A stretch of 64,000 nucleotides of DNA, taken from positions 2,232,001 to 2,296,000 of the forward strand of contig OZ116706.1 of the NCBI GenBank assembly GCA_964199315.1. Reading direction: 5' to 3'. Each line of letters starts with the position of its first letter. Positions within the stretch are counted from its first letter, which is position 1. This document shows positions 1-64,000 of this stretch, piece by piece. Source of the DNA: Orbicella franksi (taxonomy: Eukaryota). A model generated the notes under the pieces. That model saw only the letters and a list, made by a program, of their open reading frames with translations, had not been told where the DNA came from and searched no databases. Both the position numbers and the translations under genes were made by a program.

Positions 1-303
1 ACGAGCAAAGCAGTGCAACTGATCCGCAACAATCAGCAGAATACGCTACAACAATTATGCAATGAACCATAAACCCCTGCAAAACCTCTGACAGCCACCC
101 CACAGGTCACGTACTCCCAAATGCGGAAACCGCTGGCTGCATAAGCTCATATTTAACTTGCCTAAATGATATTAGCTGGATAGGCATGCTAGCTGGCTGC
201 ATTAGCTCAAGTTTAACCTTGCCTAAATGATATTTGACCACATATACCATCTGCAGATAGGTAATTAACAAGTATCCATCTGTTGTCAGCTTACTGATAA
301 AAC

Positions 304-667
304 AGAGCTTAAGAAACCACAACAGCAACGGCCATGAGAATGCCACCAAACAAAAGGTTTAATGAGCAGAACAGTGGCTGTGCACGTGCATTATAAATCT
401 TTGTACATTTCTTAGCCATTCTCTGCATAATAATGTGAAATGACTATGTTTTGCATATTTTGGAGAATGCAAATGATGGTGGCTAATTCTTCATAGTTTC
501 ATTTGGAATTGAACACTGGTGTTACATACTTAGCTTGAGCAAGTTCTGAGACCAATGGGTATGCTGTACAGATTGGGACAATTGCAAAGTTCAAAGGTAC
601 ATTCAATATAAATTCATTTTCTACCACGTATTGTCCCTGAGGTTGCCGTCATCATTGCTTAAGCTCT
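304..667. mobile_element. MITE-like non-autonomous DNA element
   Basis: Terminal inverted repeats AGAGCTTAAG...CTTAAGCTCT; related copies at 34203-34565 (inverted) and about 38565-38710 (fragment). Confidence 0.7.
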
Positions 668-733
668 CTCACAGAATACACCAAGTAAAATGTACATAAT
701 TATAAGTAATTTACCACATTATTGAACACCTAC

Positions 734-3700
734 CAGTCTTCCCTGGGTCTGTGTGAACGGGATCATTGTTAAAATCTTGTTTTCCTTTGTGTACATACAA
801 AAATGTTTATTCCACGTGTATGTACCAAGGCTACCTAAAGTGGCCACATAAGAAAGCAGATCAGTTGGTGTTTCAGCAATTATTACTTGGTCATTTGACT
901 TTTACATGTTGCTATTTATGTACTTTTTTTTTGGAGGGGGGGGGGGAATTGATGTAATNNNNNNNNNNNNNNNNNNNNNNNNNNNNNNNNNNNNNNNNNN
1001 NNNNNNNNNNNNNNNNNNNNNNNNNNNNNNNNNNNNNNNNNNNNNNNNNNNNNNNNNNNNNNNNNNNNNNNNNNNNNNNNNNNNNNNNNNNNNNNNNNNN
1101 NNNNNNNNNNNNNNNNNNNNNNNNNNNNNNNNNNNNNNNNNNNNNNNNNNNNNNNNNNNNNNNNNNNTTACATCAATTCCCCCCCCTCCAAAAAAAAAGT
1201 ACATAAATAGTAACATGTAAAAGTCAAATCCATGCCCAGAGCCCTAGCTATTTTCATGGTCATGAAGATACTGTACCTTTCTTTTGGACACCGAGATACC
1301 CTTGTCTTGTGTGGGCTCCGCGATACTGAAGTTCACCACTTAGGGCTTTCTGAAGAGAAAAGAGAGTGCTTTAGATAATATAAATGTGTGCACTCTAGAA
1401 ACCTAAAATCCTTGGGTCTTTGGCCTGCACATTCAAACCTTAGGCAAAGTTTTTCTGTATATAGACATGCTCCTGGTATATAACAATGTATAGTTTGTAG
1501 CTGTATTGTGGATGAATGCGTTACTAATACAAGTAGCCGAAAAGTGGTGTTTACCTGTTGCACCCGACTCATCAGGCTTGCAGCTTCAATTTTTGTTGTG
1601 TCAAATCTCTCTCTGGTCTGAAAAAAAATATATGAAAAAATACCATGAATAATGTAACAACAGCAATAACAACAAGAAAACACAATTTCAGGTCAATTTC
1701 ACAGGGTATTGACTGAGCTGATCGTTATGACGCGCCATAACATTTGAGCCGAAGAATAAGATGTCTAGCTCTCACACTAAGTCAAAATACATGTATGTAG
1801 GGTAAGGATCTACATCTACATGTTTTGACCAAGAATTTATACTCACATTTTGAAGTCTGAGTTGAAGATCTTTCATGAAATCCATATAATCATTAAATAC
1901 TTCATGGCCTGATAGAAACAAAAGTTTAGTAAACAAATATAAATAACACCAGAGGAGTAGATTTTTTAACAAGAAATAGTTAATGTTAGTAACGCAATTA
2001 TTGTTTAACTCTGGAAAAATCCACTGGCACAATGAACACAAAACTACGAAATCCTTACCGCTATGATAAAAAGTAATGTGTCCATACATAAAAGATAAAA
2101 GCTGAAAGAAAAATAAGACAATATTATATGGTCAAATGTCACCTACAGATGGACACCATTTGTAAGCAGATGCTTAGTTATGGTCCTAGCCACATACAAA
2201 CAATACTAAATATAATATCGTGCCACTATAATGGTACCTTAGATTGAAATAATACAATTCAAATTACTGTTTAAAAAAAACTGCAAGCAGCTGAGGTTTT
2301 TTATATCTTTGCAAAAACCTGATTTCAAGTGAAGATAAGAAAACATTTCATTTTTAGCAGAACATTATAATTTATGGTGTAATTAGCCCATTGACGCCTG
2401 TACCGCCCGTAACCATCCATTTCCCTGTGCCACCCATAACCGCCCGAAAAAAGCACGTGGGGACAATTGCCTTTCCTACCCTCCCTGAAGAATTTTTGGT
2501 TCTCCGGTTGCTCTATTGTTCTTGAGTACAAATAAACCAATCAGAATGGACTTTCTGAGCATATTTTCAGAGGACTTTAGGGGTCCTAGAAAGACTTTTT
2601 TCCTTCTTAAAATCGTGCGCTCGAAAAGTGCAGGTAATCATGGCGCGTCTTAAAACTTCCAAGGTCTTGTTTTCATTCCTAACACAGATAAATTACTGAT
2701 TTGGGCTTTAAAATAGAAAGGAAAAATACAAATCAATGTTTAGGTGGCCTCAGAATGGAGGATCAAGGAGTAGAGTCCTCAAAACTTTCTAGTGAAGAAG
2801 TTTTTCTTCCTACAACCGCCGCGAAAACATGAAGATCGGAGCACTTTCAAGTAAGTTTTGACAACAGATCACAGATTTAAAGCAGCTTTTTGGACTTAAG
2901 AAACAAATGGTAATGTACATTATTACTTTGACGCTGAATTCAACTTTTGAGACGATTGATAAAGCCACGGGCTTTAAAATGACTGCAAAAGCGGTCGGCA
3001 AAAACTCAAGCTTTCCCGTTAGTGTGAAGAATAATTTGAACATGAGGCTCACACAGCGAAGAACGTCTGCAAAATTTTGGGTAGGAATTAGGGGTAGGTC
3101 ATGGGCAATTTCATTCAGGCGTCAATGGGTTAAAAGAAATTAAATGTCATCTTAGAAATCAACTTACGGTTTCCACAAATTCAAACTTCTTTTTCTCATT
3201 AACTTCCTGAAGTTTGACAACATAATCTAGAGCTGTTTGGTGAAATGAGCGTTTCTCATTCTGAAGCTGGGTATCCGCCTGAGTGTGCAAACAACATATC
3301 TAATGAGTTAATCAAATATCCAGGACAATGACAAATAAATTAATAAATAAATAAATCACAACATTTAGAGAAGAAACCACATCAGTCTTAGCTGGTTTTC
3401 ATGTGGCTCTTCTATCCTTGTTGAATTGGAATTTTAAGAAGTTGGTTTTTGTGGAGGGGGAAAAACCCTTGGAGCAAAGCAAGAACCAACGACAAACTCA
3501 AGCCACATACATGCATGGCATCGAGCCAAAATTGAACCCGGGCCACATTGATGAGGCGAGGGCTCTCACCACTGCACTACTCCTGCTCCCCTAATGATAC
3601 CCAATGATATCCAGGGTGAAATGTACTCTTGTTATAATTCATAGTCATTTCAGAGCAACAAGTTTCAGTTACTGTAATTACTCTAAGAATTGTCACAGTG

Positions 3701-6700
3701 CTTGGTAAATGTTTTGAGGCAGGGACACAACCCAGATTGAATCAACTTGGGTCGTTGATTTACTTAAGAATAGCAATTACATCGTGTATTCGAGAATGAG
3801 GCAGATTATTTGAGGGAAACTATTTCAATAATATCCCCTAAAGGAGGTAATAATTTTATTCAAGTGGAGCCATTACTCTAGCGATGGATGTTATTCAAGT
3901 AAACATGGTCTTACATCATTCAAAAATGAATCTTTCTTTTTTGAAGACAGATTCAAGTAGTTCTGTACTGCTAAACAGTATTTTTCAGTCTGCTTGTCAA
4001 ATTTCTTCTTTTCCTCCTACAAGAAAAAAACAGTCTGTCAGGAATTAAAATGTAATACATGTACCAAACAAAATTAAAATTTAATCTTTTTCTTTAGAGC
4101 ATTATCAAGAAAACAGGGGTTTTGGACGAGTTTCGTTTATGTCAATATTTTTATGTTGCCTCAAAGGAACCTAAGAATCAAACCTTGCCAGACAAGAATC
4201 ATGTAACAATAAATGTAAACACAAAAGAACTTTTGTACCTTTGCTCCACCAATCTGCTCTTTTCTAAATGTTTCCAGTGGTATAATCAGCTGGGCATTTG
4301 CATGATTTAACTGGTGGCAAACAAGTGTCATGAGGCAATTAACTCAACTCAGTAATGCATCAGTCAATGAATCAATCAATCTATCTTTATTTGTACTCAG
4401 TCTTGCTCAAAATAAAAAAATTACAACAATGAAACTACTAAAAGTAAAAATTAGAGTACTAGCTGCCTGGAATAACCATAGGGGCTAGCAGAGCCAGGCA
4501 GCCAGTTAACATCAGCATTAAATAGAAATAACCTACAGGTCAGCAAGAAAACTGAAGCACAAATTCACATATAAGATGAAAAATAGAAGAGGAAAAATGC
4601 TATTTCTACGCCATGAAAGAAGTCTAAAATAGTTAAATTCAGTGCTGGTGAAGTGACTACAACTACACATGCAACATAAAGTGACCACAAGCATTCCTAC
4701 TCGTCTTGAAATACTATCATAGGTCAAATCACTATTTTTGCCAAACACATTGTAAATATGGTTGGACAATTATCAGCATTTAATTAAGCAATTTGCATTC
4801 AGCTAATAAATTTATAGCCATACGTGAGGTAATAAGAATGCTTAGCAATGTACCATGGAGTGTTCATTCCATGTTAAAGCATTCCTGGAGAGTCTATTTG
4901 TGCCAAAAGAAAACACACAGATCCATATGTTTTACAATTTTAAGCATGTTTTAAAGGAAACAAGATCTGCAAACAAGATCTTTACATTAAAAAGCTAACT
5001 TAAGTCACTTTGGTCTTCAGACAAATTGTCTTTCTGTATTGAAAAACTATTCAGACAATATAAAAGTTTGGTTGGACAGTTTCCACCACAGTAGCTGCAG
5101 TTAAAAAATAATTTTAGTTTGAGTCAGTAAAATCTGCCATGTATATCACTATGTTTGGGTTGGTATGTCTCACAGGTAGCCCAATGTGTTAAAAAGGTAA
5201 TTGTGAGCCCTGCGGCCCCTATATTTTGACAAGTTGCTAATAATAACTGGCTAATACCCATTTATACTCCCGACATATCTTGTTGTATCCATTGGTTCAA
5301 TATATCAAACATAGCTCTTTTAGTACAATTTCAGCCATCATCATGGATCAAATAACTGACCATGTGGATTGTGGGCTCATGCAAATAACTTTGACCCCCT
5401 TCAAGAGCATACAGGACCCACCCTACAAGGAACTTCCTACAGTGGCCTGGTTAAAACCCACGCGTGTGACCTCATGCTCCACAAATTAGCCATTAAGACA
5501 CTACATGTACATGTACATGACAAGAACTTGTTAAAGAACAAGATGATTTATAATAACTGACTTACCATTCTGTCTCGTTCATCTTCCACAGTGTCAATCA
5601 TCTTGCCAAACTCTTTTAGTGCCTCAGCTAAAAAATAATTTGAATTCAAGGATAGAATCATCTAATGAATAAGAAATAATCAATCATTGCTCACAGAATT
5701 ATTTCAAGTCACTGTCAGTGGTAATTTTTCCAGGCATAATTTCAATTGCACCAGCAACATACACAAAACTACTGAGTAAACGTTTTGTTGAGCAAGGTGA
5801 GCTCTAATACATGTATGACTTCTGTGGGTAAAGATTTTTGGTGGCAAGCAGCCACACATTAACCCTACCCTGTAACCTGTAACAAAATCTCCAACTAAAC
5901 AAGGGATGTCAAGGTCCCACATATGGTTTATTTTTGTGCTTACCCTCGCTCTGAAATATTTTAAAAAATGCCAGGGAACTAGGGGTGGGTTGCGGGCAAT
6001 TTAATGCAGGCGTCAACGGGATAAGAAGCATAATTCAGCTTACCAATATGTATTTCATCATCAGTCTCCACCTCTCCAATACACTCAAATCTGAAGCCAT
6101 CTAGCACTTGTGCAAAACTCCTCTGTGCTCTGGATAAGTCTACAAAAAAACAGGACAGAGGACCACCCAATTATATTATGATCACAAATTATTGTTGCTG
6201 CGCCTTCTTAAATAATGCTTTCTGTATGCATGATCAATTTCAAAACACTCATCTTGACTACAAATTTACATACATGCATGTCCAGTACAATTGCAGTAGA
6301 TTGACATTTAACTGTGCACCAAACCAAACATTCTTAAAATTCAGTTGAACTTATAGAGGACAACAAACCCCTTTGAAAATGAGTTAACTACACATGTATG
6401 TAAGCAAAAATTACCTCTGACTGTAGGCATAAGATATCTATAAAAGATGTAAAAAATAAGGCATCGAGCAACTGAACCATAATATGCAAATAACTTTTAG
6501 CTGGTATAATGATAAATTATTTATTTCTACCACTAATAAAAAAGTCATTTCTACAATTAGAACTATATTTAGCCATTGAAACAAAAGACCTACATTGTAA
6601 TTCACTGAGAAAATAATCAAGAAAAATAACTTCTCTAGAACCACAGAACACCTTGGAACAAAATACAAAATGTAACTTTAAAACATATAAACAATTGAAA

Positions 6701-8647
6701 AAAAATTAATCTATTAAGGCTTTTAATAAAAGTTTACTTTTGGTAAGAGTTGAAGATTTCCTGGTAGTTTTATGGCTTACATTTCTTAGAAGGCTTGCCT
6801 TTACATAAAATAATTCTTATATTTTTCTTTCCTTTCTCTTTCCCTTCTACTTTGTTAAACAATCAGACACGAGTATATGCCAAGTCAGCTCCCAATCAAC
6901 ATTATGTGCTTCAAGTTTGCGATATTCCTCCTGTCCATCATCATGGAATTTTTTCTTAATATTTTCATGCGCAATAAACCCTCTATCAACCAAGCTTGTT
7001 CAGGACCACACTGAAAGAATATCTGCCCAAAGAATTTTTCACATGGACCTCCACAAAAACTGAAGGATATCTGTAACAGTTATAGTCAACTGATGTCATT
7101 GTTTTATCTGCTTCAAAAAAAATATGGACCATGGGACTTCACATTGTAAGATTTTCCTGCCCATGAGGAACAAATAAGATTCTCTCTTTTTTTAACCTCC
7201 CCTAATAATAACAACAGCTTAACATGTCTTTTGTTCCTTGGTTCTCAGGAGGCTCCCCCAAGAGAATATAGGAAATGAACAAAAGTAAATTAATTAATTA
7301 AGATAAATAAAAAGTAAAAATTAGAATTAGAGAAAAAATAAAACATTGATTTAAAAGATAAAATTAGAATTATAGGTACACAAATTTGTAAAAACGACAC
7401 TAAACTATTTAAATTTACAGAAAGTTGAATTCTCCTTCTGGCTGATGAATCATAAGAAAACAGTTTCCTTTCTACAATTTAACAGTGCAATATTTTAAGA
7501 ATCTAATGAATGTGTCACGAATTAGCCTATCCACTGAATGCAAACAATAGAAGTCAGGTAAACAGGACACGAAATCAGCTCTACGTACAGTTCAGCTCAC
7601 TTGGACAGAAACAGAAAGGGTGCTTGTTTTTAAATTTATCCGACACACATAACTTATAGTCATACAGTACAAGTAATCATTGATGGAGAAAACACGCCAG
7701 ATTAAAGACCGTACGAACAACACAAAGGGGAATGTCTGGCTACAATAGCTTCAAGAAATCCTGAATAAAGGGAACCCCTTGTTAACATTTCGCAGTTTCG
7801 TCGGGCAAATGTTTACAATGTTAATCTGATATCGTATCAAGCAACTTTTATTCCATTTTCAGATTCCCACTTGACGATCATGTCAAAACTTCAATATATT
7901 ACCGTTTATTCTTCATTTCACATACAAATATTGTAAGTTTATCCTTAAGATCAGTTGTCCCACATCCGTTTTGCTTTGTCAAGAATCAACGCCTGGGATA
8001 GAGCGACTGAATTTAACAAAGAACTGAAGTTTGAATGATCGTCTCATAAACTTGGAATGTTTCCACTAAAATCAAAGAAAGCAAATTCTTAAAAAAATTA
8101 ATTCTAGCGAAAAGTTTCACGAGAGCTTGCGTAAACGTCGACAGTCAATTTCGTTTTACAAACTCAACTGTAAAAGTTCAATCCACGTGACGATAAAATG
8201 ATTGTTACCTCATCACACTTTGAAAAGACGGCTGTATGTAGCCACAAACAAGTGACTGAACGATCAGAGAAGAGCTCAAACATTTATATTGAAGTTCCTT
8301 GGAGCCAGTTGCAGGAAGTCGCCTTGTCCCTTAGGGCTAAAATTAGCCTCGAAAAATAACAGAGTATGTACCTTTGGCTGTCGCTTTGAGCTAAATTGAC
8401 ACTTGCTTAAAAAACGACAGCGACTTCCAAGCACGTATAAGAGGTACCAAGCAGTGTAATACGGATCAAACTGCAGAGATCTAGAGTACCTACTTTCAAT
8501 AGCCTTCAGCAAAGCCTTGCATTCCTTGATCAGCCCCTTGATAGCCTCGTTCGTCCTCTCCAGCTCCCGTTCGTGCTCGTGAATGTTCTCGCGGAAATAG
8601 GGACTATCCAAAATACAGTCCTCGAATTCGAGAGGCTTAAGCCCCAT
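734..8647 (-). CDS. GRAF: GRAF/oligophrenin-family Rho GTPase-activating protein (ARHGAP10/26/42/OPHN1-like), BAR and start of PH domain; 3' part lies off the left edge
   Basis: Exons with GT-AG boundaries: 8647-8494 (MGLKPLEFEDCILDSPYFRENIHEHERELERTNEAIKGLIKE), 6139-6044 (LSRAQRSFAQVLDGFRFECIGEVETDDE), 5627-5566, 4310-4239 (LIIPLETFRKEQIGGAK), 4016-3915 (EEKKKFDKQTEKYC), 3278-3168 (KKFEFVET), 2101-2059, 1908-1847, 1617-1555, 1349-1277, 834-734 (WNKHFCMYTKENKILTMIPF). Co-linear with the recalled GRAF BAR-PH sequence. Confidence 0.93.
959..1167. other. Assembly gap (209 N) flanked by a ~65-bp inverted repeat
   Basis: Run of N; 893-958 is the near-perfect reverse complement of 1168-1229. Confidence 0.95.
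2387..3129. mobile_element. piggyBac-like non-autonomous element
   Basis: TIRs CCCATTGACGCCTG...CAGGCGTCAATGGG; TTAA on the right and degenerate TTAG on the left; no transposase ORF. Confidence 0.7.
3334..3591 (-). mobile_element. tRNA-derived SINE, degenerate
   Basis: Minus-strand head GGGGAGCAGG..GCAGTGGTGAGAGC..GGGTTCAATT with A/B-box-like motifs, and a (TTTA)n tail. Confidence 0.6.
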
Positions 8648-10175
8648 TACTGAAGACAAATGACACCCTTTTGCTATCTATGGCTTAAAGATTCCTTAAA
8701 ACCGACTGGAAAATTCATAAACAACTCGTAGAATCTGTCCGTCAGTTCTCTTCTGGAAGTTTTGATTCTGATTACGCATGTGCAGACACGTGACCAGTTG
8801 TCCGTGACGTAAACGGAGCGACTGCAGGCATAGGAGCCCCGCCCCAGACGGGAAATGGGAAGTTGATGAACATCTTAAGGCTTTGTTTGTTTTGAAGAAA
8901 CCTTAGTTAACCACAAGTAGTAGTTAATTTTAAACGCTTCTTTAAAATAACAGCTAGTTCTCCTTACGTCAGGTAGCGGGCATTACACGGGGAGAGGAAG
9001 TTATATCGCTGCCTACACAGGTTAATACGTTGAGTGTATCTTTTGTTGCTACAAGACTTTCATTTACTCACAAAGGTTGCAGGTTATAAGGGGAAAAAAG
9101 AAAGAAGAAATAAAAGCGCCCCTTAGCACACAGGCGAAATTAGAACGTTTTCTTCCGATTAGTTATGAGTTAACCAAAGTAATGAAACTAATATATATGA
9201 CGTGGAAATACTAATGTATTGGCGACAAAACGAGGAGCCCGCATGCAGCGCAGTGTTCTATACACAGGAAGCCAAGTTGCGTGCAGATTTTCTCTGTATT
9301 TTCGTCAGTTCCTCTAAGACTCATATGACCCATATCTGATGACCACTGTATCGGTCATTTGCGTTAATAATGGTCTCTACGAGAGCTAGTTTGTTCATAG
9401 TTAACATTAAAGAAGCTTCTATTGGTTAGTTGTATGAGCACACATAACCACCTTTTGCGTTTTGCTAAGTTTTGCGTAGGGTTAACCCCAATTGCAAAAT
9501 AGCAAACAAAAACATACAACAAAGAACTTTGTCAGGTTTCATAACCATTTCCCTCTATTAACTATGCTCTGTTCTAATTAAGAATTAGATTATCAGCCGT
9601 CTATTTCTTTGCATACTGCTGGCGCGCCAGAAATTTGAATTGACTAATCAGGATTCAGAAAGCTGGAAAAGCTTTATTGTCCTGATACATGCTGACGTCA
9701 ATGTACATGATGTAGGCCAAGGCTATGCGTTATGTTAACAGGAAAGGCATTGAAGGCTGGCAACGTTTCTCACTGGAGACAGAATTAAGTATTCACAAAA
9801 AGGGATTTATAATTCCAGAAGCCATAACAGGTTGTAAGAGGTGAAAAATATGAAACATTTTGTGTCTCCAAGCTTTTAATTTTGCGCCAAAAATGGATCG
9901 CCCGTGTCCGGCAACTCACTCGTAACGGGTAAGATCAGGCACCATAATAGTTGTGTTATTTTTCGACTGAAAGGCAACGAAGTGACTCACCCAAAAAAAT
10001 GGTGAAATTAATATTGAGAACACTGAAAAAACAAAACCTGTTTTTATTTCTGTTTTGGTTTTAGAGTGTGATAAATTCCAGAATGTTGGCCGTAGCCATT
10101 TGTCTAGTTTTGTTTAAATCGTGAATAAAATCAAATCCAATCAAGGAAGGACAACACGACTTTTGTTTAAGCTGG

Positions 10176-12632
10176 TTATGTCTCCTCAACTTCTTCAGAC
10201 ATAAGTCTTAGATAAACTCTTCCGGGTCCCTTGTTCTTGTTTCCTTTATTAGAAGGTGACAGTCCAGAATTATACGAGCTTCCTCCTTCTGCTCTACCAC
10301 CTTCCTTACCATTACATTCCATCCAGCATCCTTTCACACCACCTCCCGAGTACCCTCCCCCTGCGCCAGGCAGTAACCCCGCAGCACCACCCCCACCAAA
10401 ACCTCCCCGGCCCATCTTGCCATGCTCAAAATTTTCGTAAGCTGGTACTGCTTCTCCCCCATTTCCACCATCCATGAAGCTCTTGCCACCCCAACCTTTG
10501 TACAAGCCAACTCCAGCGCCGTACATGCCTCCTCCTGTGCCAGCTATCACTTTATGGTGACCGGTGGAGTTTTTAATGACTGTTTCGCTGTCGTCGCTGC
10601 TGTCCAGGAGTTTCCCGCCATTGCCCTCCCTACCGCTGAAACTTGAAGGAGGTTCATCGTTGGCTCTCCCGCCTCCACCATTTGTTTGAGAAGCTAGAAA
10701 ACAGTCACAAATAAATGTAAGAATTCGCTTAAACCGACGCGAAAATCTTTACGGAATGAAGCTCAAATCCAGTAACTATGAAAGATCAGTGTAACCTGAC
10801 AGACGCTAATCCTCACGGCGGCAACAACTCAAGAACGAAATTTCATTCAAAAACGAGCGATTTGGAAATTACAGCGTTTGCGGAAAATTACAAAAATAAG
10901 GAAAGGAATGCATTGAAAATTTTGAATAAAACCCTAGCTATTTAAAACTAAATCTTTTACCCAAAACTTAAAATACAACTAACGGGTCGCTGTATCGATT
11001 GAGACTGCACTCATGTTGTCTTTAATGATTCATATTTAACACATACATGCATACTTACTTGCTTTAGGAATTCCACCCCCTCCCCCACCGCCAGCAACAA
11101 GAAGTGGCTTGCCATCTTCGTACACAACAAAGGTTCCGCCCCCTCCTCCCCCGGGACGATGAGGATCAACGGGATCACGTGACCCCTCATGGCCAACCAA
11201 AATCTTTATCACTCTGCCTTTGTGCAGCAAGAACTTTCCTTTAACAATAGCCCCAAGTCCTCCCTGCTTACGATTCGCTGAACTTCCGACTAGTATCCCA
11301 TCAGCCCCGGAGGCCCCTCTAGCTTCGATGGACCAGAGACCGGAGACAGGGACAGTCCAGAGCTGAATTCCCGGATGTTGAAGGGACACTTTAACTTCCT
11401 GTTTGAGGTATCCGTGGTATTTGAGTCTGGTAGGACCAAAACGTCCGACAGCGCCATTGTTTGTCAGCACTCGAACTTTACATGTTGGGAATGAAAACAT
11501 ATTAGACTGCAATGTTAGTGCGTGTTTTGTAGGAAAATATGTGTCAGGAGAGTTATCGAATCTTGGCTCAGCGCAACAATCTTTTACAACCTAAAGGAAA
11601 TTTTCAAATTACTACAACAAGTATGGCTCCTGGCTGTATTCTCAGCTGTTACACGCGCGCGCGCGCGCGCGCGAGCAGCCCGTAATTTGCTTAACCACCG
11701 AAACGCAACACAAAGAAACATTTGTCTGCTCGATTGCTACTATGTAACCTTAGTGCTAGCTAGTTTTCACCAGGTACATGTATAAGCTTAAGCATAAGCC
11801 GACATGCGCAGACGTAGAAGAGTGCTCCTAAGTAGCGCAATTTTCCAAACAAAAGTTACTTTTTATCAACATCTTACTGCGTCCAAGTATGTCGGCTTGT
11901 ACTTTAGTGAAAACCTGAACGCTCCAGGATGAAAATACAGTCTGTTCTGTATTTTGCAGAAAGTTTACTGCAAAAAGTTCATCGGAGATATCACTTTCGC
12001 GGCAACTCTCGAGAAGGATGAAATACGCCAAGACAGGTAGTTTACCAAAAAGACAGCAACAAACAAATTTACATTGAAACCTAAAAGTTATAGATCAGTA
12101 AAAAACTGATTGAAGAAGGAGAAAAAAATAAAGACGTTGGAGAGCAAAACCTCGAAAAGAATCAAAAGGATTATATGATCCCGCCCAGGAAAAACATATG
12201 AACGTATTCGTGGGAGCAAAGCTGCAGGAAAGCCGCGCAGGGACTTCAGACTTCAGAGTCAAAAGTCCGAGGCCTGTAGTTCCTCCCAGCTTTCGTAGCT
12301 GAGTCAGAGAAAAATAAACGACAATTTGCACATCGTATGACTTTTTTCAGGTTTCGAATTCAAGTTATTGCATAGTAATTCAACTGTATAACGTTGGTTT
12401 TCCACCATAGTTTGTGCGTTAACTCTGATTAACCACAGTTTGCAGGCTTACCTTCAAAATTCGTTTCTTCTTTTGCGTCATCACTAGAATCTCCGAATTT
12501 GTTTAAGACTTTCAAAACTATGACAACTACAGCTACGCAAACAACTACAACAACAATTAACCCAACCACCTTTTTTATCAACGCCTTATTCGAGGCGTTC
12601 CTAGCCGCCGCACCCGCCGAGGCAGCGATCAT
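10176..12632 (-). CDS. Type II membrane-anchored ALK/LTK-like glycine-rich-domain protein without kinase (~371 aa, 3 exons)
   Basis: Exons 12632-12452 (signal-anchor KKVVGLIVVVVVCVAVVVIVLK), 11475-11059 (GRFGPT..GIQLWTVPVSG..IEARGASG..GGLGA..G.F.L..ILVG..GGGGGGTFV..LLVAGGGGG) and 10693-10176 (GGFGGGG..GAGGGYSGGG..GGSSYN). Phase-1 GT-AG introns join them in frame, 1116 nt in total. Confidence 0.82.
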
Positions 12633-14797
12633 GTTTGGCTGAAATAGCAGACGGCCGACTGTTCTAAAGAGGTTACGTCATAATTCAGACGTGTGACATT
12701 CATAATTAGATCGCATTTGCTTGCTCAAATAATTCACGCGCACCTTGCAATATGTCTGTAGCAGCCTGCGTTTTGCGTTCCCGTACAAAGACCTTTACCC
12801 ACACTCTAGCCGCGCGCAAATTGAAGCGGGAGAAAAAAAAATTGAGAAGCAGCAATTTGCGCGCGGCCAGACTGCGGGAAAGGCCCGGGAACGCTTGCTA
12901 TGCAGGCGTTCAATAGTGGTTACCAGTATTTCAGAACCTGTTAGCCGCCGTATTCTGGACAGGTTAGTGTCTCCTGCGGTACTGTGCCTTTTTTTTTTTC
13001 GCAAGATTAACATTAATTCTATTCCTTTTTTTGGATAACCTTCAAATAAGCCTGTCAGAACGGAGGATTTGCGTGGGTCACTGTCGGTTTGAGTAGTTAG
13101 TGCACACGTTGCACGGGTTGCTCCAAGGAACGGGCAATTTTATTTTAAGGGAGCAGGGGGGAGTGATGGTAATTCCTGCACGAGAACTAGCGAAGAAAAA
13201 AAATCGCGCTATCGTTCTTTATTAGAGTATCGCTAAAAGTTCTCGACAATCTACGACCTACTTATCCAAAAGAAATCTAACCAAAAATTAAGACAACAAA
13301 TTCAGTGTGCAAGCTTCGCTCTTTATTCTCGAAGCGCTTGTCCCTGGAGATAGGTTTATGCAGCAACACTGTCTGGGTAAGTTCTTACAAAATCAACTGT
13401 TAAGTCCCCCACCCTGTACACTTCAAGGGTACATACAGAGCTATGATCTCTCTGTCATCATAAACGTATTCACATTCGACGCAAAGCAATACCACATCTT
13501 AACGTAAAAATTTGCCTCCGAGTTAAATAACTACAGTAAAATAAATTATGATAATTACAGCTACGACGGGATCTGTGTTAAAATGGTTTGTTCTGCCGCG
13601 ATACAGTTAGAACCCCAGGTTATACTATGCAATATATTTACAGTTAAACTTCTCAAAGCACAAATGATATTGAGAACTTTTTTGCATGGAAGATAGTACA
13701 GAATGATAGCCTTCCGCGTTCAACAAAACACATCGTACTTTGAAGCACAGCGCTAGCATTCTCAACCAATACAGAAAGAAAGATTAGCCTAGAGGCTGTA
13801 CATTCACATCACCATCCCTCGGGGGATCCCCAGGGTTCCAGAGGTATCAGAATTTACGGTATACAGTACTTTCTTCTCTTACATAAAATATAGGATCACA
13901 GTTTTCAGTTTTCTACTGCAAGGTATGAGCTAAAGAAAACAGAAAATATACGTGGACAGTGTTTTTTGAATCAGCAGTATGAAGCTCGGCTTGGTAGTTA
14001 GTTGGTTCTTAATAAACGAGCAATGTACGACACTAAATTAAAAATAACCTCACTCAAAAGAACAAGGCCCAGGCAGCGTCACACTGGTAACCAATTAGGT
14101 TCTTTTTCACGACTGTATCACGAAGTATCCGCCTCAGAATTGAGTCAGAGTCGATGACAACAATACATGAGTTATTCTAAGAAAACCGATCTGGGCGCTG
14201 ACAACTGCGGGCTCAGATCATCTCTTTCTACCCTTAGGGTACCTATTCTACAACTGACATTGGATTCGCAGCCGAGCTACCTAATTCGAAAAAATAAAGG
14301 GTGCTCCGAAAATCTTTCAGGCCTATTGTGAAGCCAGAGGGCTTACAATAGGTAATATAGATAATATACAGCTCTCTTTGTACGATAAAATAACATACGC
14401 GTTGTCGATAATAGAACAGACAAAAACATCGCTAGATCGCTCACGGTCACAAAAAGAAGGCAAATTAGTGCAACGTTTGTGAAAGAGGAATTTCATGGAC
14501 AGCACAGCTGGAAAAAATAGTCTTGATAAATTTATCAAATCATTATTGCTCTCAATTTTGCTCACTCTTAACCGTCGTCTTGGTCTACCTCTTTGGCGTT
14601 TATTTACGGCTATCGTGAACTATTTTTCCGGTTAAAGATTTCTTTGCTGTGAAGGTAATTTTGTACGTTACAAAAACAAAGTAAACAAAAACCGATAACT
14701 TAATATTCCGTGTTATAACTGTTAAGGCTGGTTTTCACTATCGCATAAGCATAAGTACAAGTGTAAGCCGACATTCGCAGACACAGTAAGATGTTGA

Positions 14798-15067
14798 TAG
14801 AGTGGTTTTCACAGGAGTGTCGAAAAATATTGTTTTGAACTACTACGCCACACGATTGGCTTAAAAAACTCGCGCCACTTTTTCATCCAATCAGAATAAA
14901 CACCAACACCCATCGCGACTCGTTCGTACAAGTTTTCCCGTGCTTCGCGTCAGCTACATATAATTACTTTGAGTTTTTGATTGGTTCACTGCGTTGTCTG
15001 TCCTTTGTGATTGGCCACAGTGATTACTTTGGCTTTGTTTAACAACACTCGATTGAAAACCGCTCTA
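14798..15067. mobile_element. MITE
   Basis: TIRs TAGAGTGGTTTTCA...TTGAAAACCGCTCTA; related degenerate copy at about 61300-61510. Confidence 0.65.
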
Positions 15068-15324
15068 ATTGGCGCCTTCTATAAGGACAACAAAAGGCGC
15101 TACTTGAAAGCACCCTTACTACGTTTGAGTATGTTGCAAATTCTTATGCTTCTGCGCAAGTGAAAAACAAACCTTGAACGTGTCCAGCTGCGGCGACTTG
15201 AAAATCCAAACTGTAGGAAGCACCGTTAGAACATTTTCTACTTTACTACCGAGAGCGTTCACTGTTCATAGGAGTTTCTGTCTGAATAAAATAAGTGTAA
15301 TTTTGTTTGTATTGGGTATTTATA

Positions 15325-28228
<12,904 letters not shown>

Positions 28229-28542
28229 GTTGTTGTTATACGGGCCATCACGAAAAGACAATGAATTTACCCATAAGCTACTGCGTTGTTTGCTTTTCGC
28301 TTTGCGCGCCGAGATGATCGAATCAATCGCTTCTCGAAAAATAATCGGAAAATCGATAATCACTCGAGCTTGAATTGGGTGATGTAAGATTTCTACTTCT
28401 TTCGCCGGTGAAGAGCTTGCAAAAGTATTCTTAAATCCTTGCAATCGAAAGAGTTTATACGGGAAGATTTGCTTTCCGTTTTTAACTATAGCGGGAAGGA
28501 AGTGAAAGAACTTCTTCTTCCGTCTTAGCTTTGAACGCGAAA
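28229..28542. promoter_or_regulatory. Probable bidirectional promoter shared by HCFC1 and CDC123
   Basis: Only 314 bp separate the two divergent ATGs; GGAAG/CTTCC ETS-like motifs at about 28495-28525. Confidence 0.6.
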
Positions 28543-29559
28543 ATGAAACGAGAACACGTGTTGAGCTGTAATTTTTCAGTGTGGTACCCCAAGTTCAAGA
28601 ACATTACGATCAGAAGTCGGGTAATTCCTCTTTCGAAGGAGTTTGTTGATTATTTAAAGGCTGATAACGTTGTTTTGCCTGGTCAACCTGTCGTCACGAG
28701 AGATTCAGACGAAGAAATCGAGAGCGACTCCGAAGAATGGCAGGCTTTGGACGAAGATCCAAACGAACACACGATCACAGCTCCCGAATTCAATGAAATT
28801 GATTCTGCAATCAAAGAAGCTATAATTGAATTAGACGGGGCTGTCTTCCCTAAATTGAACTGGAGCTCTCCACTGGACGCTTCTTGGATTTCTTGTGATG
28901 GAACACTGAAATGCAAGTGTCCAAATGACATCTATCTTCTACTCAAGAGCTCTGATAACATATGCAGAACACTCTTTGAAACTTTCAAGCACTGTGAAGA
29001 TGGAGAAGGAGCGTTGGAGAATGGCTTTGAGCTTGTACTTCGGAAATGGAAGGATATCAATCCAGGAATGGAATTCCGGTGTTTTGTGAAAGACCACAAG
29101 CTGATTGCGATCTCCCAAAGAGACATTGCAAGCTGTTATGAATTCATTGAACAAACTGAACAGGATATTTGCAGTGATATAGCAAACTTTTTCAAGAGCA
29201 AAATTGCTTATAAATTTCCTGACAGTTCTTACACATTTGATGTGTACAGATCTGCAGGTCAGAAGGTTTTACTGATCGATTTTAATCCATTTGGGGCTCA
29301 AACAGACCCCTTGTTTTTCACATGGGATGAACTCAGCGATCCTTCCATGTCCGTCAGTGATAATGATGATGAGTTTAAAGGTGTGTTTAAGTACGTAACA
29401 AGTGCAGGAGGGGTGCAGCCTCATGCATCTCACTTAAGCAGAATGCCAACTGACATTGTTGATTTAGCCTGTGGCAATGACATCAATAAATTAGTTGATC
29501 TTCTGAATTTAAGAAATTTGATTGGACGTTCTGGCGATGAATCAGATGAGGACCAATGA
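28543..29559 (+). CDS. CDC123: Cell division cycle protein 123 (ATP-grasp eIF2 assembly factor), single exon, 338 aa
   Basis: [83 protein letters not shown]; uninterrupted ORF. Confidence 0.96.
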
Positions 29560-30469
29560 AAGTGGAAAATGGAAAAATGTACTACTGCACAGTCTAGACT
29601 GAAAAGAATGTCATGTAGATTTCATTTGCACATCATTTAAATTAAGCTTTTAACAAGAGAGGTCATGTAATATACATGTACTGGTGAGGCATCCTGAAAG
29701 TTTCACAAATGCTTGAATACTGTAATTCTTGATAAAAATTACTGAAACATTGCATGAAAAATAAATTTTGTCCAATACTGCAAACCTTAATGTCCCCAGT
29801 AAGGTCTTCTGTCACATTTGACAAGACTGTAGCTGTTGAAAAGAGAAATAAAATTATGTTTTAAACACAAGAATAAACTCCTTTGTTAGGGTATTAGTCT
29901 CCTTCGCAGCTGTTATTAGGGTCGTCACACAACGCTTCTCCCCCACTAACTATATGATACCTTGGGAAATAGCTGAAACTCTTCATGGTTATTGATAGTT
30001 CAGTTCTTGCTTTCTATCCATCATCCAACAATATGCTCCTGCTCCTATTCTCGTCCACAATGACTCTCTCACAATTACAAAAGTTCTCACTTGCATTCAT
30101 TTTGCAGATAGGTCTTTTTATTATATAGAAATGCATAGTTTACTGGAAAATACACCACTCTAAAACTATGAAACTACAGCCCCCATATCTGGGACCTGAG
30201 TGGCATATTTAAATCAGATCTCATTAGTGAGGATATTAATGATGTCATTTCCTATCTTTTCTCTTTTGTTTGTGCAGACAGTCAGTTCTTCCATACATTA
30301 AAAAGAAAATTACACAGTGGTTTGAAAATAAGAATCTTATTTTCTCGTGTTAAAAACAACATTGTACTCACTCGCTGTGCTCTTTCTTAAAATATTATTT
30401 CCATCACTCGCAAATAATTTTCATATCTCTGTGCCACCCCTAAAGTAACTCCAAACGAGTAGGACTGGA

Positions 30470-30501
30470 GCTGACTGATTGGCCATCTTCCACTATTCAG
30501 A
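30470..30501 (+). promoter_or_regulatory. Candidate proximal promoter/5' region of the RtcB gene (reverse CCAAT box and YY1-like motif)
   Basis: TGATTGGCCATCTT about 20 bp upstream of the ATG at 30502; motif match only. Confidence 0.3.
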
Positions 30502-33500
30502 ATGTTTCGATGGAAGGTTTCTCATTTCCTCAGTTTGCCAAGTGAGAGTAAGCAACTGAGTTCTTTGATCAGGAGAGGAATTGCGATCAGAAGGAGTTTG
30601 AGTTATGTGACTCTTGGCGAAGGAAAGAACGTAAGATATGGTTCTAAAATAGCTAAAATGTAGCGCTGTTTACGTGAGTTCAATTTGTAAACAATATCAC
30701 GTTTTTCACTAGACAGCAATAAGCTAACCTCACTTACAACGATTAAGCTGTCACTTCCAATAGGGCACTGCAGAGGCATTGTAATACATTTTTATCCGTC
30801 ATAATTACGGCAAACTTACGTATAAATCCTGAAATACCCCGTTTGTTAGTACTCACTTTATGGACAAATCTCTGTGAAAGACTTACTTGTCAGAGCAAAG
30901 TCCCTGGGCCCCTGGCGGGGGGAGGGAACCCCCTGAAAAATTGGGTGGCGGTGTGCGGCGCGCTTCCCAAAACCCTTGCCCCATTTATGACCATAATCTG
31001 CTATTTTCCCTTTCCTATTCATGACCTGACTAAAAATTTGATACCCTATTTATGGCCATTGCGGCTAGCACAGTTGCTCTAAACATAATTTACGAAGGGC
31101 TTTTGTTGATGGCAGTTTTGTAATTCCACATGTGAAATTATAAATTAACACTGAAACTTTGCGCCAAAATTAAGGAGTAATTTTTCACCCATGATATTGA
31201 AGGAATAATATAATGTGTATTTGCCACTTTCCTTAGTTGTTTTAAAGCTTTCTAAGTATTAAAGTACTTTGTTTGGTAGAAAGGTGTACCAGTTAAAGCA
31301 TGGGTAAAGGGTGTTCCTGTTGAAAAAGATGCCACAGATCAACTGCTGTCTTTGGCGAAGTTGCCAATCATCCACTCGCATGTGGCAGCCATGCCTGATA
31401 TGCATCTTGGGAAGGGTGCATGTGTTGGTTGTGTCGTTGCTACAGTTGATGCAATTATTCCTGCCGCAGTTGGGGTGGTAAGTACGAACTTTCATGAACA
31501 ATGATATACAAGCTTTAGGTTTCTGTCTGGACTGTATGGCTATACAGGATGTTAGTCAGTTAGGGACAAATCCTCAGACTCCTCAAGTCATAGTAGATGT
31601 ACAAAATGAGGCTGATAAAGTAGAACCCAGTGATCGAAGATCTTTTAAACATATCCTTTGGCTAATAAAACAGATTTATTGAGGGTATTCTATCAATAAA
31701 TGCAAAAAATTAAAAGCCATCTTTGTATTCTGAAGCTCTTCTATCCAGTCATGGCCAGAAACTTATTTGCATGGTACATGTTTGTCATGTTTAATTATAA
31801 AGGACCAAAGTCATCATCATCATCACAACATGGTGTTATGACACCAATAGTGCGAGTACATGTCCCGCCATTGTGCCCTGTATGCTGCCATGGACTCAAG
31901 ATCTTGATCCGTTCCATTCCATTCCATTCCATTTCATCCTAGTTTAGCATCACGTTCCACAGCATCTCTCCATCGAGCGTGACACCTTCCACTTCTTTGC
32001 TTCACATTCTCAGGCCTCCATTGTTGGGAAATCTTTGTTGACCCATAAAGGACCAAAGCTATTGTTTAGAAATTGTGGACATGAAATGTTGCATAAGATG
32101 ATAATAGTTTTGTTAAGTTTCCTTTAAAGGATTATACTTGCATAAATTTTGCCAAGCAGAAGCTGTGATGAGAAATAAAGTTTTAAAAGAAATGTTTGGC
32201 AATCATTTAAAGGAGCACACACTTCTCAAGGACAGATAAAATTTAGCTTTTCGTTCACTTTTTAACTAAAGGACATTGGATGTGGAATGATGGCAGTTAG
32301 GACAACAATGTCAGCAGAACATCTGCCAGATTCACTGAAGAACCTTCGAAGAGCCATTGAACAAGCTGTACCACATGGACGAACCAATCAGGTGCATTGT
32401 AAAATACATATATTATCATATTTCCTTTATTGTCATTCTTGATACATTGTGCAGTTCCAGAAAATTTCCATACTCCCTCCACAGAAGGGATTACAATTTC
32501 CTGGGGGCTTGGGGATTCTGTAAGACCAAAAAATTAAAGATTGTCATGTATGATGCCTAATTATTGAAATTTCCAGAGGGATGAGGGGGATCTTTTAAAA
32601 AATCCCTTCTGTGGGGGAGGTATGGATAACTTTTGGAACTACGCATTTTTATGATCAACATCTTATTTCTCTTAACAATGTCCACACACTGTCAAGTTGG
32701 CAAATGATGAGCTGTATTTCCTGTAATGGATCATGTAGAGAGGCTCCACCTGAAAGGATTTTTTAAGGGGAGAGGCTGGAGGTATACAAATGGGCTGGGA
32801 ACAAAATGATTTAAGTATAGCAGGGGTTACAAATACACCAAATTTGGTGTATTTTAGATGAAAAAGTTGTCTGTGAGTCCAAAGAATTTCTAAAGAGAGT
32901 TACTTTGACTTTAATGTAGAGTCCAGAAATGTGTAGTAGAATTTTTTTTCTGCCAGTCAAAATTTTAATGATTGTTGGATTAAAAAAAAAATTCTTAATT
33001 GACCACTCCCCCAAAGGTGTTTGTAAGTGCCAATGGAAACAAATGATGAAACAAATACAATGTCAAAGGAACATAACATGGTTAAAAATCTCAACTAGTA
33101 GGAGGCGGACCAGTTAGCTATTTACAAGCACGGCCGAGGAGTTGAACTCGGGACTACTGAGGACAACATCAGCCAGTGGTCAGAATGGGACTTAAATCCC
33201 AGACCTCCGCATTTCAAGTCCTGTGCCCAAACTACATGTAATTGACCACGCTGCCTCCATTTGCATCATTTGAATGAAGTTTGTCCATTGCTGTTTGTGT
33301 AACACATTTGCTACTGCTTGTTGTTTCAGCCACAATGTTTGATTGTAATCATTTTGCAACAGTTCAATCTCCTTTGTATGCATTTTCATCTAATGGTGAC
33401 ATGAATTACCCACCTTCCATGACCCTGCATTTTCAAAATTGTCTACAAAATTTGTGGAGAAGGAGTCAAAGCATGAAAGGGACTACAAAGGGTAAGAAAA

Positions 33501-36500
33501 GATCTAAACCCTGCTATAGAGAAGGGTCGGGAAAATTAAAACATACATTGGTATTTAAAAGGGCTTTTAATGGTGTAGGAAATGGATGCAGTATTTTTCA
33601 AGATATGTGAAAGGTTTATCCATTCATTTTCCATGAAAGGTACATTAAAGGGTTCCTTTTTCTGTCAAACATAGTATATAAAATAATGGAAAAAGATTTG
33701 GCTGTTCCCTGTATAAAACTTTGTTCAGCAGTGCTCTACTCCCTTTGACTGGGGTTATGTGTCACATTAGCATGACAAAGACTGGTGGTTTAACTCAGGG
33801 TTAAAACCTAACTCTTAATTTTGACCTCAGGGTGGCAAAGGTGATCTTGGAGCCTGGAAGGCAAGCGGCATTCCAGACTCTGTTGTGACAGAGTGGAATA
33901 AACTAAAGAAAGAATATGAATACATCTGTAGTCGACAACCCATGGCCAAGGCAAAGAACAATGCTAATCATCTGGGAACTCTAGGCACAGGAAATCACTT
34001 CATTGAGGTAATTATGTCGTTTGGGTTAATATACAATGTTGTTGTCAACATTGTTTTGTTCCAGAAAATATCTATACCCCTCCCACTAAGGATGTTTTGG
34101 TTTGAACCCCCCACCCTATCCCCCTGGAAATTCCAGTTTTGATTCACAATTTCTTTTGAAAATTTTGGCTCTTGCTACCCCCCTCCTCCTTGGAATTTTC
34201 AATAGAGAGCTTAAGAAATGATGATGGTGATGTCAGGGACGACACCTGGAAAAAAAATGATTTTATATTTTACCATGGAATTATCTAGATCTGCTCACTA
34301 CTTCATGTGGTCTTAATCCCTACTCAAGCTAAAGATGTAATGCCAGTGATCAATTCCATAAGAAAATACAAAAAAAATTAGCCATTGTGGTTCATGTTCT
34401 CAAGATATGCAAAATTTGGTCATTTCACGTTGTTGTTTTGCCGAGGATGGTTATGAAATGTAGAATAATTTATAACACACTGCATAACAATTGTTCTGCT
34501 TATTAAACCTTTTGTTTAGTGAGGTTGTCATTGCAGTTGCTGTTGTGGTTTGTTTAAACTTCCTAATAATCCTCCTTTGGGTGGGGGTGTGGGTATTTTC
34601 TGGAAGCACACATTATGATGATTAGGTTTCCTGGCAGTAAAGCAGCTGGCATGTGAATAATATTGCTGATGAGTTCTGAATGATGCTTCAGTGAAATTAT
34701 GCGAGATACAGTAGCTCACAAGACACCCAACAGAACAGTAAAACAGTATGTCGTCAATGATAGGATCTCCCTAGAAAGTGAAAACTGTCACTCTTTTAGG
34801 ACTGGCATTTTTTCTTTGAAATTTATCTCAACTGTTTTTAATTCTCTTTAAGATGTGTCTTGACGAGGAGGACATGGTGTGGTTCATGCTGCATTCAGGG
34901 TCACGTGGGCCAGGGAACAGGATTGGAACAGTGTACATTGAGCTTGCCAAGAATGACATGCTGAAACTAGACAAACAAGTAAAGGTATAAGCACTTTTTC
35001 AAAACTAATATCTCACTGTTATAATGTGGAAGGTACAATAACTATGACATTTGTCTAAAAGGTTGATGGTTTGCATGTAACGTTTCGTGCAACGTATTTC
35101 GCAGTTTTGTGGCTCTGTTACGGGGCAAAGTTAGTCAAATTGTGCAAAATGTTTCTAATTTGTCCAACCTACAAATATTTGTAGCAGCATTGCAAAGAGA
35201 GGGCCTGGGGGGCCGCCATTTTGTTCACAACGGTATACTGCTAGGCTACTCACTATCTACTAAACAATTCTATGAGGTAATAGTTGATGAGGCCGAGGGC
35301 CGAATCAACTATCACCTCATAGAAATCGAGAGCAAATAATGCAATTGTTTTAGTAGAATTCTAATTAGACTTTCCTTCAAATAACGATTCCAATTATTTC
35401 TGGTCTCAGTATTAAACTTCACGCTTTAGAGAGTTCGCGCGGACTGAATGGTCAATTTGGCATTTGCAGTTGTGTACGCGCTTATCAGCTTCTTTCAAAA
35501 ATTTCGAGCTTTTTTAATTCAAGAAACCGTAAATGTCCTCCTTTTAGTCTTCTCAGGAGTTTGAGTATCTATTTATTTCTAAATGTTCTTTCAAAACTTC
35601 GGAGAAACAAGGAAACGTTGCAATTTTGTCGACCACACCAAGCCACTGCACACTAATGGTCGATAGTGTGCAATGGCTTAGCCAATCAGATTGTAGCATT
35701 CGCATTAGTATCCTACATAAAAGAATTCTACTAAAACAGAATAGATAGTGAGTAGCGTAGCCAATCAGAGAACGGCATTGGTGACTGAATGCTATTGGCA
35801 TTATACTAAAGAGGATTGTCTCGTGATAACTGTCATGTATAGATGTACCACGTGACTTGAATATGGAGTGCAAGGATAAAAATGTGCAAGGAAAAAAATA
35901 AATAGGGGTTATTAAAACTTTTGATGACTTTTGAAGGTGAGAAGTTTGTATGGTTTGTTTCATTTTATCCTTCCCAGGTTGAAAAAGATCTAGCATACCT
36001 CAGTGAGGGCTCAAAGAACTTTGAAGACTACGTATTTGCAGTGACATGGGCGCAAAAATTTGCTCGTATCAACCGCTACATAATGATGTCCAATGTACTC
36101 AGAGCGGCGCATGAATGTGCAGATATGCCGCCATTTGATGTGGATCCATCGAGCAAGGCTGTCAATTGTCATCACAACTACGTCAAGGTGGAAACGCATT
36201 TCGGAAAAGAAGTGTTTCTAACGAGGAAAGGAGCAGTAAGTTAGTTGTAATGCTCAAGTGAAGGATGTAGCGATGTTGCTAGTCTCAATGAATTTAAGTG
36301 TGCCCTGGTAGAACTGCATCGCAAGTAATAGTTCTTGTTTGCACGCAAAAGGAATCTGGCGTCGAGTATTTAGATGTATCTCAAGCGAGACCCCAAGTTT
36401 TCTAATTTTGCGTATTCAGACCTTTCAGTTTTCGTCTCGAGTCCCTTAATGAGACAACGAGCCTGAGTTTTCTGAGACCGGATAATGAACGAGGCGCTGC

Positions 36501-37836
36501 TCCGCTGAGTATCGTTCATAAAATATGAAGGCCAGTTGTCAGATAAATTAGCTATTTTAGTCCAAAAATCAGAATAATTTTCCCTTTGAACTTGAAGGTA
36601 ACGCGCACGCTTATGGACAACGGCAGGAGCTAACATCGTTCCTCAAATTAGATAATGTCCCGCAGATAAGTATTCAAGTATGCGAACTTTTAGTTTTCCC
36701 GCCATACGGACGTTATTGTCGTTATTGCCGATTTAGAAATGGAAAATAGCGAAGGACGATTGTTTTGAATTTCCCTTAACCGTCACGTTTCTGCTCGTCA
36801 CGGAGAGTTAGGAATCATACCGGGATCCATGGGAGCACGGTCGTTCATTGTCAAGGGCAAAGGAAATCCTGAAGCTTTTCACAGGTATGTTTTGAAGTTT
36901 CGGAAAACAGTGAAATTTCACAGCAAATCGTCGTAAACCCGAAGAGGTTCCGATTCTTATCCTTCAATCAGAAATTGCACTTGTGACGTCAGCTCGTGTG
37001 ACGTCAGCCACGCCATTGGTTCCAGGAAACCAATGCAAACCCTTTCCTGAAGACTCCGGGCTCACTAAATGTTCGGTGCTTTTAACTGCGTGTTATTTTT
37101 TATTATGCGGTAAGAGGTGGTTTCAACTTTTTACATAGATAGATAATATTAAATTACACAGAAAAATACAAGAAAAGTTGCTTTCCACGAATGCCGTGCC
37201 TTACAGAACTTATTTGAGTAGACGTTTGAATTGCCCAAGGGTCTCTGCTCCCCATAGTCACAAGGAAGACTGTTCCAAAGAATGGCGACACCATAGCTAA
37301 AGCTATTTTTGTAATAGTTTGTGCGCGGCAATGGAACATTGAGTTTATTCTCGGAGTCCCTCAGGTTATATGCGGTTTATCGCTTTTCAAATTTAGAACT
37401 TAGATAGTCTGAAGATAACCCGTGCACAGACCTGTAAACGATCGTAGCTCTTCGAATTTGCTGTTAGCAAGCTAGATTTTTCCAGCGTAGGAGTTCAAAT
37501 AGGTGACCAGTATCTTTTTCGTCTACGGATGAAACCTTCGTATGTGACCACTCAAATGCAGCAAAGTTTGTTATGCTCGGTCTAAATGATTCTATTTAAT
37601 TTCTCCGCAGTTGTAGCCACGGTGCAGGAAGAAGCATGTCTCGAACCAAAGCCAAGAAAATGTTTACAATTGATGATCACGTGAATGCGACACAAGGCGT
37701 GGAGTGTCGTAAGGACGCTGACGTCATTGACGAAACACCAATGGCGTATAAGGATATCGATGACGTCATGGCGGCACAGAGTGACTTGGTAGACGTTGCT
37801 CACACGCTAAAACAAGTGTTATGCGTGAAGGGATGA
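30502..37836 (+). CDS. rtcB: Bacterial-type RtcB RNA 2',3'-cyclic phosphate/5'-OH ligase with an N-terminal presequence, 8 exons, ~445 aa
   Basis: Exons 30502-30630, 31280-31477 (VPVKAWVKGVPVE..AMPDMHLGKG..IIPAAVGV), 32272-32391 (DIGCGM..VPHGRT), 33831-34007 (HLGTLGTGNHFIE), 34853-34984 (WFMLHSGSRGPGNRIG; alternative donor at 34978), 35978-36235 (DLAYL..NCHHNYV..TRKGA), 36787-36884 (VSARHGELGIIPGSMG), 37611-37836 (CSHGAGRSMSRTKAKK..DETPMAYKDIDDVMAAQSDLV..LKQVLCVKG*). Co-linear with recalled E. coli RtcB. Intron 6 ends in AC rather than AG. Confidence 0.95.
30900..31110. mobile_element. DNA-transposon-derived repeat fragment in RtcB intron 1
   Basis: GGGGG..AAAAATTGGGTGGCGGTGTGCGGCGCGCTTCCCAAAACCCTT..CCCTATTTATG subrepeats, recognised from memory as a common anthozoan repeat end. 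Confidence 0.45.
31810..32050 (-). mobile_element. LINE (RTE-like) 3' fragment in RtcB intron 2
   Basis: Minus-strand translation QQWRPENVKQRSGRCHARWRDAVERD resembles the RTE ORF2 C-terminus; (TGA)n tail. Confidence 0.5.
32448..32645. mobile_element. MITE in RtcB intron 3
   Basis: TIRs TGTGCAGTTCCAGAAAATTTCCATAC...GTATGGATAACTTTTGGAACTACGCA. Confidence 0.65.
33060..33258 (-). mobile_element. tRNA-derived SINE in RtcB intron 3
   Basis: Minus-strand head GGAGGCAGCGTGGTC...GGATTTAAGTCCC with a body containing GAGTTCAACTCCTCGGCC. Confidence 0.55.
34052..34612. mobile_element. MITE (same family as 32448-32645) with a second MITE nested at 34203-34565, in RtcB intron 4
   Basis: Outer ends TGTTTTGTTCCAGAAAATA...TATTTTCTGGAAGCACACA; inner TIR TAGAGAGCTTAAG matches the 304-667 family. 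Confidence 0.65.
35268..35790. repeat. Hairpin-bearing interspersed repeat in RtcB intron 5
   Basis: Hairpin TTCTATGAGGTAATAGTTGAT-loop-ATCAACTATCACCTCATAGAA and further internal inverted repeats. Confidence 0.55.
37150..37350 (-). mobile_element. LINE (L2/CR1-like) 3' fragment in RtcB intron 7
   Basis: Minus-strand LPRTNYYKNSFSYGVAILWNSLP, typical of the CR1/L2 ORF2 C-terminus, followed by a GCACGGCATTCGTGGAAAGCA tail. Confidence 0.75.
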
Positions 37837-38346
37837 CAAGCCAAATTGGAATCTGGTCGCTTTGCCGGGTGTGTCGGTTTTGGCAAATTTTCGTCGAAGC
37901 ACTCGTCAAGTTTGCGATTTATATTATCCAGTCAATGAAAAGCACGAGCACACGAGAGTCTTCCGAAACAAAGAATCACATCAGACGTATTTGTATTCCG
38001 GAAGTTATGACGCTGTCTTTGACAGGTGGCGGTCAAGAGGTAGTTATGAACTGACACTCAAGGTCCGCAAAATTTACTGACAATTGAACCTCGATATCCT
38101 CGATATCTCTCTCTCGAATTTAAATATTTTCTCCATGGATATAATTTTTTAGTCATTTACTATGAGCTACCTCAAACTGTAGCTGAGAAATCGCCTAAAA
38201 TTTAACTGTTGGCTAAGATTTTAAAACCGCACATCCAGTCCCTTTGTTCACAACGGTCAAGCGAACTGCGCGTGCGTAGCCCCCAAGATAACGTCATTAT
38301 TTTCTGAATCTTCCACATACAGGCCTTGAATGCCTAAGGTAACACA

Positions 38347-39124
38347 GGGCGCTTTCCATTCGACCAAAAATTTCGGTGTGAATTTCCGGAAATTTTCTGC
38401 ATGGGACGAATGGAACAGAATTTTCCGGTTTATGCACCAGAGTGGAAAACGATAAGCCGCACTTTGTGCACTTGGAATTTTTCAGGGACTTCTAAGTTAA
38501 ATCACAAATATAGTAGCTCACAGAACACTGATCCGTCGACACGGCGACTTTTTATAGCCCATGACAGCAGGGACTTCACAGAAACCACAACGGCAGCGAA
38601 AACGTCGCAAAACAAAGGGTTTAATGAGCGGTACAACGCCTCTGCACGCGTTATAAATCTCTGTACATTTCTTAGCCAACCTATGCAAAACAAACAAGTT
38701 CACCGCGGGGGCACTATTTTTGTTGGAATTAAACGCTTTCTTGACGAATTTATCTCTTGGTAGTATTTATCGACAGACAAGTGGCAAGTAAAATACTAAT
38801 CCATTTTCGAATACGCGTCGCCGTCATCTTTGTATGGATGATCGCGGTGATCGTGGCCAAAAGAACTCGCGCTGAATAGAAAATTGCGAATTTAAGTAAT
38901 TTCCGAAAAAGAGGACAACCTCGCGAGGTGTACCCAAATTTTCGAAAAAAAATTTTCTGTTCCATTTGATTTTCATTCTGGAATTTCAGGATTTTTCGGT
39001 TGAATGGTTCGCTTTTCGGAAATTTAACAATTTCCGGATTTTCTGGAACCCTTCCTAGGAAATGTCTGTACCATTTGTCCCCGTTTCGAAGATTTCGGGA
39101 TTTTTGGTTGAATGGAAAGCGCCC
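38347..39124. mobile_element. PIF/Harbinger-like MITE with a nested fragment of another MITE
   Basis: TIRs GGGCGCTTTCCATTC...GAATGGAAAGCGCCC; 3-bp TSD ACA/ACA. Confidence 0.75.
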
Positions 39125-40819
39125 ACAGCCTCTGAAAAGTCAGGCCTTATGCGGGCATGTGCATGGAAAATTGAATAATTGTCATCCATCTAGTTTAACA
39201 GCTTGTAACTTGACTTACCTGTGCTCGTTTTTCAACGACGCTTACAAAAATCTGGCTCTCACATTTTCCCTTCAAACTCTTACAAAAATCCAGGCAAGTT
39301 AAAAACCGGAAGTGGTGTTTGATTTTTGGTTTGACCGCTGTGAAGTTCTCCTGACAGTTAGCATCATTACACTGGGTGTGGAAGCTTACCACCGCGGCAA
39401 TGTAGGGCCTGCGGGCCATAATTTATATCATCGTCCAATTTAAACTATTTAACACGGTTCGTTGGCTGTTATATCGAATTGTATCCAAAATATGCGAGCT
39501 CAGCTTCAGACACCGAATCATAGCCGGATTTTTTTAATCAAAACAATTTGCGAGGACGTATCAAGTGGTCCGTGAAAATAGATTCAAATCTATTCGAATT
39601 TGAAGGCTATGCGATGCATAAAACAGGCCTAATGAAAATGTAGGAATATATCCCAGACTAGGAATTATGAACTGGGTCTAACGTTAGGAAAATTGTAACA
39701 GTTTTCACAAGCTGGCATTAAATTTATTAAAACTTATTTATTGCAAACTGCAGCGTTGTTTGCTCTTCACCGCCGCTTAACGACAGAAGTTTTCTTTCAG
39801 CAATCAATAGATATCCACTTGTTGGCACTTGATTAGCAAACGGTGACTAAAATAATTCACAATGCTGGCCCTCTTTGGTCTGAGCTCGGTGCGCGTGGAG
39901 TTATGGGCCTGTTGTACTGGTTTCGTGACCTAACCATTAAGTACTGCGCGCTACTAGTCAACGATAAAGTGGAAAGTGGAAATAACAAGATAATTCGTAT
40001 AATGCAGAAGGTTCCTTCGAGATGTGACGATGGGCGAGGTCAAATTAGTGTTGAACTGTATATATCGAAACACTCCGTTGTGAGGCATTTTTTCAGAGGA
40101 ACTAAAAGGGAGAACGGCTTATTCAGCTTACTGTTTTAAAATAAAAAGAAAATAGATTTGACTCAAAAATCTGACTGTACAAAGAGCTACAAAAAATCTA
40201 AGAATGAAAGTGGGGATGATAACTCCAAAAATATATATATTGTTCCAAAGACAGCACAGAAAATACATCATTCTGTTCTGATTAAATAGCAATTCAGCAA
40301 AGCTATTGTATTACGTATAAAACTTAACGTGGCAGTCCAAACTGAAAGCCAAAAATACAACCGCTCATAGCTGTTTCGGCCTAGCTGGGTCTGTAGCAGA
40401 AAAAAATAAAAGATGGGGCAACCAACACGAAGCTGACGAAGGCTAGTTTTCTACTGAACGCACATGGTAATGACCTCAGATGAAACTCAAATCCAAATGT
40501 TTGCGGAATGCACGACGCGTGACTGTGAACAAAAAGTGAAAATGCGAAATATCATGTGGGTGTCACAATAAGGGAATTGAGGACAGAAAAAACCGTCCTG
40601 CAGAAGATATATGGCCAAAATCATGCTAAAAATGAACAGCGAGCGATTCTTTTGGACGAGGTTCATATCGTTTTTATCTTCATACATATTCAAAGTCGAA
40701 TCCTTGCGCTAAGGAATTAGAATGGACCAGTCCACGTATGGTTCGTCGTTTAGCTGCCAATATTAGCGCGCCCCACGCAAAAGCAGCCATAAAAGAGGTC
40801 GGTTATGGATCGTTTTCGT

Positions 40820-41236
40820 TCAGGATTCGGAACCGTAAACGAAAGCCACCGGAAGTTTGACTTGAACCCATTTCCACACTATTTCCCCTGTTTTGACGTC
40901 ACACCTCTGCACCAGGCCTCTGTGGTGAAATAACACTGGGCGACAGTAATGCTCACAAAAAGAACAAACGGCCTTGGTCAGGAATCGCGGAACACGATTT
41001 GGGTTGTCATCTAGGGCCCATCTCCAAGGGCACTTGCTGGTGCCTGGCATTGTCACGTCACGACTAACACGTCTTGGAATTTCTAGCGTTGTCTGCAATG
41101 AGGAAGAAGGCTTCTCGACAAACAGGAAATCACGACGGAGAAATGCGAGTTTCTTTCGAGCATTTTGATGGCTGTTGGGGCAGTTAAGCGCTTGTAGAGA
41201 AGAAATCTGGGTTATCAACATAACGACGCAAAGCTT
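40820..41236 (-). CDS. IL-17-like small secreted cystine-knot-family protein (main exon; a short upstream first exon is probably missing)
   Basis: CPWRWALDDNPNRVPRFLTKAVC..C...CRPV...LVQRC...W.WVQVKLPVA resembles the IL-17 core. Hydrophobic KLCVVMLITQISSLQA follows a TTTCAG acceptor at 41237, and an in-frame stop lies just upstream of that acceptor. Confidence 0.68.
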   Translation of the reverse strand, partial: KLCVVMLITQISSLQALNCPNSHQNARKKLAFLRRDFLFVEKPSSSLQTTLEIPRRVSRDVTMPGTSKCPWRWALDDNPNRVPRFLTKAVCSFCEHYCRPVLFHHRGLVQRCDVKTGEIVWKWVQVKLPVAFVYGSES

Positions 41237-43330
41237 CTGAAATGGAAGGAAATAATTTTAAGTAAAGAGCCGCACACTGTTCGTCGCGACAAAGAGAAGA
41301 AATTTAACACAAAATGAGATTTAGCAACAAAAAACCGTTGAACATATATTCATACGTCGATGAAGTTTACAAAAAGTCACGTTGCTTATGTTTCGTTTTC
41401 AATTTGACAGAAAAGTTTCGGGAAAAAGCCCTTTCATCAGACCGTTAATGAGGGGTTTTTCCCAAACTTTTTCTCTCAAAAAAGAAAGGTAAGCTCTTTT
41501 TCTAAACTTTATCGACGAATGCAGTTTCATTCAAAGTGCCACGCAGCAACCGTGATTTGTCTTTATTTCAGTTAAACGTTGAACATTTTTGCCCGATCTT
41601 TCGGTTTACTGCTCCCCGTCTCCCCCCTGGCCGGGTCTGCAAAACGAAGCCTCTTCCACTGGGGTTAGAAAGGGAAAATTTATTACAGCAAACGTTTACT
41701 ACAGTTAGGCTTTATTTACGCAGCTGTTTTAGTTACCTACATTACTGCGATGGTCTCTCAAATCTTCATTCAGCAGTTCAAGAGTATATTTTATATATTT
41801 ACTTTTATTTCTATGTGTATGATGCTTACCGAAAGAGATCAAATAAAATAAAACAAGGCATTTTAGCCGCTATGTGAAGTGAAGGAGAAAAACAGATAAA
41901 AAAAGGTAATTCTTTTCGGTCTTTTTTTTTAACCCGTCATAAGGAAAAACTGAAAATCAAACACTAACAAACAATCAAAACCGTAGCTGCACTCACCTTT
42001 CCACAAAACAAATTCATTTTCATGCGATCCACCGTTTGTATGTCTGTTTTCTTTGCGGTGTAACTTGAAATAGAAAGAATATTTCTATCCACTGCCAATG
42101 AAACTGTGGTTATTGCAACTTCATGTTACGCCTCGTTACGTGTCATAGCTTTGTTCAATAATCAGCTTGCCACGCCAGAATGGTATGCTCTGTACAAAGA
42201 ATATCTTGAAGAAAAGTTTCTATTTTAAAACTCCGGTTTCGATATTGGCTGCCTTAAGAAGCAATAGTCCCACCAGTGCCGAGTAGGTTGGTTACGTAAT
42301 AGATCATAATTTCACTCACAGTGACGCAAGTTTAATATAAATGGGTTATTGACCAGGACGGATATTGGCCAAGGTTTATGGACTGGCACGATCCATCTTA
42401 ATAACCTAAAAAACTTGGTCAATAACGGATTTATTATATGGCATTTAAAACATAGTTTACTTACGGGAGAAACGGGCAATCCCGAGCGAGCGAGATATCG
42501 CGGGTAGCTAATGGCAGCACAGGATTTGGTTCTGCGTTCTCACAGAAAGATAACCCAGTTAATAAGTTTATTGTGACCACATTACTAGCCGAGAATTTGA
42601 ATGAAACAAAATTGAAGATATTTCTGACATAAAGAAAATAGTCTGCGACGAGTTTGCGCATTTTAAAGCGAGCTGAGACGTAAGTCTCGTTTAAAAACCT
42701 AGAGGCAAATGCACGTGCACAACTGTGAAAGTTAAGTACCTGTTGATAGAGAAAGAGAGATCAGATTACCAAGGAACATCAGGGTAGTTGTCGGTGACAG
42801 TTTCTTTGCAAAAGGTTCCCAATTCAACCTAAATTCTTTGCTTCCTTTTGTAGGAGAAATTCATTCCAATTATACTTATCTATATGCGTTAGAAAGCACT
42901 GTAAGCGAAAAAAAAAAAAGCTCTACCTTTCTAGCGTCTCGGTTATTTATAATTACAGGTGGGAAATAAAAGCATATCTGCGATATTAATTTGCCTTTCG
43001 AGTGGTATACTTCGCCTCGGAATTTTTTGTCCAAAATCTTTAAGATCTCTAAGGGCGGGTGTTATGCCCGCACCACTCAGGATAAACAAATCGACATGTC
43101 GCGTTTCAGTTACGTTTCTCGTTGACGAAACAACTGAACATCTGCCGGCTTTCTAAATAGGTCTAAATATACTTCTTGGTAGCTACCAAACAGTATATTT
43201 AGAGCCTTAAACGCTGAAAGATCTATTTTGACAACAAACAACTTGTTGAATTTGACGGGAGTAGTACTGAAAAGCTTTTTTGATGTTCTAGAAGCTGTCA
43301 TAGCATTGCTGTTTGTTACGTAATACTTAA

Positions 43331-45856
43331 AGTGCCACTAACCCCCCCCCCCCAAATTTTTTCCTTTAATAAATCTACTAGTTTCCGTGATTACTTCAGC
43401 GAAAAAATTATCTCGATTGATAAAATCCCTGCGTTTCTACAGGCGTTTAAACATGTAATTTCTATGTTCACGACCGCGCAAAGTGGAATCTGGGTCGGGC
43501 TATTAGTGACGTCACTTCGGGAACCGAGCTAAAACACTCGAGAGACTTTTGACTGAACTTCGAGGGCAGTTAAAACATGTTTGGGTTATTTGTGATTCAT
43601 ATTTTATCAAAACTGGACAGAAACGTTAAGTGAAAGAACTGTATCATTTAGCATTACAATTCGGAGTCTAGCTACGATTTGGACGGCTGCGATGTACACA
43701 TTTTTATTCCATTTCGAAGTTCGGGTGACCAGTCGAGATCGCCGCGTCGTATAATTATATTTAGGCCGGGATGGACAATTTGCTGGTCCATATGGGTTAT
43801 AAAGGTACAAATAATGACTGAAGAGTTAGCTTAAAGCTCTTAAAGAGTTATAAAGATGTCAATGAACACAGAGTTGGTAACTTGATCTTACGGAACGTGC
43901 AAATGTCGGAGTGTCAAAACATTTTTACATTCAAACATTAATTCCCCAGAAATACAAGTTAAAATGCGATGCAGTCGAACTCCACTCCTGCCTACTTCTC
44001 CGGATCAATGACTGAAAATAGTTTTAACATAAGAGATAAGCAGAGATGTCGGCAAACAATATTCGAAGGTGAGGTAACTTTTCGCTTCGTTATTGTCGAC
44101 CGACCGTAGTATATGTATAGTCAATTACTGTGTACGAACACAAGCTACGCAAATTTGCGTATTTCGTATTAGTGAAATCATAAAATCCTTCGACAAGATC
44201 TTGAATGAGGTTCAGTATACTTTCAGTTAAATGAATACATTTCTACTTCACTGTTATTTTGAATGAAATGTCCATTTTACGCACGCTAATAATTTGGGAG
44301 TCCTCGACTTGTTAGTTTGCGTCTCGGTTCACTGACAAGCGCATTCTTCTTTCAGCACGACAATCTCCGTCGGTAGCTATGGAGTCGAATCTTAATCGTT
44401 TGTTTCACTTTCCTCAATATATTTGTAAATGCTTGATCCATTCTAAGGGCCTCTTCATATGAGCCCGGTAAACGGGCTGGCTTGGTTACCGGGACGAATT
44501 TTGTTGTCTGTTCATATGGGAAATTTCGGCCCGGTAGATCGGGATGAAATCCAAGAAACACAACCAAAATAGTGGACTATAAATTTGTATCGTTGGCGGC
44601 TGTCGTAGCTTTCTGGACTCTTGTAACTTTACTAATAAAGCTAATTCGCATACTCCCAATGTGGAAATACATACAAGACAAAAATTATGCCATTTGGCCG
44701 CTATGTTGCGAAAGCGAAGCTATTTTGTCGAAAAAGTTTCGTCCCGGTTACCCGGGCTGGAGTGTTCATATGGAAGAATTTTTATCCCGGTTACCGAGAT
44801 CTCGGTCGCAAAAACCGGGATCTCGGTAACCGGGCCAGCCCGGCTTCTCATATGAACACATCGAAATTTTTACGGAGGAAAGAGTGGCGAGGCGAGATCT
44901 CGGAAACCGAGCTAGCCCGGTAGACCGGGCTCATATGAAGAGGCCCTAAGTTTGTAATTTACATATATTTCGTTCCTCAAAGTCGAAGCTAAAAGAACAA
45001 AACAATTCTGTATTCGGAATGGCCATTGAGAAACACGGCCGGCTTACCGGCGACCTCCGGCGTGCGTTTGTTTTTATTAAAATCCACAACTACATAGCTA
45101 GTTTACCAGTTCGAAACCTCAACAAACTTCTTCGCGTCGTTGTAGAACGTAGGTTTCGTTTACTATTCGTTTAGACAAGTCTCTATTTCAAGTACAAAAA
45201 ACGCGATGCATTTAATTTACCGTGTAATTTCCTCACCCATAGTTTCGTCTGGGACTCGGAGGATCGTTTGCGCTCGAAATAATGAGATGGCTACCAGCTT
45301 ATCCCAAATTCGTGTCTTATGGAGTACCTTGACAATTTCAAGCTTTCCACTAGAGATAGAGAAGAATATACAGGCAATGAAAATCTCTAGGTTTTTACCG
45401 TAGTGGCGAACCCGAGATCGAAGAAATCCCGGCTTTAGTTTCGCACAGATCAGCCCACTTCTTTGGTCTTTTTCTCGTTTCTGCTAGAGTTTCATTGAGA
45501 TAGAGGTATTGAATGAAGAGGAATACTCTATTCTACGCATCCTATATTGCTACAGTCTCCAACAACATATCTTCCTTGCATTCTGCAACGATTTTGACAC
45601 AAACTATCGCATGTACGCATACATTCTTCTCAGAAACAAAATACTGTTACTCCCGAAGTGACGTCAGAAGCCAACTCGTCCCATTCTCCGTTATTCCTCG
45701 GTCGTGAACATGGAAAAGGCCAAATTTACAAACTTTAAAAATTCATAGAAAATTAACGAAAATAGCTACAACGATACTTTTTTCGCAGTGGTAATCAGGA
45801 GAAAAAGAAAATTTATATTACCGAAAAAACGTTTTGGGGTTAGTGGCACGTGCACT
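43331..45856. mobile_element. Kolobok-like non-autonomous DNA element with long imperfect TIRs
   Basis: TTAA at 43327-43330 and 45857-45860; ~190-bp imperfect TIRs (AGTGCCACTAACCCC...TGTTCACGACCG...TGACGTCACTTCGGGA). The right end recurs at about 52020-52235. Confidence 0.65.
44447..44946. mobile_element. PIF/Harbinger-like MITE nested in the Kolobok-like element
   Basis: TIRs GGGCCTCTTCATATGAGCCCGGT...ACCGGGCTCATATGAAGAGGCCC; TAA TSD on both sides; truncated copy at 51140-51327. Confidence 0.85.
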
Positions 45857-48800
45857 TTAAAGTGGATGATTTCGATCAAAAATGCGTGGTAGGAGTCTCT
45901 AAAAACAAGATAGCAAGTTTCTTCTTATCGGCTCAGTTGTGTAGGTGGAAGGAAGAATGAACTCGAACATTGCTTCACGTCTTCATTCCGTTGATATGTT
46001 TGCGTGGTAAATTGATCGTCTGCCAATTTGTTTGAAAACACGGTGCTGCCTCGTGCTGGGATAAAAGAAGGAGGATATACTTTCACATCAATGAAATTAC
46101 AACTTCTGCGAATTTCAGAAATATCGAGGCAGATACCTATCTAAGTCCAATAGACTCTCCGTGTTCTCAGGCCGAGACTTAAAAAATTAAGCTACATTTC
46201 GCCGCGTTGGTTTAGAAGAGAACTGATTGTGAAAGACTATAGGACAAGAGATCTGGCCGGACCTTGTTTTGTTAAAAGCAATTGTCAGCAACACATTGTG
46301 TATTATAATAACGAAAATAGTTTCTTTTGACTGTTTTGTTCCAGTCTCCGCCGCCATACTAATAAAGACCCGAAATTGTCATAATAGCTAGTCGCATTTT
46401 CGTTCTAATTTATCGATGATGCAATATGATCGCCTCTCGAAATCCTCGCACCACAACTTCTTCATGTGGAAAAAGTAGGCAATAATAGTCAAACTAGAAA
46501 ACGGACCCCCACCGCCCCCCCCCCCCAAAAAAAACAACAACTGATAAAACTTCAACACGCGGACAAAACCGGAGGATGAGATCTTAAGAGCGAAATCTTT
46601 TAAAAGACCGAAAATCATGGCAAACTGTGCATTCGATGTCTTTGATCATTTTAAGTGCTACTATTATCAAATTTTTACCCCCTTGAATTTTTAAGTGTGC
46701 TACATAGCATTCCTCGAAAGATTGGAATCGCCGTTTTCCGTTTGAAAATATTTGCATTAGTTCCGGAAGTATTAAAGTTTGAAAAATGTGTAAAGGAATT
46801 TTTTTTTTTTCAGTTTCACTAAGCCGGTAAGTTTGTAATTTGCCCGCCGATGCGATACAAAACAGTCTTAAGGCACACTACGGCGATAAACATGACAAAC
46901 AACCCATATCATAAAAACTAGGGTATCTAAAAGATAATAATGTTACGGCACATTCTGTTGATAGTGACATGTTTTACGCAGTGATTCATCTACAACTTCA
47001 TGCATGATGACGCATAGATGGCGAGGTGTGACAAGGGATCGTGACAAAAAAGCACATAGTGATCTGAACTAAGTTTGAACATAAAAAGATACACATAAAT
47101 CTCCCCCTTACCAGACGGTGAAAATCGAAAGATGTGGAAATTGGGCAGAAATCTAACTTATAAATTCTGTACTGATACGCATTAAATGTCTCCAGAATGT
47201 TGACAGACTGCGTCGAAGACGCGTCCATCGCGACGTGTGAAAATGCTAAAGCTTTAGCTTAAATTCATGTTTGGATGGAAAGGAATAGATCGCAGCATAT
47301 ACGAAATTAGCGTGTTCTACGGTTTTCATTTGTTTTAATTTTTCTACAAGCTTTAGGAGCGACGATTTCTCTGCACTTTAAGAATTTGGCCAAGTAGGCG
47401 AGACAGCTAAGAAATGACACACTATGTTTAAAATTAAGATGTCACAATCGATCGCCCAGATTTTCAAACTTTCAAATACTGCATTAAGAACAAAAGCAAG
47501 AGTTGTGAAAGTCAGGCACAATCTCCTTCACGTCGTTTTCCAGGTAAATCAGAGCAAAACACAACCACTAATCTTTCTCACTGGAATCCACGCGAAAAGG
47601 CGTTCTCGTGTTGTTCGTGGCGCAACGCACTCTGGTAAAAAGTGGCGCAGTGTACTCTGGTTAAATGCAATGCATTCTGGTAAAAAGTGATAAATTCGAG
47701 AATTCGTACCCCCTTCTATATATTCTTCTTAAATCCTGTTGCTGCTCGCTCGTTACGTTCGCTTCGCAGCAATTATTTGATGTTGTTAACATCAAAATTC
47801 ACGTTTCGTATGTTTCAGCATTCATCTACCGAAGTAACGGTAACTGATGTTAAGAGAAAGACTGGTACCTAATTGGGAACATAAATACTGACTTCCTCTT
47901 GCAATCTGAGAACGAAAACAAAAACATCCTGTTGAAGTAGAAATGGGACTAGAACCCGACTGTCACTTTGTTCTTGAGTTTCAGTTTCACATTCGCCAGG
48001 CGCTTGGGCTGCCCCACGCAGCAACCCGCAGTAAAAGCGACAAAACTCGGGGTAGCTTCATATATAGAAAGCTGACACTTTTAAGCGACCGAGACCATCT
48101 TTCATAGAATACTGAGAATAGAATAGAATAGAAAGCCTTTATTTTAACACGATAAGTTTTAAAGCTAAAAGTTGTGGGGTCGTGCATAAAATAAAAGAAA
48201 GACCTAATAACAATGTAATAATAAGTAAAAATTAAAAACTACTGACCTTATAAGAACCTGATTTATATTTACCTTCTGATCTATCATTTACCTTCTTACC
48301 ATTTTCTTCTTTTTCACTAACACCAATTCCTCTCTGACTAATCTAATAAACGCGATTGTTCAATAAGAGAAAGGTTTTGTTCACTGCGACCTTCATTGAC
48401 ACGATCGAACAGCTAAATTTAGGGACTGTAAAAGATAATTATATGCTTATCAAGTGATGTTTATTTTCTTCTGTTGCGGGATTGCAAAATTTGGGTTCCC
48501 ACACCCACCACGCCTTAGCAATACCTACTATCCACACCCACAGTCGACAATCGCTGTTTACAGTACAAGGCATACAGGATATCGTTCGGTACATCCTGCC
48601 TTGAGAATTCGGTCGAATTTTAATTTGTTCTGATGAGGAGTTTTTGCGTGTTGATCCGCGTTTTTCGCCTCTTGTCGCTTACCCGGCACAATGGCCGAAC
48701 CAAAGACCACCTATATGTTTTTCTGAGAGGTGGACTGGCTCTAGCAGCTTCCTTCATTCTGTTTCTGACGTCACTAGGGTGGAATTGAATGTGATCGATG

Positions 48801-49948
48801 GGTTCAGGTATTTCTTCCGCTGGTCTGCTGTTTCGGTTTTCTCTTAAAATGGCGACTGCTGGTTGTATCCAAACGCGATCGTGACTGATAAATCTATGCC
48901 AAAGTTAGCAAAGACGTTTTTATCAAACAATTTGACTTAAATGCAACCTCGATTCAAACGCAAAGCAAGAACGTGACGGGTTTTAAGTTTAATTAGAATT
49001 ATAGAATTAATTTATTAGAATTGTGAATTATTAGAAGTGTAGAAGTGTAGAATTGTTAGAATTGTAGAATTATTATATTATTACTGTACATGTTTCTGTA
49101 CATGTTTCTTCAAATCAAATCTTGTGTAAATAAAGGATTGCTGTTGTTGTTATCGAAAGATAATTTCACATTGCTTTTATTTCGTCAACTCAGTGGAACC
49201 GTAACTACTTCAAATAGGCATGCCTTCCTTGAAATCGTCTGTCATTTTTAATTTAGGAATAAGAAAAGTTTTATTAGACAGTCATAGATTTGTTCATTTC
49301 ATTATTTAAGTTCAGCCAAAAAAGAAAGAAAAAATATCATCCAAAATCGTGTTGCATAGGCCTTTTCACGGGTTTAGACGCCGCCATCTTGCCTGGGTGA
49401 CAAACACAGCAAAAATTGCCGTAAACGGTATGGGGAAAGTTAAAAGCTCCATGCCCAATATTAACTTGAGAGTAATTGAAGTTCTGAGTATTAACTGAGT
49501 TGAAAGGAACAGATACCCAACGGAAGGTTTTGTTGACCAAATTAGAAGAACACAGACTTGCTGTGAGGCGACGAATTGCACTTTTAATTGTTCATACAAA
49601 TGTCTCATGGGAAAATGAAAACCTTAATTGTGGCTGTACTAGCGAGGCGATTTCTCTCAAATGTATTCTGTAAATTCTTTTACCTACTTACTTTAGTTTT
49701 TAATTCCTTTACACTTTAGAACTCGAATTTTCCATGAGATGTTAGATATTAGATTCTCCATGTTCCCCACAGATTTACTATAATTTTTGCCGTGGGACTC
49801 AGAATTTTTCTTTGTCCCACGCTCGTGTCATGTTGATTAATTCACCTTCACATTTTCTTTACCGAGCTTAAAATTCACCATCTTTATTAACTTATCACTA
49901 CTCACGATGAATTCGATAGCGTTGATCCTAGCAGTATGCAGGACACCT
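44759..49948 (+). repeat. Direct segmental duplication, copy 1 (~5.2 kb)
   Basis: Aligns by eye with 51140-56456; offset 6381 at the left end and 6508 at the right end. Confidence 0.95.
49795..49948 (+). mobile_element. Truncated tRNA-like tandem retro-insertion (right end removed at the duplication junction)
   Basis: Shares the left TSD AATTTTTGCCGTG (49782-49794) with the intact copy at 56303-56622. Confidence 0.8.
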
Positions 49949-49950
49949 GC

Positions 49951-50390
49951 ATACTGCATTGAAGTCGGTCAGTTCTACTACACTCTGTTCTACCAGATGG
50001 AAGAGAATGGCATCGACGAGCATAATCGATCTGTTCTGTTTGTATTACATATTTCCAGAATTAATAACCAGTTAAACCTCCTAGTTGAGGCATGGAATAA
50101 CCATGCTGTACGCACAACCAAGATGGGTGAACGCAGTGATTTTACAAGATATATGTAATACTGGAAATACTAGCTGTCAGGGACACATTTGATGATAACA
50201 CCCAACCTGATGAATTATGTGGTGAAGACCCAATAGGACTTACACTAAAGTCACCTTCTGTTTCCTAAAACTCCCCTTGAGGTATTGATATATCATCATG
50301 ATAGGCTGGACGACCCACTCTTCCATTAGAAGCTGATACAGTTGGCAAAGCCCTGATGGGAATACACTGAGGTACATGAAACTGCTCTTA
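49951..50390 (+). pseudogene. Decayed integrase-core (IS3EU-like DDE transposase) fragment
   Basis: FYYTLFYQMEENGIDEHNRSVLFVLHISRINNQLNLLVEAWNNHAVRT resembles the recalled FY.LF..ME..G.LD..LF.LH..PRIN..L..F..AWN.HP.RT pattern; frame-disrupted downstream. Confidence 0.5.
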
Positions 50391-51139
50391 ATGCAAACAT
50401 TTCCCATCTAAGTAGTAAATATTGTATTTGTCTCACCAGCGATTCTAGAGGTCATATCTTCTCAGCATTTGCCTTGGTACCTCTGTCCAATGAGTCAACT
50501 AAAGGATTAGCCTAGCTTGGCAATTTAGCAATTTTTTAAGCAATTTGAGCGCAGAAAGCGACAAAAGCGCGAAAACCAGCAGGAACCCCTCACTTTCTTC
50601 GTGGCTACGACGCATTTGGCGCTCGTTATCACGGCTTCGTCGTTTTGTTAGCGTTGGGATAAAATCTTAAACAGTCATTCAAAAGACGCATAACTGTTTC
50701 TAGAAGTTCATTCACTGGAGAACTGCAGTAACAAACATTAAATAGCAGATAGACCAAGACAAGGCATTTTACCACTGCCGCCATATTGACGATTTCTAGT
50801 TAAAGTAATTTTCACTGCTATCATACACGAACAGCCATTCTCTTAAAAGGCACATTTCGTGCTAGCATATACAACGTAATTTACGAGACCCGCATATACG
50901 CGCATTTTAGCACGCGTATATATGGGTCCTTGTAGGACGCATATATTGGGGCATTTATTTCGCATATCCCCGCGCTTGAATTTACGCAAATATATGGCCC
51001 TTTAAAAATGCGTATATACGCGATCTAAATGGTCGTATATATGAGCTTAAAGCCCATACGTAGCGTATGTAAACAAGTATACGCGGCAGAAAAACCCGCG
51101 TATACTCTGTCGTAATTTTGAAACGAATGACCAACCATA

Positions 51140-54100
51140 GGAGTGTTCATATGGAAGAATTTTTATCCCGGTTACCGAGATCTCGGTCGCAAAAACCGGG
51201 ATCTCGGTAACCGGGCCAGCCCGGCTTCTCATATGAACACATCGAAATTTTTACGGAGGAAAGAGTGGCGAGGCGAGATCTCGGAAACCGAGCTAGCCCG
51301 GTTGACCGGGCTCATATGAAGAGGCCCTAAGTTTGTAATTTACATATATTTCGTTCCTCAAAGTCGAAGCTAAAAGAACAAAACAATTCTGTATTCGGAA
51401 TGGCCATTGAGAAACACGACCTGATTACCGGCGACCTCCGGCGTGCGTTTGTTCTTATTAAAATCTACAACTACATAGCTAGTTTACCAGTTCGAAGTCT
51501 CAACAAACTTCTTCGCGTCGTTGTAGAACGTAGGTTTCGTTTACTATTCGTTTAGACAAGTCTCTATTTCAAGTACAAAAAACGCGATGCATTTAATTTA
51601 CCGTGTAATTTCCTCACCTATAGTTTCGTCTGGGACTCGGAGGATCGTTTGCGCTCGAAATAGTGAGATGGCTTCCAGCTTATCCCAAATTCGTGTCTTA
51701 TGGAGTACCTTGACAATTTCAAGCTTTCCACTAGAGATAGAGAAGAATATACAGGTAATGAAAATCTCTAGGTTTTTACAGTAGCGGCGAACCCGAGATC
51801 GAAGAAATCCCGGATTTAGTTTCGCACAGATCAGCCCACTTCTTTGGTCTTTTTCTCGTTTCTGCTAGAGTTTCATCGAGATAGAGGTATTGAATGAAGA
51901 GGAATACTCTATTCTACGCATCCTACATTGCTACACTCTCCAACAACATATCTTCCTTGCATTCTGAAACGATTTTGATACAAACTATCGCATGTACGCA
52001 TACATTCTTCTCAGAAACAAAATACTGTTATTCCCGAAGTGACGTCAGAAGCCAACTCGTCCCATTCTCCGCTATTCCTCGGTCGTGAACATGAAAAAGG
52101 GCAAATTTACAAACTTTAAAAATTCATAGAAACTTAACGAAAATAGCTACAACGATAATTTTTTCGCAGTGGTAATCAGGAGAAAAAGGAAATTTATATT
52201 AGCGAAAAAAGTTTTGGGGTTAGGGGCACTTTAAAGTGGATGATTTCGATCAAAAATGCGTGGTAGGAGTCTCTAAAAACAAGATAGCAAGTTTCTTCTT
52301 ATCGGCTCAGTTGTGTGGGTGGAAGGAAGAATGAACTCGAACATTGCTTCACTTCTTCGTTCCGTTGTTATGTTTGCGTGGTAGATTGATCGTCTGCCAA
52401 TTTGTTTGAAAACACGGTGCTGCCTCGTGCTGGGATAAAAGAAGGAAGATAAACTTTAACATCAATGAAATTACAACTTCCGCGAATTTTCAGAAATATC
52501 CATTAGACTCTCCGTGTTTCCAGGTCGGCTACATTTCGCCGTGTTGGTTTAGAAGAGAAATGATGAAATTACAACTTCCGCGAATTTTCAGAAATATCCA
52601 TTAGACTCTCCGTGTTTCCAGGTCGGCTACATTTCGCCGCGTTGGTTTAGAAGAGAAATGATCACGTGAAAGACTATAGGACTAGAGATCTGGCCGGACG
52701 TTGTTTTGTTAAAAGCAATTGACAGCAACACATTGTGTATTATAATAACAAAAATAGTTTCTTTTGACTGTTTCGTTGTCTCCCCCGCCATACTAATGAA
52801 GACCCGAAATTGTCATAATAGCTAGTCGCATTTTTGCTCTAACTTATCGATGATGCAATATGATCAACTCTCGAAATCCTGGCACCACAACTTCTTCATG
52901 TAGAAAAAGTGGGCAAAAATAGTCAAACTAGAAAACGGACCCCCCCCCCCCCCAAAAAAAAACAACAACTGATAAGACTTCAACACGCAGACGAAACAGG
53001 AGGATGAAATCTTAAGAGCGAAATCTTTTATAAGACAGAAAATCATGGCAAACTGTGCATTCGATGTCTTTGATCATTTAAAGTGCTACTATTATCAAAT
53101 TTCTACCCCCTTGAATTTTTAGGTGTGCTACATAGCATTCCACGAAAGATTGGAATCGCCGTTTTCGTTTGCAAATATTTGCATTAGTTCCAGAAATATT
53201 AAAGTTTGAAAAATATGTAAAGTAATCAGTTTTTTTTTCAGTTTCACTAAGCCGGTAAGTTTTTAATTTGCCCACCGATGCGATACAAAACAGTCTTAAG
53301 GCACACTAGGGCGATAAACATGACAAACAACCCATATCATAAAAACTGGGGTATCTAAGAGATAACAATGCTACGGCACATTCTGTTGATAGTAACATAT
53401 TTTACGCAGTGATTCATCTACAACTTCATGCAAGATGACGCATCGATGGCGAGGTGTGACAAGGGATCGTGACAAGAAAGCACATAGTGATCAGTTTCAA
53501 CATAAAAAGATACACATCAATGTCCCCTTTACCAGATGGCGACAATCGAAAGATGTGGAAATTGGGCAGAAATCTAACTTATAATTCTGTACTGATACAC
53601 ATTAAATGTCTTTCGAATGTTGACAGACTGCGTCGAGGAAGCGTCCATCGCGATGTGTGAAAATGCTAAAGCTTTAGCTTAAATTCATGTTTAGATGAAA
53701 AGGAATAGATCGCAGCATATATGAAATTAGCGTGTTCTACGGTTTTCATTTGTTTTAATTATTCTACAAGCTTAAGGAGCGACGATTTCTCTTCACTTTA
53801 AGAATTCGGCCAAGTAGGCGAGACTGCTATGAAATGACATACTAAGTTTAAAATTAAGATGTCACAATCAGTCGTCTAGATTTTCAAACTTTCACATACT
53901 ACATTAAGAACAAAAGCAAGAGTTGTGAAAGTCAGGCACAATCTCCTTCACATCGTTTTACAGGTAAATCAGAGCAAAACACAACCACTAATCTTTCTCA
54001 CTGGAATCCACGCGAAAAGGCGTTCTCGTGTTGTTCGTGGCGCAACGCGCTCTGGTAAAAAGCGGCGCAGTGTACTCTGGTTAAATGCAATGCATTCTGG

Positions 54101-56456
54101 TAAAAAGTGATGACTTCTAGAATTCGTACCCCCTTCTATATATTCTTCTTAAATCCTGTTTATGTTGCTGCTCGCTCGCTACGTTCGCTTCGCAACAATT
54201 ATTTGATGTTATTAACATCAAAATTCACGTTTCGTATGTTTCAGCATTCATCTACCGAAGCAACGGTAACTGATGTTAAAAGAAAGACTGGTACCTAATT
54301 GGGTACATAAATACTGACTTCCTCTTGCATTCTGCGATCGAAAACAAAAACATCCTGCTGAAGTAGAAATGGGACTAGAATCCGACTGTCACTTTGTTCG
54401 TGAGTTTCAGTTTCACATTCGTCAAGGGCTCGGGTTGCCCCACGCAGCAACCCGCAGTAAAAGCGAGAAGAATTTCTCCGGAACCCGGGGTAACTTCATG
54501 CATAGAAAGCTGACACTTTTAAGCGACCGAGGCCATCTTTCATAGAATAGAATAGAATAGAATAGAATAGAATAGAATAGAATAGAATAGAATAGAATAG
54601 AATAGAATAGAATAGAATAGAATAGAATAGAGTACAAAGCCTTTATTTTAACACGATAAGTTTTAAAGCTAAAAACTTGTGGGGTCGTGCATAAAATAAA
54701 AGAAAGACCTAATAACAATGTAATAATAAGTAAAAATTAAAAGCTACTGACCTTATAAGAACCTGATCTATATTTAACTTCTGATCTATCATTTACCTTC
54801 CTCTTAACATTTCCTTATTTTTCACTAACACCAATTCCTCTCTGACTAATCCAATAAATGCAATTGTTCAATAAGAGAAAGGTTTTGTTTACTGCGACCT
54901 TCATTGACACGATCGAACAGCTAAATTTAGGGACTGTAAAAGATAATTATATGCTTATCAAGTGATGTTTATTTTCTTCTGTTGCGGGATTGCAAAATTT
55001 GGGTTCCCACACCCACCACGCCTTAGCAATACCTACTATCCACACCCACAGTCGACAATCGCTGTTTACAGTACAAGGCATACAGGATATCGTTCGGTAC
55101 ATCCTGCCTTGAGAATTCGGTCGAATTTTAATTTGTTCTGATGAGGAGTTTTTGCGTGTTGATCCGCGTTTTTCGCCTCTTGTCGCTTACCCGGCACAAT
55201 GGCCGAACCAAAGACCACCTATATGTTTTTCTGAGAGGTGGACTGGCTCTAGCAGCTTCCTTCATTCTGTTTCTGACGTCACTAGGGTGGAATTGAATGT
55301 GATCGATGGGTTCAGGTATTTCTTCCGCTGGTCTGCTGTTTCGGTTTTCTCTCAAAATGGCGACTGCTGGTTGTATCCAAACGCGATCGTGACTGATAAA
55401 TCTATGCCAAAGTTAGCAAAGACGTTTTTATCAAACAATTTGACTTAAATGCAACCTCGATTCAAACGCAAAGCAAGAACGTGACGGGTTTTAAGTTTAA
55501 TTAGAATTATAGAATTAATTTATTAGAATTGTGAATTATTAGAAGTGTAGAAGTGTAGAATTGTTAGAATTGTAGAATTATTATATTATTACTGTACATG
55601 TTTCTGTACATGTTTCTTCAAATCAAATCTTGTGTAAATAAAGGATTGCTGTTGTTGTTATCGAAAGATAATTTCACATTGCTTTTATTTCGTCAACTCA
55701 GTGGAACCGTAACTACTTCAAATAGGCATGCCTTCCTTGAAATCGTCTGTCATTTTTAATTTAGGAATAAGAAAAGTTTTATTAGACAGTCATAGATTTG
55801 TTCATTTCATTATTTAAGTTCAGCCAAAAAAGAAAGAAAAAATATCATCCAAAATCGTGTTGCATAGGCCTTTTCACGGGTTTAGACGCCGCCATCTTGC
55901 CTGGGTGACAAACACAGCAAAAATTGCCGTAAACGGTATGGGGAAAGTTAAAAGCTCCATGCCCAATATTAACTTGAGAGTAATTGAAGTTCTGAGTATT
56001 AACTGAGTTGAAAGGAACAGATACCCAACGGAAGGTTTTGTTGACCAAATTAGAAGAACACAGACTTGCTGTGAGGCGACGAATTGCACTTTTAATTGTT
56101 CATACAAATGTCTCATGGGAAAATGAAAACCTTAATTGTGGCTGTACTAGCGAGGCGATTTCTCTCAAATGTATTCTGTAAATTCTTTTACCTACTTACT
56201 TTAGTTTTTAATTCCTTTACACTTTAGAACTCGAATTTTCCATGAGATGTTAGATATTAGATTCTCCATGTTCCCCATAGATTTACTATAATTTTTGCCG
56301 TGGGACTCAGAATTTTTCTTTGTCCCACGCTCGTGTCATGTTGATTAATTCACCTTCACATTTTCTTTACCGAGCTTAAAATTCACCATCTTTATTAACT
56401 TATCACTACTCACGATGAATTCGATAGCGTTGATCCTAGCAGTATGCAGGACACCT
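51140..56456 (+). repeat. Direct segmental duplication, copy 2 (~5.3 kb)
   Basis: Matches 44759-49948; carries an extra 98-bp internal tandem duplication (52465-52660) and an expanded AATAG array. Confidence 0.95.
54542..54630 (+). repeat. (AATAG)n microsatellite, ~17-18 units
   Basis: Direct reading; only ~3 units at the paralogous site near 48117. Confidence 0.95.
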
Positions 56457-56692
56457 ATCATATATGAACTCAGTTAAATGGCTTTGCTCTCCATGAGTTC
56501 TCGTAGCTCAGTGGATAGAGTGCCCGCCCGGTGTTCGGGAGGTCATGGGTTCGATTCCTGTCGGGGACTCAGAATCTTTCTTTGTCCCACGCTCGTGTCA
56601 TGTTGATTAATTCACCTTCACAAATTTTTGCCGTGTTTTTCACTCCCCCAAGCAAGTTGAACTAAGATGGCGTCCGAAACCGTGAAAAGGCC
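55867..56692. mobile_element. MITE hosting the tRNA-like insertion
   Basis: TIRs GGCCTTTTCACGG..GCCATCTT / AAGATGGC..CCGTGAAAAGGCC, flanked by TA. Confidence 0.65.
56303..56622 (+). mobile_element. tRNA-like partial-tandem retro-insertion (one 261-bp unit plus ~59-bp terminal redundancy)
   Basis: 13-bp TSD AATTTTTGCCGTG at 56290-56302 and 56623-56635; internal tRNA-like cloverleaf at 56495-56570 with A box (TAGCTCAGTGG) and B box (GGTTCGATTCC). Confidence 0.88.
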
Positions 56693-56907
56693 TATTGAAG
56701 GCCATTTGTGATCGTTTGGCAGCTCGTTTTCTTTGTAGAGAGATGTGGATGCCTGAAAAAACGCGGCGAGTCAACACTAAACAACCTGTTTTCGGAACTT
56801 GCCATAATGAGCGCACTATAAATCTTTGTTTCTGGACCTAGTATTTGTTGGTAACTATAGACCAGTGTTCGAGTATTACCTCACTACTTTTCGGCTTTAT
56901 TCACTTC

Positions 56908-57112
56908 AATTGGCGGGCTCTGGACATTGTCCGTTTAGCTGAAACATTTCTTTCTTCTTATTTCCCATTATAAGTGAGAATGAAAAGTTTTTACAGTTAC
57001 TACTTTGTAGCTTCATTCATTTCAATTAGCGGGCTCTGGACATTTCGTTCGTTTGGCTGGAAACGTCTCTTTCTTCTTGTTTCCTGTTATAACTGAGAAT
57101 GAAAAGTTTTTT
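56908..57112 (+). repeat. Two-copy ~115-bp imperfect tandem repeat
   Basis: CAATTRGCGGGCTCTGGACATT...GAGAATGAAAAGTTTTT occurs twice. Confidence 0.75.
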
Positions 57113-59337
57113 ATTTTTCTAAGAATGTTTTTATTAATAAATATAAAGAAATAAAAAGAACATTCGAAAATGATTGTCGCTGAGTAACTGATGCTGTAAA
57201 CGTGTTTTACTGTTTTGACCCTTTGACTTACAAATATTATTTTACTAAATTCGTGACAGGAAACCATGCAACGCCCATGAAATGTTACGAGACTCTCGCA
57301 GCTAACATTTGGCAGCTTTAACTTACCTTTCCCTACCCTAACCGGGGGTTTTACCACATTTTTCTGCCGACTTAAGTCTTGTTTCCAAAAGCCAAGGATA
57401 GCATTCGAAAGTTGGTAAAGTTGACAATGGTTAACGGTTATGCTAACAATCAAACTCTCGCCAATTTTTAGCTGCTAGAATTTTCCATTACAGTGCAGAG
57501 TAAAATTTCAAAGGAACAACACAAGTTTTCTTCGCAACTTTTCTCGCTCACTAAAGACACGCGCTCACGTCTAGGGCTTTCTTAAAGAGACTGAAACTTT
57601 TAAGCAAACTTTGAGTTAACGTTGCTTAAAGTTATCTATATGCTTTACCTCAACTTTATGCACGACAGCGTCTATGCTGGCTTAAAGAGTTTTAACCATA
57701 TTTACGCTATAGCGTAAAGTTAATCCAACTTTACGTTTTCATCAGTCATTTTATGAAGAATGTTACAAACGTCCTTTCCCAGCCTCGTAATGCCAAATTT
57801 CTCCATGAGCGCCCCCCCTCCCCCCCGCCCTATCATCGCAACTGGCAGTGCTAACTTCGGTCCAAGGGTCCAAAATAAGTACACCTTGTACAGTTTCAAC
57901 TCCGCATAATTGAAATCACGCGTCATCGAGGAAAGTAAACAGCAAATGTGGTTAAGTATATTAAAAAAACAGAGAAACGCCAAAGGTGAAGTTCCTTAAA
58001 AGTGTTGCCGGAGATATACATTGTTCACTCTTTTAATCAAATAAGTAGTGTTTTCGCATTTCCGGACAATAAGGACGGAGATAAACGTTTTCCCTTAAAC
58101 TGACCTCTTCTGTAGATTACGTGTTTCCGCTACAATGTATTTGTTAGTCATTCTTTCTCTGTTTCCAGTTCCTATTCCTCTGAAAGCAACACTAGACAAC
58201 TGACGATCCATTGAGATATAGAATGGCAGGACAATTATCCACAAAGGTATAAAAGGACGAATGTAGTCGTGTTACAAGAAGGTTTTGTTGACTGAAGGTG
58301 CAGAACAGATCGGTAAGTGTTGTATTAGCTATCAGGATGTCACTCGAGTGAGGTGCTATCACCAGCAAAAATATAGAAAATAAAAGAAAATAAAAATAAA
58401 AAAGCCCCGACAAATTACACTTACGCCTTATTTGTAGAGTATGGTATAACTGCTTAGGTGTCGTGATGGTAGAGTCAATGAAAACTTTTGATTTGCATTA
58501 TTTAATGAACCTGTTTTTACTTATTGTCTATCTTCACTTTTAGCCGCTTTTTAGCCCCTGACCATGAACATACCAAGAAGACAAGAAGCTTTTCCTACAG
58601 TGTTTGGCCATAATATCCCTTGCACACAAACTGACTGTGTGTTACCGGGTTGTGTTAACCTGAAGGTAAAGAAACTGAAAAACAACAAAACAAAGAAGAT
58701 AAAGAAACCTGGCAGAAAACCAAAGTAGGTCAACTTATATCTTGATGTCACCATAAAGTACTACAGAACGGAGGTTATCAATCCATTTCCCACTCCAAAT
58801 GTTGGCCAAATTCTATTTCCCAGCCTATCTTTTTTTTGCCAAACTCCCAGTCACAGCACCGAGTGCAATTTTAGAGAAATCCCAGTGTTTGGTCAATTGT
58901 CTTAAATCGTGTTTTTATATGACATTTGCTAGTTTTAGACTATCACTAATACTGTTCAGCAAATTAGTAGCGGTTTTCTTGGATTAACTAAGTCGATATA
59001 AAAAATAGTCCACACTGAAATTTTTAACTCCCCTTCGTTTGCTGGAATCCTTAACTGCACTCATCTGTATCGATATTTTTTCCAGTTCTATATTTTGCAG
59101 TTTGTTTTTTTATTTGATTTCTGTCTTCATCTCCCCCACCCGCCGTAAGGTCAGTTTCCCGATATTGTTTAAATTATTGACATTTGTAATGATCCGGCGC
59201 TCCTCACTCCTCGCTGTCTTTTGGCCGTTAGCACAAGTTTTGAATAAGAGATTAGATACAAGAGTGGACTGCGGCACTCGCGGGGAGTCAAAGGAAGGGA
59301 TGAAGGGAAAATAGCCCCTTTGTTATCTAAAATTCCC

Positions 59338-60323
59338 ATGCACTTCTCTGGAGCTAAGGAGAAGAAAAAAGTAAAATATGGGTACGTAGAAATAACTACA
59401 CTCAAACCAAGTAAAGCGTACCTCTAAAGATTACGTTAAGAATTGCATGATTATTTGAATGCTGAACCCCTAGTCGTTCCAAGAATACGCCTAACGGGCT
59501 TACTATTGCATTTGGCTTGAAACGATCAGCGGGTTCAATATTCAAATCTTGAAGGGTACGCTCCACTTGGTTTGACTGTAATGTGTCTGAATCTCTTATA
59601 ATTAGGAAAAGTGTGGACCGAGGCACAAAGAGGTCAAAGAGGAGTGTTATTGGAACTGGCAGAAGTGTCAGTCATGCGCAGTGGTGGGAGGAGGATCTGG
59701 ACGATGTTATCGAGATTTTGAGACAGGAGATTTCTGACACTACTCATGTTTCACAAACATCTTTAAACAATGATTTACTGACGTTTCCAGCCTTGCCAGT
59801 CCAAACTGCTTCCCGTCCTCGAATTACAGTCCAGTCCGATTTTCCAGTTTTTCCAGTAGCCCACCACCTAAAACTCGATGAGATCGACTCGGGCAAAGTG
59901 GCAGGTGACACACCTAATGCTAACATTACAGATAACTTCCAACAGCCATGTGATATCACAAGTGTTCAGACCTCTCCGTGTGTTATGGATGGAACAGTAT
60001 CTGGTCCAGAAACAAGCTCACCGGAAAATTCTTCTGATTTAAATCGCTTCTCAAGGCAGAGTCAAGGCAAACTCCTGCTGCAGTATTTTGAGAGAGAAGA
60101 GAATGGGAACGCCTCCTATATGAGGAAACCAACTAGCTCCAGACATGCTCCTAACAAGCTGTTTGGAATTCTTTCTCTTATCCTTCAGGCTTTAAATAGT
60201 CCCCTGACAGAAGTGCTTGAGGAATGCTATGCAGGAGTACTACAGAGAGCTCTCGCGGAAATTCAGTCTGCTGTTACTATATACAATTCTCTTAGTGATC
60301 ACATGATCACAAATCTGTCGTGA
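59338..60323 (+). CDS. Hypothetical protein (~270 aa, putative 2 exons)
   Basis: A 741-nt open frame (59583-60323) in otherwise stop-rich DNA; can be joined in frame to 59338-59381 through a GT-AG intron at 59382-59554. No recognised domain. Confidence 0.5.
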
Positions 60324-61224
60324 ACTAAGAAACTGCACGGCATTCCTCATAAACAACACCGACTAGTTTAGTCATTTTACTAGCTGCTTTAAGTCATCAT
60401 AGAAGTGAATTTTCAGTAAAAAGAGAACACTTCGCTTTAGAAAACTGTCGGCAATATTTGTATTAGCAGACACAGTACCTTGTGTCCGCAAGACCTAACA
60501 TGCCCCAGCATCTCGAGTTTATAAGATTTGTTAATCTAAAAAATCTGGTAATTTCAAACAAGCTTAGTATACTATTTTCCAGGCCACAAGCCTGGAAAAA
60601 ACATCCTCAATACGACTTTCATTACTGTAAATTAAAGGTAAACCGTTTTCGAAGTATTCAAACAGGTAGGCAGAAAAGGGTATAGAACGTCTAAAAAGTA
60701 AAAACTGTTTGAAGTTCTTGTTTAAGCCTCTTGAAATAGTTTGGTTTGTTAGGAGCAGAATTAAAAACGACAAGCCCCAACCGAAAAATTAAATACTGTC
60801 TAGAATTGGAAGGGAATGTTATTGAGCGCGTTCAAATGAGGATTCTAAGAGACTGTGAGAACCCTGCCCCAGGTACTAAATCCCTTTCAATTTAAAATTC
60901 TTTTGTATGCATTTAATTAGCTTCACTTAACTCGTTTGATAGTACAAATTCTTTTGAATTGTCAACTCAAAAGCGACGTTGGTCAGGGTGATTTTAATAC
61001 ATCAAATAAATTCATAATTGGTCGCCATTTATGAAAACGATCCATGGTCCGCAGAAATAGTCATCTGTAGCATTTAATTACCTCCCTTTTGGATAAAACC
61101 AACGCTGAGAGTGGTTCTCACATTAGTGTCGAAATTTTACAGACTATTTTCGTATTCTCGGTATTAGACTGGAACTAGCTTGAAACTGAGGCTAATGCGG
61201 GCAGCCTTGATATTCCACTGCATG

Positions 61225-61257
<33 letters not shown>

Positions 61258-61998
61258 CGGGAATACAAATGTGGCTCATTTGCATTTGCTTTGGTTTTGC
61301 ATTACTGCTTTACACTGTTGACTAAAAAAATCCCGCACTTTATAATCCAATCAGAAGTCACACCAAAAACTGATCGTGACTCGGTCGCACACTTTCCCGC
61401 ACTTTGCGTCAGCTGCATGTATTTGCTTGGAGTCTTGATTGGTTCAACGGATTGTCTGTCCTTTATGATTGGCTAGAGAGATAACTTTGGTTTTTCCTTA
61501 ACTCTGAATTGAAAACCACGATATCCCCACGTGATGTGATAGGTTTCAAGCTTTCATAAATTTGTCGCCCATACTATCGTTCATTTGGTTTGAATTTTAT
61601 ATATCTCCAACAGGAGGGCACCATCAATAATTTTTAATAAAATCATTTTCAAGCAACAAATCTTCTTAAATACTTTCTCTTGAGTTTTTATGGAACCACG
61701 GAAACAATCCCAAATCTTATTGAAAAATATTGATGTAACTCTCCATGCAAAAAGATGTTCTACATGGATCATATCAATTAAGTTTTTAATTTACTGGTAA
61801 TCTTTTGGAGTGTTTTTGTGAGTGTAAATATCTGGAAATAAAAAACGGCCATCATGGATGACAGCAGCCTCTAGGAATGATTAGGCGCTGCGGTCACCAA
61901 GGTTACAGTTAATCGAATTTCAGTAGGATCAAAGCGGTTTTGCTTTGCCTGATCAGAGGATGGCTGAGCGCGAAAACTCCGTTCTATTTACACTTGTT

Positions 61999-62033
<35 letters not shown>
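61999..62033 (+). repeat. (AAC)n microsatellite, ~11-12 units
   Basis: Direct reading. Confidence 0.95.
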
Positions 62034-63324
62034 ACTTTAATTGTATGACCATAAATACAAACAGTGTTGCAAAAGCTTTTGTAAACTAAACTAAAATAGT
62101 ACTGGTTATCGCGAACATATAATAAGGTTTTGATGTAGCAATCAAGTTATACCGGTTTGTACTGAAAGTAGAATATGTGTAGATCAAAGCAAGATGAAAT
62201 GAATTTTGCTAATTGAATATTAAAATAATGATTTGCTGAGAAGTTAAAAGTTCGCCGATGGCGTATGATGTTTTCTATTTTTTTATAAAATTCATCTCTT
62301 AGCATAGAGTATAGCGAGATTCATTTTCAAATTGATTAGATTCCCAAATAGGGCAGAGTCTGTTAACCCTTGGAATTTGATAATACCTAGCATGTAGGTC
62401 TTAATTAACTTCCCTGTTCAAATGTCAGTTTCGTAGCTTCGAGCTCACAGATAATGAAAACAGTATAACTATAAACGAGCATAAAACAGAAGAAATAAAT
62501 GCCACGAGTTCAGTAGAAATTTTTAATTCCAATTCCAAGAGAGGTATTCTTGTTTCAATTTCTAGGAAAACTATTTTTATCATTAAAACTATTTTTAGCA
62601 TAAGTTTAACCGGTAGGCCAAAGATTTAGGCGTTAGACGTGAAAATTGGGAAATTTTAACCGTTAGCCTCAAAAAATGTTAACTGTAAAACGATATAATT
62701 TCAGCCACGATATAGTGATAATCTTAGATCTTTTGCCGAGAATTTTTTGGGTTTTATCTTATGGTTTGGTAATACAGGGAAAAGCCGAGAGATTTAATAT
62801 TCGGCAACAAGTCTTATAATTATATCTTTTTCCATCCGACCTTAAATATGTTTTACAGTAATCAAAATAGATTTTATGAAACGTTTTAACTAATTTCTAA
62901 GATTTCTAGCTATTTCTGGTGACCGTATTAACGAAAAATAAATTAACCGTCAACAGTAAAAGCCACCACCCCAGTCAGACCTTCGTATTAACATTTAAAA
63001 AAGTATGAGCCTAGCTAGTAGCCCATCATGGTCGATCCCGCGCTTATATCCAACCAGGAGTATTTCTACTCCCCCTGAATGGCACATATATAACAAATTT
63101 TCCGGAACGAAACGAGGACTCGTTTTGAAACAGGGGCACAAGGTAACTTAGAAGTGGCCTATTGTCCTTCACTGCAAATGACCGCTAACCATTCTCAGGC
63201 TAACCGGAGAGATGGCTATTTGGGCTGAACATAGTAACTCGTCAATTCAACTCGAACCTCCAACTCGAAACGACCAAGATAGCTCGGCGCTTAGCGGGCC
63301 GGTGGGCATTCTTCCAAAAGTCAG

Positions 63325-63894
63325 CTACACATCTGTTGGTATGAATGTGATCTCCTGCTTATGTTTGTCAAATGAAACTACTGTTTCTTTCTTGAAGTCT
63401 ACATAGGTTCTGCTCAGGTTTCCAATTGACAACGAATGCCCGGAACCAAGCGGAAGGTGCTCCACAGGCTTCAAGTATCCATCACTATCCGTCGCTTCAT
63501 CTGATATCAAAAGGTCATCTTCACCGCTTTCAACTGCCGTGTACTACACATCGCTCTGATGAAATTCAAAGAAATTTTGCTAAAGGTTTTTTTTTCCGAC
63601 AGCCAACCCAGGCGGAAAAAGGAAATGGAATTAGGACTAATTATCATGATCGTAAATTGTAACTGAGTGATCTTCTCAGATCCCTGTAAACTCACCATGT
63701 TGTTGGAGTCGATTACGTGAAAAAATTCTTTTAGGCCTAGAAATAACCTGACAAAGCACATACATAGTACAGAATAGTAGATTGAAACGTGCTTTAATTT
63801 ACCGACCTTAACCGCCTCCAGTCTTTGCACCAGAGCGGTAAAGTTTGGTCTGTCTAATGGCTTTTCCATCCAGCAGTCTCTCATCACGGCATAC
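63325..63894 (-). CDS. 3' end of a receptor tyrosine kinase (last kinase subdomain and C-terminal tail); gene begins off the right edge
   Basis: Exon 63894-63807 YAVMRDCWMEKPLDRPNFTALVQRLE (TK subdomain XI), putative exon 63747-63696, and terminal exon 63533-63325 with DSDGYLKP. The upstream acceptor reads CGG rather than CAG. Confidence 0.7.
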
Positions 63895-63957
63895 CCGTCG
63901 ACGAAAATTATTCAACGTATCAGAGAAGTGTTCTATTTTACCGGGCCCATTTTGGTG

Positions 63958-63990
<33 letters not shown>

Positions 63991-64000
63991 GTTCATAATT

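Follow-up and report, generated by a model that had tools for sequence, protein, structure and literature searches.

In animals, the splicing of tRNAs and of XBP1 is the job of canonical RTCB (HSPC117), the catalytic subunit of the tRNA ligase complex, and to our knowledge animals are thought to rely on this complex as their one RtcB-type ligase. The partners of canonical RTCB are DDX1, CGI-99, FAM98B, archease and PYROXD1 (PMC13247085). E. coli RtcB (RtcB1; UniProt P46850), which functions without archease, is encoded in the rtcBA operon under RtcR control. Enzymes of the bacterial type also occur in eukaryotes, as diplonemids, kinetoplastids and Naegleria have a mitochondrial bacterial-type RTCB1 (PMC12699882); in these Discoba the mitochondrial location was predicted or shown, and a canonical RTCB is present alongside.

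Here we analyzed a window of 64,000 nucleotides of Orbicella franksi DNA, in which a sequence-only reading had proposed an RtcB gene of eight exons, joining in frame into about 445 residues with all the motifs of the family. The gene was found at 30502-37836 on the + strand; its exons join in frame to give 445 amino acids and a stop codon, and every listed motif is present:

30502..30630, + strand: exon 1, aa 1-43; starts with ATG and ends at a GT donor; the junction of exons 1 and 2 is present in a relative's transcript contig (L008)
31280..31477, + strand: exon 2, aa 44-109, PVKAW...MPDMHLGKG...AAVGV; AG/GT sites; Pfam RtcB positions 1-47, E 3.5e-14
32272..32391, + strand: exon 3, aa 110-149; DIGCG, with metal-binding Asp110 and Cys113
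33831..34007, + strand: exon 4, aa 150-208; GTGNHFIE, with His205
34853..34984, + strand: exon 5, aa 209-252; LHSGSRG, with His222 and Arg226
35978..36235, + strand: exon 6, aa 253-338; NCHHNY (His317/318) and TRKGA; Pfam E 5.6e-21
36787..36884, + strand: exon 7, aa 339-370 plus 2 nt; VSARHGELGIIPGSMG; the junction at 36787 agrees with a cDNA-like contig (L009)
37611..37836, + strand: exon 8, aa 371-445 and stop; SCSHGAG, with guanylylated His374; C-terminal CVKG; Pfam E 4.8e-25

Most of exon 1, about 33 aa, codes for a basic extension of the N-terminus that is specific to corals; about 10 aa follow that open the region homologous to bacteria. Exon-sized ORFs with 76-94% identity to exon 6 are found in other coral assemblies. 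Six of the seven introns are GT-AG, the exception being intron 6, and scanning the window for Rfam families and tRNAs gave no match within the gene.

Exons 2 to 8 match consecutive parts of the Pfam RtcB family (PF01139) in order, covering profile positions 1-426, and the O. faveolata orthologue, which is 98.7% identical, scores 409 bits against the same profile (E 3e-122). The E. coli residues D75, C78, H168, H185, H280, H281 and H337 correspond to D110, C113, H205, H222, H317, H318 and H374 of the coral protein and all are conserved; D110, C113, H205, H222, H318 and H374 are invariant across a 22-sequence alignment. The roles given to the metal-binding set and to the guanylylated histidine follow those published for the E. 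coli and P. horikoshii enzymes. An AlphaFold2 model of the coral protein was obtained with a mean pLDDT of 88.7 and a pTM of 0.87, and when it was searched against the PDB all 16 matches at E <= 0.001 were RtcB/RTCB chains.

The coral protein shares 58.6% identity over 406 residues with E. coli K-12 RtcB (408 aa), and the model superimposes on the E. coli enzyme with TM scores of 0.88/0.96 and an rmsd of 1.8 A, whereas against human, zebrafish and C. elegans RTCB the identity is about 24% and the rmsd 4-6 A. Across animal and archaeal RTCB, the model shows 22-28% identity and TM scores of about 0.75/0.67, and a profile built from the window exon translations and the two closest bacterial homologues reached no more than 137-152 bits when run against the solved structures of canonical RtcB/RTCB, which the model itself matches at 22-26% identity. 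Homologues 59-65% identical to the coral protein are found in 80 named bacterial genomes from many phyla; an initial profile that joined the window exons to two bacterial templates retrieved only Acidobacteria-like relatives of one template. These results support the assignment of the coral protein to the bacterial RtcB1 (E. coli-type) clade, outside canonical eukaryotic RTCB. The bacterial type claimed by the sequence-only reading is thus supported, also by the position of corals within bacterial RtcB1 in the tree described below, and grouping within the canonical eukaryotic clade, the outcome it had set against itself, was not seen, the identity to animal RTCB being what is given above.

The extension is missing from bacterial homologues. 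It is Ser-rich, with a charge of +9/-2 and a net-basic charge of +8 to +10, and it carries a conserved R-S-[LS]|S-Y motif that resembles the R-3 motif of the processing peptidase; residues 1-31 have a pLDDT below 50 in the AlphaFold2 model, that is, predicted disorder. Judged from its composition, the extension looks like a mitochondrial presequence.

The gene is also well integrated into its host. Its neighbor on the same strand is a gene of animal type:

28543..29559, + strand: intronless CDC123/D123 gene; Pfam D123 E 2.5e-99; about 0.95 kb upstream of the RtcB start codon

This neighbor is 99% identical to the cluster containing O. faveolata XP_020604148.1, and D123 likewise precedes RtcB in L002, L003, L004 and L008. 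Intron positions are identical in three other coral loci, and two spliced transcript contigs of relatives (L008 and L009) have their junctions at the predicted sites. The GC content of the RtcB coding sequence is 46%, which is host-like, versus a median of 65% in the bacterial homologues, and dN/dS for coral RtcB is 0.05-0.08 at dS 0.9-1.8. The O. faveolata protein XP_020604146.1 differs from that of the window at 6 of 445 residues, with an identical N-terminus. Orthologues, named "RNA-splicing ligase RtcB-like" in the databases, with RefSeq entries for many corals, are annotated in Orbicella, Oculina, Pocillopora, Stylophora, Porites, Montipora, Acropora and Desmophyllum; the bacterial-type RtcB is common to all main stony-coral lineages. 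No orthologue from a non-scleractinian cnidarian or another non-coral animal was present among the best 120 matches of the profile search, and a restriction to Scleractinia is suggested. The proposed domestication is supported by seven introns at conserved positions, an animal neighbor, conserved gene order, spliced transcripts in relatives and a dN/dS of about 0.05; the absence of spliced transcripts, which would have counted against the reading, is not what we observed in relatives.

One detail of the exon model did not stand. The reading frame was as claimed; however, the site that the frame requires at the end of intron 6 is AC and not AG:

36785..36786, + strand: intron 6 acceptor, AC instead of AG (C at 36786); the intron spans 36236-36786

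Relatives L001-L004 have AG at this acceptor, and in contigs L006 and L007 (99.7-99.9% identical), which come from two further sequencing runs of this species, position 36786 is G. The nearest canonical AG is at 36806-7, and its use would remove the first seven codons of exon 7 in frame (VSARHGE, conserved). Since both of these independent read sets, like all relatives, have AG, the G-to-C change that destroys the acceptor is either an assembly error or an allele of the individual and no species feature. A U12-type or otherwise non-canonical intron was considered and rejected, as intron 6 opens with an ordinary GTAAGT donor and ends in AG both in the other read sets of this species and in all relatives.

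Two readings would deny that a functional coral gene is present. Contamination by bacterial DNA, or a misassembly, might be thought of, the closest non-coral relatives being all bacterial, but the frame is split by seven introns with host-type genes on both flanks, in other samples the same split gene adjoins D123 on contigs 0.25-1.6 Mb long, and the host-like base composition and the spliced transcripts point the same way; this reading has next to no probability left and is already refuted. A decaying pseudogene or null allele in this particular genome would be expected to suffer from the AC acceptor either by exon skipping, with a frameshift, or by use of the cryptic AG, with loss of seven conserved residues near the active site. 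Besides the C at 36786, this reading can call on the presence of the VSARxGE segment in all homologues and on a Cys to Arg change at the metal-binding Cys in L003, a haplotig of another coral. Still, the acceptor is the sole defect in an otherwise intact reading frame, the two same-species read sets have AG, the O. faveolata RefSeq model is full length at 445 aa, dN/dS stays near 0.05 across lineages, and a base-calling or assembly error is as possible; we consider loss of function very improbable.

As to origin, a tree was computed from coral and bacterial RtcB1-type sequences. The corals form one clade with 100/100 support, nested in the bacterial sequences, and the branching inside this clade separates robust from complex corals. 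The bacterial donor was sought in the same tree, where the nominal sister group consists of marine gammaproteobacteria including Litoribrevibacter euphylliae, with a bootstrap of only 10. The locus shows the marks of a horizontally acquired animal gene, with one coral clade nested among bacteria, integration into host DNA and a suggested restriction to Scleractinia, and with a weakly placed donor group. Of the earlier claim of horizontal or organellar acquisition, the nesting among bacteria stood, and the organellar route is the less probable of the two. If the coral gene instead descended from the alphaproteobacterial ancestor of mitochondria, or had entered eukaryotes early, it would be kin of the mitochondrial RtcB that kinetoplastids, diplonemids and Naegleria have, and nearly all other animals would have lost it. 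A bacterial-type, mitochondrion-targeted RtcB is indeed described in Discoba (PMC12699882), the coral N-terminus is presequence-like, and the AU test does not reject a clade that joins corals to Caulobacteraceae-type alphaproteobacteria (p = 0.21). Against this, very many independent losses across Metazoa would be needed, the best 120 matches contain no non-coral animal orthologue, and the coral protein is as close as 59-65% to many bacterial phyla, with an identity of no more than 44-45% to two cluster entries of AlphaFold DB, which by accession are presumably from kinetoplastids. We therefore hold such a descent to be unlikely and infer a single horizontal transfer, which is probably independent of Discoba RTCB1. 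The stem lineage of Scleractinia would have gained the gene once from a bacterium, with vertical descent afterwards, and the gene would then have acquired its seven spliceosomal introns, host-like base composition and N-terminal extension.

The enzymatic activity, substrates and location of coral RtcB are what we infer for it. By homology, the enzyme would join RNA ends carrying a 3'-phosphate or a 2',3'-cyclic phosphate to 5'-OH ends, using GTP and Mn2+. His374 would be guanylylated, with metals bound by Asp110, Cys113, His205, His222 and His318; GMP would then pass from His374 to the RNA 3'-phosphate, and attack by the 5'-OH would seal the RNA. By analogy with E. coli RtcB, the coral enzyme probably functions without archease, and its role is probably the repair of RNA (broken tRNA or rRNA) and not tRNA or XBP1 splicing. 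The N-terminal extension would direct the enzyme to mitochondria. Taking all this jointly, we regard as likely a nuclear RtcB1-type ligase of stony corals, acquired once from a bacterium in the scleractinian stem, inherited vertically, domesticated, and with a probable RNA-repair role and a putative mitochondrial location. The more specific proposal, that stony corals import an archease-independent bacterial-type RtcB into mitochondria, gained by horizontal transfer before the complex/robust split, and that it reseals there RNAs whose ends carry a 2',3'-cyclic phosphate and a 5'-OH, is put forward only tentatively and is rather doubtful. Anthozoan mitochondria encode only one or two tRNAs, and the mitochondrial substrates might be imported cytosolic tRNAs, or organellar rRNA or mRNA cut under stress; we know of no fragmented mitochondrial transcripts in corals.

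A literature search combining RtcB with coral or cnidarian terms found no paper on a coral bacterial-type RtcB gene, and a published list of coral transfer candidates is without it (PMC4878875). The novelty claimed for the gene holds insofar as no characterizing paper was found, but not for the sequence itself, which RefSeq already annotates for many corals; although present in databases, the gene appears to have been studied by nobody. It offers a clean, easily tested example of ancient gene transfer from a bacterium to an animal. That an E. coli-type RtcB is under strong purifying selection in both major stony-coral clades indicates that stand-alone RNA repair is of use to corals.

Compared with the known systems, the coral protein is closest in kind to the bacterial enzymes. 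It aligns with the whole of E. coli RtcB without large insertions and shares its metal-binding and guanylylation residues and the C-terminal CVKG, while Myxococcus xanthus RtcB1 and other Myxococcota homologues are 60-65% identical to it. It differs from the E. coli enzyme in being encoded by a nuclear gene with seven introns, outside any rtcBA operon under RtcR control, and in its basic extension. With canonical animal RTCB it has the Pfam family, chemistry and overall fold in common; that protein, however, has about 505 aa with extra elements and belongs to another clade than the coral protein of 445 aa. Discoba RTCB1 is likewise an RtcB of the E. coli clade encoded in the nucleus of a eukaryote (PMC12699882), whereas the coral host is an animal and the identity to the putative kinetoplastid entries is limited to the value given above. 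A mitochondrial location would make the coral enzyme a parallel to the bacterial-type RtcB that kinetoplastids and diplonemids have, and would bear on RNA maintenance in anthozoan mitochondria; should the import reading be true, animals would have their first known mitochondrial RNA ligase.

Candidate exons from a read of 30200-38200 were joined into one forward-strand gene encoding an RtcB RNA ligase, with an intronless neighbour upstream.

Features of the RtcB locus
28543-29559, + strand: CDC123/D123 gene (Pfam E 2.5e-99)
30502-30630, + strand: RtcB exon 1
31280-31477, + strand: RtcB exon 2, matches Pfam RtcB PF01139
32272-32391, + strand: RtcB exon 3, matches PF01139
33831-34007, + strand: RtcB exon 4, matches PF01139
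34853-34984, + strand: RtcB exon 5, matches PF01139
35978-36235, + strand: RtcB exon 6, matches PF01139
36787-36884, + strand: RtcB exon 7, matches PF01139
37611-37836, + strand: RtcB exon 8, matches PF01139

The spliced CDS of eight exons comprises 1338 nt (445 codons and a stop), with introns 1-6 in phase 0 and intron 7 in phase 2, and exons 2-8 cover positions 1 to 426 of the PF01139 profile in order, one stretch each. The sequence-only reading had proposed eight exons splicing in frame into an RtcB protein with a full set of motifs, and every named motif was found on joining them; its exons and frame stand, with one irregularity: intron 6 (36236-36786) has the donor GTAAGT and ends in AC (36785-36786). 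This acceptor is AG in four related coral contigs (L001, whose exon 6 is 94% identical, L002, L003 and L004), and position 36786 is G in two Logan contigs of the same species (L006 and L007), which come from separate sequencing runs and are 99.7-99.9% identical to the window over 35755-37285; the AC thus reflects a base error or else a rare allele at this splice site. The VSARHGE segment, which depends on this acceptor, is kept in every homologue, and use of the next AG after 36786, at 36806-7, would remove it in frame. In the species as a whole, the gene is intact.

The spliced protein shows 58.6% identity to E. coli K-12 RtcB (from NC_000913) over 406 residues (E 8e-176), and the E. coli residues D75, C78, H168, H185, R189, H280/H281, H337, R341 and R345 are conserved; coral H374 aligns with H337, the histidine that is guanylylated. 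An AlphaFold2 model (mean pLDDT 88.7, pTM 0.87) was made from the Orbicella faveolata orthologue, and its structural matches fall into two clearly distinct groups: E. coli RtcB (P46850; TM 0.88/0.96, rmsd 1.8 A, identity 57%) vs human, mouse, zebrafish, C. elegans and archaeal RTCB (TM about 0.75/0.67, rmsd 4-6 A, identity 22-28%). A sequence profile built from the window exon translations and the two closest bacterial homologues scored 137-152 bits against solved canonical RtcB/RTCB vs about 800 bits against close bacterial relatives of one template. Taken together, these identities, structural groups and profile scores show that the coral protein is of the bacterial RtcB1 type and not of the canonical animal type (HSPC117), as the earlier reading had held.

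That reading also regarded the gene as domesticated. When 1.8 billion representative proteins were searched with RtcB exon 6, exon-sized ORFs 76-94% identical to it came up, all running on into the intron at the same donor. The contigs that carry these ORFs (0.25-1.6 Mb, from other samples) have D123 and, after it, RtcB split in the same way. Three spliced models from relatives' loci share seven identical intron positions, all GT-AG, with intact frames, and the uninterrupted RtcB ORFs of L008 (JGI 3300008006) and L009 (Logan ERR9592159) are spliced transcripts whose junctions coincide exactly with the predicted exon boundaries, including that at 36787. Pairwise dN/dS across coral lineages is 0.05-0.08 at dS 0.9-1.8. 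The conserved introns, the spliced transcripts in relatives and these ratios bear out a domesticated eukaryotic gene, and the interpretation was essentially right overall. The D123 cluster at 99% identity includes O. faveolata XP_020604148.1, with remoter clusters in Desmophyllum (90%), Pocillopora and Stylophora (81%), Porites (77%) and Acropora (73%), and the RtcB CDS has a GC content of 46% (GC3 43.5%), resembling the adjoining host gene; the median of the bacterial homologues is 65%. Contamination is ruled out by the D123 neighbour, the introns, the conserved order, the spliced transcripts and the host-like GC.

Compared with L002, the transcript-like contig L008:1-4739 carries both the D123 end and the RtcB ORF in fully spliced form, with about 2 kb of intergenic DNA left unspliced. 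This suggests that transcription in that coral reads through from D123 into RtcB or overlaps it. Two near-identical copies from one sample (L003:7103-7222 vs L004:7105-7224; dS 0.004) read DIGRG vs DIGCG, and the Cys to Arg change in L003, at the metal-binding cysteine, is possibly an inactive allele or a long-read error.

Orthologues were retrieved with a profile weighted towards coral sequences, and most are named "RNA-splicing ligase RtcB-like" in the databases.

Coral orthologues, with identity to the window protein
Orbicella faveolata, XP_020604146.1 ("uncharacterized protein LOC110043074"): 445 aa, 6 differences
Oculina patagonica, P0599: 91%
Pocillopora damicornis P0597, P. verrucosa P0601, P. 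meandrina P0598, Stylophora pistillata P0600: about 84%
Porites lobata P0474, P. evermanni P0476: 82-83%
Montipora capricornis P0473, M. foliosa P0609: 83-85%
Acropora millepora P0614, A. muricata P0477, A. palmata P0618, A. cervicornis P0619: 81-82%
Desmophyllum pertusum, P0592 and P0595: fragments

The near-identity to O. faveolata places the window in Orbicella or a very close relative. The gene is common to robust and complex corals, and no orthologue from a non-scleractinian animal was among the 120 best hits of the profile search; a restriction to Scleractinia among animals is only suggested by this. Proteins 59-65% identical to the coral RtcB are encoded by 80 named bacterial genomes (Myxococcota, Acidobacteriota, Planctomycetota, Alpha-, Beta- and Gammaproteobacteria). 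In both IQ-TREE trees (LG+C20, PMSF; a quick tree of 115 rows and a careful one of 98), the corals form one clade with support 100/100, whose stem is long (about 0.75 changes per site) and within which robust and complex corals split. The simplest reading is one old acquisition preceding the diversification of Scleractinia. As to its source, the sister group has a bootstrap of 10, and forcing the corals together with Caulobacteraceae-type alphaproteobacteria was not rejected (AU p = 0.21). The earlier reading had allowed horizontal or organellar transfer; the narrow distribution favours horizontal transfer over organellar ancestry.

The nominal sister in the careful tree, at that bootstrap of 10, consists of a few marine gammaproteobacteria (L020, L039, L073 and L074, Litoribrevibacter euphylliae, a species name that suggests a coral source). 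The nearest bacterial relatives include 587-650 aa fusions of ribosome-binding factor A (PF02033) with RtcB (P0006, P0479-P0490, P0502, P0512, P0522, P0526, P0530, P0561), whose domain make-up points tentatively to repair linked with the ribosome in these organisms.

Relative to its bacterial counterparts, coral RtcB has about 33 extra N-terminal residues, Ser/Thr-rich and variable, with a charge of +8 to +10 vs -1 to -4; a conserved R-S-[LS]-S-[YF] ends the extension just before the bacterial N-terminal homology begins, and residues 1-31 of the model have pLDDT below 50. From these features we lean slightly towards a putative cleavable mitochondrial presequence. We infer activity, substrates and location: going by homology, the enzyme would join RNA ends bearing 3'-P or 2',3'>P to 5'-OH ends via His374-GMP and Mn2+, and probably acts in RNA repair without archease, which E. 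coli RtcB does not need.

Elsewhere in the window, an uninterrupted 732-aa ORF with no Pfam match (18628-20826, - strand) lies in its GC-richest part (49%), adjoined by a tRNA-like Rfam hit (18442-18514, + strand), and could be a mobile element. Two ORFs with weak Pfam matches, one to interleukin-17 (40820-41221, - strand; E 4e-4) and the other to the ALK/LTK glycine-rich domain (11036-11512, - strand; E 3.5e-6), are additional animal-type genes on either side of the RtcB locus. ARAGORN and Rfam both called a tRNA-Thr (GGT) at 56497-56570 (+ strand).

Literature searches on RtcB in corals and cnidarians turned up no paper about the coral gene, which is also absent from the 41 candidate transfers that Bhattacharya et al. 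2016 list for corals (PMC4878875). The finding weighs less because annotated orthologues from many corals are already in the databases, the enzyme type is known and eukaryotic precedents exist: a mitochondrial RtcB of bacterial type is documented in diplonemids, kinetoplastids and Naegleria (PMC12699882; reviewed in PMC13247085).

What the first reader, a model, noticed from the sequence alone, without database searches (positions are those of the whole stretch)
30502..30630. RtcB exon 1 looks like a cleavable mitochondrial presequence
Seen: MFRWKVSHFLSLPSESKQLSSLIRRGIAIRRSL|SYVTLGEGKN has 7 Arg/Lys, 1 acidic residue and 8 Ser in the first 35 aa, and an R-X-L|S (R-3 type) processing motif at R31-S34. 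Similarity to the bacterial N-terminus (recalled MNYELLTTENAPVKMW versus SYVTLGEGKNKGVPVKAW) begins right at that site, and the extension sits on its own phase-0 exon. Established: hexacoral mitochondria carry a group I intron in nad5 (often also cox1), encode very few tRNAs and import the rest; bacterial RtcB repairs broken tRNA/rRNA. Inference: a mitochondrial RNA ligation or repair system in this lineage, possibly acting on mt-rRNA, imported tRNAs or group I intron-related RNA ends.
Basis: partly seen in the sequence, partly recalled or inferred. Interest (0 to 1): 0.85.

Follow-up and report, generated by a model that had tools for sequence, protein, structure and literature searches.

The report
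Presequence-like leader on coral bacterial-type RtcB
Stony corals and at least one sea anemone carry an extra, bacterial-type RNA-repair ligase gene, and its first exon adds a short, positively charged leader that is expressed, conserved for hundreds of millions of years and looks like a mitochondrial import signal, although import itself has not been shown.

Summary
Exon 1 (30502-30630) encodes the stated 43 residues. A metatranscriptome contig joins 30630 directly to 31280. The NCBI model for Orbicella faveolata has the same N-terminus. The gene is an 8-exon, E. coli-type RtcB (about 60% identity, all catalytic residues kept). It forms one clade in Scleractinia plus the anemone Actinostola, with shared introns and shared HCF/CDC123/RtcB gene order.

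The first 32-33 residues lie upstream of the position that aligns with the bacterial Met1. Every orthologue has such a leader of 24-42 aa. The leaders have net charge +4 to +10, no Asp, more Arg than Lys, and an invariant Arg 3-5 residues before a conserved Tyr/Phe. Leader identity is only about 35%, against about 87% for the enzyme body. AlphaFold gives residues 1-31 as unstructured.

This fits a cleavable matrix presequence, but three things limit the claim. Helical amphipathicity is not above shuffled controls. No trained predictor could be run. Localisation is untested.

The same RtcB clade is reported as mitochondrial in trypanosomes and diplonemids, so the idea has precedent outside animals. 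The gene was not detected in other cnidarians in the database, including the model anemones, which weakens a link to the nad5 group I intron. I put mitochondrial targeting at about 0.55.

The parts
30502..30597 (+). Leader, residues 1-32: the eukaryote-specific N-terminal extension upstream of the position that aligns with bacterial Met1
   Evidence: Translation. E. coli M1 aligns with coral L33. Net charge +6, 0 Asp, 1 Glu. AF2 pLDDT below 50 for residues 1-31.
30592..30603 (+). R31-S32-L33|S34: candidate MPP R-3 (or R-2 plus Icp55) processing motif
   Evidence: An Arg lies 3-5 residues before the conserved Tyr/Phe in all 7 lineages compared. This is a pattern match only; cleavage has not been shown.
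30598..30630 (+). Rest of exon 1 (L33-N43), homologous to the first residues of bacterial RtcB
   Evidence: Alignments A2/A3.
30631..31279 (+). Intron 1 (GT..AG, phase 0)
   Evidence: Removed in contig L002. An intron at the same position occurs in Actinostola L082.
31280..31477 (+). Exon 2
   Evidence: tblastn with E. coli RtcB, 61% identity. Joined to exon 1 in L002 and L003.
32272..32391 (+). Exon 3 (DIGCG metal-binding motif)
   Evidence: Spliced in L003.
33831..34007 (+). Exon 4 (GTGNHFIE)
   Evidence: The exon 4-5 junction is seen in L002.
34853..34984 (+). Exon 5; the distal of two in-frame donors is the one used
   Evidence: The L002 junction reads ...CAAGTAAAG|GTTGAA. L003 has KRVKVDRD.
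35978..36235 (+). Exon 6 (NCHHNY)
36785..36786 (+). 3' splice site of intron 6. It reads AC in this window and AG in the O. faveolata reference and in Actinostola.
36787..36884 (+). Exon 7
   Evidence: The junction ...KGA|VSAR is present in L003 cDNA and in all orthologues.
37611..37836 (+). Exon 8 with SCSHGAGR (the GMP-accepting His) and the stop codon
28543..29559 (+). Intronless CDC123/D123 gene directly upstream. Together with an HCF-like kelch gene on the minus strand it forms the conserved gene order.

Best explanation
The gene at 30502-37836 is a nuclear, intron-bearing, bacterial (E. coli RtcB1)-type 3'-phosphate RNA ligase. It was acquired once, before Actiniaria and Scleractinia split. 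Its first 32-33 residues form a cleavable matrix-targeting presequence.

Inferred steps: the leader is recognised by TOM/TIM23. The protein enters the mitochondrial matrix. MPP (possibly followed by Icp55) cuts near R31-S32-L33|S34, releasing an enzyme whose N-terminus matches the bacterial one to within one residue.

Inferred function: the mature Mn2+/GTP-dependent ligase seals RNA breaks with 2',3'-cyclic-phosphate or 3'-phosphate and 5'-OH ends in mitochondrial rRNA, imported or mitochondrion-encoded tRNA, or mRNA. This is RNA repair, as in bacteria, rather than intron splicing.

Shown here: gene structure, expression and exon 1-2 splicing, conservation of the leader's properties, an intact catalytic site, and the predicted fold. 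Inferred: import, cleavage site, substrates.
For: - Exon 1 is joined to exon 2 in RNA-derived contigs L002, L003, L084 and L086. The NCBI model has the same N-terminus.
- All catalytic residues are conserved (Ec D75, C78, N167, H168, H185, R189, H281, H337, R341, R345). Pfam RtcB scores 409 bits. The AF2 model has mean pLDDT 85 and TM 0.75 to solved RtcB structures.
- Leaders are present in Orbicella, Oculina, Pocillopora, Stylophora, Porites, Acropora, Montipora, two unnamed corals and Actinostola. They are 24-42 aa long, have net charge +4 to +10, zero Asp, more Arg than Lys, and no hydrophobic core typical of a signal peptide.
- Pooled over 7 lineages there are 5 acidic residues in 218 (P=3e-7 against the enzyme body, P=0.01 against random ORFs) and 45 basic residues (P=1e-4).
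- Leader identity averages 35% against 87% for the mature part, the usual pattern for presequences.
- An invariant Arg lies 3-5 residues before the conserved Tyr/Phe, at the exact start of bacterial homology.
- AF2 gives residues 1-31 pLDDT below 50 and no secondary structure; the fold starts at about residue 36.
- Precedent: EcRtcB1-clade RtcB is reported in the matrix of T. brucei and is predicted mitochondrial in diplonemids and Naegleria (PMC12699882).
- RNA ends carrying 2',3'-cyclic phosphate occur in animal mitochondria, where ANGEL2 acts on them (PMC13247085).
Against: - The maximal helical hydrophobic moment of the leaders (0.48-0.77 for 11-residue windows) is not above composition-matched shuffles (p 0.1-0.9). 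AF2 predicts coil, not helix.
- 4-8% of random open frames of this genome have similar charge features, and random sequences are known to mimic presequences.
- No trained predictor, localisation experiment or N-terminal proteomics result is available.
- Acropora and Montipora leaders carry 2-3 Glu.
- The conserved R-x-x-S could equally be a basophilic kinase or 14-3-3 site.
- The gene was not detected in Nematostella or Exaiptasia, or in any cnidarian other than Scleractinia and Actinostola, so it cannot be essential for mitochondrial features common to Hexacorallia.
- In this window the intron 6 acceptor reads AC, so this particular copy may be mis-spliced.
Confidence: 0.55

Rival explanations
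1. The leader is not an import signal. It is the translated remnant of upstream sequence recruited to give the transferred bacterial gene a start codon. It is kept as a short, basic, disordered tail that is harmless or mildly helps RNA binding or nuclear retention. The enzyme works in the cytosol or nucleus. There it could repair RNA cut by bacterial or viral ribotoxins, or circularise the abundant hammerhead-retrozyme RNAs of corals.
For: - Amphipathicity is not above shuffled controls.
- MTS-like charge features occur in 4-8% of random ORFs.
- Intron 1 lies inside the bacterial-derived ORF, so the leader looks like a 5' ORF extension rather than a shuffled presequence exon.
- The leader has no homologue in other proteins.
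- Acropora millepora expresses hammerhead retrozyme circRNAs at about 0.1% of total RNA, and RtcB circularises such RNAs in vitro (PMC7229834).
Against: - A neutral tail would not stay acid-free and net positive in lineages whose leaders have diverged to about 35% identity, including an anemone.
- The canonical metazoan RTCB already serves the cytosol and nucleus (established knowledge; not tested here).
- The leader has no Lys/Arg cluster of classical NLS type.
- The Rfam scan found no hammerhead in this window, though that says little about the whole genome.
Confidence: 0.28
2. The leader directs the enzyme elsewhere or to two places. Examples are dual mitochondrial/cytosolic distribution through alternative 5' ends, or regulated localisation through phosphorylation of the conserved R-x-x-S site.
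For: - NCBI lists N-terminally truncated isoforms starting at M81 in Orbicella, Oculina, Pocillopora and Acropora.
- The motif [KN]-R-x-x-S-[YF] fits basophilic kinase and 14-3-3 mode I-like consensus (sequence).
Against: - The M81 isoforms would lack the first 47 residues of the bacterial fold, so they are probably annotation by-products.
- No hydrophobic signal peptide or anchor is present.
- Animals have no plastid.
Confidence: 0.1
3. In this particular genome copy the gene is a defective allele. The intron 6 acceptor is AC instead of AG, so exon 7 cannot be joined normally, and the leader here has no present function whatever it does in other corals.
For: - The window reads ccgtcac|GTTTCT where the O. 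faveolata reference reads ccgtcag|GTTTCT; Actinostola also has AG.
- There are 6 nonsynonymous against 4 synonymous differences from the reference CDS.
Against: - It is a single base and could be an assembly or sequencing error, or a heterozygous variant.
- The reading frame is otherwise intact with all catalytic residues.
- Ten differences are too few to show relaxed selection, and derived changes occur in both copies.
Confidence: 0.15

Closest known systems
Escherichia coli RtcB (RtcB1-type bacterial 3'-phosphate RNA ligase of the rtcBA repair operon)
   Same: About 60% identity, collinear from residue 33 to the C-terminal ...CVKG. All metal-binding, guanylylation and phosphate-binding residues are the same, and the mature length matches (411-412 against 408 aa).
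   Different: The coral gene is nuclear with 7 introns and has no rtcA/rtcR neighbours. It is flanked by animal genes and carries a 32-33 aa N-terminal leader that is absent from all bacterial homologues examined.
Mitochondrial RtcB of Discoba (Trypanosoma brucei RtcB; Diplonema papillatum RTCB1; Naegleria), PMC12699882
   Same: It is a bacterial EcRtcB1-clade ligase encoded in a eukaryotic nucleus alongside a separate tRNA-splicing pathway, with an N-terminal targeting region. In T. brucei it is reported in the mitochondrial matrix.
   Different: Those are protists; the paper names no animal sequence in that clade, and its supplements mention no coral. Whether the coral clade is sister to the Discoba clade or an independent transfer was not tested. 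Localisation of the coral protein is only inferred.
Metazoan RTCB/HSPC117, catalytic subunit of the tRNA ligase complex
   Same: Same fold and chemistry (TM 0.75 to human RTCB; Pfam PF01139).
   Different: Only 22-26% identity against 60% to E. coli. It is not the orthologue of the archaeal-type RTCB. No evidence was sought for binding to DDX1, FAM98, CGI-99 or Archease.
Canonical N-terminal matrix-targeting presequence with an R-2/R-3 MPP site
   Same: N-terminal position, 24-42 aa, net positive, Arg-rich, Ser-rich, no Asp, fast sequence turnover, and Arg at -3 of a Ser/aromatic junction.
   Different: The amphipathic helix is not demonstrable above composition. There are no predictor scores and no cleavage data.

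Membership tests
RtcB family (PF01139) 3'-phosphate/5'-hydroxy RNA ligase | Profile match above the curated threshold | tested here: met
   Pfam RtcB 409 bits against a cut-off of 27, covering residues 64-445.
RtcB family (PF01139) 3'-phosphate/5'-hydroxy RNA ligase | Metal ligands, guanylylated His and phosphate-binding Arg (Ec D75, C78, N167, H168, H185, R189, H281, H337, R341, R345) | tested here: met
   All are identical in the coral protein and invariant in the 45-row alignment.
RtcB family (PF01139) 3'-phosphate/5'-hydroxy RNA ligase | RtcB fold | tested here: met
   AF2 mean pLDDT 85, pTM 0.84. Foldseek E 1e-27, TM 0.75 to 8odp and 1uc2.
RtcB family (PF01139) 3'-phosphate/5'-hydroxy RNA ligase | GTP/Mn2+-dependent sealing of 3'-P or 2',3'>P ends to 5'-OH ends | not testable with these tools
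   Needs recombinant protein and a ligation assay.
Bacterial EcRtcB1-type clade | Closest relatives are bacterial RtcB1-like proteins, collinear end to end | tested here: met
   59-67% identity to E. coli and to environmental bacterial RtcB. The cnidarian clade (support 100) is nested among bacterial sequences.
Metazoan tRNA-ligase-complex RTCB (HSPC117 orthologue) | Orthology to archaeal-type/eukaryotic RTCB | tested here: not met
   Human and zebrafish RTCB chains match only at E about 1e-27 and 22-26% identity.
Cleavable mitochondrial matrix presequence | N-terminal extension beyond the homologous mature protein, about 15-60 aa | tested here: met
   32-33 aa lie before the residue that aligns with bacterial Met1. 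Leaders are 24-42 aa in the 10 orthologues.
Cleavable mitochondrial matrix presequence | Net positive, Arg-rich, hydroxylated, nearly free of acidic residues | tested here: met
   Net +4 to +10, zero Asp, 5 acidic residues in 218 over 7 lineages.
Cleavable mitochondrial matrix presequence | Capacity to form an amphipathic helix | tested here: inconclusive
   Maximal hydrophobic moment 0.48-0.77 (11-residue windows), but not above shuffles (p 0.1-0.9). AF2 shows low-confidence coil.
Cleavable mitochondrial matrix presequence | MPP recognition motif (Arg at -2/-3) | tested here: met
   R-x-[LFS]|S-[YF] or a close variant occurs in all lineages, with the last Arg 3-5 residues before the conserved aromatic. 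This is a pattern match only.
Cleavable mitochondrial matrix presequence | Positive call by trained predictors (TargetP 2, MitoFates, DeepLoc 2) | not testable with these tools
   No such predictor is available. The protein-atlas feature search gave nothing on targeting.
Cleavable mitochondrial matrix presequence | Import into mitochondria and removal of the leader | not testable with these tools
   Experimental.
Discoba-type mitochondrial RtcB1 | Common descent with the kinetoplastid/diplonemid/Naegleria RtcB1 clade | not tested
   No Discoba sequence could be obtained, and the three protein searches were saturated by bacterial hits.

The most novel reading that the evidence does not exclude
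Hexacoral mitochondria use an imported bacterial RtcB as a regular step of mitochondrial gene expression, not only for damage repair. It could, for example, re-join RNA fragments produced when the many genes nested in the giant nad5 group I intron, or the tRNA-less gene junctions, are cut out by endonucleases that leave 2',3'-cyclic phosphate ends. This would be the first RNA ligase pathway in an animal mitochondrion, convergent with diplonemid transcript assembly.
Probability: 0.12. Interest if true: 0.85.

Novelty: new member of a known kind. Interest (0 to 1): 0.6.

Why it matters
Animals are thought to have a single RtcB, the archaeal-type RTCB of the tRNA ligase complex, and no RNA ligase is known in animal mitochondria. 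A 2026 review of the metazoan complex cites only diplonemids for a mitochondrial RTCB (PMC13247085).

Here reef-building corals turn out to have kept a second, bacterial-type RtcB for longer than the anemone-coral split. It carries a leader with the hallmarks of a matrix presequence. If import is confirmed, it would add an RNA repair or ligation activity to cnidarian mitochondria. Those organelles are already unusual: they have two tRNA genes, group I introns and slow sequence evolution. It would also be a second, independent case of the solution seen in trypanosomes and diplonemids.

The hypothesis is directly testable, through GFP fusions, an import assay and sequencing of 3'-phosphate RNA ends.

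If import is refuted, the gene is still a clean example of an ancient bacterium-to-animal transfer that gained introns and an N-terminal extension.

Tried and rejected
- **RNA reads.** The only read-laying run was rejected by a filter at 34358-34393 and still counted. Splicing evidence therefore came from assembled metatranscriptome and Logan contigs.
- **Pseudo-spliced query.** Aligning the eight exon peptides to E. coli RtcB scattered the fragments, so this was abandoned. Contig L003 then supplied a full-length spliced ORF to use as query.
- **Amphipathic-helix test against shuffles.** No signal.
- **Protein-atlas feature searches** on the leader and on the whole protein gave no targeting information.
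- **Origin of the leader.** An exhaustive search of the exon 1 peptide tested whether the leader was shuffled from another protein. The single hit is a VWA-repeat protein with ten weak repeats, which I judge to be chance.
- **Literature.** Searches for RtcB with coral or cnidarian terms, and for the locus identifiers, found no report of this gene.
- **Signal peptide or membrane anchor.** Rejected because there is no hydrophobic core.
- **Bacterial contamination.** Rejected because of the introns, the conserved animal gene order and the spliced transcripts.
- **U12-type intron 6.** Considered because of a CCCTTAAC motif near an AC acceptor. Rejected because the donor is GTAAGT and the O. faveolata reference has AG.
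- **P0008.** This protein seemed to lack a leader, but it is a gene-caller artefact: its cDNA reads through the leader up to the contig end.
Full report
**What is at the coordinates.** Window 30502-30630 (+) translates to MFRWKVSHFLSLPSESKQLSSLIRRGIAIRRSLSYVTLGEGKN. The ATG is the first start codon after an in-frame stop. The exon ends at a GTAAGA donor, and exon 2 begins at 31280 after a TTTGGTAG acceptor, in phase 0.

**Gene model.** tblastn with E. coli RtcB, taken from the annotated K-12 record, together with inspection of splice sites, gives eight exons:
- 30502-30630
- 31280-31477
- 32272-32391
- 33831-34007
- 34853-34984
- 35978-36235
- 36787-36884
- 37611-37836

The product is 445 aa. 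It differs at six residues from NCBI's Orbicella faveolata model XP_020604146.1 (P0143) and has an identical N-terminus. The window is 98.7-99.4% identical in DNA to the O. faveolata reference contig. It therefore comes from an Orbicella genome that is not that reference.

- A scan of JGI/ENA metagenome records with the exon 2 peptide returned contig L002. It reads window 30509-30630 and then continues at 31280 with no intron; over 160 nt there is a single synonymous difference. L002 also shows the exon 4-5 and exon 5-6 junctions, which settles the choice between two in-frame donors of exon 5. It retains introns 2 and 3, so it derives from a partly processed transcript.
- Contig L003, from another coral (about 85% nucleotide identity), carries a fully spliced 447-aa ORF with a comparable N-terminus.
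- Logan transcriptome contig L084 has an in-frame stop upstream of its start codon.
- Pocillopora cDNA L086 reads through the leader up to the contig end. The apparently leaderless protein P0008 is therefore a gene-caller artefact.

**What the protein is.**
- Pfam RtcB matches residues 64-445 at 409 bits.
- Identity to E. coli RtcB is about 60%, collinear to the C-terminal CVKG.
- E. coli D75, C78, N167, H168, H185, R189, H281, H337, R341 and R345 are all conserved.
- An AlphaFold2 model built on a 44-sequence alignment has mean pLDDT 85. It matches human and Pyrococcus RtcB structures at TM 0.75, but with only 22-26% identity.

The protein is thus a bacterial RtcB1-type enzyme, not the orthologue of the metazoan tRNA-ligase RTCB.

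**Distribution and origin.**
- Three protein searches and the cluster listings found orthologues in Orbicella, Oculina, Desmophyllum, Pocillopora, Stylophora, Porites, Acropora and Montipora, and in the sea anemone Actinostola. All further hits were bacterial, at 57-67% identity.
- The Actinostola fragment (76% identity) ranked above every bacterium, yet no hit from any cnidarian other than Scleractinia and Actinostola (for example Nematostella, Exaiptasia, Hydra or octocorals) appeared. This is non-detection in a word-filtered search, not proof of absence.
- In a FastTree phylogeny the cnidarian sequences form one clade (support 100). Actinostola is sister to Scleractinia, and the robust/complex coral split is recovered. 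The clade is nested among bacterial sequences.
- The gene order HCF-like kelch gene (minus strand), intronless CDC123, RtcB is the same in the window, the O. faveolata reference and Actinostola. L003 shows CDC123 followed by RtcB.
- Six of the seven intron positions are shared with Actinostola.

The transfer therefore predates the anemone-coral split, and the gene has been inherited vertically under strong constraint. Mature parts are about 87% identical among corals.

**The leader.** In the 45-row alignment, E. coli M1, N2 and Y3 align with coral L33, S34 and Y35. Residues 1-32 are therefore an addition, and the proposed cut after L33 would leave a protein one residue shorter than the bacterial one. 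Intron 1 thus sits inside the transferred ORF, and the leader looks like a 5' extension of that ORF rather than a shuffled presequence exon. Consistent with this, an exhaustive search of the exon 1 peptide against 1.84 billion representative proteins found only a chance match to a VWA-repeat protein.

Every orthologue has a leader:
- Oculina: MFRWKVGRVSSFPNERQHVISLLRGGTVIKRSSS
- Pocillopora: MSCWKIARSFSLRIGRKQLISLFRGRLAIKRRLS
- Porites: MFQWRLLFYSPGQRGIYLRKIINRSFS
- Acropora: MFRWSVRGLLLSFERRFELVAPLSKREGIVKRISS
- Actinostola: MFRVYGLNLRNKLLSLNHIHGNLRYLSS

Their properties:
- Lengths are 24-42 aa, net charge is +4 to +10, Asp is absent from all, and Arg exceeds Lys.
- Pooled over seven lineages there are 5 acidic residues in 218. 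This gives P=3e-7 against the composition of the enzyme body and P=0.01 against random open frames of this genome. There are 45 basic residues (P about 1e-4). The lineages are related, so these are not true probabilities. However, leader identity averages only 35% (21-37% to Actinostola), so most positions have turned over while the composition was kept.
- The last Arg lies 3-5 residues before the conserved Tyr/Phe in all lineages. This fits an MPP R-3 site, or an R-2 site followed by Icp55 trimming (established knowledge of presequence processing).
- No leader except one (P0002) has an apolar stretch suggestive of a signal peptide.
- AlphaFold assigns pLDDT below 50 and no secondary structure to residues 1-31. 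The first strand starts at residue 36.

**Limits of the presequence reading.**
- The maximal helical hydrophobic moment (0.48-0.77 for 11-residue windows) is in the range of amphipathic peptides. It is not higher than in shuffled versions of the same leaders (p 0.1-0.9), so amphipathicity beyond composition is not shown.
- In 408 random ATG-started open frames of the window, 8% reach net >= +6 with <= 1 acidic residue. Adding Arg >= 5 leaves 4%, and adding Ser+Thr >= 8 leaves 0.7%. A single such sequence is therefore weak evidence; the argument rests on conservation.
- No trained predictor was available, and the protein-atlas searches were uninformative.
- The conserved R-x-x-S could also be a kinase or 14-3-3 site.

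**Context from the literature.**
- Gray et al. 2025 (PMC12699882) place the mitochondrial RTCB1 of diplonemids, together with kinetoplastid and Naegleria proteins, in the same clade as E. coli RtcB1. They cite a sub-mitochondrial protein map that puts T. brucei RtcB in the matrix. They name no animal in that clade, and their supplements mention no coral.
[quoted passage not shown] It also notes that ANGEL2 processes 2',3'-cyclic phosphate ends in animal mitochondria, so suitable substrates exist there.
- Searches combining RtcB with coral or cnidarian terms, or using the locus identifiers, found no description of this gene.
- A possible non-mitochondrial substrate exists. Acropora millepora expresses hammerhead-retrozyme circRNAs at about 0.1% of total RNA, and RtcB circularises such RNAs in vitro (PMC7229834).

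**Assessment.** The best reading is a nuclear-encoded, bacterial-derived RtcB imported into mitochondria through a cleavable presequence and acting as an RNA repair ligase. I give it 0.55. The main rival is a cytosolic or nuclear enzyme with a basic tail that has no targeting role (0.28). Dual or regulated localisation gets 0.10.

All hexacorals share those mitochondrial features (Beagley 1998 and van Oppen 2002, as cited in PMC3598815), but the gene was detected only in Scleractinia and one anemone. Group I splicing also needs no ligase.

Separately, in this window the intron 6 acceptor reads AC where the O. faveolata reference and Actinostola read AG. This may be an error, a heterozygous variant or a defective allele. 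Ten coding differences from the reference (6 nonsynonymous, 4 synonymous) are too few to decide.

**Novelty and score.** The enzyme family and the idea of a mitochondrial EcRtcB1-type ligase are both known, so this is a new member of a known kind. It is, however, the first candidate in animals, and it appears unreported. Interest is 0.6: a real and conserved feature with a directly testable hypothesis, but the key claim of import rests on composition and conservation only.

Noticed in passing
window 36785-36786: The 3' splice site of RtcB intron 6 reads AC (ccgtcac|GTTTCT). The O. faveolata reference (L083 9402-9403) and Actinostola (L082) have AG. It may be a splice-site variant, a null allele or an assembly error.
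   Followed up: partly
window 28046-29559: An intronless CDC123/D123 ORF (28543-29559, +) and the first exon of an HCF-like kelch gene (minus strand, about 28046-28444) sit directly upstream of RtcB. The same three-gene order occurs in O. faveolata and in the sea anemone Actinostola. CDC123 is single-exon in all of them, which is unusual for an animal CDC123.
   Followed up: partly
L003 1-4974: One metatranscriptome contig holds the CDC123 ORF, a 2-kb spacer and the fully spliced RtcB ORF. This is either a read-through (bicistronic) transcript or an assembly join of pre-mRNA and mRNA reads.
   Followed up: no
L082 9790-10111: In Actinostola, exons 2 and 3 are fused (no intron 2). An apparent frameshift near 9930 splits the gene into two annotated products (89 aa and 331 aa). 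This is an assembly indel or a decaying copy.
   Followed up: no
window 34978-34984: Exon 5 has two in-frame GT donors 6 nt apart (CAA|GTAAAG|GTATAA). RNA contigs use the distal one, which adds Val-Lys.
   Followed up: yes
window 30847-30926: A GC-rich 80-bp piece inside intron 1 is inverted, or matches on the opposite strand, between the window and the O. faveolata reference (L083 3436-3515). It is probably a small palindromic repeat element.
   Followed up: no
window 18442-18514 and 56497-56569: These are the only two Rfam gathering-level hits in the window, both tRNA-like. No hammerhead ribozyme was found in the window.
   Followed up: no
P0145, P0009, P0130, P0011 (NCBI isoforms): Several corals have annotated 365-aa isoforms that start at M81 (MPDMH...). 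They lack the leader and the first 47 residues of the bacterial fold. They reflect either alternative 5' ends or annotation by-products.
   Followed up: no
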